A stretch of 64,000 nt of DNA from Tubulanus polymorphus. Lineage: Eukaryota > Animalia > Nemertea. This document shows, piece after piece, positions 1-64,000 of this stretch; position 1 is the first letter of the stretch; the number at the start of each line of letters is the position of its first letter. The translations under genes and the position numbers were made by a program. The stretch spans positions 4,258,778 through 4,322,777 of the forward strand of contig NC_134030.1 of the NCBI RefSeq assembly GCF_964204645.1, written 5' to 3'. Below the pieces are notes generated by a model. That model did no database searches, was not told where the DNA came from, and saw only the letters and a program-made list of their open reading frames with translations.

Positions 1-1
1 G

Positions 2-1936
2 ACCGACGATGCCCGTATCACGGGCTGCCTCCTGAGAGGCGATGATTTCTCTTCGCCTGACAGTCTCGCCGCTCTGGGGACTTATAAACATGTCATCGCA
101 CTTGTGCTAACGCATAATAAAATCAACTCGATGCACAAATGGCCTCTGGTCGGAGACCGCATGCGCCTGTTGCGCCTAGACGGCAATCTGTTCGATTACC
201 TGCCGCGTAACGCGTTCAAAGACGTGCCCAACTTATCCGTTTTGTCTTTATCGCATAATTCGATAGAATCTGTGCACCAGGATGCATACGTCGGTCTTAC
301 CAATCTGCGACATTTGAATATATCGTCTAATCGTCTGACATGCGTGAACGGAGCGGCTTTGCGCTCTTTGACTCAGTTAGAAGTCTTGGATCTGACCGGA
401 AACCTAATAAAAGACTTAGCCGGTGGCCAATTCCGCACTTTGGGTAAACTGACGCACATTTACTTAGGCGGCAACGATATTCATTATGTATACGAAGGTG
501 CATTTGCGGGGCTTCATCGGCTGGAGGTGCTCAATCTGGAGAAAAACCACATCAAGATCGTGCCGACCAGAGCCTTGCAGATATTCCAACTGTTGTCCGA
601 AATTCGATTGAGCGCTAATCATCTATCTCGCTTTCGCCCGGGTGCATTCGAACGGATAAACGTAACGAATTTATTCGTCGACAAGCTGGACGATTTGGTT
701 CTTGTTGACAAAGGTGCGTTCGTCAACATGCCGCATCTGCAGTCGTTAGCTTTACACGGCAATAAACGACTCGGTTACGTCGACGTCGATGCATTCAGCA
801 GGACTCCTAGATTGGAATCGCTGACTCTTCACGGCAACAATCTGAAAGCCATCGAATATAAAATGATCAGACATTTGCCGAATCTGAGTTTCATCAGTTT
901 TCACAGCAATCCGTTGCGTTGTGACTGCTCGATTTTCTGGATCGTCAACGATATTTTCAAGAAACGTCGCTTCACATTTTCACGTTTAGAAGATGCCGTT
1001 TGTTCGTCACCGAAAAGCGCCAAAGGCAGTTTGGTCTATCGACACAATCCACAATTCATTCAACGACAATGCAGCCCCACGATAGTCCCACTATTCGAAA
1101 AACGAATAAGCGTTTTAGTGGGCGACAACTTCACGATGGATTGCCGTGCTGTCGGTGTACCCAATGCCCAGTTGACCTGGATAGACCCGTCCGGCAAAGT
1201 ATATAGAAATATGACCCACTTCGAGAATAAAGCCGTTTCCCCTTCCGGGACATTGATGTTTGATCGCATACGCGCTAGCGATCAGGGTATCTATACTTGC
1301 GCCGCCGACAACGGGATAGGGGACGATAGACGAAGGGTTCTCGTTATCACGAACAAAATCCACGCTAGCCTACTGGTCCTCGGTATCCAGGCGACGTCTA
1401 TTACCGTCACGTGGAACGGTACAACGCCGTTGCTTAGTTACGTGATAATTGTAGAACGTGGGATGAAATCGGAGAAATCGCAACGAATTCACATCCGTCC
1501 TTATATGCGTGAATATACGCTCAGTAATTTGCTGCCGCTACACCAGTATCGAATCTGTATCGCCGTCCTTGAAAAGTCCGTAGCAGCGCGCTATCGTCGA
1601 TGCATTCAAATAACAACTAAATCTATCAGCTATCTTACATCGGGTGTGTTTAATTTCCGAAAATACGTTCTGGGCGGCGTGTTCGGGGTGCTGGTCGTGG
1701 CCGTTCTGGTCGTCATATCTGGATTTTTCGCCTATCGTAAATATCAAAGGAGGCAACGACTTCTGAAAGAACTGTACGGCGATAACTTGTCGCAGTTGTT
1801 TTTCTCGAGTGTCGACAGCTCGTCGGGAATGACCACGCCAGTGACGTACGAGAACGTCACCGCGCAGGCGTACCAAGACGAGGAGGAAGACAGCGCAGAC
1901 GACATAGCCAGCACGTCGAACTTACAGCTGTCCTGA
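2..1936 (+). CDS. LRR-Ig-FN3 single-pass membrane receptor (LRRN/NLRR-like), 5'-truncated by window edge
   Basis: Frame is open from position 2, so the ORF track start at 104 is arbitrary. About 10 LxxLxLxxN repeats, LRRCT cap (NPLRCDC...C...C), I-set Ig domain (DCRAVGVP...W...DQGIYTC), FN3 domain (SITVTW...YTLSNLLPLHQYRIC), TM helix (YVLGGVFGVLVVAVLVVISGFFAY) followed by RKYQRR and a short acidic tail. No introns in this part. Confidence 0.9.
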   Translation, partial: TDDARITGCLLRGDDFSSPDSLAALGTYKHVIALVLTHNKINSMHKWPLVGDRMRLLRLDGNLFDYLPRNAFKDVPNLSVLSLSHNSIESVHQDAYVGLTNLRHLNISSNRLTCVNGAALRSLTQLEVLDLTGNLIKDLAGGQFRTLGKLTHIYLGGNDIHYVYEGAFAGLHRLEVLNLEKNHIKIVPTRALQIFQLLSEIRLSANHLSRFRPGAFERINVTNLFVDKLDDLVLVDKGAFVNMPHLQSLALHGNKRLGYVDVDAFSRTPRLESLTLHGNNLKAIEYKMIRHLPNLSFISFHSNPLRCDCSIFWIVNDIFKKRRFTFSRLEDAVCSSPKSAKGSLVYRHNPQFIQRQCSPTIVPLFEKRISVLVGDNFTMDCRAVGVPNAQLTWIDPSGKVYRNMTHFENKAVSPSGTLMFDRIRASDQGIYTCAADNGIGDDRRRVLVITNKIHASLLVLGIQATSITVTWNGTTPLLSYVIIVERGMKSEKSQRIHIRPYMREYTLSNLLPLHQYRICIAVLEKSVAARYRRCIQITTKSISYLTSGVFNFRKYVLGGVFGVLVVAVLVVISGFFAYRKYQRRQRLLKELYGDNLSQLFFSSVDSSSGMTTPVTYENVTAQAYQDEEEDSADDIASTSNLQLS

Positions 1937-3310
1937 TGATGACGTCATGCACGAAGTTGCAGGCAATGAAATAACCATCGAGGCGTATGAGTTGTCACCG
2001 TAAATCACAAGTTGAATTGGTTCGATTCTCATGAGACTTTAGCTGTTGTTGGAATTTAACTAATTATATAAATAATTTTGTTCAATTACTGTGATGCGAA
2101 CCCAAACTCGAAAACTGTGGTAACACGAGGGAATTATATCTCTATCATCTTACTTATTTCTACAGGATCCCCTATCAAGGGGATGTTTCGGTTTGCAGTA
2201 TACTGGTACATTGTGTCGTCACTGCAGTTATAAGATCCAAGAGGTCACGTTATGAGTTCAGCTTGTGATGCTCGCTTATTGAAATCTACCGTTGGCGGTA
2301 GCGATAATTGCTTACATTGAGAACGACCTTGATTGCTGCTATTGTGAAGAAAATTAGTTTTTCATATCGATATTCAAGTACAGCTACGATTCATCTTATC
2401 AAAACTCACACGTTTGGATCGCAGAATATGCGAGCTGCTTATTTTCACGTATGAATCGTTTATCGGCTGGTAATTTCTGTGGGTTTAGAATTTCTACAAA
2501 ATTTCTAAATCAAGCGTATTCGTGTACATTGTTGAATAAATATTGATTAGTTCTACGTATTTTAGAATAAATTCTTTGAACATCACATTTTGATGTAGAT
2601 TTTCTATATGCTGATGTTGTGTACATAATATATATTGTATATTATAATATTGTGTGTAAATATGATATAATTGAAATTGTGTAAAAACGAATCTCCTTCA
2701 ATAAAGAGGTAATATCGAGAATATCAATTCTATATTCAAACGTTTTCATGTTAGGAGATCGGTGACAATCAAAGATTGAGATAAAAAGGGAATCGCTTCA
2801 TGTCAGTTCAATAGTACATTCATGCCACCATCTAACTGAACTTCAGCTCCCGAGTACTAAGGTCATTTTCAGTATCACCAAAATTCGTTTAGTTCAACCG
2901 TTGCTTCTCCAATCACCCGTTTCTACGACAGACTGCGTGTAGGCTACCACTACTGTACGTGCAACTCAGACCTCCTCTCCATGCCATTTTGTTTTCGCGA
3001 CATCATAATGTTAACTTATCGCAGATGCCATCTATCGGTAATATGGCATTAAAAGTTTACAGAATCCAACGATTTGATAATAAACCTGACCGTTTAAACA
3101 GTTCACGGGTAGCTTATGAAAGTTACACATACAGTGGCAAATAATTGCCGGTCGTTTGGTTCTAAAATCGCTCAAGATGCTCAGAAAATGATTCAATTTT
3201 TTCAAACTTTCTTGGGCCCCCAGACCTTCAAGACTTTGTGCCTACAGCGCTCCCATTGATGTACTAATTACGCGTAGGTCTTTGGTTTGTTCCGGGTTTC
3301 ATTTGTACAC

Positions 3311-3342
3311 CATGGACGTATAAACTAGTTTATACGTCCATG
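3311..3342. repeat. Perfect 32-bp palindrome
   Basis: CATGGACGTATAAACT|AGTTTATACGTCCATG. Confidence 0.9.
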
Positions 3343-3643
3343 ATAATACAAATTATTTCAATTTGGCCATATGATAATGTCGAGGGTTGGCCTCATATGG
3401 AGACATAGTATATATGCATAGTCATTACTCAACGAAAGATGGAATGTAATTAATCGCATTCGATGTCCAGTTGACAATCCCACGTACATTTTTATGTTGT
3501 GATTATGCTGGTGCACCGGTGGTCCAAATGTATCCTTGATCTAAACATAACGATCGCATCGACCCTTTTCATTTGAGCCGTTCAACTCGTTCCGCGCACA
3601 TTGGACTCTCTCGACTCAGTTCCGAGTAACATCTCAACTTGTC

Positions 3644-6600
3644 ATGGGTAATATCGTAAACGCGGTGAAAGTATTTCGCTCGCCGGTCGTCGTGACCGTG
3701 TGGACGGGTGAGCGCCCGAAGTCCGGTACCGACTGTGTGATCAGGCTGAAACTGTATGATCAGGCAGGTACAGCCCTACCTGAAGTGGAGCTCGATAACT
3801 TTTTGCTGGATGATTTTGAAAGAGGAAATGAAGATGAATTTGGTATACCAGCTGATTTTCCCGAATTCCTTGGAATCAGGTACGACTTATAGATAGCAGT
3901 TTGTTCATAATAATTGATGAAGTGAATTTAAGTCAAACAACGTGTTCAAACTCTTTATGAGTAAGATGATAATAATTAAAGTATTTAATGCCAAAAAGAG
4001 GCATCAGAACTGAAAGGACAAACTTAAAGAGGCACATGATAGACACTGAATATGAAGTCACTTGGGAGTCTTGATTTAATTTGACTCTCTGAGTTTAAAC
4101 ATTGAAAATGAAGTGATTTATCTCAATAGGTATCTCTCACACTGTGGAACATGACTTTATTTCACAGTTGTGAGTTAAACTCTGGTTAAAACAAGTTCAT
4201 TTTCAATGCGTTAACTTTGAGTCATTTTTCAATTCGCCGTGGAACCTAGATTCCCGGCACTAAGCGGCCATTTTCTTGCTTTGATTTATTGTGAGAATCT
4301 TACACTTCAGCAAAATGGAGATTTTCACTCGGGCCTCGGGTTTCGACCCTAAATGGTTCGCCAACAGAATCCAAATACACGACAAGAGAACGAGCAAGTT
4401 TTACGAGTTTCCTATTTTGCGTTGGATTCAACCGGATGTGACCTGGAATGTTTCGCTGTACGACACGTCACTTCCGGTCGCGGATAAAAATCCGGAGCAG
4501 CGCGCAAAGGAATTGGCGGAAAAGAAGGAATTGTATAAACTGACCGTCAAGGTTGAAGGTATGCCTGTCCAAATCGATACATTGACGGAGGACGAGTTTT
4601 TCGATGATAAAGCTAAGGTAAATATGATTTTGTTATCAATGAGAAATTGATAATGGTATGAAGGAAAAAGGGACGAAAAATGACTCTTCTAATGAATGTT
4701 TTCTAGGCGGCGTCAGCGTGGACTAAAGTCGGGGTGTTTGGTGAAAAGGCGGCAATGAAAGTGATGGCTAAAGATAGATGGGAAGATCTTCATCAACTGG
4801 CCGCTGTTTACAGAACGATTGGACTGGATGCACCAAAGGTAGCGAAGAATCAAGCTTAAAACATCCCAATCAACCATGTTTTTTTAGATTTCCATTTGCG
4901 CTATTGTTCAATTTATGCACTACCCTTGTATTTACACAGAGTTTAACAAACTGGAAAACTGATGAACACTTCGCCGCTCAACGACTGAGTAGTTGCAGCT
5001 CAAACTTATTAGCCCAATGCGCGAGCGGAATTCCAGCTAAGTATGTTATGATGCGAAGGCAACTGGCAGCGAAATGTGCACTGCCAGTTTTTGCCAGTGT
5101 CCATATAAACCGCGATCACACGGAGACGATTTGGCCCGGGTCAAACTGGTCCGAGAGTGGGTTCACACACATCACTACTAACCAATGTTGTGGCAGGCTG
5201 TGTTGTCTGACGTTTTCGGTTGGGCCAAATTTGGTATCAGCGAGAACGGATGTGGCCCGGGTCAAAAATGCTCTTGGGGCGATCGCGGTTATATTTCAAT
5301 GCACGTCAAATATATACACGCAGACGAACAAAATACATATAAACGACCATTTTTTTCAAGTTTCCCGGTAACTGAAGATATGGTGAAACCGCTACTCGAC
5401 GGCGAAACATTGGAAGACATCAAAACACAGAACCGCTTGTTTATCGTTGATTTGAAGATTCTCGAAGATATTAAGTGTCCAGACGATAGACCAGTTAGTA
5501 ATCAGTTTCCTTTGGCTTTCGGTAATGTATTGTTAATGTGCAAGGGATCACAAATTGGTCATTGCCGGAACCCGGTACAATTAAGCTGGTACCCATTATA
5601 TCAAGACCAGCAGATACTTGCCGAAATAAATAGACATGGCCGGTTTATAGGGTTTTATTTTAATGTGTGTATGTAGGGGCGGGTACATATTGCTTGTCGG
5701 AATAAAAGGTAAAACGTTATGTATAACTTTTCTTACTATTTGTTATTGCAGCTATGCGCTCCCATGGCACTTTTCTTCCTGAATAAATCCAAAGTTTTGA
5801 TGCCGCTTGCGATCCAGCTGTACCAGAAAGAAGGGGATGATAACCCCGTAAGACGGCTTCAATTTCACCTTGCAAAAAATGCTTTCAATTCTTAATTTCA
5901 ATTTGATTACGAAAAACTCTTAGGCACAAAGCTTCATGCAATATTGACAAGCAAACATGAAACTCATTGATAACTAATTAGATTTAATTGTTGGTTTATG
6001 GACATATGGATATATATTCAATCTTTTAGATATTTTTGCCGACTGATGACCCATACGTGTGGCTTTTGGCGAAAATGTGGTTTAATAACGCCGATTGCGC
6101 TTATCACCAAGCACTGTCGAATATCTGTAATTATCGATGAGTCTATGAAAGATGAGAATATGTCGTTACATTGATAATAAAACGGATCGGTCATAACTAA
6201 CTGATTTTCCAGTTAATTCTAATGTAAATGGATATTACTTATCACAACTTATATTTTTTCACAGGTTTCACCCATCTTGCGATGGAAAGCGTCGCGTTGT
6301 GTACAAATCGTAATATATCACCGTCGCATCCGATATATAAACTACTGGCTCCACATATCCATAACCTTCCTATTGTCAATGGGTTAGTATTCAACGGTTC
6401 GCGTAATGGCTTGTTCATTTTTTGGCAGGATCCAAGTCGCTGCGCTGCAAAAAGAACGTTTACTTTCTCTAAGAATAAGATTTCCAATGATTTGAAGAAA
6501 CCATCCAAATATTATTGTTTTAGTAATTCAAAGTCTACTGTTGCCTGCACATGTTGAATCTTAATGAATCTAAACTTTGACGATTGATATTAGCCAGCCG

Positions 6601-8473
6601 GTCATTCGACTATGTCAATATGGTTCCATGGTGTAGTGGTTATCACATCCGCTTTACACGCGGAAGGCCTCGGGTTCGAGCCCCGATGGAACCTTGTTTT
6701 TACAGCTATTTTTTCTAACATATTCCATAGTTTCTTTTCTTTTTATTTCATTTCAGCTTGACACGAAGCAAGTTAATGGCGGCTGGTGGCTGGATTGACA
6801 AGACGATGACCATTGGCCGAGAGGGAGCGCAACAGCTTATCATAAAAGCGTAAGTGAGGGGGTACTCAACCATCATATCTCAAAAAATGATGTTGCCCTG
6901 CCAGTTTCATAGTCAGGTTATTATTCTATTTTGATAGTTGGAAGGAATGGCGAATTGACGCAGATGGAATTCTGATGAATTCTCTCACATTCAAAGGTGT
7001 AAGTAACATCGTATGGTAGGTCCAGGTAGAACGTCATTCCCGTACAAGATGAATATGTAGAAAATCCCACAATAGGTCAAGAAAAAAGATATATTGTCTT
7101 ATATCTAAATCTTCTGATAGAACATTTCGTCTTTTTGTTTGGACTAATTGTGAGATTTTCTTCACAGCGGTGTTTGATTCATCTCTTCCGTTGATACATA
7201 ATCATCAATCACACAAAACTTTTCCGTGCTCAGTAACGCAATGATTATATCTCTATTTTCTACAGGTGGAAAGTGAATCAGTTTTACCTGATTATCACTA
7301 TCGAGATGACGCGGTTCTGATATTTGACCTCATCAAGGTCTATGTCGAAGAGATCGTTAACCATTATTACAGTAAGCATCGATATCTATCCAATACGTCG
7401 CATCAGATTTTCAACTTTCGATTCTCTTGGAATTAGAATACATAAGTGTTATATGCAAACCTGATGAATCTCTTCTGTATTGCAAAAGAAACGGATGATG
7501 CTGTAGTTGCGGACCACGAACTACAGGCCTGGGGAGCAGAACTTGCAGCACCTCACGCCGACGGAGCAGGATGTGGCATTCAGGTACGTTGCAGCAAATT
7601 GTGTGGCCCATAAATGACGCTATCTTTCAGAACTTATCGCTGATCTTTGTTTATAAAATGAGCCTGAATTGTTTCTAAACGTTTTTGTTTAAAATGAATT
7701 ATCATCATTTGCTAAATTCATTTAGAAAACGTCGCACATCACAATATTATTTCCAGCAGATTCAGTGTCAGGCAAGGAGTTTCTGGCCTGCCAAATTAAT
7801 TGAAGTTTAAGCGAGTAACAAAGATTCTGTTGATTCTATATATCTTTCTAGGGCGTTCCCGGCGATGGTAAGTTTGAAAAGAAGAGCGACCTCGTACAAT
7901 TGTTGAATACTATTGTGTATATCTGTTCCGCTGGATACGCGGCCGCTAATTATGCCCAGTACGAGACGTACGCTTTCCCGCCCAACTATCCAACGATTCT
8001 CAATGGAAAACCACCTTCAGATAAGGTAGGTAGATTGATCGATGCGCCATCGGCCTTACTGTTATAGATACTAAATCTCGTCGTAAAATACTGGACGTTT
8101 CTTTAAACAGAAAGCGTTGACCGAAAGAGCAATAGTTGATGCGATCCCGTCGATAGAGCAGTCGTTAGACGTGATGGTAGTGACGCAATTGTTGAGCAAA
8201 CGAGTCTCGAAAGCACTCGGTGACTTCGATGTGCTATACATCTACGAACCAGAAGCGCTGAAAATCGTTCAAAAGTGAGTAAAACACCCCGATACATTTC
8301 TATGAAATCGACTTAGATCTCAACAATTCTGAACGCCTTTTGTGTTTATCCATCGCAGGTTCAAAGATGGTCTGAAGAAAGTAAGTGTTGCGCTAAAAGA
8401 ACGTAATGCCAAGCGGGCCAGGCCTCACGTGATATTGGATCCGGTTGACATACCGAACTACATCAATCTTTAA
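3644..8473 (+). CDS. PLAT + lipoxygenase-domain protein (ALOX/AOS-LOX-like), 15 exons, ~675 aa, probably catalytically inactive
   Basis: Phase-consistent GT-AG exons: 3644-3879, 4311-4617, 4707-4838, 4940-5040, 5361-5493, 5752-5847, 6030-6126, 6265-6382, 6757-6849, 6938-6998, 7266-7371, 7489-7583, 7852-8025, 8111-8274, 8359-8473 (2028 nt). PLAT motifs VTVWTGERPKSGTD, DDFERG, FPILRW. LOX motifs WKTDEHFAAQRL, LMPLAIQL, WLLAKMWFNNAD, THLAME, HPIYKLLAPH, YHYRDD, ELQAW, C-terminal DIPNYINL*. Confidence 0.9.
6622..6694 (+). tRNA. tRNA-Val-TAC: tRNA-Val (anticodon TAC), inside intron 8 of the lipoxygenase gene
   Basis: Cloverleaf: acceptor GGTTCCA/TGGAACC, A-box TGGTGTAGTGG, anticodon arm TCCGC-TTTACAC-GCGGA, T-arm TCGGG-TTCGAGC-CCCGA; Pol III terminator TTTTT at 6697-6701. 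Confidence 0.93.
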
Positions 8474-10409
8474 AAAACCCTCCCTTGCAACTAAAACTAT
8501 TAACAAATCGCAATATGCAACGAATATATACATTATTTCCGAGTCAAAAACAACATGATATATATATATTCGACTTGAAGATTTAATATCGTTTTTCTCA
8601 TACATAGGAAATACGTATGTTAAATTACTTAGAAACCAATGATATATTCGATAACCAGTTTGTATTCATCGAACGATTACCAATTTTTTTTTCAATTTAC
8701 GCAGTTCTAATTCACTAGAGAACATTCTGTTGTTGATCTTAAAATAGGGATTGTCCCCATTATTTATTTATTTGGCTGATAAATTTTGTTTGATTTTTCG
8801 ATTGAGTGTCCCTTACAGACCCACCACACCTGCCGGGAGCGAAACAGGGGGAACATTCTGTTGTTACATGTATAGGCTTGCTCCCACGATGAAAAAATTC
8901 CAAATGATAAGAGATTTTTTATTAGAGATAGGACATCTGTTTATTCTTGGTCGATAATGTAAATGTAGATTGATATCGTCAGGAGAACTCGTCACTATCT
9001 TTGGAAAAAATGTATATACCCATGTAAAGACTCTTCCGTTCAAAATGGCTACCCGTATATACACTGGCTTGTGCCACGTGTTTTGATGTGTGTTGGGATC
9101 TAGGTTTGATTTTTAACGTCTGTCATATCATTATTCCATGCGGCCAATCACTACTTTTGTACCCAAGATTACATTTCACTTTGTCGTCTTTCTAGGTCAA
9201 CGTATAAAATGCATAAGGCTTATTCTATTCTCACGAATAGTATTTAGTATTAATCGAAAACTATATATTATTGAATTCTTTATTAGTTTTAGCATTACAT
9301 CTGATTTTCTTCAAACGAGTGCGGTTTAAATAGATTAACGGTTATCAATAGTTATTATTGACGTAAAAGCGTGTTGTGATACTGAAGTATGAAATGCATA
9401 TATATTGTGAAATAAAATGTTCTTCTTGGTTGAATTTATCTTTATGTATCTTACATCTTGGATCAACCATTAACCACTCCATTTGGAGCATCAATCTGCT
9501 CGCCATTTGTTTCCCCGAAGATAGCATAAAATGCTGGTTTTTGCGATCGATCCGAATCCGTTTCGAAAAAGGTACGTAACCATATAAAGACAGAGCTCTG
9601 TGAATATATCCATTGTATTTAAAATCTATATTAAAACATTGTATCTAAAATCTATATTGACACATTGTGTTTAAAATCTATATTGAAATTTATATATCCA
9701 TATGCATGAAGTTAAAAATATTAATGATCAAAATTATAAATATTAACAAAATAATCAACGAGTTCTTTACGTTCAAATGTAAGCAGTACCAGAATCTATT
9801 TACTACACGGTCGTAACACGCAACGAAATATACATTACTTTCACAGAGTGCTATTATAGACAGGCCCAAAACTATTGAAATGAAAAATCTAAAATATCAT
9901 ATCTCACTCCCATCTTTTGGAATTACTGTAAGACCATTATTTCATTTCTAAATATATTTAAACTATACATACGTGTAAATACATGATTAATTCTAATGTA
10001 ATCCATCAAAATCATGCGATATAATGCATAATGTCCTGTAATTTACAGAATGTGTATGAATGTGCGTTTATAGGCTACTGGACGTTTGAGGCTAAAAATC
10101 ATCTTTTAACTTCACCAGATGTGCTCAGCGTTTTGTTCACAAATCCAAAGATTACGAATGAGACGAATGAAATATTATACAGTTCGGAAATATAACTGTC
10201 GGTGTAATTCATTGTACAGTAAACGTCACCTTACTCAGGCATGATGCTATATCCGCACTTTCGACTAACTCGGACAAAAACGATGGCACTTTTTAATTTC
10301 CAACATTATGTTTCTGACCCTTAAACGCAATCGTTGCCTTTGGGCCTTTTTGCAAAATCCTTTCGTTTTCTTTGTCAGAGGCTCGGTTTAGTGTAAAATG
10401 AAATATGAT

Positions 10410-11306
10410 TTAGTTTGACGAAAGCAGTATGTCGGTCTCCGAATCGCTTTCACCTGGCTGTGGCGCCAACAAAGCGCGTTTAAACTCGCGACGATCATTC
10501 ATATTTTCTAAGTCGATTTCTTCGATATTCGTCTCGCGTCTGTAGCCAAGAATTCTACAATAGAAAACATTCACAATCGCTCCAATCGTGAATATAACTA
10601 TCAAAATTATCAACGCATGCCAGCCGAACATGATTGTCGTGATCATTAAGTGCTCGTGGTCTTCGCTGGACCATCTTTCGCCACTTCTCCTCGGGTTGTA
10701 GAGGATGAAAGCTACCTGCCAAAACCAGGTACCTTGTAGCAGGACGAAAAATGCACTAGTTAGTCCGGCGAGGACGTTATTAGGGAATCGCATCTGGACA
10801 AGTATGGCTAGGGCACTGCAGAATATGGCGTATAGCAGTAGCGTGTGTATTTGAATATCGATAGCATTTCGACCGAAAAGGTGGAACTTGAACAAGAGTC
10901 CTTCGACTGTAAAAGCCAACGCCAAGGCAATGTAATCACTATTCTTCGGCACGAATCTCACTTTGTGATGCAGCAAGATATCCACGATACCGCTGACGAT
11001 AAAAGGGGCATACATCGTGGAATGTTGTTTGTTTCCAATATACACAACGAACCTTCCTCCTTGCATGTAGCTATTGGTCACTTCACCGAATATTCCGATG
11101 CTCGCCACTAGAATCTTTATGACGCCTTCGATTTGGTACCTTTTGAAACATCCACAAAGACATGCTAGCGGATACGTGGCGGAATTGCGGTATGTCGAGC
11201 TTTCGTATTTTGATTTAAAGTATCGAATCCATATTTGTATTGTCCAGTGTAGCGCGAACACTAAGAAAAAACTTCCCGGCAAAACGTGACCCTGGAAGGA
11301 TCCCAT
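10410..11306 (-). CDS. TMEM45B: Transmembrane protein 45B-like (DUF716 family), 298 aa, single coding exon
   Basis: Starts MGSFQGHVLPGSFF; family motifs QHSTMY, VEGLLFKFH, IHTLLL, LQGTWFWQVAFILY, WH; several TM segments. ATG at 11306 lies just after a TTTAG acceptor, so the ORF-track extension to 11378 is probably intronic. Confidence 0.9.
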   Translation of the reverse strand: MGSFQGHVLPGSFFLVFALHWTIQIWIRYFKSKYESSTYRNSATYPLACLCGCFKRYQIEGVIKILVASIGIFGEVTNSYMQGGRFVVYIGNKQHSTMYAPFIVSGIVDILLHHKVRFVPKNSDYIALALAFTVEGLLFKFHLFGRNAIDIQIHTLLLYAIFCSALAILVQMRFPNNVLAGLTSAFFVLLQGTWFWQVAFILYNPRRSGERWSSEDHEHLMITTIMFGWHALIILIVIFTIGAIVNVFYCRILGYRRETNIEEIDLENMNDRREFKRALLAPQPGESDSETDILLSSN

Positions 11307-13631
11307 CCTAAATTCCTTTAAAATGTGACACTTGCCATTACTAATCCTAAACCTAAAATGTATAGAGAAAGAATTCATGTGTATTTATATTTGAAAACAT
11401 TAGGCCACGTAGTCTGGTGAGTTTCTAGCTCGAAAATCATGGGGTTCGACGCATTCCCCAACACAGCGAGCTCAACGAGCAAAAAATCTGCACAACGCCC
11501 AAGCAAAGCTACATGTGTAATATGATTGGTTGACCCTGTGTCTAAAGTATACGTAGTATGATGAGAGTAATGAGAACGTGTCCTACTGATGAGATTCGGT
11601 ATATAATCCTCTCCGCTTCTAAAACACCACTTACGTAATGCCAACTAAGCTTAAAGCTTGGAACGATTACCAGTACCTGTACTGTCTAGACAGTGCGCAT
11701 TTAAACGCCGCAGGTACGGAACTGTACAAAGGCAGGTTTAAATACCATGTAGTTCGTATAGATCTAATACGTAGCGTGCATATCCGCAGCGCTATAGATA
11801 GATCATTAAACTACAGCGCAATGCACTATGTCACGTGTGCTTTTTTATTGCTTTTGTGACAATTTCAATGGATCTCAAAATAGGGACGCGTTCATGGTGT
11901 AGAGGTTCGTGGAGATGGTGCTGTGAACCAGTATTTATGTTGGCCTACGCAGCGGACCTGTGGATGTCGTTTTAATCGTGCTTAGTTCGTTGGACTCTAT
12001 CTTCGTGCGAGCGATAATTCATGATCATTATGACAAAGTTGTTGTCGCATAGTCGTTTCTGATATTGAAGACAACCGGGACAGGCAGGAAGGAGTGAACC
12101 ACCTCACAGTAACTTCCCGCTATAGATCATTCGGATTTAACACGTTACTTGATTTCCGATTTCAAAATCAAACCCCCTGTTTCGTTCCCGGCAGGTGTGG
12201 TTTGGTTTGTAAGGGACACAGCATCAAAAATAATCAATCTATCCAATTAAATAACAGGGTCAATCACTATGAAGTCGGATCGGCCAAAGTCGAATGTCGC
12301 TTATATCGGATGGATAGTGATGGTCCCGATTTTTCCCTCCCTTTTTCGAAGTATACATTTTAAAGTCGGGTTTCATCTCGTACCATTTTTCTTGGCCCCA
12401 AAATAAAAAATCAGTTAAGATCACTCAGTCGCAGGGCAATTTTCATCACATTGCAGTTTGATTTCTTCCCTTTCCGTCCCCTGTTCTCTGGTTTTAAATC
12501 GATGAAAAATGTCACGTCAACAGTCGTTATTTCAGATTCGGTAAGTGTATTAGACTAGAAAAATAAACCCGAAATATTTCAGTGTTTTAAAATCATTACT
12601 CGAAGATGTTGATTTAATTTTTCCGTTTACAGAAATTAATTCTCGAGTCTAATACGTATCCACTTCTCGCCGTCGAGCTCTTTCACTGAGAATGAAGATG
12701 AAATTACCAAAATATATTTTTGTATTTATAAAAAGACAACTTTATTTTCAAATAGTACATTTCCAGCCGGCGAACATCGATCAGCGACCGACCCCAATGG
12801 GGCACCCGCAAAAACTTATTATCCCGCCAGATGGCGTGACGAGCGATAGGTGGTTCGTTGTCTAAATAATGTCCGCGTCATTTTCAATGAACTTTGAACT
12901 GGGTTTTAGACTCCCCAATCCATATCATCACAGCACCCACCAAATATACAATACTTTCATCCTTCTACTCAGATATCGGATAGTCTTCTTGAATGATTGA
13001 TTCATTTAAAAGAAAAGATTTTTAATTGAAGAAATTGCACGCGGACGACCAACTATCTACTAGCTTAACCCGGCGCATCCTCGCCTGCCATACGTGGAAT
13101 CCTCGTTTTGCCACAGTAACACTACGGGTACCCAATTCTGACTCGGTGTATCGATACACAGGTTTACAAAAAAATACATGCACACAATATCTTATATAAT
13201 CGTGTCTTCATTATATGGTCACTTCAAATTATTACAATTTTCTTTTAAATGCGGAATAATGCATATACTAGTACACAACTGATCCGAGTTTCTAAAAGTT
13301 GGTGTCATCACAATAAGGCATTGAACATGTTGAAAAGGCTGTATAGGCCCTATACATGACTCCTGCATCCTATACGGTACCTGATCTACTACGGCGTGAG
13401 TCAGGAACACGATTAGGCGCGAAATCTGATTACTCGTTTTTTTCTGAATGAATAGTAATGAAAGAAGACAGAGGTATTTCATGAAGTGTACAAAACGCTA
13501 GATCGATTTTCATTTTCAATGAGCGTTTTTAAATAAGGAAAAGTGACCGAATAAAACGGGTGAAAGGAAATCGCCTTGTTTTAGGATCCATGCATGGATA
13601 GAATTCCGAAGTGCAGTCGTTTAAACAGTTA

Positions 13632-13794
13632 CAGTTGAACCTCGATAACACGATTCCGTTTAAGACGAAACCCGTTTATATCACGATGATTTGCAGCATG
13701 TCTCAGCTAAGATAACTTATAACAATCAAGATTTGGATAAAATACGAAACCCGTTTATTACGACAAATTTACTTCTGTCCACAAGGTTCAACAG
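13632..13794. mobile_element. Tc1/mariner-type MITE (CAGT ends, TA flanks)
   Basis: TA|CAGTTGAACCT...AGGTTCAACAG|TA; similar architecture at ~54730-54970 and 63434-63516 (TA|CAGTAAACC...GGTTTACTG|TA). Confidence 0.65.
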
Positions 13795-14830
13795 TATATA
13801 TCTACACATGGAAATTGAATCTGGTTCCTTTTGATTCCATAAAATATTTTTGTATCTGTTTCCTTATTAGTGGGTTACCAGATTTGAGACAAAGTAACAT
13901 TCTATATACATCAATATACCAGCTGCAAAAAGAGATCGAAATAGGAAATATCAGATATCCAATATCTAGATTTCATACATTGAATAATACCCTGTCTTCA
14001 TTCCTAGTATTGAATGTTATCGCTCAGGAAATAAAAAATAACACACACAATAGGCCTACTTGACTGGTGTAATTTCAGAATGGACGTGGAGACATCTGGT
14101 TAAAATTGCTTTTCAAATTCGGCTTCTCGTTACATTCAGTATACGTACACGGATTGTTGAGCAAATAAACATGTTCGTTTAAGACTGAACAAGGCTTTCG
14201 ACTCAACGAAAAATGGGAAAAGTCGTTTTGTCAAAATTGTTGTTACTATGAACAGCGAGATCGCGGTATGAGGAGCAGGGTCATTTAGGCGGTTGGGGGT
14301 CCTCCCCAAAACGGCAAAAAGAATGAATCATCCACTCTCAGTATCTGGACACATTTTTAAAACAAAATGACCTACAAAAAATGTTACCCACGCAAAAATA
14401 GGGAACGTTTGGGTCCCACCCCTCCAGTAAATCCGCCCCAGGCAATATCATCGACATTATCATTTCGGTCATGACGTAAATCATAGCATATATAAATAAA
14501 ATAAGATAAATATTTACTTATGTTCATACATTCTGACAGAATATCAATGCACTCATAAATTCAACGATAGTCGTGAGCAGATTTTCAGCTTATCATGTAA
14601 ATAATGGGACTTCCCAACACGATATCCTGGGGTTGTTTTTATGTTTTCGTTACATAAAAATGTGTACATGTACATTTATTAGATAAATCAGTTACACAAT
14701 CCCCGCACGAAACATCTGTTGATATAAATATATATGATAGGCCAATATACGTATATACCTGAGATTGCAAGTAGATATGTTTAAAAAATAGGCAAAACCA
14801 CAATCAAACACGCGATGATAAACGTCTGTA

Positions 14831-17800
14831 TCAAGAAGAGCGTTTCTGTAACAGTAGCTGTCGCAACGAATTCGCCTCCTCTCGGAGAGTTGCCACCTGA
14901 GCTCGTAAAATGGCGTTCTCTTTCTCCAAAAAGCTGGCGCGAATAGCGATTTCATCCTCACGCGCCTTTCGATGATCTCGAGATTTTTTTGCCGCTAGAT
15001 TATTGCGTAAGCGTCGCTCGTAGTAACGACCATCTTTTTCGTTATCGGGAATCGGTTTCTTCGAGCAGCGCGGACGCTTCTGACCAGACGAGATGGATCG
15101 GCCAATCGTCGCCGAACCGTAGCCACCTGCAATTAGAGATACATATATTATTTGATATGTAATCCCGCCAACAAGTACACCTGAAAATAGCATAATCTTC
15201 TGTTCTAACCACTCATAGACCACTCTACAGAGTTGCCCTTGACAATAAACTATGGATACATATCTAATATGAATTCATTTTCTAAAAATCCGGCATACTA
15301 AATGCGATGCGATGCACCATTTACGCGTGGGCGCATTAAACATCGATATAGAATGGTATAATGTTTAAACCAGTTGTAAACCATAGATTCGTCCGGTGTG
15401 CTGTATACAATAAAGGGCTGCTCTTTTTCCAGCAATGACGCAGGTTTGATAACTTTGACCTTAATAAACTAGAAAAACATTGCAACGCATAACATAACAG
15501 AAAATAGCGACCGCAAATTTAATAGCAGTCGATAAAACCGATTCTAACTAAATTACAACTTTCTGAAGATTTCTGAACGAGCGTGGTCTGTCCGTTCGAA
15601 TATTACAAAGACGGCGAGATATCGATGAAGAATATGGCTGCGGCGGCGGCGGCGGGCACACGCGACAGATGAAACGACAGACGTCAGAAAATAACGGTCA
15701 AACAATGAGAAAATACAACTAGTTACACGCGAGTAAATAATCAGTCAGCTTGACCAGTGGCTAGTCTCTTTGTTCGACGTGGTAACTGACCACTCGATGA
15801 CCAATTCGAAGCTATTCGGATAATAAATCTGGTTTACAATCTCTTCTGGCACTCGCTTAATCTTCCGCCATTTCTTTATTTGATCTCAAATTGTCCATCT
15901 GTGATGCTAAGCCGTCCATTCTTCCGTGACATGAGACGCTCGCCGTTCATTATCATACGTTTAACCGAAGTCGCCCGTTTATTAAACACTACTCGAGGCA
16001 TGCAGGGAGGTGCCGCCCTTGCATCCCGCTGTAGGGTATCGTTGTCTGTGTAAATAGGCCTATATAATCGTATACAATCAAATAACCGTGTTTCAAAAAT
16101 GATCGGTGTTTGTGTATGTTTAACGAATATTTCTATTTTGAAAGGAGTCAAATTAGCTGTAGGAAATAATGATCATTGAAGGGAACATTATTCCGCTCAA
16201 ATCAATTTTTTGACAACTTAGTCGGATATTTGAGTGGAAAATCCCTATATCGAGAATGGGCACCCTTTAAAATCATTCCTTCACCTTTATAGAAGTATTT
16301 TCCAGCTAAAGGTTAAAATGACACGTTATCTATATTATATACGTACTTGCATTTTTATCGCACGGTAAAACATGAAATAAATAGTTTCATCTGATTCAAC
16401 AAATATGTTTATTCTAGGGTAATCGGATCGCTGCCCATGACGTGTACAGTTTACGCAACTGTTCGGCTTCGATTTTTCTGCAACCAACAGAAGATTAAAC
16501 ACGTTGGTGAACGCTGGCAAACCAACAATTCTATTGAAAAACAGATGCTTCGCTATATGGGAATTTTCAACTCCGAGGAAAAAAGACTAATGGACATTGT
16601 TCATCTGGTCCGTAGAATTCGATAATTCCGAACTCGTATTTATTTAAAACGGTTGATACAGTTTTTGATGATAACTCGAGGCAATGCGGCATCAGCCACG
16701 CGTCTTTTCTCTTGATTCCAATCGAAGAAACTATTTAAAGACTCGGCAGCGAATGATTATGTTTTTCTGACATTGTTTCCATGAATATCAATGTTGAATG
16801 CGCATTGTTCATTTATCGGATTATAACATCGACCGCCGCTGCCCGCTGATGACCAGTCAGTCAGCAGCCCATAAAGAAAACAAAGAACAGAAGACTCACT
16901 TCAGACTGAACTTGCAAGCTGCGTTCGCTCACCACTATAGCAAGACTGTTCTACGAGCTGAGATGATTGCTCGTAGGGCTGTTCTAAACGGGTCCGTACC
17001 AGGAACGTGCCAAATCAGTGTCCGTTCACACACGCGCGTTAAGATACCTAGCAACGACTGGCACCACAAGATGTCGCCATGAGTATTTCACCCCAGAATT
17101 TATATCTAAACGATAGATTTATACGAGTCCCTGGCTGTTATTTATCTTTAAAATTTTGATGATCGCAGCTTATATCTGGACACATCAATTTGGTGAATTG
17201 CATGATATTTCCAAAGCAATAAGAGCAGATACTTCATGCGAGCGAAACACGTGCAATAAACAGATTTTAAATCAATAATAATTTAACACGTGCAAAGGGT
17301 CCGTTTCCAGAATTTGTAGAAGAGTATTTTAAAGAAATATTTTGAAGTATTCAGAAGTATTTTGCGTCGGTTCAAGTTGGCTCGGTCTAAAATGGAATGG
17401 TGCAATTTGGATCGGACGTTTTGCAAATTGGAACTGGCCAAATTTAGACTGGTCTAAATAACGTCGTGCGAACGCGCCGACAATTTCACGAGAAATTGAT
17501 AAACTACGTTTACACCCTATAATATTTACTCATACAAAAACAAATAACTATAAAGAATATCATATTCAATTCATTCAATCGTTAGAACGGCGTCACTTAA
17601 CATAATTCCACCAATTTACGATCGAATAAGAAAATGTTATTTTCTCCTTAATTTCCCCAAACAACCAACCATCAGTCGGCTTCACGCCTTAGTCAGTGAC
17701 ACGCTGTGCGTAAAAAAAGAGCTTCGAATTTTCAAAAGCCTGTTTTAAAAATGCTTTTTTATGTAACAGTTGAAATATAAGCATATATGTATATATATAT

Positions 17801-18567
17801 CATTATCTGGTGTTCTTTGGTCGAAGAGTTCAGAAGCCACAGGTGCAAAAAACAGTAAACATCTCATTTCAAACAAGTAAATAAATTTATTGCCGCTTAC
17901 TTTTTCGAGAGTAACATTTTCCCCTCTTTTTGCATAGTGCAAGTGATGACAACGTATGAATATCGGGTCAGGTCAAGTAATGAACTCCACTTGTTAATAA
18001 GCAATTCAAATAGTGTGCGATTAACTTTTACTCTTATTACATATTTGTCGCTCAATAATTTAATGTAGTTTGTTATTAGCATTATTCATATATTACATGA
18101 ATACTTAAATAATATCCTATTCAACGCTGGTATCATACATGAAATAACTCCCGAAAACATTTGCGGCAATGAATTCATTAATTCATTTCAAATTGAGATT
18201 GCTACTGTTTTTGCTTTTATGATTTTCAATTATCTGAACTGTTGATGAATACATATTTACCCCAGACGTTATAAACGGACGATCTAGATGAGTCTAGCAG
18301 TGGTAGAGTTGGAAACCGCGTCGGCGAAGAGGAAATAAGAGCCGGATCACAACCGGGAGGTACCATCAGCAGTGCCGGTGGTGTCAGCGAAGAATCGTCG
18401 CTGGATCGAGCCATTTGCTGAGATTGGTTTACCGATACGTTGACGGGAGCCGTACCGTTACAGTTGAAGAAAATGTTCCGCGTTCTGTCCAAAATTTCCA
18501 TTGCATTCGTCGTCGTCGGCAGACGAGAGATGTGACGGTTACCATCGAATCCCGCGCAGACGGCCAT
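14831..18567 (-). CDS. ces-2: CES-2/PAR-like bZIP transcription factor (~200 aa isoform; exons 18567-18261 and 15126-14831)
   Basis: bZIP KKPIPDNEKDGRYYERRLRNNLAAKKSRDHRKAREDEIAIRASFLEKENAILRAQVATLREE, typical of the PAR/CES-2/Giant group. The phase-1 donor (TGG G|GTAAAT at 18261) matches the phase-1 acceptor (GCAG|GTGGC at 15126). Exact orthology within the PAR family is less certain. Confidence 0.8.
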
Positions 18568-20670
18568 CGAAATTCTGAATTGTTTCTTATCCCGTACGAT
18601 GAAAATAACAGTGGCCGCGGTGAAACAACGATTACTAATGAATTAAAATAAACCGAAATATCCTAAGCCATGGCCGAATACAGTCCGATTGGTTCGCCTT
18701 TTCAGAGATATGGTGATAAGTCCGAACTTATTTTTCTAAGCTTCAATAATTCGGATCAGTGAAATTCCTGCAAGTGTACGCACACGCACGTGGATTTTAA
18801 GAGAAATGAATAATAACGTAATAAAGTTATTATAAATACTTGCGACAAGTCGTAATGTTATTGAAAAAAGAGCTAGCTGCTTATATCCAACACTATTGAT
18901 TCGCTGTGTACCAGCTGATCAATTCCAGTTGACAATAAAAACACGTGTCGCGCTTACTACTGACAATACAGGAATGGGATCGTATAGTGGTTGTGTTTTA
19001 TAAAAACAGAAGTAGATGGCGGTGCTCGTGTCGTGTGTCCGTCGTGCGCCTGTTCCCTCGTCGGATTTTGCTGCCGCTTCTGATTCCGCAGCTACTGTTG
19101 CCCCTTCCGATTCTGCGGCTACTGTTGCCCCTTCTGAGTTTCTGCTGCTTCTGACCGCTTTATCTACGACGATGCCCCACGATTAGCCATGCTTAACCAA
19201 TGTATAATCGATCAAAAACGTATATATTACCAGATGACAACCTCATAATCAACCGCGCGATTTTCATGAATCGAATTGCTTAAAAGAGTTTAAGTCGTTT
19301 GGACAAAAATAATAAAGCTATGCGAAATTAGAAAAAAAAAACTTTATAGTTAATCGTTCATCAGTTCATGTGGTGTACATGACATTTCTATTGAATCGAT
19401 TCTTATTGGCTGTTATAACAACTGGATACTAGACAATCGATATTCGCCTTGATAATTCGATTACTATTATGAATGGAATCGTTATCGGACACATACATGA
19501 TCCCTTTGTCCTCGGTATTTTCACGAACACCGTTCAGAAATAGAGAACGCATATTAGCCAGAAAGTTCGCTTTCATAATTCGTAGGCCTATAGGGTTTTA
19601 TATCGCATTTATCGTGAAGATTTATCCAATCCAACACACGTTGCTGCCGCACCTGCAGCGACGAATCACGCCGCACACGAATTAACGATGTCGTATGATA
19701 AAATGAAAATCGTAGTTTCAGTAGCGGTTGCAAGGCTGCATCCAGCTTTTGGAAAAAAGGTGTATTTTTACAGAAAAGATGTGCACTGTGAGTTGCGGGA
19801 GGTCTTGACTTCCTCCCATAAAATTATTGAAAAATTCTATACACCATGGTTGCGTTCTGGGATCATTTTACAACATAATACTCGTCCTCGTATTACCAGC
19901 AAATCAAATATAAAATCATCAATTGAAGGACTTGGCCGATATCTGGTTCATGGAGAACACTGGCATTGGGAAAACAATTTTAATAGTATTTCAGCGATCA
20001 CATTTTCCAATGTCGAATAACTCCATTGAAATAACAATTTTATGACTATTATTACGGTTTACACGGCTCTCCTACCATAATCAATCCAAAAGCTAAAAAC
20101 CATATGATTTAACCAGTCGATTATTTAGACTTAAGTTATAAGTTATACGAATGGATGGACCTTGAAGCCAAACTAGTCCTCGATTTTCTATCATTGTCAA
20201 ACTGATTTGACATCATCGATGACGGACGGTTTACCGAAACGTCAGGCCGAATAAGAATGGCTTCTACCAACAAAATACTGACCGGATTCCTCGCAATCGT
20301 CACCACTCGTTCTCGATTCCACCATCGATACCCGAGCTCTTGAGATCTGTTTTTCCGATAGTCTCTTCATCGCCACCGGCTTCGCTACTACCAGGTTAAA
20401 TTGTTCGTGAACAGTAGTACTATCGCAGGACACTCGTGGACTGCCTGAAACGATTCGAAAACAAACATTTCTCCAATCTTTTTTTCGCGAATACGGGACC
20501 ATTCAAAAAGAGTGATTAATCACGATACGTAAAAGTCGTCGACGCTTTTTGCCATGAAGTCAATTTCAACCAACTGATTTTAGACATAGAATAAGCTGTG
20601 GCTAGGCCTATGATTCAATCGAAATCTAACTAAAAAGTGTCTATCTATCGCTGTCTCTATCTATGTATAC

Positions 20671-20991
20671 CAGGTGGGGTTAACAGCGCGTTTCGCTCGT
20701 TCGTCTTCATCTCGATGAAGTTACCCTGTTCAATGGGCGGCTCCGCGCAGAATGATGATTGCAACATAGATAGTTCGCCGTGGTGGTAAGCCGCTGGATG
20801 GAGGACCCGTTGGTCCACATAGTTTAACTGGTCGCAACGCGCCGAGGAGACCGCGTGAGATGTGGGTGGTAGTCGTAAAGGTCCTCTATGCTGCTGACCG
20901 TCGCCTCCTGCGTCGAACGGCTGCGCGTGTTCATAGTATGAAGCGCTACTATCCGGTTGTAGCTGATGTTCCGGTTTAACCTGATGCCCAC
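20671..20991 (-). CDS. Alternative upstream coding exon of the bZIP gene (phase 1-1, 321 nt)
   Basis: TTTTTGCAG acceptor at 20992, open frame GHQVKPEHQ...NALLTPP, donor G|GTATAC at 20671; in frame with the bZIP exon. Upstream start exon not resolved. Confidence 0.6.
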
Positions 20992-23900
20992 CTGCAAAAA
21001 TCACGATAACAGTATATTAAGTGTGTTATTTGATAACACGATCAAATGGTCAAATATGTTTATAATTACATAAGCTGAGGTGTCACAAAACCCGAAGCCC
21101 GTGGGTCTTATGAACGGTAGGGGTGTCAGGTAAAGTGACAGCATCGCGGGAGCTAAGAAGCAATTCTAAGTAAAACAATCAAACGATATGACTCGTCGAT
21201 CAGGTTTGCGACACGCGGGCTTGAGTTTGGCAATCAAGTAGTGGCTGCCTCACTACACCGTAAGGTGCTGCCCCTTTGCTCATCGTTAGCGGAATTTTCC
21301 AACACTAACATAAATCGACCAGTGGCAATCAAGATGCACCTCAACGGTGTCACTCCCTCGTCATAAGCGGATTTTCGTCATTGGACTCGAAGGGCAGCGC
21401 GTTCATTAGCGATTCCCCTCATTTTTCACACAATAAAATGCACCATGGTGTTCCGCTAAAAAATGCGCTAATGCCGTGTATGGCAGTACCACCCCGCATT
21501 GCGATAGTTGCCAGGGCTGGTTTAATCGAAAAATCGGCCTACTTATAAGTATAATATCATATAGCGGCACCGCCTGGTTATATAGTTAGAATATTGGTCT
21601 TGCGCTATGAAAAGGGCCCGTACCATGGAAAAACTTAAAACAAGGGTTTTTATTGTCGAACCCAAACAAATTTAGAATTCCTATTCCTTTTAATTCCTTA
21701 AATGTATGTAAAATATATTTATCTTTTTATATTTCCAGAAATATCATCTCATTTTAACATATTTTAGTTAATATAATGAGAAAATAATGGAAAAAACAAT
21801 ACTGGTTGTCGTGCAAAAACTAATGGTTAGCGGCATTCCCGGCCCAGTCACCCCTGATGTGGAGCGGGTGCCTTTGGCTTTACACGCCTAGATACAACAT
21901 ACATATAATCGCTGTTTATTCGAAATATACGCGGATAAACGCGGAATCCGATTAAAAATGCAATTATCATTGCAAATGATTTAAAACATGTAGGCCAGAT
22001 TTAAGGAAGATACACGAGCTTAACGTGCTCATAACCATTTTCACATTAATATTTGACTTACATTTTTTAACCAACGAAAGGCAATGAATTATTAATTTTC
22101 AGTGGATATAGTAAATCAAAACCAGTCCATAGATCAACACAGTTCATTCAAGTAAACAACTACTAGGGGTAGCTGCAAATCTGTATAAATATATATATTC
22201 AATGGACAGCAGTGACATTACATTCGTATGAGAGCCGCGGCTCTAATCTTAACAATTGCTGCCTTTTTAACTCTTCGGCAGGACCCTTCAGTTGGAAAAA
22301 TCCTTCAATGTTTGGGGTCTCTCACTCTACACTCCTAGCAAAATGGCTGACCTACAAGTCGACGCAATTAGGTCATTCAGACTGGACATAGCGCCAATTT
22401 ACTCACCGAATCCGCCATTCCTTAACTTTTCGCGTAGTCCAAACGGCTGTAAGTGGATGCCGTTATTTTGTTGAGAATTCTGAAAATTGTAAAAGTCCGT
22501 ATCGGTCATGGCTTATACGCGAAAATGTATATTTCAGACATTTAGTCACATAGAGATAATACAATTTCCTCCGCTGACCACAAACACAACGGGTTATTCC
22601 AATGCGTTGCGTAGGGGTGACGCAATTAGCATTACGTAATTACAATTAGGTATTCGCTGTATGAGGTGGCGAATTCCCCCCTTAGTAGCGAACTCCAAAT
22701 AGACCCAATCTCTACGCTAAGACTTCTTTTATTATAGTCCGACTTTCTCTAAAAAGATATTTAGATCATTTCGTACTCGACGTAACTCAAATTTCTCCAC
22801 AAAAAGTAAGAAATTAATTGGACGTCAAATATCCCTAGCGATACCTTACGAACCTACATCTCGATTGCATCAAATATCTATAGAGAATCCCACAATGATA
22901 ACGAAAAAATATGAAGTCCGAAAATGTTTCCTTAGCTAGTATAGCTTATTCAATGTTTCGACTAAATTCTAGCATATATATATAGTCATCATCTTCTCTA
23001 CTGACTTACTGAACACTGAGTTACAACAGACATTATGAAATTTATGTATATACAATCCAGAACAAAGAGACAACCAAGTAATCATAAGTGAGTGGGAGTT
23101 CACTCCCACCTCCCCGGTGAAACAAACGAAGGGAAAATCAATTTCATCAAATATTTTACCTAGAATTTGTCAAGGCTTGCGCAGTATAACTTCAAGCGAA
23201 TAATAATTCCATTCAATTATAATCCCCGCCTCTTCACCATATTTTGATTTCAACCTATATATATTAACATTCGTGTATGGCAGTATACGCACATTTTGGT
23301 ACTAATGGCATATATAGTACAGTAGACCCTACTTTATAAATATGATCATTTCGAACCAATGACATCAATCATGTTTATCATGAAAAATCTGTTGAAGCAT
23401 CATATTTTACATGGAATTAGATTTGCACCATTAATTTCAAAGATCACCTAGTTCCGCCGCGCGAATAATGATAAATAAAACCAGGTTTCAGACTGATCCT
23501 TAGAATAATGCGGGATTTATCTGGAATACTGTACCCAGTTCCACAATTGTTCAGTTATTCTAATTTGACTTTTGTGCGCTGAAATTAACTTTATGTACTT
23601 CCAACTCTAGTTTCAACTGTAGTAACTGTGGAACTAGATCCAGTATCAAATACGATAATAAATCAATGATCCGATCGTATTATGTCGTCCCCAATCGCCT
23701 GCAGTGTGCTCAGACCGCATCGGCCTGCCTTCCGGAACATTGTGAAAAAGCCAGCCGAATGAAACAATGATAGCATAAAACGAAATCATATGATAGCATT
23801 GACATTTATTAAATTTACAATTTACATCCGAATATATTCGATATAAAGTATCTTAAGAGGCGATAATAAAAACAAGGCGTTCCTAATTTGAGAAACGAAT

Positions 23901-26900
23901 TATAAAGTTTTTCACCACAAAGTGCATCTTCTCGTGTCCTTTCGCACACGCCAGAAATTACATATTTTACAAAACGAGGAACAAATAACATCGACCATGA
24001 GCTGAGCATTTCGCCGGATTCGAAACCGGTTCAGTGACAACTTCTCCCGCATGGCAGGAAACGCTTTCAAAACATGTACTTGTTCACATTTACAATAAGT
24101 CCGCTACACTGCCACAGGATTTACATATACATATATATCATCGATTTAAGGTGATAATCATCGGATGTTGTACAGATACGTCAATTTTGTTTGTCATGGA
24201 ATATAAAATAGCATTATTTTCCTTCATAATTTATTTCTTTCAAGACTCCAGTTGAATGAACATATCTAATAACAAAATTATACTCATGTTTCGCATTCGT
24301 TTGCTTTTCCTTTTTTACAAACATTGACAGGATTTTGAGTACAACGTTTTCATTCATCATCGCATTATCAATCCTCTATTCTCTTTTAGCATTTTTCTAG
24401 TTTTCAGTTTTTTTTTATCGCCTGGTTTTAAACGTGCGTGTGTGTGTTGACACAGTGGTACTGGTTTATCAAACTAAAATTGTCGTGAGAATTACAGTAG
24501 TTGATAATGGAACATTTCAATTTTTTCTAACTAGGGCATTATGAAAGAAGTAATGTCATTTCAGAGCTTTAACCGAGTCCAGAAATAATGGCAAAATCAG
24601 ACATTGATTTCATAAAGGACATACTTTATCGGGTTCACTAATGCAGAGGTTCAGGCAGTTTGATACAATGTTCCCGCAGTTATTTGAATTTCAAATTCCC
24701 AAGTTTTTCCCAAGTATACATCTGGTGATTTATCAATTTTCCCAAATGAAAATGTGGTCTTCGTAAAAGCGAACAGATACCATCATACCACAGTTGTGAC
24801 TGGTTGAATGAGGCGATTTTCAAGAAAAAGAGTTGCCCTATGGTAATCAGTTGATATCCCGGAACAATGCTAGATGAAGTGAAGAGAATTTGGCAAATAA
24901 TTCCAAGATTTTAGGGGAAAATTTATATAAAATTCCCATCATGAAATATTTCTAACATTTTTAGATAAACCTTTTAAACTCATTCAACAATTGCGTGATT
25001 TTTCATTCATTGTTTCTATCATCACGGATATCGAGATCTACCGATTCATACAAATCCTAAATATCTCTAAAGTGGAAAAACATAATTTTGAAATTCCAAC
25101 TGCGGGAACCATGTCGATGCCGGCAAATAAATTAATATCACGTAAACTCTTTTTCACACGATATCGATAATGAAAACAACTATTTTACAATGAGAACAAT
25201 ATGATATTAATGATATAAAATGGTTTAAACATTAATTCATTCATTGATTCACAGCCGATTAATGAATTACGTAAAACAAAATAAATTAGCAGGTTACAAT
25301 GCCGGGTTTCACATTTACGCAAACACATCATATGCACGAGAGGTGGTAACGAGTTTTTTTTTTTCATAGGATTTTTTCTCACAGTTAAAAAGAATGGATA
25401 AAACGTTCCACGTACTGGAAATTATATACAATAGTCATCGATAAAACGGACGATGGTTATCATTCAATGTTTGACGAGGAGAATAATATTCAATATCTAA
25501 CGCAATTTCGTCCTATTGATCAATCGATCCATCTATCTATTTATCACTTTTTAAATACATATTCTCCCAGCGAACTACTAACTATTGACACGCGCTACGT
25601 GAAATGAGGGAGACGATAGTCACTGAATAGCTGGGTTTTTTTTCGCTCCTAAGTTATGCTTAAAACGCTAAGCTATAGAAATCCACCATAAATTACTTTT
25701 AAATCATACGATATTTTCTAAGGATACACCTGCGTGGACCAGGCTCACGAAGCTAAGCGGTGTCTTACAGGATGCATGTGTTAAGACTTCCCCTAACAGA
25801 GCATTTTACATATACTTGTATATATTTAATACTGTCCCGGGCAGGGCACATGACACTGAAACACTAAAGCTATTTTTAATGACCTTGAAAGACTACAATT
25901 AATGAAACGAACAATATTTCTATAATAATGATTATAATAAATCTGGAGCCAGTTGTTCAAAAGTTGTTTATAGCAGGGAGGTCCACCTCCCTGGTTAAAG
26001 AAAACCGGCGGATAATATCGTAGTAAGAATGAACTTTGAATTGTCATTGTGATGTATTCACTGGTTTACTCTAACCACTGACTGTAAAACAATCATTTTA
26101 GAGTTAATGCTCAAATCAACTTTCGAGCAACCGGCGCCAGGCCGCTAATATTTAAATTACTGAATTCCTTCACAAGGAAATAAAACAAATCCAGAGGGAC
26201 CCGCCGTGGATCAATTTAGTAACGAAACACATGAACATAAACCACTCACGAGAGAGCGACACAAAATGAACTAAATATATGACATCATCTACGTACTTTG
26301 ATATAGATTTTTTCTAGTCGGCAGATGTTCAACTAAGACTAAGTATGCTGTAAACCCCGGTATATTCGAGTTACAGCACAACAGGGTTTCAATTTCCAAT
26401 TCATACAGTGGAACTGGGATATATAATGATTTTATCAGGTGCAATTGAGAATTTCACGCAGCAGTGAGTAGAGTGTCATGAAAAATCTGTTCGCCAACTA
26501 CTTAAACGTAATATAGTCGGATTGGTTTAATCAACATTTTGCTCAATGTCCTTGTATTTCGTCTAGCAGTAAGTTAATTGCCACATTTTTTCATACAGAT
26601 TTTCATTGAATCGTCTGAGGGTATCGAGCGAACTAAACAAGGCTACTCTCACCGATAAAAGCGCCAGTAGTTGCCACGTATGGTTTCCTACATCAACCTA
26701 TCATCAAAACAAAATTGATTCACAGAAAAACAGTTGAACGATCTGTCATATGACATTGTATACGTAGCTGTTATTGTAGGCAGAATTTGAACCCAAATGG
26801 TATCTATGTATGATCACCTGAACAGCTGGTTAAATATTTTTCCCCTAAAAATATGGCATATTTTCAATTTTCTACAACATAGCCAACGATTGATTAAACA

Positions 26901-27954
26901 AGATTTTTTGTTTAAACAAGGGTTCTTTATTTTTTGCCACCAAATGTTATCCTAACTTGTGTCAGAAAGGTGACTTCTGCTGACTGACTTCTACTAAGTG
27001 CTATCAGAAAGATATTTTCAAAAAAGAAAATGTCTCTTACCGGTAATCTCTTTACGTAGGACCCTCAGAAAGAAATAAATGAATACCAAAGGTTTCGTAA
27101 GAGGTAGGGAGCATTATGTGTACCCTTACCATAATTAAACTGGAGTAAAGGAACTTAGATCTCGGTTAAAAACTGACTCAGAAATTGAACATGGGAAATG
27201 AACTAAATGGACTCCGCAATCGAACTTTACCAACATCTGTCGAAACGGAATCGATGTAGATATGATGTCATAACGTGAACTGACTCGCCACAGCTGGGAA
27301 AAGCGATAACACAGTTATAATATTTGTTCGGTTATTTTACAGCCAGGTGCCACAACAACTCTTGCATTCGCACGAATTCATTCTATCTTCAACTATTCAC
27401 GTAATTACTCAGGTCTACATTTTACGTTTTAAAGTCAACATCTAATATAATCTTACAACACCGATTCACTATTCTCAAAGTCGACAACACTAAAGTATTA
27501 ATATTATATACTGTACATTAAATAGGACGTCACCGCTCAGCTGTTTACATTAATACGCACGTTGTAATCAGTATTTGCAGCCGTAACACCGCGTAGAAGC
27601 AACAAAGAGTCTATGACGTGAGCGCTCGAAAACAACACCGCCCGAACCACTTCACCTTTACATCTGCGTCACTGATCCTAATCGAGGTCGCATTTATACT
27701 CAATGAAGTATGTTCGTATGTTTAAAACATCCACTGATAATAGCATACTATCCCCCGCGCAACGACGACATCTCAGCCCCACGACACGAATACAGTAATC
27801 CGTTTTCTATTTCCATATCTCCGTATAGTATTCATCATCGTTGATAAACGAAGCTGAGGAAACATCAATGATAATGATATTAATAGTTAGAATAAGCAGT
27901 CAGCTCGACGTGATCACGCGTCGTTATAGCACCGCGGGTCGGCTCGTCGAATAT

Positions 27955-30900
27955 TCAGCTGTGTCCTTCCGATGACGTCGGTGAAACGATTCCAGAGCGG
28001 TTTTCACGACGAGCCTGTTCACGTTCGATGTAAACATTCACAAGTTTCAACTGTAACGAAATAAATTGACACAACAATCGGTTAGTCCAAACTGAGGAAG
28101 GAAATATCTATACAGGGTGGCCACTTTGATTAGACTTGCTCATTCTCTGACTTTTCGCCGACATGCACGTTGTTTACCCTGACTTGATCTGCTAATTATC
28201 CTATCAATTTACACAATCAATGTAAGACATAGATGATGGAAACAGTTTCATTTTACGCACGATCTAGCTATTTCAACAAATTTCCCCGCCTTCTAGTTTT
28301 TTTTCTAAATTCCCCGAAAATTCCAACTTGTCCGTGATTTCCAGGTATCGAGCGGCCAACCTGACTACTTCGTCAACTCGTAAAAATCTCACCTTGCTTC
28401 CATTCAATTCGGATAAATAAGATCGTAGCTCCTCACCAATCACCATATACACGGCAACAATACAGAATACACTAGCCTTCCGTACGGGACTCTCTTTATC
28501 ATTACAGCCCTACAATCAAAATATTATACATTAAAGATCGCTAACAACGGATATAAAAAGCATTTGTCACAATTGATGAAATTAAAAGCATTTGTCGATC
28601 TTTTTGTCATCCATTGAATAATCTGAAGAGCATATTCGCATACTCCGCACAACGGCATAACACATGAGACGATTTAGCCCGGATTCAGGGACCGAGTCAA
28701 ATTTGACCGGTGCGTTATCAGAGCGCGCGTTCACACGCAAGTCACTCACTCGTTACTAAAATGCTATCGGAACGATGAGGTGAGATACTTCCAGAGCCAG
28801 TAAGCATTCACGCAGAATAATTTGACCTGAGCTAAAATTTAGCACAGGCCTGATCCCGACATTCTTCAAATTTGGCCCTCGTCAAACAAGCACGGACCCA
28901 TTGGAAGTGTAAATGATTGGCCCAGGTTAAAAACATTTGTTTGATCACAGTTCTTGGGTATATTGTATATACCTTTATCAGTCCGGGCATGATATCCGGT
29001 ACTAATTTCACCAGGTCATCGTATTGCATTTTTTCGATGACTTTGTTCTCGATTTTGATGGCGGCGTGATTGATCGGCCAATCAGCTGTCTCGACGATCG
29101 GGCGTAAAATGCGTAAACACTGGTCGGCAGGTAGTGACTGTGATATAGTATTCGCACACTCCTCGGCAACTCGCACCACCTAGTGGAGAAAATCAGAATC
29201 AGATAATACATTCCCTATGTTATTCCTTCACACCTGATGATGGCCTCCTGAGAGAGAGAGCTTCTAATCTTTTATTTTAGTTCTTGATGAATAAATATCG
29301 TTTTTAATCTTCTAAATTTATATATGGCGAGTTTTAATCTTATCTTTTCTCCACGTCTGAGTGAACGGGTTAAAATGGTAATAACCATAATCATCATCTA
29401 TCAGTATTATGACAAATGCAGAATAAAACAATCTCTTGTCATCCTCTTCCTATTGCGTAATTTCACTACGATTTTTTAATGATAGTTGAGATTCCCTATA
29501 ACTATGGTGCTGCTGCATGGCATTTGTTTATAGACAAAAACTTTTTCAAGATTTTTCAAGATAAGCTATCACTGATAAATGCAACTGTAGTTCTAGATGT
29601 ACGTACCTCTCTGACGGTGTCTTTGTGCGCTTCTAGAATCCGTAAAATTGTTAATTCTGCATAATCTTTGAATCGCGACGACTGACTCACTAACAATTCT
29701 TTCAGTGCTTCCAGCGTGAATGCTCGAATCTGATCCTGAAATAATCACAATATCGAATGTATCTCTCTTTATCTAAGGTTTAAAGGTAACTACTACAAGA
29801 GAGTAAGACACTACAACATTCAAAACACTTTTAATTTAGCGTTCACACTAATGAAAAGTCTGTTCTGAAACTAACCAAAAAGACCGATGAAGGTCCATTC
29901 TGAAATTTAGAATGGACCTGCATTTCCGTGTGCGTGAATAGAAACTTTGCTTTCATTGCCTGTCAATCAGTGTGGCATCTAGCTGGACCAGTGATAATGG
30001 CTCATTTTAAAACGTGTGTGAACGCACAATCGATTTTACCGGTCCTACATTGGTCTGTTCCAGTTATGAACCAAACTAGGCCAGACTAACCTAGCGATAG
30101 TGCGAACGCGGTTATAGATTGAACGGAGCATACCTCATTATCACCTAACGTTTCCAGCAGCATGAGTAAAATATTCTTAAAATGTTCGTCCCATAAACCT
30201 AAATCATCTACAGTGCCATCGTGCGTCACTTTGATTAATACTTTGAGGGCATTTTTTCGTTCTTCATTGCTGAAAACATGAAACATAAATTGAATGAGTT
30301 CCAAAACAAAAGGCCTACATGAAGGGAAGCACCTTTCAGTACGTCTACACCGCAGTGCGGAGTGAAAATCGGTGATGGTTTTTGCTAGTACACTGCACTG
30401 CGGTGTATTGATGTAATAAGTAATTAGTTTTTATCTCTATTGAAAAATGGCAGCACCTGTCAAACATAGTGAAATATTAGTAACTAACGATACACTGCAC
30501 CGCGGTGTAGACGCACTATAGTGGTATTCCCGTTATTCAACACACTAGGGTGGAATTTTTCAAAATTTTCAAATTATCTTCAGCACTATAGGATATTAAT
30601 TAGTCAGCACTGAAAGGGTTAAATGAATTATTACTTACCGTTCATTATGATTTGATAGTTCTGTGAGTATATCGACTATAACATCGTTTTGGTCAATTGG
30701 TGCTTCTACAAATACAAACGATAATCTTGAGATTATTTTCACATCCAATACTTGCCTAAAAATGATTATAAACAAGTGTTATTCTAAACTTATGCTACGA
30801 TATGGAATAAAATATAAGGGAAACTATGATACTTTGTAATAATACATATCTAAGCATGGAGGTGGGGCATACGCAGTCCACATGGTTTAAGAAAATCAAA

Positions 30901-33900
30901 AGAAATCAAATCAAGTTTCCTAGTTAGGTAATCTTTGTTATAATTGAGGAAATCTGTGGTTACATCATCAATAATCTAAGAGTATTCGAGCTTAAGACAG
31001 TAACTAACTAGAGAAATATTGTTTGAATGAAGCCATGCAGTAATATATTGGAATACATGCACTACTATCAAACTGGTATAGATGCAATCTCTGAATTACG
31101 TAAAATCTAATTGAAATATAGGATCGCTATTCTTTGATTTATTCCTCACCATTCAACAAAGGAAATCCGAGCAAAGATTGCCACGGAGCTGAGAAAACAA
31201 AATAGAAACAATGAATAACGCGTAAACTGAAAATATAAAACCTAATCTACATAGGCAATCTCCGTGAAGAGATGAACTCCAACAACTAAAATGATAGAAA
31301 ACTAAGAAGTGCAAGCTAGTTTGTTGATATGTAAGAAATATTGCAGTCTGCGTGAACTGCTGAACTATTTGAAGATGTACGAAAGATTTGCAATCATAGA
31401 TACAGTAGTATGTTAAACTAATCTACGCTGATATATGCCAACCCAAATCCGAGTTAACAAGACATAACCTGGCCAAATAACCATTTGTTTATACTTCCAC
31501 CGGATATGGAAAACCTTCACAGGGAATTTATCAAGCGCCAGTTGATCAGTTGTACGGTTTTAAGACCTGTCAGATTCTTAGTGTTCACATACACGGAAAA
31601 AATCCATATCACCAATAAATAGCGCCGATGATAATAGTACACGTTAGGAGTCAATCAAGCAAGATAAGAAATTTGTATGTAAATATATAAAATACAAGAT
31701 GAGAAAACAGTCAGCAGTTATGAAGCTGCGAGATACCTTTTTTATTTTCACTGCTGCTAGTTACCGGACTTTTGTTTTTGCCGTTTTTGTCTAGATAGAT
31801 AAGAAACAACAAACCGGACAGATGAGAAAAATGAGGTGACTTCATGTAATAACCTGTAGCCTCAGCAGGGCTGACTGCGGTGATAATGACATTCACAAAT
31901 AAACGACACCGCGACGAGATACGTATTGAGTGTACAAATGAAAATGTGCGTTATTACGATGTGTAAAGCTAGAAATAGACATCCTCGCTTGCCAGGGTTT
32001 TATCGCCTGTTGCCGAAGCTAACGCCAACACAAACCGTCGCCGCAGACCCTTCAATGGTCTATTACACCACCCAAGATTTCTTGGGTGGACATGTTGCCG
32101 CTCAGCAGCCACCAGTCTATGTATGAGGCCAATCAGATGCAATTTTTTTCAGGGGCTGAGATCAGGGTTTGCATTAGCGTTAGCTTTGGTGGGAGGCAAT
32201 CAAACCATGGCAAGCGAGGTTAGAAATAGAATGCAACGCTCAGAGAGTCAGAGCTGCCATTGGTGAATACAACATTCATTAATATATAGTACTCTTGAGT
32301 ACTGCAGTTTTTGTGTCAAAATGTATATTCACCTTCATAAATTTCATTATCAGCGTCAAATACTGCTTCATCTAATGCTGTACGGTTATAACCATTTAAC
32401 TGAAAAAAATACCAACTGTGTGAATTTTCAGTACAAGAGACGAACGGACATAAGTTAAAAAATTACAAATTTTTTTTTCTCGATCCATGTTTCAAATTCC
32501 CACTAATTTTCTATGAACGTCCCTTTACCCCCAAAATTAGGCAGATTTCAATTGGTTTCTACCTATTCTGGAATAGCATAATCTATCAACCTGATAGGTA
32601 GAGACTTCGTAATCTGGAATTGCTATTCCTAAAATCCGATGAGGTTCAATTGAAACCTGCTTTAGTTCTAGCACAGATATTGCGTGTAGGCAATACAAGG
32701 CATACAAATTCAAGTCGTAAGACCCCCCTTAAAGTAAAACTTATGATGCAACGCCCTGAAAATAAGTTAAGACATAGGCCATATGTGTTTACCGGGTAGT
32801 ATGCGTTCTAAAGATAAGAAATTTCAGGTGCACTCACATCATCTTCATACTGTGAAGGATTATATAGTTGTTTTTTACGGTTAGCCGCCTCGTGAAGGTC
32901 GGTGAGGCTGCTCTGTATTCCGCTGTCTTGCGACGACGTTTCGTTCTGTTTTTTCAAGTCGTCGTACGGCGAGTCGAGTTTACTGTTGAAACTCAGATTC
33001 TGAATATCGGCCGACGTTTTACAGATCGAGTTATAAATCTCGTCCGGGTCCATGTTCTCCGTTTCCATTTCGTCGCAAATTTGCCTACGGAAAGAATTAA
33101 CGACAAAAAGAGTTCAGTATCATTCTTTAAGATCACTTCTTCCCATACATATTAATATCAGTAACAAACAACAAGTATTATACACATGATAGACCCTATT
33201 AAATAAATTACATTTCATTAACCGGTATTTGAAATATCGGTTTTTTCAAATAAATCTCTGGAGATGGGTAGAAACATCCTCCCGAACTCGCTTCCACCAG
33301 CCTCCTGGCCTCACGAAGCGTGATTTCATTACTGGCGCTGTTGTGCATGACGTCATATATCGATTTGCGAAATATTTCCTTGTTCAGTAAAACGTTCGCT
33401 GATTGGTCCATTTAACGGGAAAACCAATAGAAGCCTAAAGTCGTTTGTTACAAGCGCTGTGATTGGTACGACCGGATTCTGGTCGGCTAGTAACGACTCC
33501 AACGACTCGTGAGGTCAAGGGGTTCGGCGAACAGCTTTAACGTAGTGGGTTCGAATCCCTTGACGCGTGAAGATGGGGTAGAAAGTACATGTATTCTACT
33601 CAAAACTTCAGAGTGACAGGTTTTTCATTTTTATCTTCAATAGTTTGGGTCTTTTATATACATTGAAACACACGGTTCATCGAAATACAAACCTAGAGGA
33701 TGGTTTAATTCTTTGTGAAGGAGTGTGTCCAGCGTGGCGAGTGTTATACTTAGGTGCCAGCACATCGGTATCTCTGGATGATGTCTTCATATGACTCTGT
33801 AAGATCTTGGTGGCACTGTCCTGTTACAAAAATGAAATGTTTACAAAAAATTAGATCCTTTTTTTAGATCAAAATCAACAAACCAGCTGCTTATTTCTGA

Positions 33901-36900
33901 CTAGAATGAAATATGCAACAATCTGGAGCCAGTTTTTTCAAAAACGAGACATACCTGGAACGCCTTCGGTAACCCGGAGACTAGACGAGAAAATTCAGCC
34001 GAATTCAGGTCAAACAAAGCCTTTATCACAGCACTAGAACCCTGTAAATATCCAATAACGAGGAAATTAGCTATAATGAATTATTTAGCGCATTGGAAAA
34101 AATGTACAATGTTTAAGGGTAAGCATATGCAGCAATTGAGGAAAGAGTTGTTCAGAGAAATTTGCTTAAGTTTCGATGGCGGAATCAGGGGTTGTGTAAC
34201 GGGGTAGTTGATTAAATAGTCCATTAGCCGGGAAATCCATTCTCCAGACAGTTGAGCAATATCGCAAAAATGATACAGATAATTTCGAAAACTGTCATTA
34301 TTGCACAGCGACGAAGAACATCAGGCTCTACAGACTGAATATCTGAAGCAGTCGAGTAAGAATTCCTACCTTCCTGACTTGGGCGCTCCTCGGTTCGGTA
34401 ATCCACGTCAGAATACGAGAAACGGCCAAACGATTTTCGCTTGAATTCACGAAATCCGACGGATCCATCTGGATGATGATCGAGTGAAGAAACGTCAAAA
34501 TGGCCTCTTTCACCTACAACGATGACCGAGACAAATTCATAATTGTAAAATCGAGACGAGACCGGTGCACGATGATCGAAGAAAGGCATTCTATAATATG
34601 TATATTCCCACTTGAATGGTTTCTAATTCATAAGCTTCATAATTACACGAAATACTCATCATAACAATGTTAAATTTTTGAGGAAAAACTCAACAAAAAA
34701 AAAAAAAAACTTCCAAAAGAATGATATTTAAACAGCTCCCGATGAATATCAATTTCACCCAAACAATTGATTTACAGAAGGAAAGGATGAATTTAAAACA
34801 TGCAACAAATACATTTTGCTGATTCGGGAACTGTTTAAATCGAATTTTCTTAACAACGAAAGAATGAATAAAATATAAGAATACATCGAAATTGAAACAA
34901 AAATATTCCCCGGGAGATATACGTGTTTTGAGAACTTAAATATCAACTGTTTGTGTGAGCAGTAAGCTAGAGGTCATCTTTTAATAGATTTGATTCTGGA
35001 TATTTGAACAGATTATTAATATAAGCTATAATTATGAAGCTATGCAGTAACAGCAGATGACAATTTCATATGAATCGCTGGCACTTTTTTTATCTGCTGA
35101 GGGTGGAATGAAGCTTCAATTTTTCGATTTATTTGATTTTCAACGTGGCAGAATAAAGCTATGTATATAGCATATATATTCTCTTGTGGGCCAGCAGCCA
35201 TCTGAAGGTTGGCTTAAGGCTTCTTTTCATCGCAGTAAGATAATTACATATCGATTAAGGCTAATAAGTAAGATCCCTCGGTAGTTTCGAGGACTGCTTC
35301 CACAGTTTGAGAAATTTCTTCTTATATAATATGACTGGCGATAAGTAGAGGAGAGCGAATTAACAAGAAATGATGATCATATGTTTTGTGTTCAACTTTT
35401 CTGAATGTAGCCTACAACTGCACAAGCATGCCATTTACCAGCAGCATTCGTGAACTAAAACCAAAAACGAAAAGAAAATATTTCGGCCTCATGCCCCATG
35501 CAAAGCCATCTATATTGTATCATACTTCATTCAGAAATATTCTAAACCTATTAGCGTATTGGATGAGCGAATTTACTGCTCCGGTTACAATCTAATTGAA
35601 CTACGGGTAGAAAATGATATCTCTGAGTGAATTTAGTTGAAGCGGCTCTCGTTAATTCCTAAGAATATTACAAAATATCAAAATCCCATGTGCACATGTA
35701 ACATGGACGTTGCTGAAATATCACAAACATGTTTACAGTTTGTACTGTACTCCACTTACTAATTGACGACTTGTTTTTTCAGCGATATATTGCTTAATCC
35801 CGGGTACACGGCTCATTTACATCTTAATAACATGACCTTAAAAACCACTGCCATCGATGTTATGTCGGCGTTTGTGATTTTTATGGTCATGTTAAGGCCT
35901 AAATAAAGTAGGTACCCCCGAAATTAAGCAAAATATTGCAGAAAAAAAGGCTCGTCAATCGATAAATGGACTACAGTCTCATATATCAAATCAGTGCAAT
36001 CAGTTCACATACAAGTGATATCTCCACAAAAATGATGTTTTGATGGCATGATTGTGCAGTTTGAATCTGATGAAATCTCTCGAGTACAACAATTCGTTTG
36101 ATCTCATTATAAACGACACAATTCGAACGGAAAAACAGACATGGTGTCAAAACGAAAATCACAAAAAAAAAACTTCCGGAAACAACCTTCTGGATCCAAT
36201 TTCACAGTCGGGAATGAGTTAACTCTCGAGTTGAATAAATCCATTTTCAATGAGTTAAACACTCGGTTCAAATCTAAACTCACTCTGACTGTGGAACTGG
36301 GTCCTGCTGGTGTTATGTTATAATGAGATCAGACCGACTCGACGATAATAAATGAACTGATTTTTAGACGCGTTCTGTTGTGTCTTACGGAGTTGATATT
36401 CAAGTAGCTGAATTCTCCAGCATGGCTGTTCATGTTAACACTATTATCCTACAGCAAACAACAAACACATTAAACAATACATCTCTCACTCTCTCATTGA
36501 TCTCACTTCATTAATCGTCATTCAGCAGTTTTTCATTCACAGGCAAATAACGAAGTTCAAAAAGGTCAGGATAGTACTGGGTTAAAGTGAAGATATCTTA
36601 TGACCTCAGCCATTGGAAGGGTCAGACTACAATAACTGACTATCAACAAGTATCATAACATGTAGTAAATTCAGCGGTCAATGAATAGTAGATCAATTGA
36701 AACCATTTGGCAGATACACCATGTATATGTGTGAGCTAAAACTAGTGTAAACCTTTCAACGAAAATATAGACTTTAACTCACTATAGAAGAATTAGCTAC
36801 AGCTATTTCAACATCAGATTTAGTTTTGAAATCGAGTTGGACTTTTTTCTATCTCAAGCTATATTTCGAGCGTACGTATTTTGTATCTTATTAGTTCAAC

Positions 36901-39900
36901 TAACGTTCAGACAGGAAAATGATGAACAACACATGCGTTTTACGAATGAACACGAATAATTTTGACCGTCGAGATTTTAAGAGTTACATACCGCGCACTT
37001 GGACTACAGAAAAATATACATCAGAATATAACATACGATTATTGAGAGAACTCGGTGATAACCAGGTTTCAGACTAGAAAAGACTATGGGGGAATTAATT
37101 CTATGAGCCAAAATGTTGTTAAAACAGTATTTTCTTCATGGCTTGGTGGATAAAGGTGTTTGACTGGCAACCAACCAAGACATGGTTTCCATTTTCCCTG
37201 ATATTTTCCAGGTGGTTACACAAAATTCCCTGAGTGAATCTGAGATATTTTGAGGTTTGAACAATTCATTCATTTTTTCATTGAATCGTGTGCTGATTAA
37301 CATGTGGTCAATAGCATTATCCGAATTCCCTTAGTTTTCCAGGTTTTCCAGGTCAGTAGCCACCCTGCAAGAGGTGGTGGGTTCAAATCCCGGTGAAACA
37401 ATGCTATTTGTTTTGGTATATGTCAGTGTTTGCCAACTCAATGATCTAACAACAAATGTTGCATCTCTTAAATATACTCGTGAGGGTGCTGAAGTACTAA
37501 CACAAAATAATGAATGAAAAGTTTGTATTTCTGACACAGACACAAATACCGACGAATCTAGATGTAGATTCTCTATGAAACGTCACTGTCGAATACTGAC
37601 AATTCCGATGATGAGAACGAAGTCAATCTGAACACTCACCTTTGGGTTTATAGAAACAGTTTCTTCAATGATGAATTTGCGCACAAACACAAACAACTGT
37701 TCGAACGGAAAGCTATCCCTGTGAATATATTTGTAAAAGCTGAACTGAGACTAGAGTAGGATTCATGAAGTATACACATGTCTATTGAGGAGGTTAAAAA
37801 AATGCCAGTTCCCCGATGTAAATACATAATCGGTCAGAGAGGTAATAAGAGGTCAGGTTGATGGATTGGATTTTTCGTATATTCAGTGTTTTCAATAAGA
37901 GCCAGGTCTCAGGTTCCAGACCCGTCTGTCATTTGTAAAGGACCCGCCTGTTTTTTCAAACCTGCTTTCGTTTCAGGGAGTGTGAAATATTGCGGGACCC
38001 TCCTGTTTTTCAAAGGGACCTGGCTTGTTAATTCCTTATTGAAAACACTGATATTTTTCACTTTTTAACATGGCCAGGCTTCAAACTTTTTAAAGACAAA
38101 TTTTCGATTCTAACCTTATCAGGTCCAACAATCGATTGATTTTAGCTTGAACCGAGCCGAGTAGATCGGCGCCCGATTTCACGAGTAATCGCGGTAGAAT
38201 ATCCCCGATCCAACCGGCTAACACATCTTTATATACAAACACGAATTCCATCAATACTTCCAGGAACAAACTAAAAACCTGAAATACGCGGAAAATAGAG
38301 AACAAAATATTTAAGGAAAATCAACATAGCACTTGCAATCTGGAACCAGTTCCACAGTCATGAGTTAGAGTTAACTCTGAGTTAAAGTTAGTTCATTTTC
38401 AATGTTTTAACCCAGGGTCAAATCTTAACTCAGAACTGTGGAACTGGACCCAGGAGTCTATTCTTCCACTGTTGTGAGTTAACATTTTACAGCCGCGAGT
38501 CGAATTTGGCTCATGCTTATCAGAGAGTGCGTTCACACGTAAACCACTCACTCGATATTAAAATGCTATCAATTGAAATCGAAAGAGGCAAACATTTAAT
38601 GAGTATACTAGTAGTGTATCGAGTGAAGACTCACCTTCCCATGAGGGTCATGGAATAAACGAGTAAAAATAACTGAGACTTTTCGCACTTCATTCGGCCT
38701 GAAAAGAGATTTAACAATTGGCCAATAAAATTAAGAGTGATGCTATATATCAGGGTGGCCCCTTTTATTTGACTTGCACGCCGTTCCCCTTACTTGATCT
38801 GCTAATCCAATCAATAAATTATAATTATAATCCAATCAATAAATCAATAAACAGAGTCAAATACGCAAGACATAGTTGGAAACTGTTTGATTTTGCGCGT
38901 GATCTAGTGAGCTCCACAAATTTCCCTGACTTTTCCCTGATTAAAAGTTTTGTTTAAAAAAATTCTGACTTTTTCCAAAGAAAAGAAAATACCCCGACTT
39001 TTCCCAGATTTTGCGGTAATTAAGTGGCCTGGTAGCCCTGAATATATGTAGCCGCAATCATCACTTTGAATGAGACTCTTGAGCTTACGTTAATTCCTGG
39101 CCCGAACGCAGCATGCCCTGCAACGCGTGCAGACCTTGACGTCGATCAGACCACAGAGAACTGGTCAAATCGGTCGTTATCTGAGATACCTCCTACAAAA
39201 AACAAAAACATCCAAAAAATCAGAAAAAGCTGAAACGTGGTGCTGAGATCACATGAAAATCTACCGAATCCTTGAAATTATACAATTTAGGTTTTTAAAG
39301 ATTTCTTGTAAGTGAAAGAATACACATAAAGATATTATAACTCATACAGTGAGATGGATACAACATAAGCAAGAAATGTTTGAGTGAACAGAAAACATAA
39401 TTCTCAAAGGATTCCATCTACACTTTTCTTTACATACAATTTCACAACACTGGGAGTAAGGTTTGATGCGAGGTAATATTTAATCAACTCGCGTTCGTAA
39501 ATCAGTAAACATCGAAATCAAATCATAAAACATCACATTGACTGAAATTGAAAAATTCATCATTTCACAAATCAAAAGCAAGAGTGGAGTGTGAGAACAA
39601 TAATAAATAACTAGGAATCTGGATGAGCTGAGTGTGGTCAAAGGTAAATGCGGGAAACAATAATTTTCGGCATGATTTTAGCGGATGTGTTCGGATGGTT
39701 GTTGGTTACCTTCGACATCGGATCTCCAGATTCTACCAGCTATTGAATAATCAGAAAAAGTCAAACGTCATTAACACACATACACAAAGAATTTTTAATT
39801 TTTCGTTTAGAATTTTAAGTACACATGTACTAGAATAATCATCAAGAACCTAGAACGCAAAGATGTTGTAGATAATAACGTGATATGTAAGCCAGTTTTA

Positions 39901-42900
39901 AGATGTTGAGTAAAATGAAGAACCGCTTTGATTTACGAATAAGAGCTGAAAACAAAATAAAGAGTCTCATATGAAAAGTGATAAACGTAATGAAAACAAC
40001 AGAAGACTTCCACAGTCACAACTTTTCAGTCTCAATCGCCAGACGGATGCTGCAGGTAAAAACGTGAGTAATCTCAATTGCTATTTTAACTCAAAATCTT
40101 CATCCAATGCAAACATTGTTCAGTTAATCTTGGTCCAGAATTTCAATCGAAATGTTGAAAAATTTCCAGGCCATTCTTTTTAGTGACCTTTACCAGGCCT
40201 AGATCATAGAAAGGAAAGGTTGAATAACTAAGAAACTCTGCCTAGCAGTTGAGACTGTTGTAGCTGGGGGTTTTTAACAGTTGATAGGTGGCAGCAGTGA
40301 GAAGGTGGTCATTACATACGTGGCAAATGGGAACGCGTTTGGATGGCAAGGTCAAGGTCGCATGATGCGCCGCATCAGATGCCTATATCCGACATAAATA
40401 CAAACAAACAACCTCAAAAAATAGATAAGCACCAGAATACAATAAATCACACACGTTCAGGTCCGTTAGTTTAGGGAAAATTTAAAATAAAACCGAATTC
40501 AAATTCATACCTTCCCAAAGAGATAGCCGGGAGCCACCGAGACCTCAAAAGTGGTTTTACCTCTAAACTTAAAATATACCCCTTTTAGGACACAATTCAA
40601 ATATTCAGATAGTCTGTGTAACAACCTATTGAATTCATAAGAAAATGTCAAATCATGACTCGAAATTTCTGGTTTTGAAATTTATGATTTACTAAAATGT
40701 TGGTGTAAAAATCAATTCCGGATACAAACCTGATTTTACGAACATAAATATCACAAATAATCAAAATACATATGAATGAAAGACACACTGAACTGAACAC
40801 CGAACGGAAAGAGTTCCCTTCTTACGGAAGGTGGTAAAAATTCTTTTTTATAAATCACACACAGCCTATTTATGTATCTATTAGTGCGAGGTGAAGCCGA
40901 ATGTCTATGTCATTTCAAGTGCAATGAGGTCACGTGCAATTACTCAGTCAATGTGCATCAGTGTTATTTCTCAGGTATAATTCGTAATCAGAGTTGACTG
41001 AGCTATAGCAGCAAACATCCGTCCGTGCCTTCGAAATGAAATAGACATTAAACTGCTAGTTGTTTTTTAAGGCACAAACTGTTGTAGTCAGGCTCTGTTA
41101 CACCGGGAGGTGGTTACACAGACTAGTGAGTGAAATATACACATTACATATACTATAGAGAAATAAATACCGGTACACACATGTTCCCGCAACATTTTAC
41201 AAACAGACATCTTTCCTCCGCATTTTATACAAATCAATGAATTGTGGAAATAGAATTCACTTGAAGCTTACATTTCAAAATATAATATACGCATGAAACT
41301 GAAGAATGAAATGTGCTATGAGCCATTTTCATAAACTCATAATGTTTTTGAAAATGGCTCATAGCAGTTGAGTTCAAAACATCAGAATCCTCTCAAAGCA
41401 CTTCTTTGTATAGTGGTTCTATTCATTCCCATCAATCAGACAGTGGCTTGTCAATAATAATCATGCATGAAGCTGTTCTGAAGAATTCGATACCCCCTGT
41501 ACTGGTTGGTGAATAAGAGGGTTCTTTCATAGCCTAGAATAAGATTATTTTGTTACTTCAGAGGAAAGATGTCTCGTAAAATTTTGTAATATTAAGATAT
41601 AAAGAGGTAAACGTCCGAAGGGGTGCGCGTATCAACTACCACCGATGTTTCTATTCAAATGTTGGAATTGTTGGGATTTGATTTGTAAAACGTACCCGTC
41701 GAATGTATGACTTTGACCGTCGTCGTAGAGGTCGAAGTCGCCGACCCTCGTCGTCACTCTGCGTAGCGCGAAAACGTCGAAAAAAACGAAAACGAATCAA
41801 AAATAAAGACGAATAAATAAAATACGTACAACGTTTCGTTCGTTCGTTCGTTTGCGAAAACCGACCAGGTCGAGAAAATCATCACGCAATTAAAAAATAT
41901 GAGAAAACGAAAAAACAAATGAATGATGATGAGAAATTATTACATGACACGGTAAAAAATCAGCGATGCTTCAATGATATGAACCCATTTCCAAAACATA
42001 ATACAGCATTTACACAAACACAGCAGTATACTCTGTTGTCCAACCTGTTTTTAAGAGATACAGGGTTCTCACAGATCAGCAAATCCAAGATTCCTTGATA
42101 TTTTCCACGATTTTCCCTAACGCTTAACCAAAAATCCCCTGATTATGTTATAAGATATCCTCAAGAGAGTTTAAGAGGTTTTTTGTACCACTCTCGTCAC
42201 CAGCCAGAACAACGATATACCGTTAGAGACTGAGGAAGGGTGGTAGGAACCACCCAAAATATTTCAAATTAACTTTTCAGTCTTTCAACAATTGTGGGAT
42301 TTATATCTAATTTTTCATCACGTATATCGTGATCTCGCTGATTCAATGATACAGCAAAAATAATTTTAATTGCCTGATTTTTCATGATTTTCAAGAAAAG
42401 AGACAGAACTCCTGATTTTCCCGATCTGTAAAATTGCTGAGGTTAGCCGGATTTGAGGTAGAGTTAATCTCGGGTTTAAGTTAGAATCAAACCGTCTTGG
42501 GTTGCATTCACGTGGAATCATTAGTTACCATTAGTCCTGAGAAACATTTGTTTAGAACGAACTGATTAGGTTTTGGTTTACACAGTTTTGTAACCTAAAC
42601 CCTGGAATAGATCTAATCAACGAGCGATACTGACCTCATAACTTCTGCCGAACGAGCGATCGGAACAAACGCTCGAAGTTTCACTCATGTTATCATCGGA
42701 TTCATCTTTCTTCACATTGCCGACCAACGATTTCAAAAACTGTGACAAAAAACAAAGCAATTCAGTCAGCAATTATACACGCAGTAATTACAGCACGGCT
42801 TAGATGTCTAACTATAACTTACCAACGCATCAGCGACAGCTCTTTCAGCATCAGTACCGAGTCCTAGAATTCTTTGTCCCATCGCTCCTAGGAGAAATAC

Positions 42901-45833
42901 AGCTAACATTACAGATATCAAATTATCAATTACCATTTAAGACGAAGAACCGTAAAACCGAATAATCTCAGGCTAAACTTACTGTAAGGTAAGGGTGCTT
43001 AATACGCAAATGAATAGAACAAAGGATCCAGTTCCACAGTCAAGAGTTAGAGTTGATTTTTCAGTAAAAATTGCATTACAGTTAATTATTGAGTTACCGT
43101 TAAAATTACATTAACTCTTTACTCATGACTGAGGTACTGGGTCCAGGAATCTTCACATCGCAGAAGAACACGATTTGAATGTCGCAGTGCGAAAGGCAAA
43201 TTAAACAGAAGAATAGCTACCTTTTGATTCACTGCGCGGGGTACGAAGCACTCGCGTACCGGTGCTAGTGCTATTATTACTACTACCGCTGTATCTGCGT
43301 TCCCGCATACCTGTAACTGAAGCCAGGGATAGGACTGGTTTTAATTTCACGCCACCATATACCGCGTACCTCATTGATTAACAGCGTTGGATTCAAGCAT
43401 TCGGAAGGGGAGCAAGAATCATAATAATTTGATTGTTACGATCAACAGGAAATTAAACAACACTTTCTATCCTTATTATTCTCGTTCTTTCTAACGTTAT
43501 TTCTTCAATTCTCACCAATCCTTAATTATCCACCTACGTATTTACTCAATTAACTATATCTTCCCTCGGTTATAGAATTAAATCACACCTGACGATGGTC
43601 ACCACCGACACTCCAAAACGTTATTTCAATTTTCGATTTTTGATAAATATAGTTTATTGTATAATTCAAAAAGTCCGCACTCAGAAGAGAAAAACAACTC
43701 CACAAGAAGTTTCCTCCAGTTGGTGATTTATTTTCTACATTTAGACTATATCCAGTCGAAACATTGAAAATAAATCGTTAAATAAAGAAAACCTTTTGTG
43801 GACTTGTTTTTCTTATCTGAGCATTTTACCGATAGTTATACTAGCTCAAGGAAACTCACAAACGTTTCATCTTTAGTTCGGGGATTTTTATACTAAGTCC
43901 GACGTAACTTACGTGATTGTTTACCGGTACGCGTTGGACTGGTTTCTCGACTGGTGCCCTGACTGCGCGGTATCGCCGACCGACGGCGTTGACTAGTACC
44001 GATCGACGATGATTGTTGCGACGGCTCGTTTTTGGCGTTGGCGCCGTACGTGTAATAACTCAACCGCGACGACGGTGAACCTGATCTACTACTCGCTTTA
44101 ACACAACACATTTAAACAAAATCAATTAATCAATCATCAAATTGCATCGATATCAAGCTAAAGCAAACAAACATTCTACAGGGTGGCCACTTATACTTGA
44201 CTTGTAACTTTTTCCCGATTTTTAGGTTTTTTACCAAATTCCCTGACTTTTTCAAAGAAAAGAAAATTCTCTTGACTGTTCCCTGATTTCCAGGTAAGCG
44301 GCCACCCTGTTCAAAGCATAACGAATAAACTAATGTATTGTCAATATAGAAAATAATATATCATCTAACTATTGATGATATCTGAAGTTTATTATTCTCA
44401 CAGTTTTGAGATTTCATGATAAGATTTATATCAATTTCGAAACCGTTAGAATAATAAAATTAAGGTATCATCAACTGTAAGATCTTTCATAATCATTCTA
44501 AGCACATTAACTAGGCAAAATTTGACGAAGATGCAACATTTTAATGGACGATTGATAAAAGCTCAGTCATCATTGATATGAAGGCAAGCATATATGGTCA
44601 AACTAGCTTTAAAATCACTGACAGATAAGTCATCAAAACAATAATGAAGATGGCTCCATCTTTTAGTCCCAATTATTCGCTCAATACAATCAAATTTTCC
44701 AAGTGTAACTCGTCATCAGCATAATCAGTTCTGACTATGACGACTTGGCGAGTTTGATTAAGGTACATATTTTGACGTGGCTTGAGGCTAAATCTTAGTA
44801 CCTTAGTCTCGGTCTACGCGCTTCTGATAACGAATATACTTACGTTGAGATTGAGATATTCCTACTTTCGAACGAGGCCTGCTGCGTTCTGGTGAGACAA
44901 TGTTGTGCGCGGTGCTCTGACTCGATGAAGGAGTTTTCGCGACTCCGTTTCCTTTGCCGCGAGCTGAAATAATAACCGTATGAATACGTACGTGAAAACT
45001 CTGCAACAACGAGAACGGATAATGAATGCTAGACAATTCGTCTCAGAGGGTACTGGTAATCAGTGTTCTTCATATGCTAGTTTTTTAGAGGGCCTGCATT
45101 CAGTATTGATTGAAAAAGTGACACCGATTCGAATACAGAGGCAACTGAGTTTTTAATGTATAAATGACCAGGGTAGCTGCCCTTCTAAAACCTCTTGCAG
45201 AAAACACTCAGTAATCCTCAAATATATTGATTACCAAGAAAATCCTCGAGGAAACCCATAAGCAATACTCATATCATTTGATATATATGATAAATGTTGG
45301 TATATTCTAAGAATTGAAAAATCACAAAGCATTTTTATTCATTTGTTTTTGCAGTGAAATAAACATCAGATTTCAATATGATTGAATTAATATAATGGTT
45401 AACCAAACGGTGAAAGCATCGTTAATTAGATTTGTGAATATTAGGTTTTAGTTTTCCGCGATTGTCCCTGTACTACTCCTACTGACGTGTATGCCAAAAT
45501 AGAAAATATAGAAACATAATGAAAACATTTTGTCTTTCACGCATAGTTGTTGAAAGTGATTCTACACGAGGAATAAACACCAATCAATGAAAAGAAATTG
45601 ACAACAACATATGTATTGAAGAGGAAAAATCCACCCTAGATCAACCAAATATTGCCAAAAATACACGTATCTTATATATTACTCAACACCACAGATGGAA
45701 GAAAACTACACCGATATATACATGCCTTTCAATTTAGGAGTTGGAGGAGAGGCTTTCTTGGCAGCTGAACTAGCCGTTTCCTTAGATGCTGCTTGTGGGT
45801 AAAAACAATAAACTCACTGTACTGTACATACCC

Positions 45834-45918
<85 letters not shown>

Positions 45919-48900
45919 GGTACATATATTCGCTCAATCGGTTTTATCAAAAGTTTATCACGGAAATAACAACCTCCAGAAGCATAGGCTCCACAGGCTA
46001 ACAGCATATAGGATTCATAAAAGAAGTCGTTCTAAATATAATAGGTCTTAACGTCATATTCTATTCTCCACATCTGATTAAACAGAGGTTATTCTACAAA
46101 CCGAAATATAGTGAATTCAGTGAAATCGTCATCGAAGAAGCGAACTTACGCAGTGAGCTGTATGAATTTTGCGGCACTCGAGCAGCGGTGGTGATTGGTC
46201 GACGCTGGTTAGTTGTCAGGTCAAGGTCGCTGCTAGAACGCATTATATGCCCGGACGTGTTTCGTGTACGGGAACCGGAATCTGCAGACGACAAAATGTT
46301 AATGTTATAGCACTCAGTGTTTGAAGCCTGCTCACCATCTAGACCAGGTTCTACAGTTATTGAGCGTTAATTTTCACTTAAGAGTTGAACTATTTCAAAA
46401 CGAACCAAATCAACTTAAAACTTAACTAATGGTACCCACAGTTACATGGATTCAAAATTGAATAATTTCATGGCGATTTTTCAATTTTCCCAAATGGAAA
46501 TAGAGTATTCGTAAAAGTGAACGTAAGTACCATCAAACTACAGGGACGTCAACACTTAAGTTGTGACTGGTTGATAGAGGTGATTTTCCAAGAAAGATTG
46601 CTGAAGAAAGTTGCTCTTAGGCAAGCAATTGATATCCTTGTTGACAATAGAGCTCCCAAATATTTCTGAACCGGGAATTATGATTTGAAATCTCCAAATT
46701 TATTTCCTGATTACCAGGCACTCACTGTGGAACCGAGTCTGGTTATGAAAAAGCTGGTGAAATTAAAAAGCGATAATCACCGCACGCAAAATCATTGAGT
46801 AGTTATCTGCATTATTTCAGTATTAGAAGCAGTGAAATATATCATAACTAAAGCTGGGGAACTTTAACTAAAACTTACCAACTGTAGCTTGTTTTACAGG
46901 ACGAGTGGCTGTCCTCCGTGCAGCGAGGCTGTAAGATAAAATGATCAAAATTGTGTGTCACTAACCGAACTTAACCGAAAAATTCCCTGATTAGATATCC
47001 AGAGGTTCCTTATCACTCATTATCAGCAAGAACAACGAGGCACCAAAAATCAAAATTCCCTGATTACACATGCATTACATTGTGTTAGATATCCTCAGTG
47101 GGGGGTTGTTTCTTCTGAAGAGGTTCCTAGCACCACTCATCACCAGCCAGAGCAACGAGGCACCAAGAATTCAAATACCCTGAATTTCCTCGATTTTCAA
47201 GAAAAGAGTCATAATTCTCTGATTCTCTAATCTGTAAGAACACTGGACACGGCCACGGTACAAAACTCTGCCCAAAATGACAGCGACTGCTCGGAATATG
47301 ACGAGAACTATGAACAAACCTTGATATATCGTATCCGCGATCAGTACTAGCCGAGCGTATTCGAGATTTCGGCGGCGCGCGTCCGATACTGTTTAATGAA
47401 TTATTACTCGACGAGTTGCTCATTTCCCCTTCGAGCATTCGTTTTTTCGCCGGCTCCAACGAATTCAATAAACTGTCCGCTTGATCTTTGAAATGATTCG
47501 CGAATCCCCAAAATGCTCTGAAATTAGAATTTACGATAAGAATTCGGCATGAAATCCGAGCGTAGGTTGTTCGGAAAACATCAACCGCGAAATATGGAAC
47601 TGGCTCCATGGCTTAGTTGCTGAAGAGTATCTGTATACAACATACTGTGAATTTCTACCTCTACATGACCTGTCCTGTGGCATGGTGGATAAGGTGTTTG
47701 ACTCACAACCGAGAGGTTGAAACCATGTTATACAGGTAGGACACATATCAGTGCCCGTCGACTCACTGATTTAACAACAAAAGTCGTACCTGGCGAAAAT
47801 CTTCGACACGACGAAGTTGGCCAGTAATAGGTAGAACTACGGCGAGTTTATTTTCAATAAAAACTGATGTTGTGTCGTTGCGCTTAAACCTGATGGTAGT
47901 GAACTTACTTTCTGGCTTTAGCTCGAGCGTCGGCGTCAGCGTCGTTGATACCGCGTTTAATAGCGTCCTGTAGATTAGCGATATGACGCTCTAGGGTATG
48001 AGTCGGCCACGTGTGTAACAACTGCTCCAAAAAATCACATGTATACCTGAAAACATAACAAACCAGTTTTAACGTACAGATTTTCCGACGGCTGATAAAC
48101 TAATGTATTCTCAATGCTGTAGAATGATCGGATATTTCGAGATAAATCTACATTCTATCATTAGAGACACAGTAATGTGTTTCTCTGTGGATGAGATTCA
48201 GAAACGGTCAAGACGAATCAATTGTGGGATTGTTCTTCAGATTTGACGGTTTCCCGCCCGGGGTCAATAGTTTGCAGACTTACTTTCTGATGACATTTGA
48301 TTTAGACGTGAGATTTCCAGTGATTATCGGTATCAAACGTGAACAATGAGTGTACTGGAAATGAAAGCAAACAAATAATGAACCGACTGTCCAGTTTCGG
48401 TGATATATAAAACCCTGAAAAAAATGTTCAAAGCCGAATTCTTTTACCTGTATAATAAACTGGAAGCACACCACACCGGAAGTGGCCATGATTTTAGCGC
48501 TATTTGGAATGAGTGAGATTATATTTGGCGTCAGCGTTTCCGCAAAGTGGTCGAATTTCGAACCCAGCTGTTGTGACATGTAACTGAAATATATACCAAA
48601 CACAGGAAATGTTACACATATATTTCTGATGGAGGTACAAGAAGCATCAATTCTGAAGTATTCTATGGGTAACATATAAATTATTTTGAAATTGAAATGA
48701 ACAGACACTATCACTATGGATGTCAACTTCTTGACGTGAATGGTTGATAAGGCTTATCAACCATTACGGTGATTTTTAAGAAAGTGCTAAAAGTTGCTCT
48801 TGGCAAAGGCTACATGAAGTGCCAATGAATTTTTCAATTTCCGGATAAGAGTAAAATCCATGAAATTTCCAAACATTTCTAAGCCGGGTAATATTATTCG

Positions 48901-51900
48901 AAATTCCTAAGTTTTTCCCGATTTTCAGGTACTGCAGGGACCCGGATTAATAAATATGGTATGTCACTCAAAGCCCACGTGCAGCGGGGTTCATCGTTGT
49001 AAATCATTCACGGACTAAAACTTACGCGATCGTAATACAAGCCTCGCGCACGACCTGCGACCTCAGGTCCCCGACAGCTGCTTGAAAACTAGCCTCCAAC
49101 GGTCGTAGATTCTGGAAAAATTCGTCATGATTCGTAGCACCATTCACGATCAACGCACGGAAGATTTTCAACTGGAATTGAAAAATGTCACCGGATCATA
49201 TAGTGGAAAATGAGAGCAGCATTGAGACAGTAAATACATGAAACTCTGCACTATTATCCAGTCAACCAGTGAGTCTAGTAACTATTGAGCAGGGCACTAG
49301 CATATGTAAGTAGTTTTTAATGAGATAACTAAGATTTTTGCTTTGATTCTCCTCATGAAGAACATGTTGTCGTTGGTCCGATTATTTCAAAGAACGATGA
49401 ACCAATACAGGATCAAAAGATCATACAACGCCATGAGTTAACTACGTGATAAGCCATCTTCGCTTCATTCGATATACTTTTTATACGTACGCTTTCAACA
49501 CGTTTTTCCCAATCACATTTCGGGTCGCTGAGTACGTTCTGTACTTTATTGATGTGTTCTTGAACTTCACGTCCGGAGAAAAACTGCACTTTCGGTACAT
49601 CTTCGAACGCGGCGATAAACGCTTCTTCATCAACGCCACCTAGAAAACAACGTCAATACCGCGGTATAGAGAAAATATCAATCAGAAACTATTTCAGTTG
49701 TTTTGTATATACATTGACAAACATCGTATGTTCTTTTCTCATTGGTTTAAATTCTTAGTCGCTTCGTTTTACACGTATTCAACTGGATTCACACTAAATC
49801 ACACTAAAAAATTGGGCTTAAGACTAGTTGTAATATCGAGACAACATAAGTTTCAACGGTGAAAATGATTTCTATTCAAAGGTGTCTAGCTTTCTATAGT
49901 GAACAATGAATGAATGAATGTTGTGTGGAAAGGCTGCAGCAGTACAAAAGTACAAAATATCACTAATGTATGATATAGAAGAAAGTAAAATCGGTGAAGT
50001 GACAAACATTTACGAATGATATTCTAGAAAGCGACATTCATACCATCACCGGAACGTTTCCTTCGATGTTGGGCTGTAGCAAAACATGGAAAATATCACC
50101 GTTATATAAACATTTTCACCTGACGGACTGACGTAATACGCACACACATCGAACCAAAGAGAAAATATCCACGACTGATGAGAAGATACGACATTCCAGG
50201 TATTACAGTTAAAATACACACGCAATAACTGAACGAACAAAATCAATAATGAACTCGATGCCGGTTGTACAACATTCGAATACATGATTCAACCCAAGAA
50301 CAGTCAAATCTTACGACTGTGGAGCTGCATTTTTTATAAATGCTCTAAAGTCTCGATTTTTTCGAGCTTCTCACTCAACAAGCGGAGATCGGGGAGCCAT
50401 GAGATTAGGCCGCACACGTATCGGCAGGGGATTGACACTAAAACACGAACCTGTGACCGCTTTTGATGAAGTTGATGGTCGTCGGCCGATTGCGGTGTTC
50501 GTGTTGCTTCCTCTCCTCGTCGCCGACATCGGACGCCGTGAAGATGAAGTTTCATCGTCTGTTTTCGACGCCGAAGCTGTAAAATATAAACGAATATTCA
50601 ATGCGTTAATTTCATTTCTATATAAAATGCGACGATTAAAACTATAGTGAGAATCATCTCGGGATACGAGATCCTCCATTGTTAGTATCTCGCCTCAAAG
50701 TTTGGTGATATCCCAGTTAGTCTATGATTTAAGTTTCTAATCAAGAAGCTACATATCCTTCACAAGCCACATGAAAAAATTAAATCGAACACCTTTTCGG
50801 CAAATCGGGATGGTTTCATTTCAATTTTAAGAGAAGCCAAACAAAATATCTTCTAGGCTCAGGAAACGGAGAAAACCGAGCCCTACATAAACATGTATTC
50901 CTTTACATCGAAACCGTCTTATCATGATAGTGATAATGCATTACATGAGACTGAGAGACTTATTGTATACACATAAAACAGGTTATTATCATTATCAAAT
51001 ATCAGTGTAACTGATCTGATGAGCCACCTGTCTCAATCCACTTCAATTATAGGCCTATTTACAATTATTCGCCTACCGAGTACTGTGAAGGGTATAAATG
51101 GTAGTAACAGATTGTTATGATGGACTGTATTCTAAATCAACCCCTGGGCCTCATTTCATAGACACATATTATCATCATTATGGTATCTATAGCGCATGTA
51201 TCCGTAGGATGTGATCAAAGACAAATGGCAAAAGAGTTTTTAGACATTGTCTGAAGATCGCTTAACTGTTTGACATACCCTAACAAAAGAAAGGGAACTT
51301 ATTCCATTTGCTTTGGGCAACACTAGAAAAAGAGCGAGTAGATTAGTCAAAAGATCGAGAATTTTGTTGCGTCATGTCGTCCTGAAGATGCTGTATTGAA
51401 TTGTCATATAAGGGTTGGGTGTACTGAACTGATTTTCAGTAGATTGGTTGAAAGATCTAGATTTTTGAGGCTTCATATCGTCCTGAAGATGCTCTCATAA
51501 CGACGTATTAACTTTAACACAGGGGCTCATCATTAACACAGGGGCAGTCCAGGTAACCCATATTGATACCAGTCTATAAAACCAGCCCCTGGATATTATC
51601 GATGTATAGCCTAACTAAAACTCACACGCGTGGCGGCGCGTTAATGTGTGTTTACTTGTGTATTATCTGAAAAATACAGCAAGAGATTTCACCAAAAAAA
51701 AACACACGCAGCTCCCCACCACAGAAAAACATGATAGATCTGCTGATAAAAACCAATTTACATTCCATCCCGACGGACTTCCCTGTGATTTGAACTAGGG
51801 TCAGGTACCAATTGATATGGAGCTTGTTCTGAAAGATGAACGTATATTTCTAAAATGGTTTTAGTTGGCAGAGCTCGGATGACTGAAGCTATTCAATTGG

Positions 51901-54900
51901 GTACAGAGACAAGCTTAGACCGGAGTGAAAGCCCAAAGTGCGCAACCGTGCTCTGAATATATGCAACTAAGCCCACAGCTGATCCTAACAGTTGGCGGGA
52001 TTGCCAAAAACGGCGCCTTACCAATTTTTTTGAACAACGATGTTTTCCATCCCCCGGAACGCGTCATTATTCCTGGCATAATTCCCATCTGTTCTACTGG
52101 TTCATAACTTCATTCATACTCCAAAAAATCGAGTCAATCAAAATGACATAAACCGACGCGTATCACTAATTAATTAGATCCGTTATCACCGGTTAGAATG
52201 ACTCTCAACTATATTGATATTCGATAAGATAATAATGTCGACTAAAGATCCAAACTGAAGAATTGCGTGAAGAACGAAATAACACTTTGCATCAGACGCA
52301 GAAAAAGAGGTCCATCTGGCAAAAACGGCAAGTTCTCCCAGTATTATTCCCCGAGCAGAACTGAGTCTGAGCCAAGAGTATCCTCTCCCTCTCTCTCTCT
52401 TCTCTCTCTATGTCGTTTCTCTTTACCAGTGATGTAAAAGTTATATATACGTAAAAGTGAATGCACGTTTGCTGCAGAGGGAGAGGGATGTTTCTCCTAC
52501 TGACGATGATTCATAAAAACATCGAGAGAAATAATAAATCTCCAGGCAATACTCAATATTAGTCTTACAATGAATGACGAAAGCTGGGCAAATTTTCATT
52601 CATAAATTGTGAAAATCAAACCAATTGCAGAAATTAAGTTAATTCGGATGCTTTTGCATAACAAAGCAGCAGACTGAGGTATTAAGCTTACAAAGCAAAA
52701 TGAAATAAAATAAGACACCATGAAAGTGAAATTCCTTAGCAAATGAAATAGCAGCTGACACCATAATAATCTAAATATCACAATTTGTCAAACATAAATG
52801 GTCAAAGGGTCGATATTAATAGGTTTTGGAACAGGTGACCGGGTCGAACTCGATGACCTTAGATTAATTCAAGTGAACAAATCCTCATATGACTAAAAGC
52901 AAGGTCCCCGCAAGGAAAACACAACCTAGCGTAATAAATACACCATAGAAAATACTGAAAACACCTTCAGTCTTATTTATCATATAAACACTTGTACGAA
53001 CAACATTGCTAACGTTTCTAACCTAAACCTCGCTACTCGACTGCCTGGTATTTTTACGACAGGTTGCTTTCCTTCTTTATCTATACAATAAAACAAGCGT
53101 AGGAACAATACTAAACAATTACTGCATCAATCATGTCATATCTGTAAGGTACGTAGCTATACCATCGCTGTTAAAGAACTAAGTCATGACTTGCCAAGGC
53201 TACTGAGTGAAAGACTTGGACTGATTAGGGGTGCAAGTTCTATACCGCCCTAAGACTGAACGTGCGGAGACAGGCTGAAGAACTAGAACCAACTGACCAG
53301 TGAATGCATAATGTTTATCAGTGTTTCTGATAATGATGCTCAAGATGTGTAGCACATGTAATGAATTGAATGAGATCAGGTGCTAAAATAGATTCCCAGT
53401 TCCAGTGGACAAAGAGGTATACTTCCAGTATAGTACATGATGAGGCGGCCTGCAAGACAGCCATCCGCAATGTTTCCCAGTATTGTCAGACACTGAAAAC
53501 TATGGTTTCGTTTGTCTTCGAATTAGCTTACTCTACGTCAAACGGAAATAATACGCCTCACTTCTGATATAATATAGTCACGATTTGGAATTCTGTGAAA
53601 TTTGGTCCGTGCTTAAAAACATTATCAAAATGATGCAGTGCAAATGATAGGAGTCAGTTCCAGAATCAGCTAGCATTCACATGGAATAATTTGACCTGTA
53701 CCAAGATTTGGCATGGGCGATGATTTGGCCAGTGTCAAACAAACATCGATTGACCAAGTTGGTACCAGCGTGAATGGTTGACCCCACGTGCCTATTCAGC
53801 AATGGGCCAAATTTGGTCGCAGTGCAACATTATCAGGCGGTGGGGGATGTTCGAGTTTTATGAGTATCTCGAACAGTTGTATAATATGAATGAATGCTTT
53901 AGTTACAGATACACAACACGAGAACAAAGTCTGAAGAGAAACGTTTTGTTTGAGTTGAAGGAGTAAATAAACCGTGATGAAACGCTTCATAGCTTCTTTA
54001 CGCCGTCAGTCTGCTGGGTTCGATTTCATAGCGCTGATACCCCAGATCTACTGGCTGATGTGTTTATGAAACTAGAGATAAATATTCTACTTCAAAAACT
54101 ATGCACACGCTCTGATAATAATAACGTGAGGTATTATGAGCTGAACGTATAGTCTGGGATGTAGGTACATACACGCGATGCTTTCCCGATGTCTTCTCCA
54201 GAAACCGGTGCGTAGATTGGAACATGTGGTGAAGGTTTTGATGAAAATGAAGGGGGTCTGAGTCACCAGTGAGAAAATCTCTTGATTGAGTCGATCATTC
54301 CACCTTCGCTCTGCAACAGAACCGCACATCAGAATGCGCACAGCCTAAAGGCTATTAACAGTAGCTGCAATGTTTCACAGATGATTTTTCATCGAAATTT
54401 TTAACTCTTTAAAAATTAAGACGTCGGTAAGTATGAAATTTACTTAACGAGTTTGTCAATAGACGACTTTTCACGGTGGACCGTCCACGAACGGAGGCCA
54501 AGAGATGAAAGGCCTAAAAACCTTTACTTTTAGAATTGATCGAAATGAAACAACTTTCTTCGATTACGCACTCATACAATCTTACGCATGAATTCTCAAA
54601 CATCTAATATCAGTTTACTGTGTAGCGAACTCACTCTCTAACACACGTCTTAATCAGGATTGTTACATGATAAGCATTCATCATTATCTTGTTAATTCAT
54701 GAAATAGCTGAAGATTCATTAAACTATACAGTGAAACATCGTTAAAACGATCTCGAATATAACGCTTTATCAGTTATTACAAACATAGAATTTCGCCCCA
54801 AAAGTGGACAATTCTAATAATTTCATACTGGATATTACAAACTATTGGTTATAACGAACATATTCACCGGGGGCCAGTCGCACAAAAGTTCATAGTTATT

Positions 54901-57900
54901 ATGGTATTTATCTGGTGGTTATCTTTAAACCAACTGGCGGTTACAGTTCGTTATAACGAGGCTCCACTGAATAGTTTTTAACTAACTTACTAGGACGATG
55001 CGGTACTGGAATTCCGGTTTTTTTCTGAGATTCAGAAGCCATCAGTTTGACTTATAATATCGCCGATCACCGCTTAAACAGAGCGCATTATTCCCGTTAA
55101 GAACAGTCGATTTTAAAGATATCTTCAATAATGTGTCCGCTCGCAAATACGACAAACCCAAATCACCTATGACCAACAGTTTTCGTGTATATTATATCTA
55201 CTCCTGATATATATGGACGTAGCACAGACTTTAACCGATGCGAAAATCGAAATTATCAATTTCCGGTATTGAATGAGTAATATATTCAGAATAGGACACG
55301 TATAAAAGGAACTGTCAACGTCTTTCGACGTAAAAATGCTCGTCTATTTCAAGTGAAATCGTACGTATGAATAATTTCAGTGCAGATATTTATTCACTAA
55401 ACCTGTATTCAACAACTAACTCATAATAACCGACACGTTTAAGACATTCTTTAATTGTAAGATATCAAAATGAAATCTTGCTATTTTCACAAATCTAGAA
55501 TCCGAAATCACCATCGAATTCAACGAACGTTTTTCTCGAGCTAACCGATCACAACCTGAAATTCGCACCGGGCCTGAATTCCGAGGATGAATTCAACAAA
55601 TTCCGAATACATCTGTACTACGCACGAAATTAGCAAAAATTTACGACGAGCCAAAATAAACGTCTGTTTTTATTATCTAATTTTACAACGAACACAAAGA
55701 ACCCGCGCGTTTTCAATTCCTAAAATTCAATGAAGCGCTGTCAATTGGCGAAGACCAATGCGGCGTCGCTGTTTTTCGCAACTACGCGCAAAAATTGGGG
55801 ACAAGTTACGGCCGAGCGACGTGTGATAAATAGACGCATTGAATTGGTTAAAATAATGAGAAAAACGTCATCTTGGTCGCCGTCAGTTCAATCATTCATT
55901 CACGCCGTTATTGAAGACATTTTAACGAGTAATTCTCTCTCTCTCTCTCTTGAGGTGAGTAGAAAAACTAATCTTAAATTTGCACATAAAATCTCAACGA
56001 CGATTTCGCGTGTAAGTGTTTTTCTATTCATTTTACTTTAATCGATTTGAAGGAATGGTTTTCCGGTCAATATAAAGCGGTAATCATTGGGATATAGGTG
56101 AGGGCATTCTGTGACGCTAATGATTCCACTTGAAACGTTCTCAGGGACCGTTCATATATTGCTGACATACCGGTATCAGCTTTAAGTATTATGTAGGCTA
56201 CATGGAATTGGCAAATTTTTCAAGTTGGTCCCTTTTTAGATTTACAGCATGCCGGGTATGAGAGTTATCCTCAATCTATAGATGATTTGAGAGAACCTAT
56301 AGGATATCAACAAAATGACATATTCCAAGTTTTCCCTAGAGGGGTTTAATTGCTACTCTGGGACGGGTTCTGAAGAGTTAACACATTCGCTGCTTGCTAT
56401 GAATATACTCGTACTACCGGTTCGGTCAACCCGTGAATATATTTGTAGCTTACTCTTCCTATTGAGTTAGATATTTGCATTCTGGCACACAGGAATGATA
56501 CATGATTGGCCACTGCCGCTATGTGAACAAATTTGGCTTCATGCTCAACAATGTTCATTGGTCAATTTCGAGCAAAGGCTGACTACATAATAATAGCTAC
56601 AGTGCCAACCTACGAGTATATTTGTGTTGGCAATTGGGGGCGCCACCGTATCATCGCATAATTCTCAAGATTCTAAGACGACTTTTGGAACTAAGACACT
56701 ACTGCACTACATGGCCCTAGTCACAGCCCTAGAGTTCAAATAATTCCCACACACCGGTAAACGTAAAATCATCTAAAAAATACATTACCTTCTACAGCGA
56801 CCATTTCACCGGCTTCATGAACCTCATCAAATCTTTTATACAATATATTCAATCTAAAAATTACGAAAAAAATTAATAAGTAGCGCTATTAGCAGATACG
56901 CATATGGATGAGACTTACGGGACTCGTTAACAGAAATGTAACCCGCGGTACTCACTTTTGTTGCGAGAGACCCTTTTTAGCGAGGTCAGTTCGAACTCGC
57001 TCACCGATATGACGATATATTTCCACTAATGTTTTAATTGCCGTATCGCGAACCTGTCCGTTCTGATCGTCCAAACATTTAACGATCGACGGAACTAATT
57101 TAGAGATTGTGAGAGACTTCGCGCCGTATCTAAAAAGAAGGAAATATTTTAAGCGAGATTGATCGTGTAAAAACTTACCTTTTTCAAAAAACATTCTCTC
57201 GAAATGTCACAATAAGTTTAATATGTGCCGGTATTTTATGTTAACCACTCTGATACACAGTGTGTGGTAAATAAACGTTACTACTTTCATCAAACTAAAC
57301 CTTAAAAACTTCCGAAAATCATTGAGTCACATGATAAGCCACTTATTCAGCAACAACGCAGTAAATAGGGATGCGATGATGCGTGAAATCATCACTAGAA
57401 GGAGCCAGCAGCAAGCTAGTACTTCTCGTATACAAATACGGCATGACTCATAATCAGTGCGCGTATGAGAAAAACAAAGTGGTTCAATATTATGAGTTGT
57501 AATACAATAGTAACTAGTTTTGAGCATAAAAGAAAGGAAGCGTGCACTTACTTATTGATAGCTATGATCAGTGTTAACATGATGCCTTCGCGGATCTTCC
57601 ATAATTTATGATTAAATGCAGTCATAACGCGTTCGAATAAAACCTGGAAAAAAATCCGGCCACGCGACATTAAAACTAGGCACTAAAATATTGATGACTA
57701 ATGAAATTAAATTTCATTTTGAACTCGGTAAATGTCGTAGAGTTTGTTTAAGAGATTTTTTTCAACGTCCACTACTTGAAGTTACTCACTTGCGCTCCAA
57801 TACAATCCATTATTGGTACCAGAGTATCCAATGCAGCTTCACGCACCTACAAAAACGATATCAGTATGTGACAGTAATATGAATGGAACTATGAAGAGAA

Positions 57901-59865
57901 TAAGGGTGGGTGGGAGAACCCTTTCATCTTTGTTTTTGATAATTACAAATTCTACAAATCCCCTGAGCTTTCCCTGATTTTTCCATGTGATCAACACAAA
58001 ATTCCCCACATGAATCAAGAGAAATTACTTAAATCTAAAAATCTACAATTCATTAATTTTTCATTGAATCGCAATTGAAGGTAACAAGAAGTCAAATAGC
58101 ATTATCCGAGTTCCCTGAGGTTTCCATGTTTTTGGTAAAATTTGTCAAATTCCCTGAATTTTTCTTGATTTTTCTAAATTCCATAGTTTTCCAGGTCAGT
58201 GGCCGCACTGTATTTGATAATTGTAATTGATCAATGGCAAAAAATTGAAAATCAATTTTTGCAAGTCGAACTAGATCGTCAGACATGTACCACATACCTG
58301 GTCTTTGTTATCACCTGTCCTATCGATAATACTACTTATCACTGTAAGAGAGTAAACATTGAAATAAAGATAATACAGATTGTAACATAGGCCTACTTAA
58401 AGATTGACATAAATCGTTGAAAAAATCTCGAATGTAGGCTAAACGAACTTTTATAAGTATATCACCAACAGTCTATTCCAATTTCATATAAAAATTGAAG
58501 GGTATTCAGTAATGATTTCGATCTCAGTATTTGTCAGATATGTCTTCTTCTACTCTCAGGATTAAAATATAAAACATTTTTTGATTTTTGAAATTTCATG
58601 ACTCAAAATTATTATTATTGGCGAAACAAACATATCAATTATGAGTTAACGCTATTATAGAGATTTAGTTCCTGGTCCTGTATATCGGATGATATGCGGG
58701 AGCGCACACATACTTCAATACATCAAACACTAATTTTCAATATGTGAATTATGCGAAGAACAATGTATGTTTACCGTTAATATGCAAATCTAACAAGGCT
58801 TTCATTGTACGCTATCCCCACCACCTACCGCTTAAAATAGATTCATTTCAAGTACCCCGCTAACCCTATTTATTGCGTGTATACACGTAAAACTATTCCC
58901 GACAGTAAATTTGCTCACGACGATTATACCGTAATTTGTCTCAAGAAAATCCGAAGAATTTCTCTTTTTAAGCAACGTAAAAATTCCTAGCAGGTATATG
59001 AGAAAGTTTGCCACCAAGATTGGACAGCAAGTGCCGCGATGACACGAGTATTTCTGGTCCTAACCAGATTAGGTCCTGAATTTTAACATGGATCAAATTA
59101 TTCTTCCGGTAGATGATATTACTTACCATTCGGAGCATGATGTCTGAAACTGGGTCCCATTCTTTTGATCAGTAGAACTAATATTTCCATCCCACCGATA
59201 CTAATCTGGAAGATGAAAATATAGCAACCGATTTATTCATCTTTTCAGGTGACAATTCATGGAGCCACAGACATGTGAGCTAGAGAACATAAACACATTG
59301 ATTCCGGAAAACATTTTAGCCCTTTAGGCCTACCATAAAACCTGCATCATTCGGATCAGTCCAATCCGCATTTTGGTCTGTCCCAATATATCTAATTGAT
59401 AATATCCATTAAAAAAATCCATAAATTAATATATCTAAAATATGATGATTTCTCACAAACCAGATGAATATTTATCAGCCAAATAGAGAGCTACGTTTGC
59501 AGCTACTGTCTGGACAGACTGAGTAATGAGCACTCAGTCTTACACTGTCATAATAAGTTTATCATGAATCAACACTGAATTTTCTAGGTTCCAAAATAGC
59601 AAAGCTCTACCACAGCAGCTTCATCAGTTCCTCGTTAATCGAGTTCTATTGTATCCTCGATTTAGAGAAATGTTGATTAGCCTACCTTGAAGTTACTGCT
59701 GCTAATCCAACCTGAAATCCCATCGACGAAGCGATCGATTCCATAATCCGTTTGTAAAGAACAATTCGGTTGGCTTAAATACACGACGATATCCTTCAGA
59801 CTTTGACTGCGTTTGTGAATGTCCTGTGACAGGATCGACGGCATACACTCGTCTAAACTTTCCAT
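27955..59865 (-). CDS. CLASP1: CLIP-associating protein (CLASP1/2, Orbit/MAST), ~30+ exons
   Basis: TOG1 exons 59865-59686 (WISSSNFK), 59205-59127, 58341-58298, 57846-57790, 57643-57552, 57129-56956 (VRDTAIKTLVEIYRHIGERVR), 56853-56789. TOG2 at ~49639-47320 (DLRSQVVREACITIA, LIPNSAKIMATSG, THCSRLIPII). S/R-rich linker with SAIPRSQGTSRETSP (~43930-44000). TOG3 at ~39190-33690 (FHDPHGK, WITEPRSAQVRK). CLIP-interacting domain at ~30700-27955 (WDEHFKNILLMLLETL, SPVRKASVFCIVAVY, LKLVNVYIERE...SEGHS*). Boundaries marked ~ are approximate. Confidence 0.93.
31983..32219. mobile_element. MITE-like element with TIRs CCTCGCTTGCCA...TGGCAAGCGAGG
   Basis: 12-bp perfect TIR with further imperfect internal symmetry (AAGCTAACGC/GCGTTAGCTT); TAGAAATAGA occurs on both flanks. 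Confidence 0.6.
38346..38447. mobile_element. ~100-bp MITE family A (TIR CCAGTTCCACAG...CTGTGGAACTGG)
   Basis: Terminal inverted repeats with internal GAGTTAACTC motifs; related copies at ~23535-23637, 36196-36300 and 43028-43140, fragments at ~4060-4230 and ~46344. Confidence 0.75.
44179..44309. mobile_element. MITE family B (TIR CAGGGTGGCC...GGCCACCCTG, internal TTCCCTGA repeats)
   Basis: Perfect 10-bp TIRs; related copies at ~28113-28363, 38751-39040, 57902-58210 and 37160-37367, fragments near 42061 and 46980-47240. Confidence 0.75.
45836..45916. repeat. (TA)~40 microsatellite
   Basis: Uninterrupted AT dinucleotide run in a CLASP intron. Confidence 0.97.
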
Positions 59866-60278
59866 TTTATCGGCCGTTTCAACTTGAAAGGTAGAAAGCG
59901 GATGTTCCTCTCGGCGGAAGGCGGGCGGGGTTAACGATGATTGACGGCGTGGGTGGGGGGGGGTTAACGATGATTGACAGCGATGATCTATGCGTTTTGT
60001 TGTCCGCGTTTCGTAATATCACATGTTTCAATTCCGTTCCAGAAATCGTCCTGAAATGTTGATAAGAAGAGTTAGCTTAGGAAACGATGTACAGTAATCC
60101 TAGAATAGACAGGTGGTTGCACAATGGGTGAACGCAAATGCTTATGTAGCTAACGAAGTCAGCGCCTTAAAAAATCTCAATACTCCCAAATCCCTTTCTT
60201 GAGATGTGTATGTAACCACCATTACTCTGATATCCGCTTGTTTCCATCTCGAGATTTACTACAACCAACTGTATCCAC

Positions 60279-60826
60279 CTAATGTCTATTTATTAATTGA
60301 TGAGACCTGTTTTTCTGGGATATTTTGCTTACTTTTTGGGATACATACCTCATTTATGTCTTAACAGAATGCCAAAAATCGCGGACAACAACTGAATATC
60401 CGATATATTTCCAGTTCAGTACCAATTAGATGGATTGGCAAAAAGACTCCTTATGTCCAATTGAATGAGAGAGAAAATCCTCCATTTTGTCAAATTTCTT
60501 GGATTTGAACATTGTTACCATGCCTACGCCACCCTGATTTAGTTGTTGAGACCCCACAAGAAAAATAACTTCATTTCGTAGGCATGGTGACAATGTAAAA
60601 ATTCAAGAAATTTCACAAAATGGAGGATTTTCTCTCTCATTCAATTGGACTTAAGGAGTCTTTTTGCCAATGCATCTAATTGGTACAGAACTGGAAATAT
60701 ATCGGATATTCAGTTGTTGTCCGCGATTTTTGGCATTCTGTTAAGACATAAATGAGGTATGTACCCCAAAAAGTAAGCAAAATATCCCAGAAAAACAGGT
60801 CTCATCCATTAATAAATAGACATTAG
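60279..60826. mobile_element. Foldback/MITE-like long inverted repeat
   Basis: 60279-60528 is a near-exact reverse complement of 60577-60826 (about a dozen mismatches by eye), 48-bp spacer, no coding capacity. Confidence 0.85.
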
Positions 60827-61349
60827 TAGTAATGACTGAACTGTCTCTTTTTTCTTCACTTTTGGCATTGTGAGGCAAGGGATAACTTTAAGTCAACATT
60901 GAGCCAAACAGAGTGAATATAAGCAGCAAGCCTGGCAAAAAGTGGCAGGACTGGGTATGTTTTGAAAGACGAAAAGGAGCCCGAGAAAAGGTTAGGCATT
61001 ATTCCCTTTTTTGTTTACTAACTGGGTATGGCCGGGACGATATGTTGAGATATGTAATGATGCATCTACTATGATAGCTGTTGTTTGAACCACTGATTGT
61101 TCATCTAATGCCGTGGTGCTAGGAGTGAGTACTCAAGCGGCGAGATGCTGGGATGCCGGATGCTGGGCCGGGTGTGTGGGATGGGGCAGCGCAAAAAAAT
61201 GAAGTCTGCTGCTGATTCGATTTGCATGACCCAACAAAATACTGCATTGGATGACTTAACCTTTTCAATAAAACTATCATCTGCGTATATAAATAATCTG
61301 CCTTTAACTGAGTGCAATTCAATAATGTAAGAAAACGTTTATCTCTTAC

Positions 61350-61434
61350 CTGCAGCGGCAGCAAGTGCTGAGAATCGTAAACCTAAAACCGAGGAGCCGT
61401 CCGCCATCTTTCTTTTTTCAAATTCATGACGTCA
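61350..61434 (-). promoter_or_regulatory. Probable CLASP first (5'UTR) exon and core promoter
   Basis: Strong donor CAG|GTAAGA at 61350; YY1-type AAGATGGCG near 61402-61410; palindromic CRE TGACGTCA at 61427-61434. Would splice to the TTTCAG acceptor at 60050, upstream of the CLASP ATG. Confidence 0.55.
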
Positions 61435-62009
61435 CATATTTATAACCTCTTACAAAATAAATTCACGTTTGTTTTTGCCCGTAATCGTATTAGAATAAAC
61501 CACTGTAAATCCAATTTGTGAATAGATGTTCATTTATCAAAGATTACAATTCAGTAATTTTAGTATCTTTGTTGAGAGTATGCGTGGGTTAATGCAATAA
61601 AATATTAATTGGATTTGTTAAATAAAACCCGGAATAGGATTCGGATTGAGGATCGGAAGTGAAAGAATGGAATCAGAATCGGAAATGAAGACTGGAACTA
61701 TCGTGAAGTGAGCCCGTCATTCCAGCCTCGTATTCAGATATAGTGTGTACACACTGAACAGCTGCATGTAGATACTGGTTGATGTGAAATGTATAACCTA
61801 ACGCTTTGACCTGACGAAACGACGATCATTCAATGAAGTCACCGGGGGCAGTAGAGTGCTCAATAATTGTTTTATATAATTCATTATTGTTTAATAACAA
61901 TATGAATGATTTTCGTAAATTTCATAGATTCTCATCGAAATGTATCTTACATCAATAATGCCTGTTATTTCAGTACGATTGCGTGACAGGGTGCGTTATT
62001 TGAATTTTA

Positions 62010-62722
62010 AAATTACGCGTATTTCAACGCACGATTGTATCATGATTCAACATTTAAAATTAAAATTCAAAATCAGATTTCTCTAAAACTAAAACCTGAG
62101 GCTTTCTGAAAATTGAGTATATTATTTAGGAGACTCTATTCTTCAGGTCGATGTAATGCAGATGTCTGTGCATTGATTTGATCATAGTTAAAATACGCGT
62201 CATTTCAAGAGAAGTTTGCACCATGGCGCGATATTTAAATATTAAAATTCAAAATCAAATTTCTCTAAAACTAAAAACTGAGGCTTCCTGGAAATCTAGT
62301 ATTGTGAAGGACACTCTATCCTTTAAGTTGATTTAAGGCAGATGTCTGTGCATTGATTCATAGTAAAAACGCAATATTGCAATACACGATTGCATCATGG
62401 CGCGGTGTTTAAAAATTAGAATTAAAAATCAAATTTTTCTAACACTAAAACCTGAAGCTTTCTGAAAATTTAGTATATTATTAAAGAAACCCTATTCTAT
62501 GAGTTGATTTAAGGCAGATGTCTGTGCATTGATTTGATCATAGTTAAAAACGCGTCATTTCAATACACGATTACATCATGGCGGGTTATTTAAAGATTAA
62601 AATTCAAAATTAAATTTCTCTTAAACTGAAACCTGAGGCTTTCTGAAAATCTAGTATATTATAAAGGAAACTATATTCTTTAATTTGATTTAAGGCAGAT
62701 GTCCGTGCATTGATTTGATCAT
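62010..62722. repeat. ~180-bp tandem repeat, ~4 copies
   Basis: Motif TTTAAA..TTAAAATTCAAAATCAAATTTCTCTAAAACTAAAACCTGAGGCTTTCTGAAAA...GCAGATGTCTGTGCATTGATT recurs at ~62053, 62233, 62408 and 62589. Confidence 0.9.
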
Positions 62723-64000
62723 CTTACTTGGGGAACACAAAGTGTTGTCCCAAGTAGGCTACCTGTGTATTGATTTTACTTTTCGTCAAGAACGAATGAT
62801 GTTATTGACACGATCTTGATATTTTGTTTATGGCATTGATTATGCCTGCTACGCAAGTGTATTGACATTCCTAAAATTGGATGAGGCGTTGATAATTTTA
62901 TGAGATACCCACACGATTGATTGGGGGAAAACTTAGGTCATTTCTCAAACATTTGTTATTCATAATTTACAATTTGTCATGGTACTAGTTTTGGGAATTT
63001 TTTGAGACGGATTGGGAAAACATTCAGATAATGATTGAGAAAATTGACGACTCATGTAGGCCTAAGGCCTACGAATGGCTGTGAACGAAAAATATGGCCT
63101 TAGCTCGGCTGGGTCATATTTGTAAAATATGAAAAAATTTGTTAAAAGTTCATTTCTACAGCGACCGGGTCTGTAATGGTAAAATTGATCACGGTTTTAA
63201 AAAAAAAAGTCATGTACAGGGACAGGGTAGATAGGCGGCAGGCCGGGTCTACTTTAAAGCTCGGCAGAGCAGAGAAACAAGGTTCCAAATCAATTTTTTT
63301 TAGCCTTAAGACATGCTTGCAACTGCTGTGATGATGAGGTAAGCTATTTAAACGAAAAAGCACCTTTCACATTTTTCGGAAGGCATTAGAGAGGATGGCT
63401 AGCCACCCTAACCCCCTAGATCCGCCCCTGCTACAGTAAACCGGCCGCCCTACTGGAACTAGAGACCCGCTAGATTGGCACTAGTTGTGCAGTGAATATC
63501 CGAGTGAGGTTTACTGTAGTTTTCTATCACCTAATGTATCAATAAACTGGAAAATATAATCCCAGGGACTATCAAGTTTAAATGTGCATGAGTAGACCGA
63601 GTTCTAACTAAAATCTATTAAAACAAGTGAGTACAGGTGATTGTACAGACGATAGATTGAGTTTGAAAGTGTCTGAGTCCGAGTCAATACTATAATTGAT
63701 TAGTGTGATTCGAGTTAATTAAAGAGCCGAGAGCTGAGTCAACTGTAGATCACAGAAAAATAACACAAACAATTTGTAGTGAACAACTAAACCACGAATA
63801 GGTTTTTAGTTGTGATTAATAGTTCAATATGTATTTACATGCAAACAAAGGTCAACCAATTATCAAACACCAATCACAAAGCCCTTTAAATCAATTAAGC
63901 ACCACAAAATCAATATAATTCAGCAATGTAACAAATAAAAGACAACATAAACTGGTAACGTAAGTACTTTCCACCTCGTTTACTATTCTACAGCAAGTTG

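What the first reader, a model, noticed from the sequence alone, without database searches (positions are those of the whole stretch)
3644..8473. Intact lipoxygenase gene that has lost its iron site: candidate pseudo-lipoxygenase
Seen: the 15-exon frame is uninterrupted (~675 aa, PLAT+LOX), yet the metal ligands are replaced. HQALSNICFTHLAME aligns to human 5-LOX H362-QTIT-H367-LLRT-H372, so H367 is Asn (AAT 6120-6122). CSAGYAAAN aligns to SAQH550AAVN554, so H550 is Tyr (TAC 7936-7938). The C-terminal Ile is Leu (8468-8470). The Coffa-Brash Ala/Gly stereo-determinant is Thr (ACA 6761-6763), and the GxNP motif reads SCSS. Only the H372 (6273-6275) and N554 (7948-7950) equivalents remain. Established: these His residues coordinate the catalytic non-heme Fe and their mutants are inactive. 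Inference: several active-site changes with no stop, frameshift or broken splice site suggest a retained non-catalytic function (lipid carrier/sensor, dominant-negative partner, structural protein) rather than decay. The MGN start may be myristoylated, keeping membrane targeting.
Basis: partly seen in the sequence, partly recalled or inferred. Interest (0 to 1): 0.85.

Follow-up and report, generated by a model that had tools for sequence, protein, structure and literature searches.

The report
Ribbon-worm lipoxygenase lacking iron-binding histidines
A ribbon worm keeps an intact, selection-maintained copy of a fat-oxidising enzyme gene that has lost two of the three histidines needed to hold its catalytic iron, so it probably makes a non-enzymatic, possibly lipid-binding protein; similar disarmed copies arose separately in other invertebrates, but expression and function are untested.

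Summary
Window 3644-8473 is a 15-exon, all GT-AG, 675-codon PLAT+lipoxygenase gene of the nemertean Tubulanus polymorphus (RefSeq XP_074652900.1). Its His367 and His550 equivalents are Asn366 and Tyr554, and the Coffa site is Thr. Sequencing contigs, including a second haplotype, show the same codons. Every genome paralog read at these sites keeps the histidines. The gene does not look like a decaying pseudogene. The haplotypes differ at 6 synonymous and 2 nonsynonymous sites (pN/pS about 0.11), indels lie only in introns, and branch dN/dS is about 0.04-0.1. Changes cluster at the metal and pocket segments (10/22 versus 20/141 conserved columns, p=0.0015). The predicted fold is intact. Best reading: a constrained pseudo-lipoxygenase, most likely a membrane- or lipid-binding protein. 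Histidine-deficient, full-length lipoxygenases also occur in lancelets, mites/ticks, a crinoid and a flatworm; a single origin is rejected (p-AU 0.004). No RNA evidence and no ortholog were found.

The parts
3644..8473 (+). 15-exon PLAT+lipoxygenase gene, 675 aa (T. polymorphus, RefSeq XP_074652900.1)
3644..3879 (+). Exon 1: Met-Gly start and first half of the PLAT domain, with the acidic DDFE motif kept
4311..4617 (+). Exon 2: rest of the PLAT domain and start of the catalytic domain. RefSeq uses a weaker acceptor at 4367/4368 and omits 19 conserved residues. An intron present in the C10 paralog is absent here
4991..5002 (+). SCSS in place of GxNP; only Asn to Ser (residue 245) is exceptional in the family
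6120..6122 (+). Asn366 (AAT) at the first iron-ligand His (5-LOX H367); followed by Leu to Ile 367 and Gly to Cys 368
6273..6275 (+). His371, retained ligand (5-LOX H372)
6761..6763 (+). Thr409 at the Coffa-Brash Ala/Gly site (Ala 37, Gly 24, Thr 0 of 61 references); nearby Pro403, Ile404 and Val405 also depart
7936..7938 (+). Tyr554 (TAC) at the third iron-ligand His (5-LOX H550)
7948..7950 (+). Asn558, retained ligand (5-LOX N554); next residue Phe to Tyr 559
8468..8473 (+). C-terminal Leu675 and stop, in register with the family's terminal Ile (carboxylate ligand position kept)

Best explanation
This is a lineage-specific duplicate of the nemertean PLAT-lipoxygenase family that has become a pseudoenzyme. 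Shown: the gene is intact and under purifying selection; the metal-site and substrate-pocket segments were selectively altered while the rest of the fold was conserved. Following from established LOX chemistry: without H367 and H550 it cannot form the Fe(III)-OH centre that abstracts hydrogen from polyunsaturated fatty acids, so it is not a dioxygenase. Inferred: it most likely works as a peripheral membrane, lipid-binding protein. The PLAT domain (acidic DDFE motif and invariant Trp117 kept) would dock on membranes. A remodelled hydrophobic cavity (Gln362, Leu413, Gln561, Leu611 kept; Ile367, Cys368, Ile404, Thr409, Tyr554 changed) would hold a fatty acid or oxylipin without oxidising it, buffering substrate or competing with the active paralogs of the same genome. 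The confidence figure is for constrained pseudoenzyme; lipid binding as the specific job is about 0.45 overall.
For: Intact frame and splice sites. Same codons in read contigs, one of them largely the second haplotype. 6 synonymous to 2 nonsynonymous haplotype differences against 28 intronic SNPs and 6 intronic indels: P = 0.003-0.007 for the S:N split, Fisher p = 0.0004 against the neutral rate. Branch omega 0.044, with lnL 0.9 lower at 0.1 and 4.5 lower at 0.2; omega = 1 is 17 lnL units worse. 76 of 84 near-invariant columns kept against 34 of 137 variable ones. Departures cluster in the iron-helix, arched-helix and C-terminal segments, 10/22 against 20/141, p = 0.0015, while two intact paralogs show 1/22. 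Under neutral decay a second ligand would be hit before any stop, splice or frameshift lesion only 1-6% of the time. AlphaFold model pLDDT 92.7, TM 0.87-0.89 to 15-LOX-2, coral 8R-LOX and 5-LOX. H367N, H372N and H550N mutants of Alox5 lack activity, and Alox5 is reported to have activity-independent roles (PMC9672960). Independent histidine-deficient LOX in other invertebrates.
Against: No RNA run holds the gene; the one presumed RNA run of the species laid nothing on it, with no control gene laid. The polymorphism test rests on 8 sites, probably two haplotypes of one animal, read from bubble-collapsed contigs. dS on the branch is saturated (about 3-7), so omega averages over time before and after ligand loss. 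No ortholog above 48% identity exists in the databases. The model is built on an alignment of active LOX, so it leans to their fold. No binding data exist; bulkier pocket residues could close the cavity.
Confidence: 0.72

Rival explanations
1. The protein still binds a metal through a changed ligand set (Asn366, His371, Tyr554 phenolate, Asn558, C-terminal carboxylate) and has another chemistry, such as hydroperoxide isomerase or peroxidase activity, or metal holding.
For: Three of five ligand positions and the second-shell Gln362 and Gln561 are kept. Both replacements can in principle ligate metal; PMC3840004 notes that Tyr may act as an iron ligand. Constraint on the whole protein fits an enzyme too.
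Against: H367N alone abolishes Alox5 activity (PMC9672960). From own knowledge, a tyrosinate ligand stabilises Fe(III) and lowers its potential, which disfavours redox cycling; ALOXE3 isomerases keep all three His (P0268-P0271 rows). Ten of 22 conserved site columns changed, as in the lancelet copies that lost every ligand.
Confidence: 0.13
2. It is a young pseudogene or a duplicate in the first stage of decay that has not yet taken a stop or frameshift.
For: Both His changes are single-base steps (CAT to AAT, CAC to TAC; sequence). The terminal branch is about 1.6 times longer than its sisters' (0.71 against 0.42-0.46). No RNA evidence. RefSeq's model has a 19-residue hole in the PLAT domain.
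Against: pN/pS 0.10-0.13, and no coding indel against 6 intronic ones. At the neutral divergence needed to explain the excess changes (about 0.035 per site), the chance of no stop, no splice loss and no frameshift is about 1e-3 or less (0.068 x 0.141 x 0.094 at most). Neutral change would not cluster at the active site.
Confidence: 0.1
3. It is an ordinary active lipoxygenase, and the odd codons are assembly errors or a private allele.
For: Logan contigs collapse heterozygous sites, so a His allele at one codon cannot be strictly excluded.
Against: Contigs of three runs from two samples read the same codons. X1's long contig carries 8 of the 9 alternate alleles seen in X2, so it is mostly the other haplotype. 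Ten separate site changes are spread over five exons.
Confidence: 0.03

Closest known systems
Intact T. polymorphus LOX paralogs (XP_074658773.1 = P0166 on C10; XP_074651881.1 = P0006 on C5; copies on C6 and C19)
   Same: Same PLAT+LOX layout and nearly the same exon lengths; 46-48% identity; sister group with SH-aLRT 96-100.
   Different: They keep His-His-His-Asn-Ile and Ala/Gly at the Coffa site wherever read; the query lacks two His and one intron.
Coral 8R-LOX (Plexaura AOS-LOX, PDB 2FNQ/3FG1), coral 11R-LOX (3VF1), human 15-LOX-2 (4NRE) and 5-LOX (3O8Y)
   Same: Same fold, TM 0.86-0.89, about 29% identity; ligand positions align without gaps.
   Different: These are iron dioxygenases with all three His. 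The query has no catalase-like AOS domain despite its RefSeq name.
Engineered inactive Alox5 H367N / H372N / H550N mutants (PMC9672960)
   Same: The identical His367 to Asn change, and a reported activity-independent role of the protein.
   Different: Laboratory single mutants of a mammalian enzyme; the query is a natural paralog with two ligand changes and about ten site changes.
ALOXE3 hydroperoxide isomerase
   Same: A LOX-fold protein that has shifted away from dioxygenase activity (own knowledge).
   Different: It keeps its iron and all His ligands, so it is an enzyme; the query is not its ortholog.
Unstudied histidine-deficient LOX-like proteins: Branchiostoma (XP_019638280.1, XP_078593775.1), Tropilaelaps OQR69394.1, Ornithodoros XP_064482113.1, Anneissia XP_033111083.1, Macrostomum PAA89542.1
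   Same: Near full-length, one to three His ligands lost, and (except Anneissia, p 0.10) changes concentrated in the site segments.
   Different: Separate origins (single clade rejected, p-AU 0.004) and different replacement residues. The lancelet copies lose all ligands yet are shared between species at 79.5% identity. These are database gene models; I did not check their DNA or reads.

Membership tests
Lipoxygenase family (PF00305) by descent and fold | Profile match over the curated cut-off | tested here: met
   209.7 bits against a cut-off of 23.6
Lipoxygenase family (PF00305) by descent and fold | N-terminal PLAT domain plus helical catalytic domain | tested here: met
   PF01477 31.5 bits; model TM 0.87-0.89 to animal LOX structures
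Catalytically active lipoxygenase | Three invariant His iron ligands (5-LOX H367, H372, H550) | tested here: not met
   Asn366, His371, Tyr554
Catalytically active lipoxygenase | Fourth ligand (Asn/His/Ser) and C-terminal carboxylate in register | tested here: met
   Asn558; the chain ends at Leu675 in register
Catalytically active lipoxygenase | Small residue (Ala/Gly, at times Ser) at the Coffa-Brash site | tested here: not met
   Thr409; 0 of 61 references. Exceptions to the rule exist, e.g. zebrafish LOX1 (PMC6612559)
Catalytically active lipoxygenase | Bound Fe or Mn and PUFA dioxygenation | not testable with these tools
   Needs recombinant protein
AOS-LOX fusion protein (RefSeq name) | Catalase-like allene oxide synthase domain | tested here: not met
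   Only PLAT and lipoxygenase domains in 656-675 aa
Pseudoenzyme (general class) | Enzyme fold with essential catalytic residues replaced | tested here: met
Pseudoenzyme (general class) | Maintained by purifying selection | tested here: met
   pN/pS 0.10-0.13; branch omega about 0.04-0.1; small sample
Pseudoenzyme (general class) | Expressed as mRNA and protein | tested here: inconclusive
   No run on record as RNA holds it; X4 laid nothing and had no control
Pseudoenzyme (general class) | Measured lack of activity and a demonstrated non-catalytic role | not testable with these tools
   Bench work
Pseudogene | Disabling lesions or neutral evolution | tested here: not met
   No stop, frameshift or broken splice site; neutrality rejected

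The most novel reading that the evidence does not exclude
Metal-free lipoxygenase paralogs are a recurring, so far unrecognised class of invertebrate pseudoenzymes. They arose several times (nemertean, lancelets, mites/ticks, crinoid, flatworm) and are kept as lipid carriers or as regulators of their active siblings; this gene is one expressed example.
Probability: 0.45. Interest if true: 0.75.

Novelty: new variant of a known kind. Interest (0 to 1): 0.57.

Why it matters
The three iron histidines are described as invariable across the lipoxygenase family (PMC3840004), and intact ligand clusters are used to define true LOX genes (PMC6612559). Activity-independent roles of mammalian LOX are reported from engineered mutants (PMC9672960). 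A natural LOX that lost the site but stays under selection would show that such a role can keep the gene on its own, and gives a protein on which to find it. It also warns that invertebrate LOX counts based on annotation include probable non-enzymes. Pseudoenzymes as such are well known, so this is a new family example, not a new principle. I found no paper describing natural ligand-deficient LOX paralogs, but the library searched is partial.

Tried and rejected
(1) Orthologs: a full-length search, a catalytic-domain search, an exon-2 search of 50% representatives and the ESM Atlas gave nothing above 48% identity, so cross-species dN/dS could not be done. (2) Expression: no RNA holder; the single read-laying run showed only unspliced contigs. 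(3) Loss of the PLAT-catalytic cation-pi bridge known from 11R-LOX: rejected as a special feature, because the basic residue is not conserved in this invertebrate clade and P0166 also has Glu there. (4) Myristoylation as a special trait: rejected. (5) C-terminal Leu as ligand loss: rejected. (6) RefSeq's shorter exon 2: less likely, since its acceptor scores 0.3 against 5.2 bits, the 19 residues are conserved in paralogs, and the model's lowest confidence falls at the gap, residues 76-78; RNA is needed to settle it. (7) Papers: five searches for inactive or ligand-deficient LOX, or nemertean LOX found no description; three primary mutagenesis papers were not held. (8) The careful bootstrap tree did not finish, so trees are quick IQ-TREE with SH-aLRT only. 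(10) The omega = 1 fit drove other branches to their bounds, so the profile values (0.05-0.5) are the ones to trust. (11) As the operators asked, the joined 675-aa model was never sent to a search tool.
Full report
Observation. The sequence at 3644-8473 gives a clean 15-exon model: all 14 introns are GT-AG, the coding length is 2028 nt, and there are 675 codons with no internal stop. A search with exon 2 returned P0001, which is RefSeq XP_074652900.1 of the ribbon worm Tubulanus polymorphus. It is identical to my model except for 19 residues missing at the start of exon 2. The joined 675-aa model was built only inside scripts for local alignments and trees, and no search was run with it.

Not an assembly error. 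Contigs of three public runs cover the two key codons without a different letter. X1's 3377-base contig (5350-8726) has 30 differences from the assembly, all listed, and none falls at 6120-6122, 6761-6763, 7936-7938 or 8468-8470. It carries 8 of the 9 alternate alleles seen in X2, so it is mostly the second haplotype, probably of the same animal. These contigs collapse heterozygous sites, so this is strong but not absolute evidence of homozygosity. None of the covering runs shows splicing. The one presumed RNA run of the species (X4) laid nothing, and I could not lay a control gene, so expression is untested.

Family context. The genome holds about ten LOX loci. The paralogs read at these sites keep the histidines. 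The query is sister to the C10/C19 paralogs (SH-aLRT 96-100) on a branch about 1.6 times longer than theirs. No protein outside the genome exceeds 48% identity, so it is a lineage-restricted duplicate as far as the databases go. It has only PLAT and lipoxygenase domains. An AlphaFold model of P0001 is confident (pLDDT 92.7, pTM 0.93) and matches 15-LOX-2, coral 8R-LOX and 5-LOX at TM 0.87-0.89. The model rests on an alignment of active enzymes, so it shows compatibility with the fold and no more.

Selection. Four lines argue against decay. (1) The two haplotypes differ at 6 synonymous and 2 nonsynonymous sites in 2028 coding bases, against 28 SNPs and 6 indels in 2802 intronic bases. pN/pS is 0.10-0.13, P = 0.003-0.007 for the split, and Fisher p = 0.0004 against the neutral rate, or 0.0009 with the intron-4 repeat left out. 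(2) A codon model on the query and three paralogs (651 codons) gives omega 0.044 on the query branch; lnL falls by 0.9 at 0.1 and 4.5 at 0.2. dS is saturated, so this is a long-term average. (3) The query keeps 76 of 84 near-invariant columns but only 34 of 137 variable ones. (4) Its departures at columns conserved in at least 85% of 61 intact references cluster in the iron-helix, arched-helix and C-terminal segments: 10 of 22 against 20 of 141 elsewhere, p = 0.0015, while two intact paralogs show 1 of 22. Under neutral decay a second ligand would be hit before any disabling lesion only 1-6% of the time. Together these show relaxed or redirected selection at the active site with constraint elsewhere.

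Mechanism. From established chemistry, LOX catalysis needs a non-heme iron held by three His, an Asn/His/Ser and the C-terminal carboxylate (PMC3840004). H367N, H372N and H550N mutants of Alox5 lack activity (PMC9672960). The query carries the H367N change itself, plus H550Y. It also has Leu to Ile 367, Gly to Cys 368, Ala to Ile 404, Ile to Val 405, Thr at the Coffa site and Phe to Tyr 559. Dioxygenase activity is therefore very unlikely; this is inferred, not measured. I commit to a membrane-docking, lipid-holding pseudoenzyme that may buffer fatty acids or oxylipins or temper the active paralogs. I put the constrained pseudoenzyme at about 0.72 and lipid binding specifically at about 0.45. 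The main rival (0.13) is a changed metal site, since His371, Asn558 and the C-terminus remain and Asn and Tyr can ligate metal. A young pseudogene gets 0.10 and an artefact 0.03.

The C-terminal Leu does not remove a ligand: the Ile676Val variant of ALOX15B is active, and some fish LOX end in Leu. In GxNP only the Asn is near-invariant (97%); intact mollusc enzymes vary at G and P. Gly2 is common in the clade (42 of 61), and the query has Asn at position 6 where its sister paralog has Ser, so myristoylation is uncertain. RefSeq's acceptor at 4367/4368 would delete 19 conserved PLAT residues; the upstream acceptor scores better (5.2 against 0.3 bits), but only RNA can decide.

Wider pattern. 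The same alignment shows other near full-length LOX-like proteins without one to three histidines: Branchiostoma (Asn, Arg, Arg, Ser), Tropilaelaps, Ornithodoros, Anneissia and Macrostomum. The B. belcheri and B. floridae-hybrid copies share the losses at 79.5% identity. Most of these proteins show the same site-focused change. They fall in separate parts of the tree, and a single clade is rejected (p-AU 0.004, quick tree, LG+G4). They are unverified database models, but the lancelet case suggests long retention. My paper searches found no description of such natural paralogs; the library lacks most subscription journals. Earlier notes of this scan held only an unrelated PLAT-receptor locus.

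Verdict. The feature is real. It is a lipoxygenase by descent and fold, fails the test for an active lipoxygenase, and passes the sequence tests for a pseudoenzyme. It is a new variant of a known kind. Interest is 0.57: surprising for LOX specialists and directly testable, but expression, an ortholog and a function are all still missing.

Noticed in passing
window 6622-6694 (+): A tRNA-Val(TAC) gene lies inside intron 8 of the LOX gene, on the same strand.
   Followed up: no
window 4087-4221 and 5108-5290: Two short elements with terminal inverted repeats (MITE-like) in introns 1 and 4, each with at least 40 related copies in the genome and very high read depth; a further high-depth repeat starts near 8733.
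   Followed up: partly
window about 4570-4580, exon 2: The intron that follows the PVQ motif in the C10 paralog is absent here with no shift of frame: a precise intron loss here or a gain in the sisters.
   Followed up: partly
window 4311-4367: RefSeq XP_074652900.1 omits these 57 bases (19 conserved PLAT residues); probably a mis-called acceptor, possibly a real alternative one.
   Followed up: partly
window 104-1936 (+), 10410-11378 (-), 14831-15223 (-): Neighbouring genes: an LRR-Ig-FN3 protein, a DUF716 protein and a bZIP factor. No other LOX gene was found in the window.
   Followed up: no
P0289, P0290, P0232, P0251 (Branchiostoma); locus L036: A lancelet LOX-like lineage lacks all iron ligands and has an eroded PLAT domain, yet is shared across species at about 80% identity: the best case for cross-species dN/dS.
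   Followed up: partly
P0103 (Tropilaelaps) and P0136 (Ornithodoros): A mite/tick LOX clade has lost the first His (Trp or Ser), and in Tropilaelaps also the third.
   Followed up: partly
G000:C6:17.82 Mb, 19.01 Mb, 17.44 Mb and C19: Near-identical recent LOX duplicates. No match to the earlier exons was found in the fetched 20 kb for the 17.44 Mb copy (exons 1-12) or the 17.82 Mb copy (exons 1-7), so they may be partial.
   Followed up: no
L004/L006, G000:C6:955986-956714: An exon-poor LOX copy of a different type, with a weak match after the middle of the catalytic domain; its third His was not checked.
   Followed up: no
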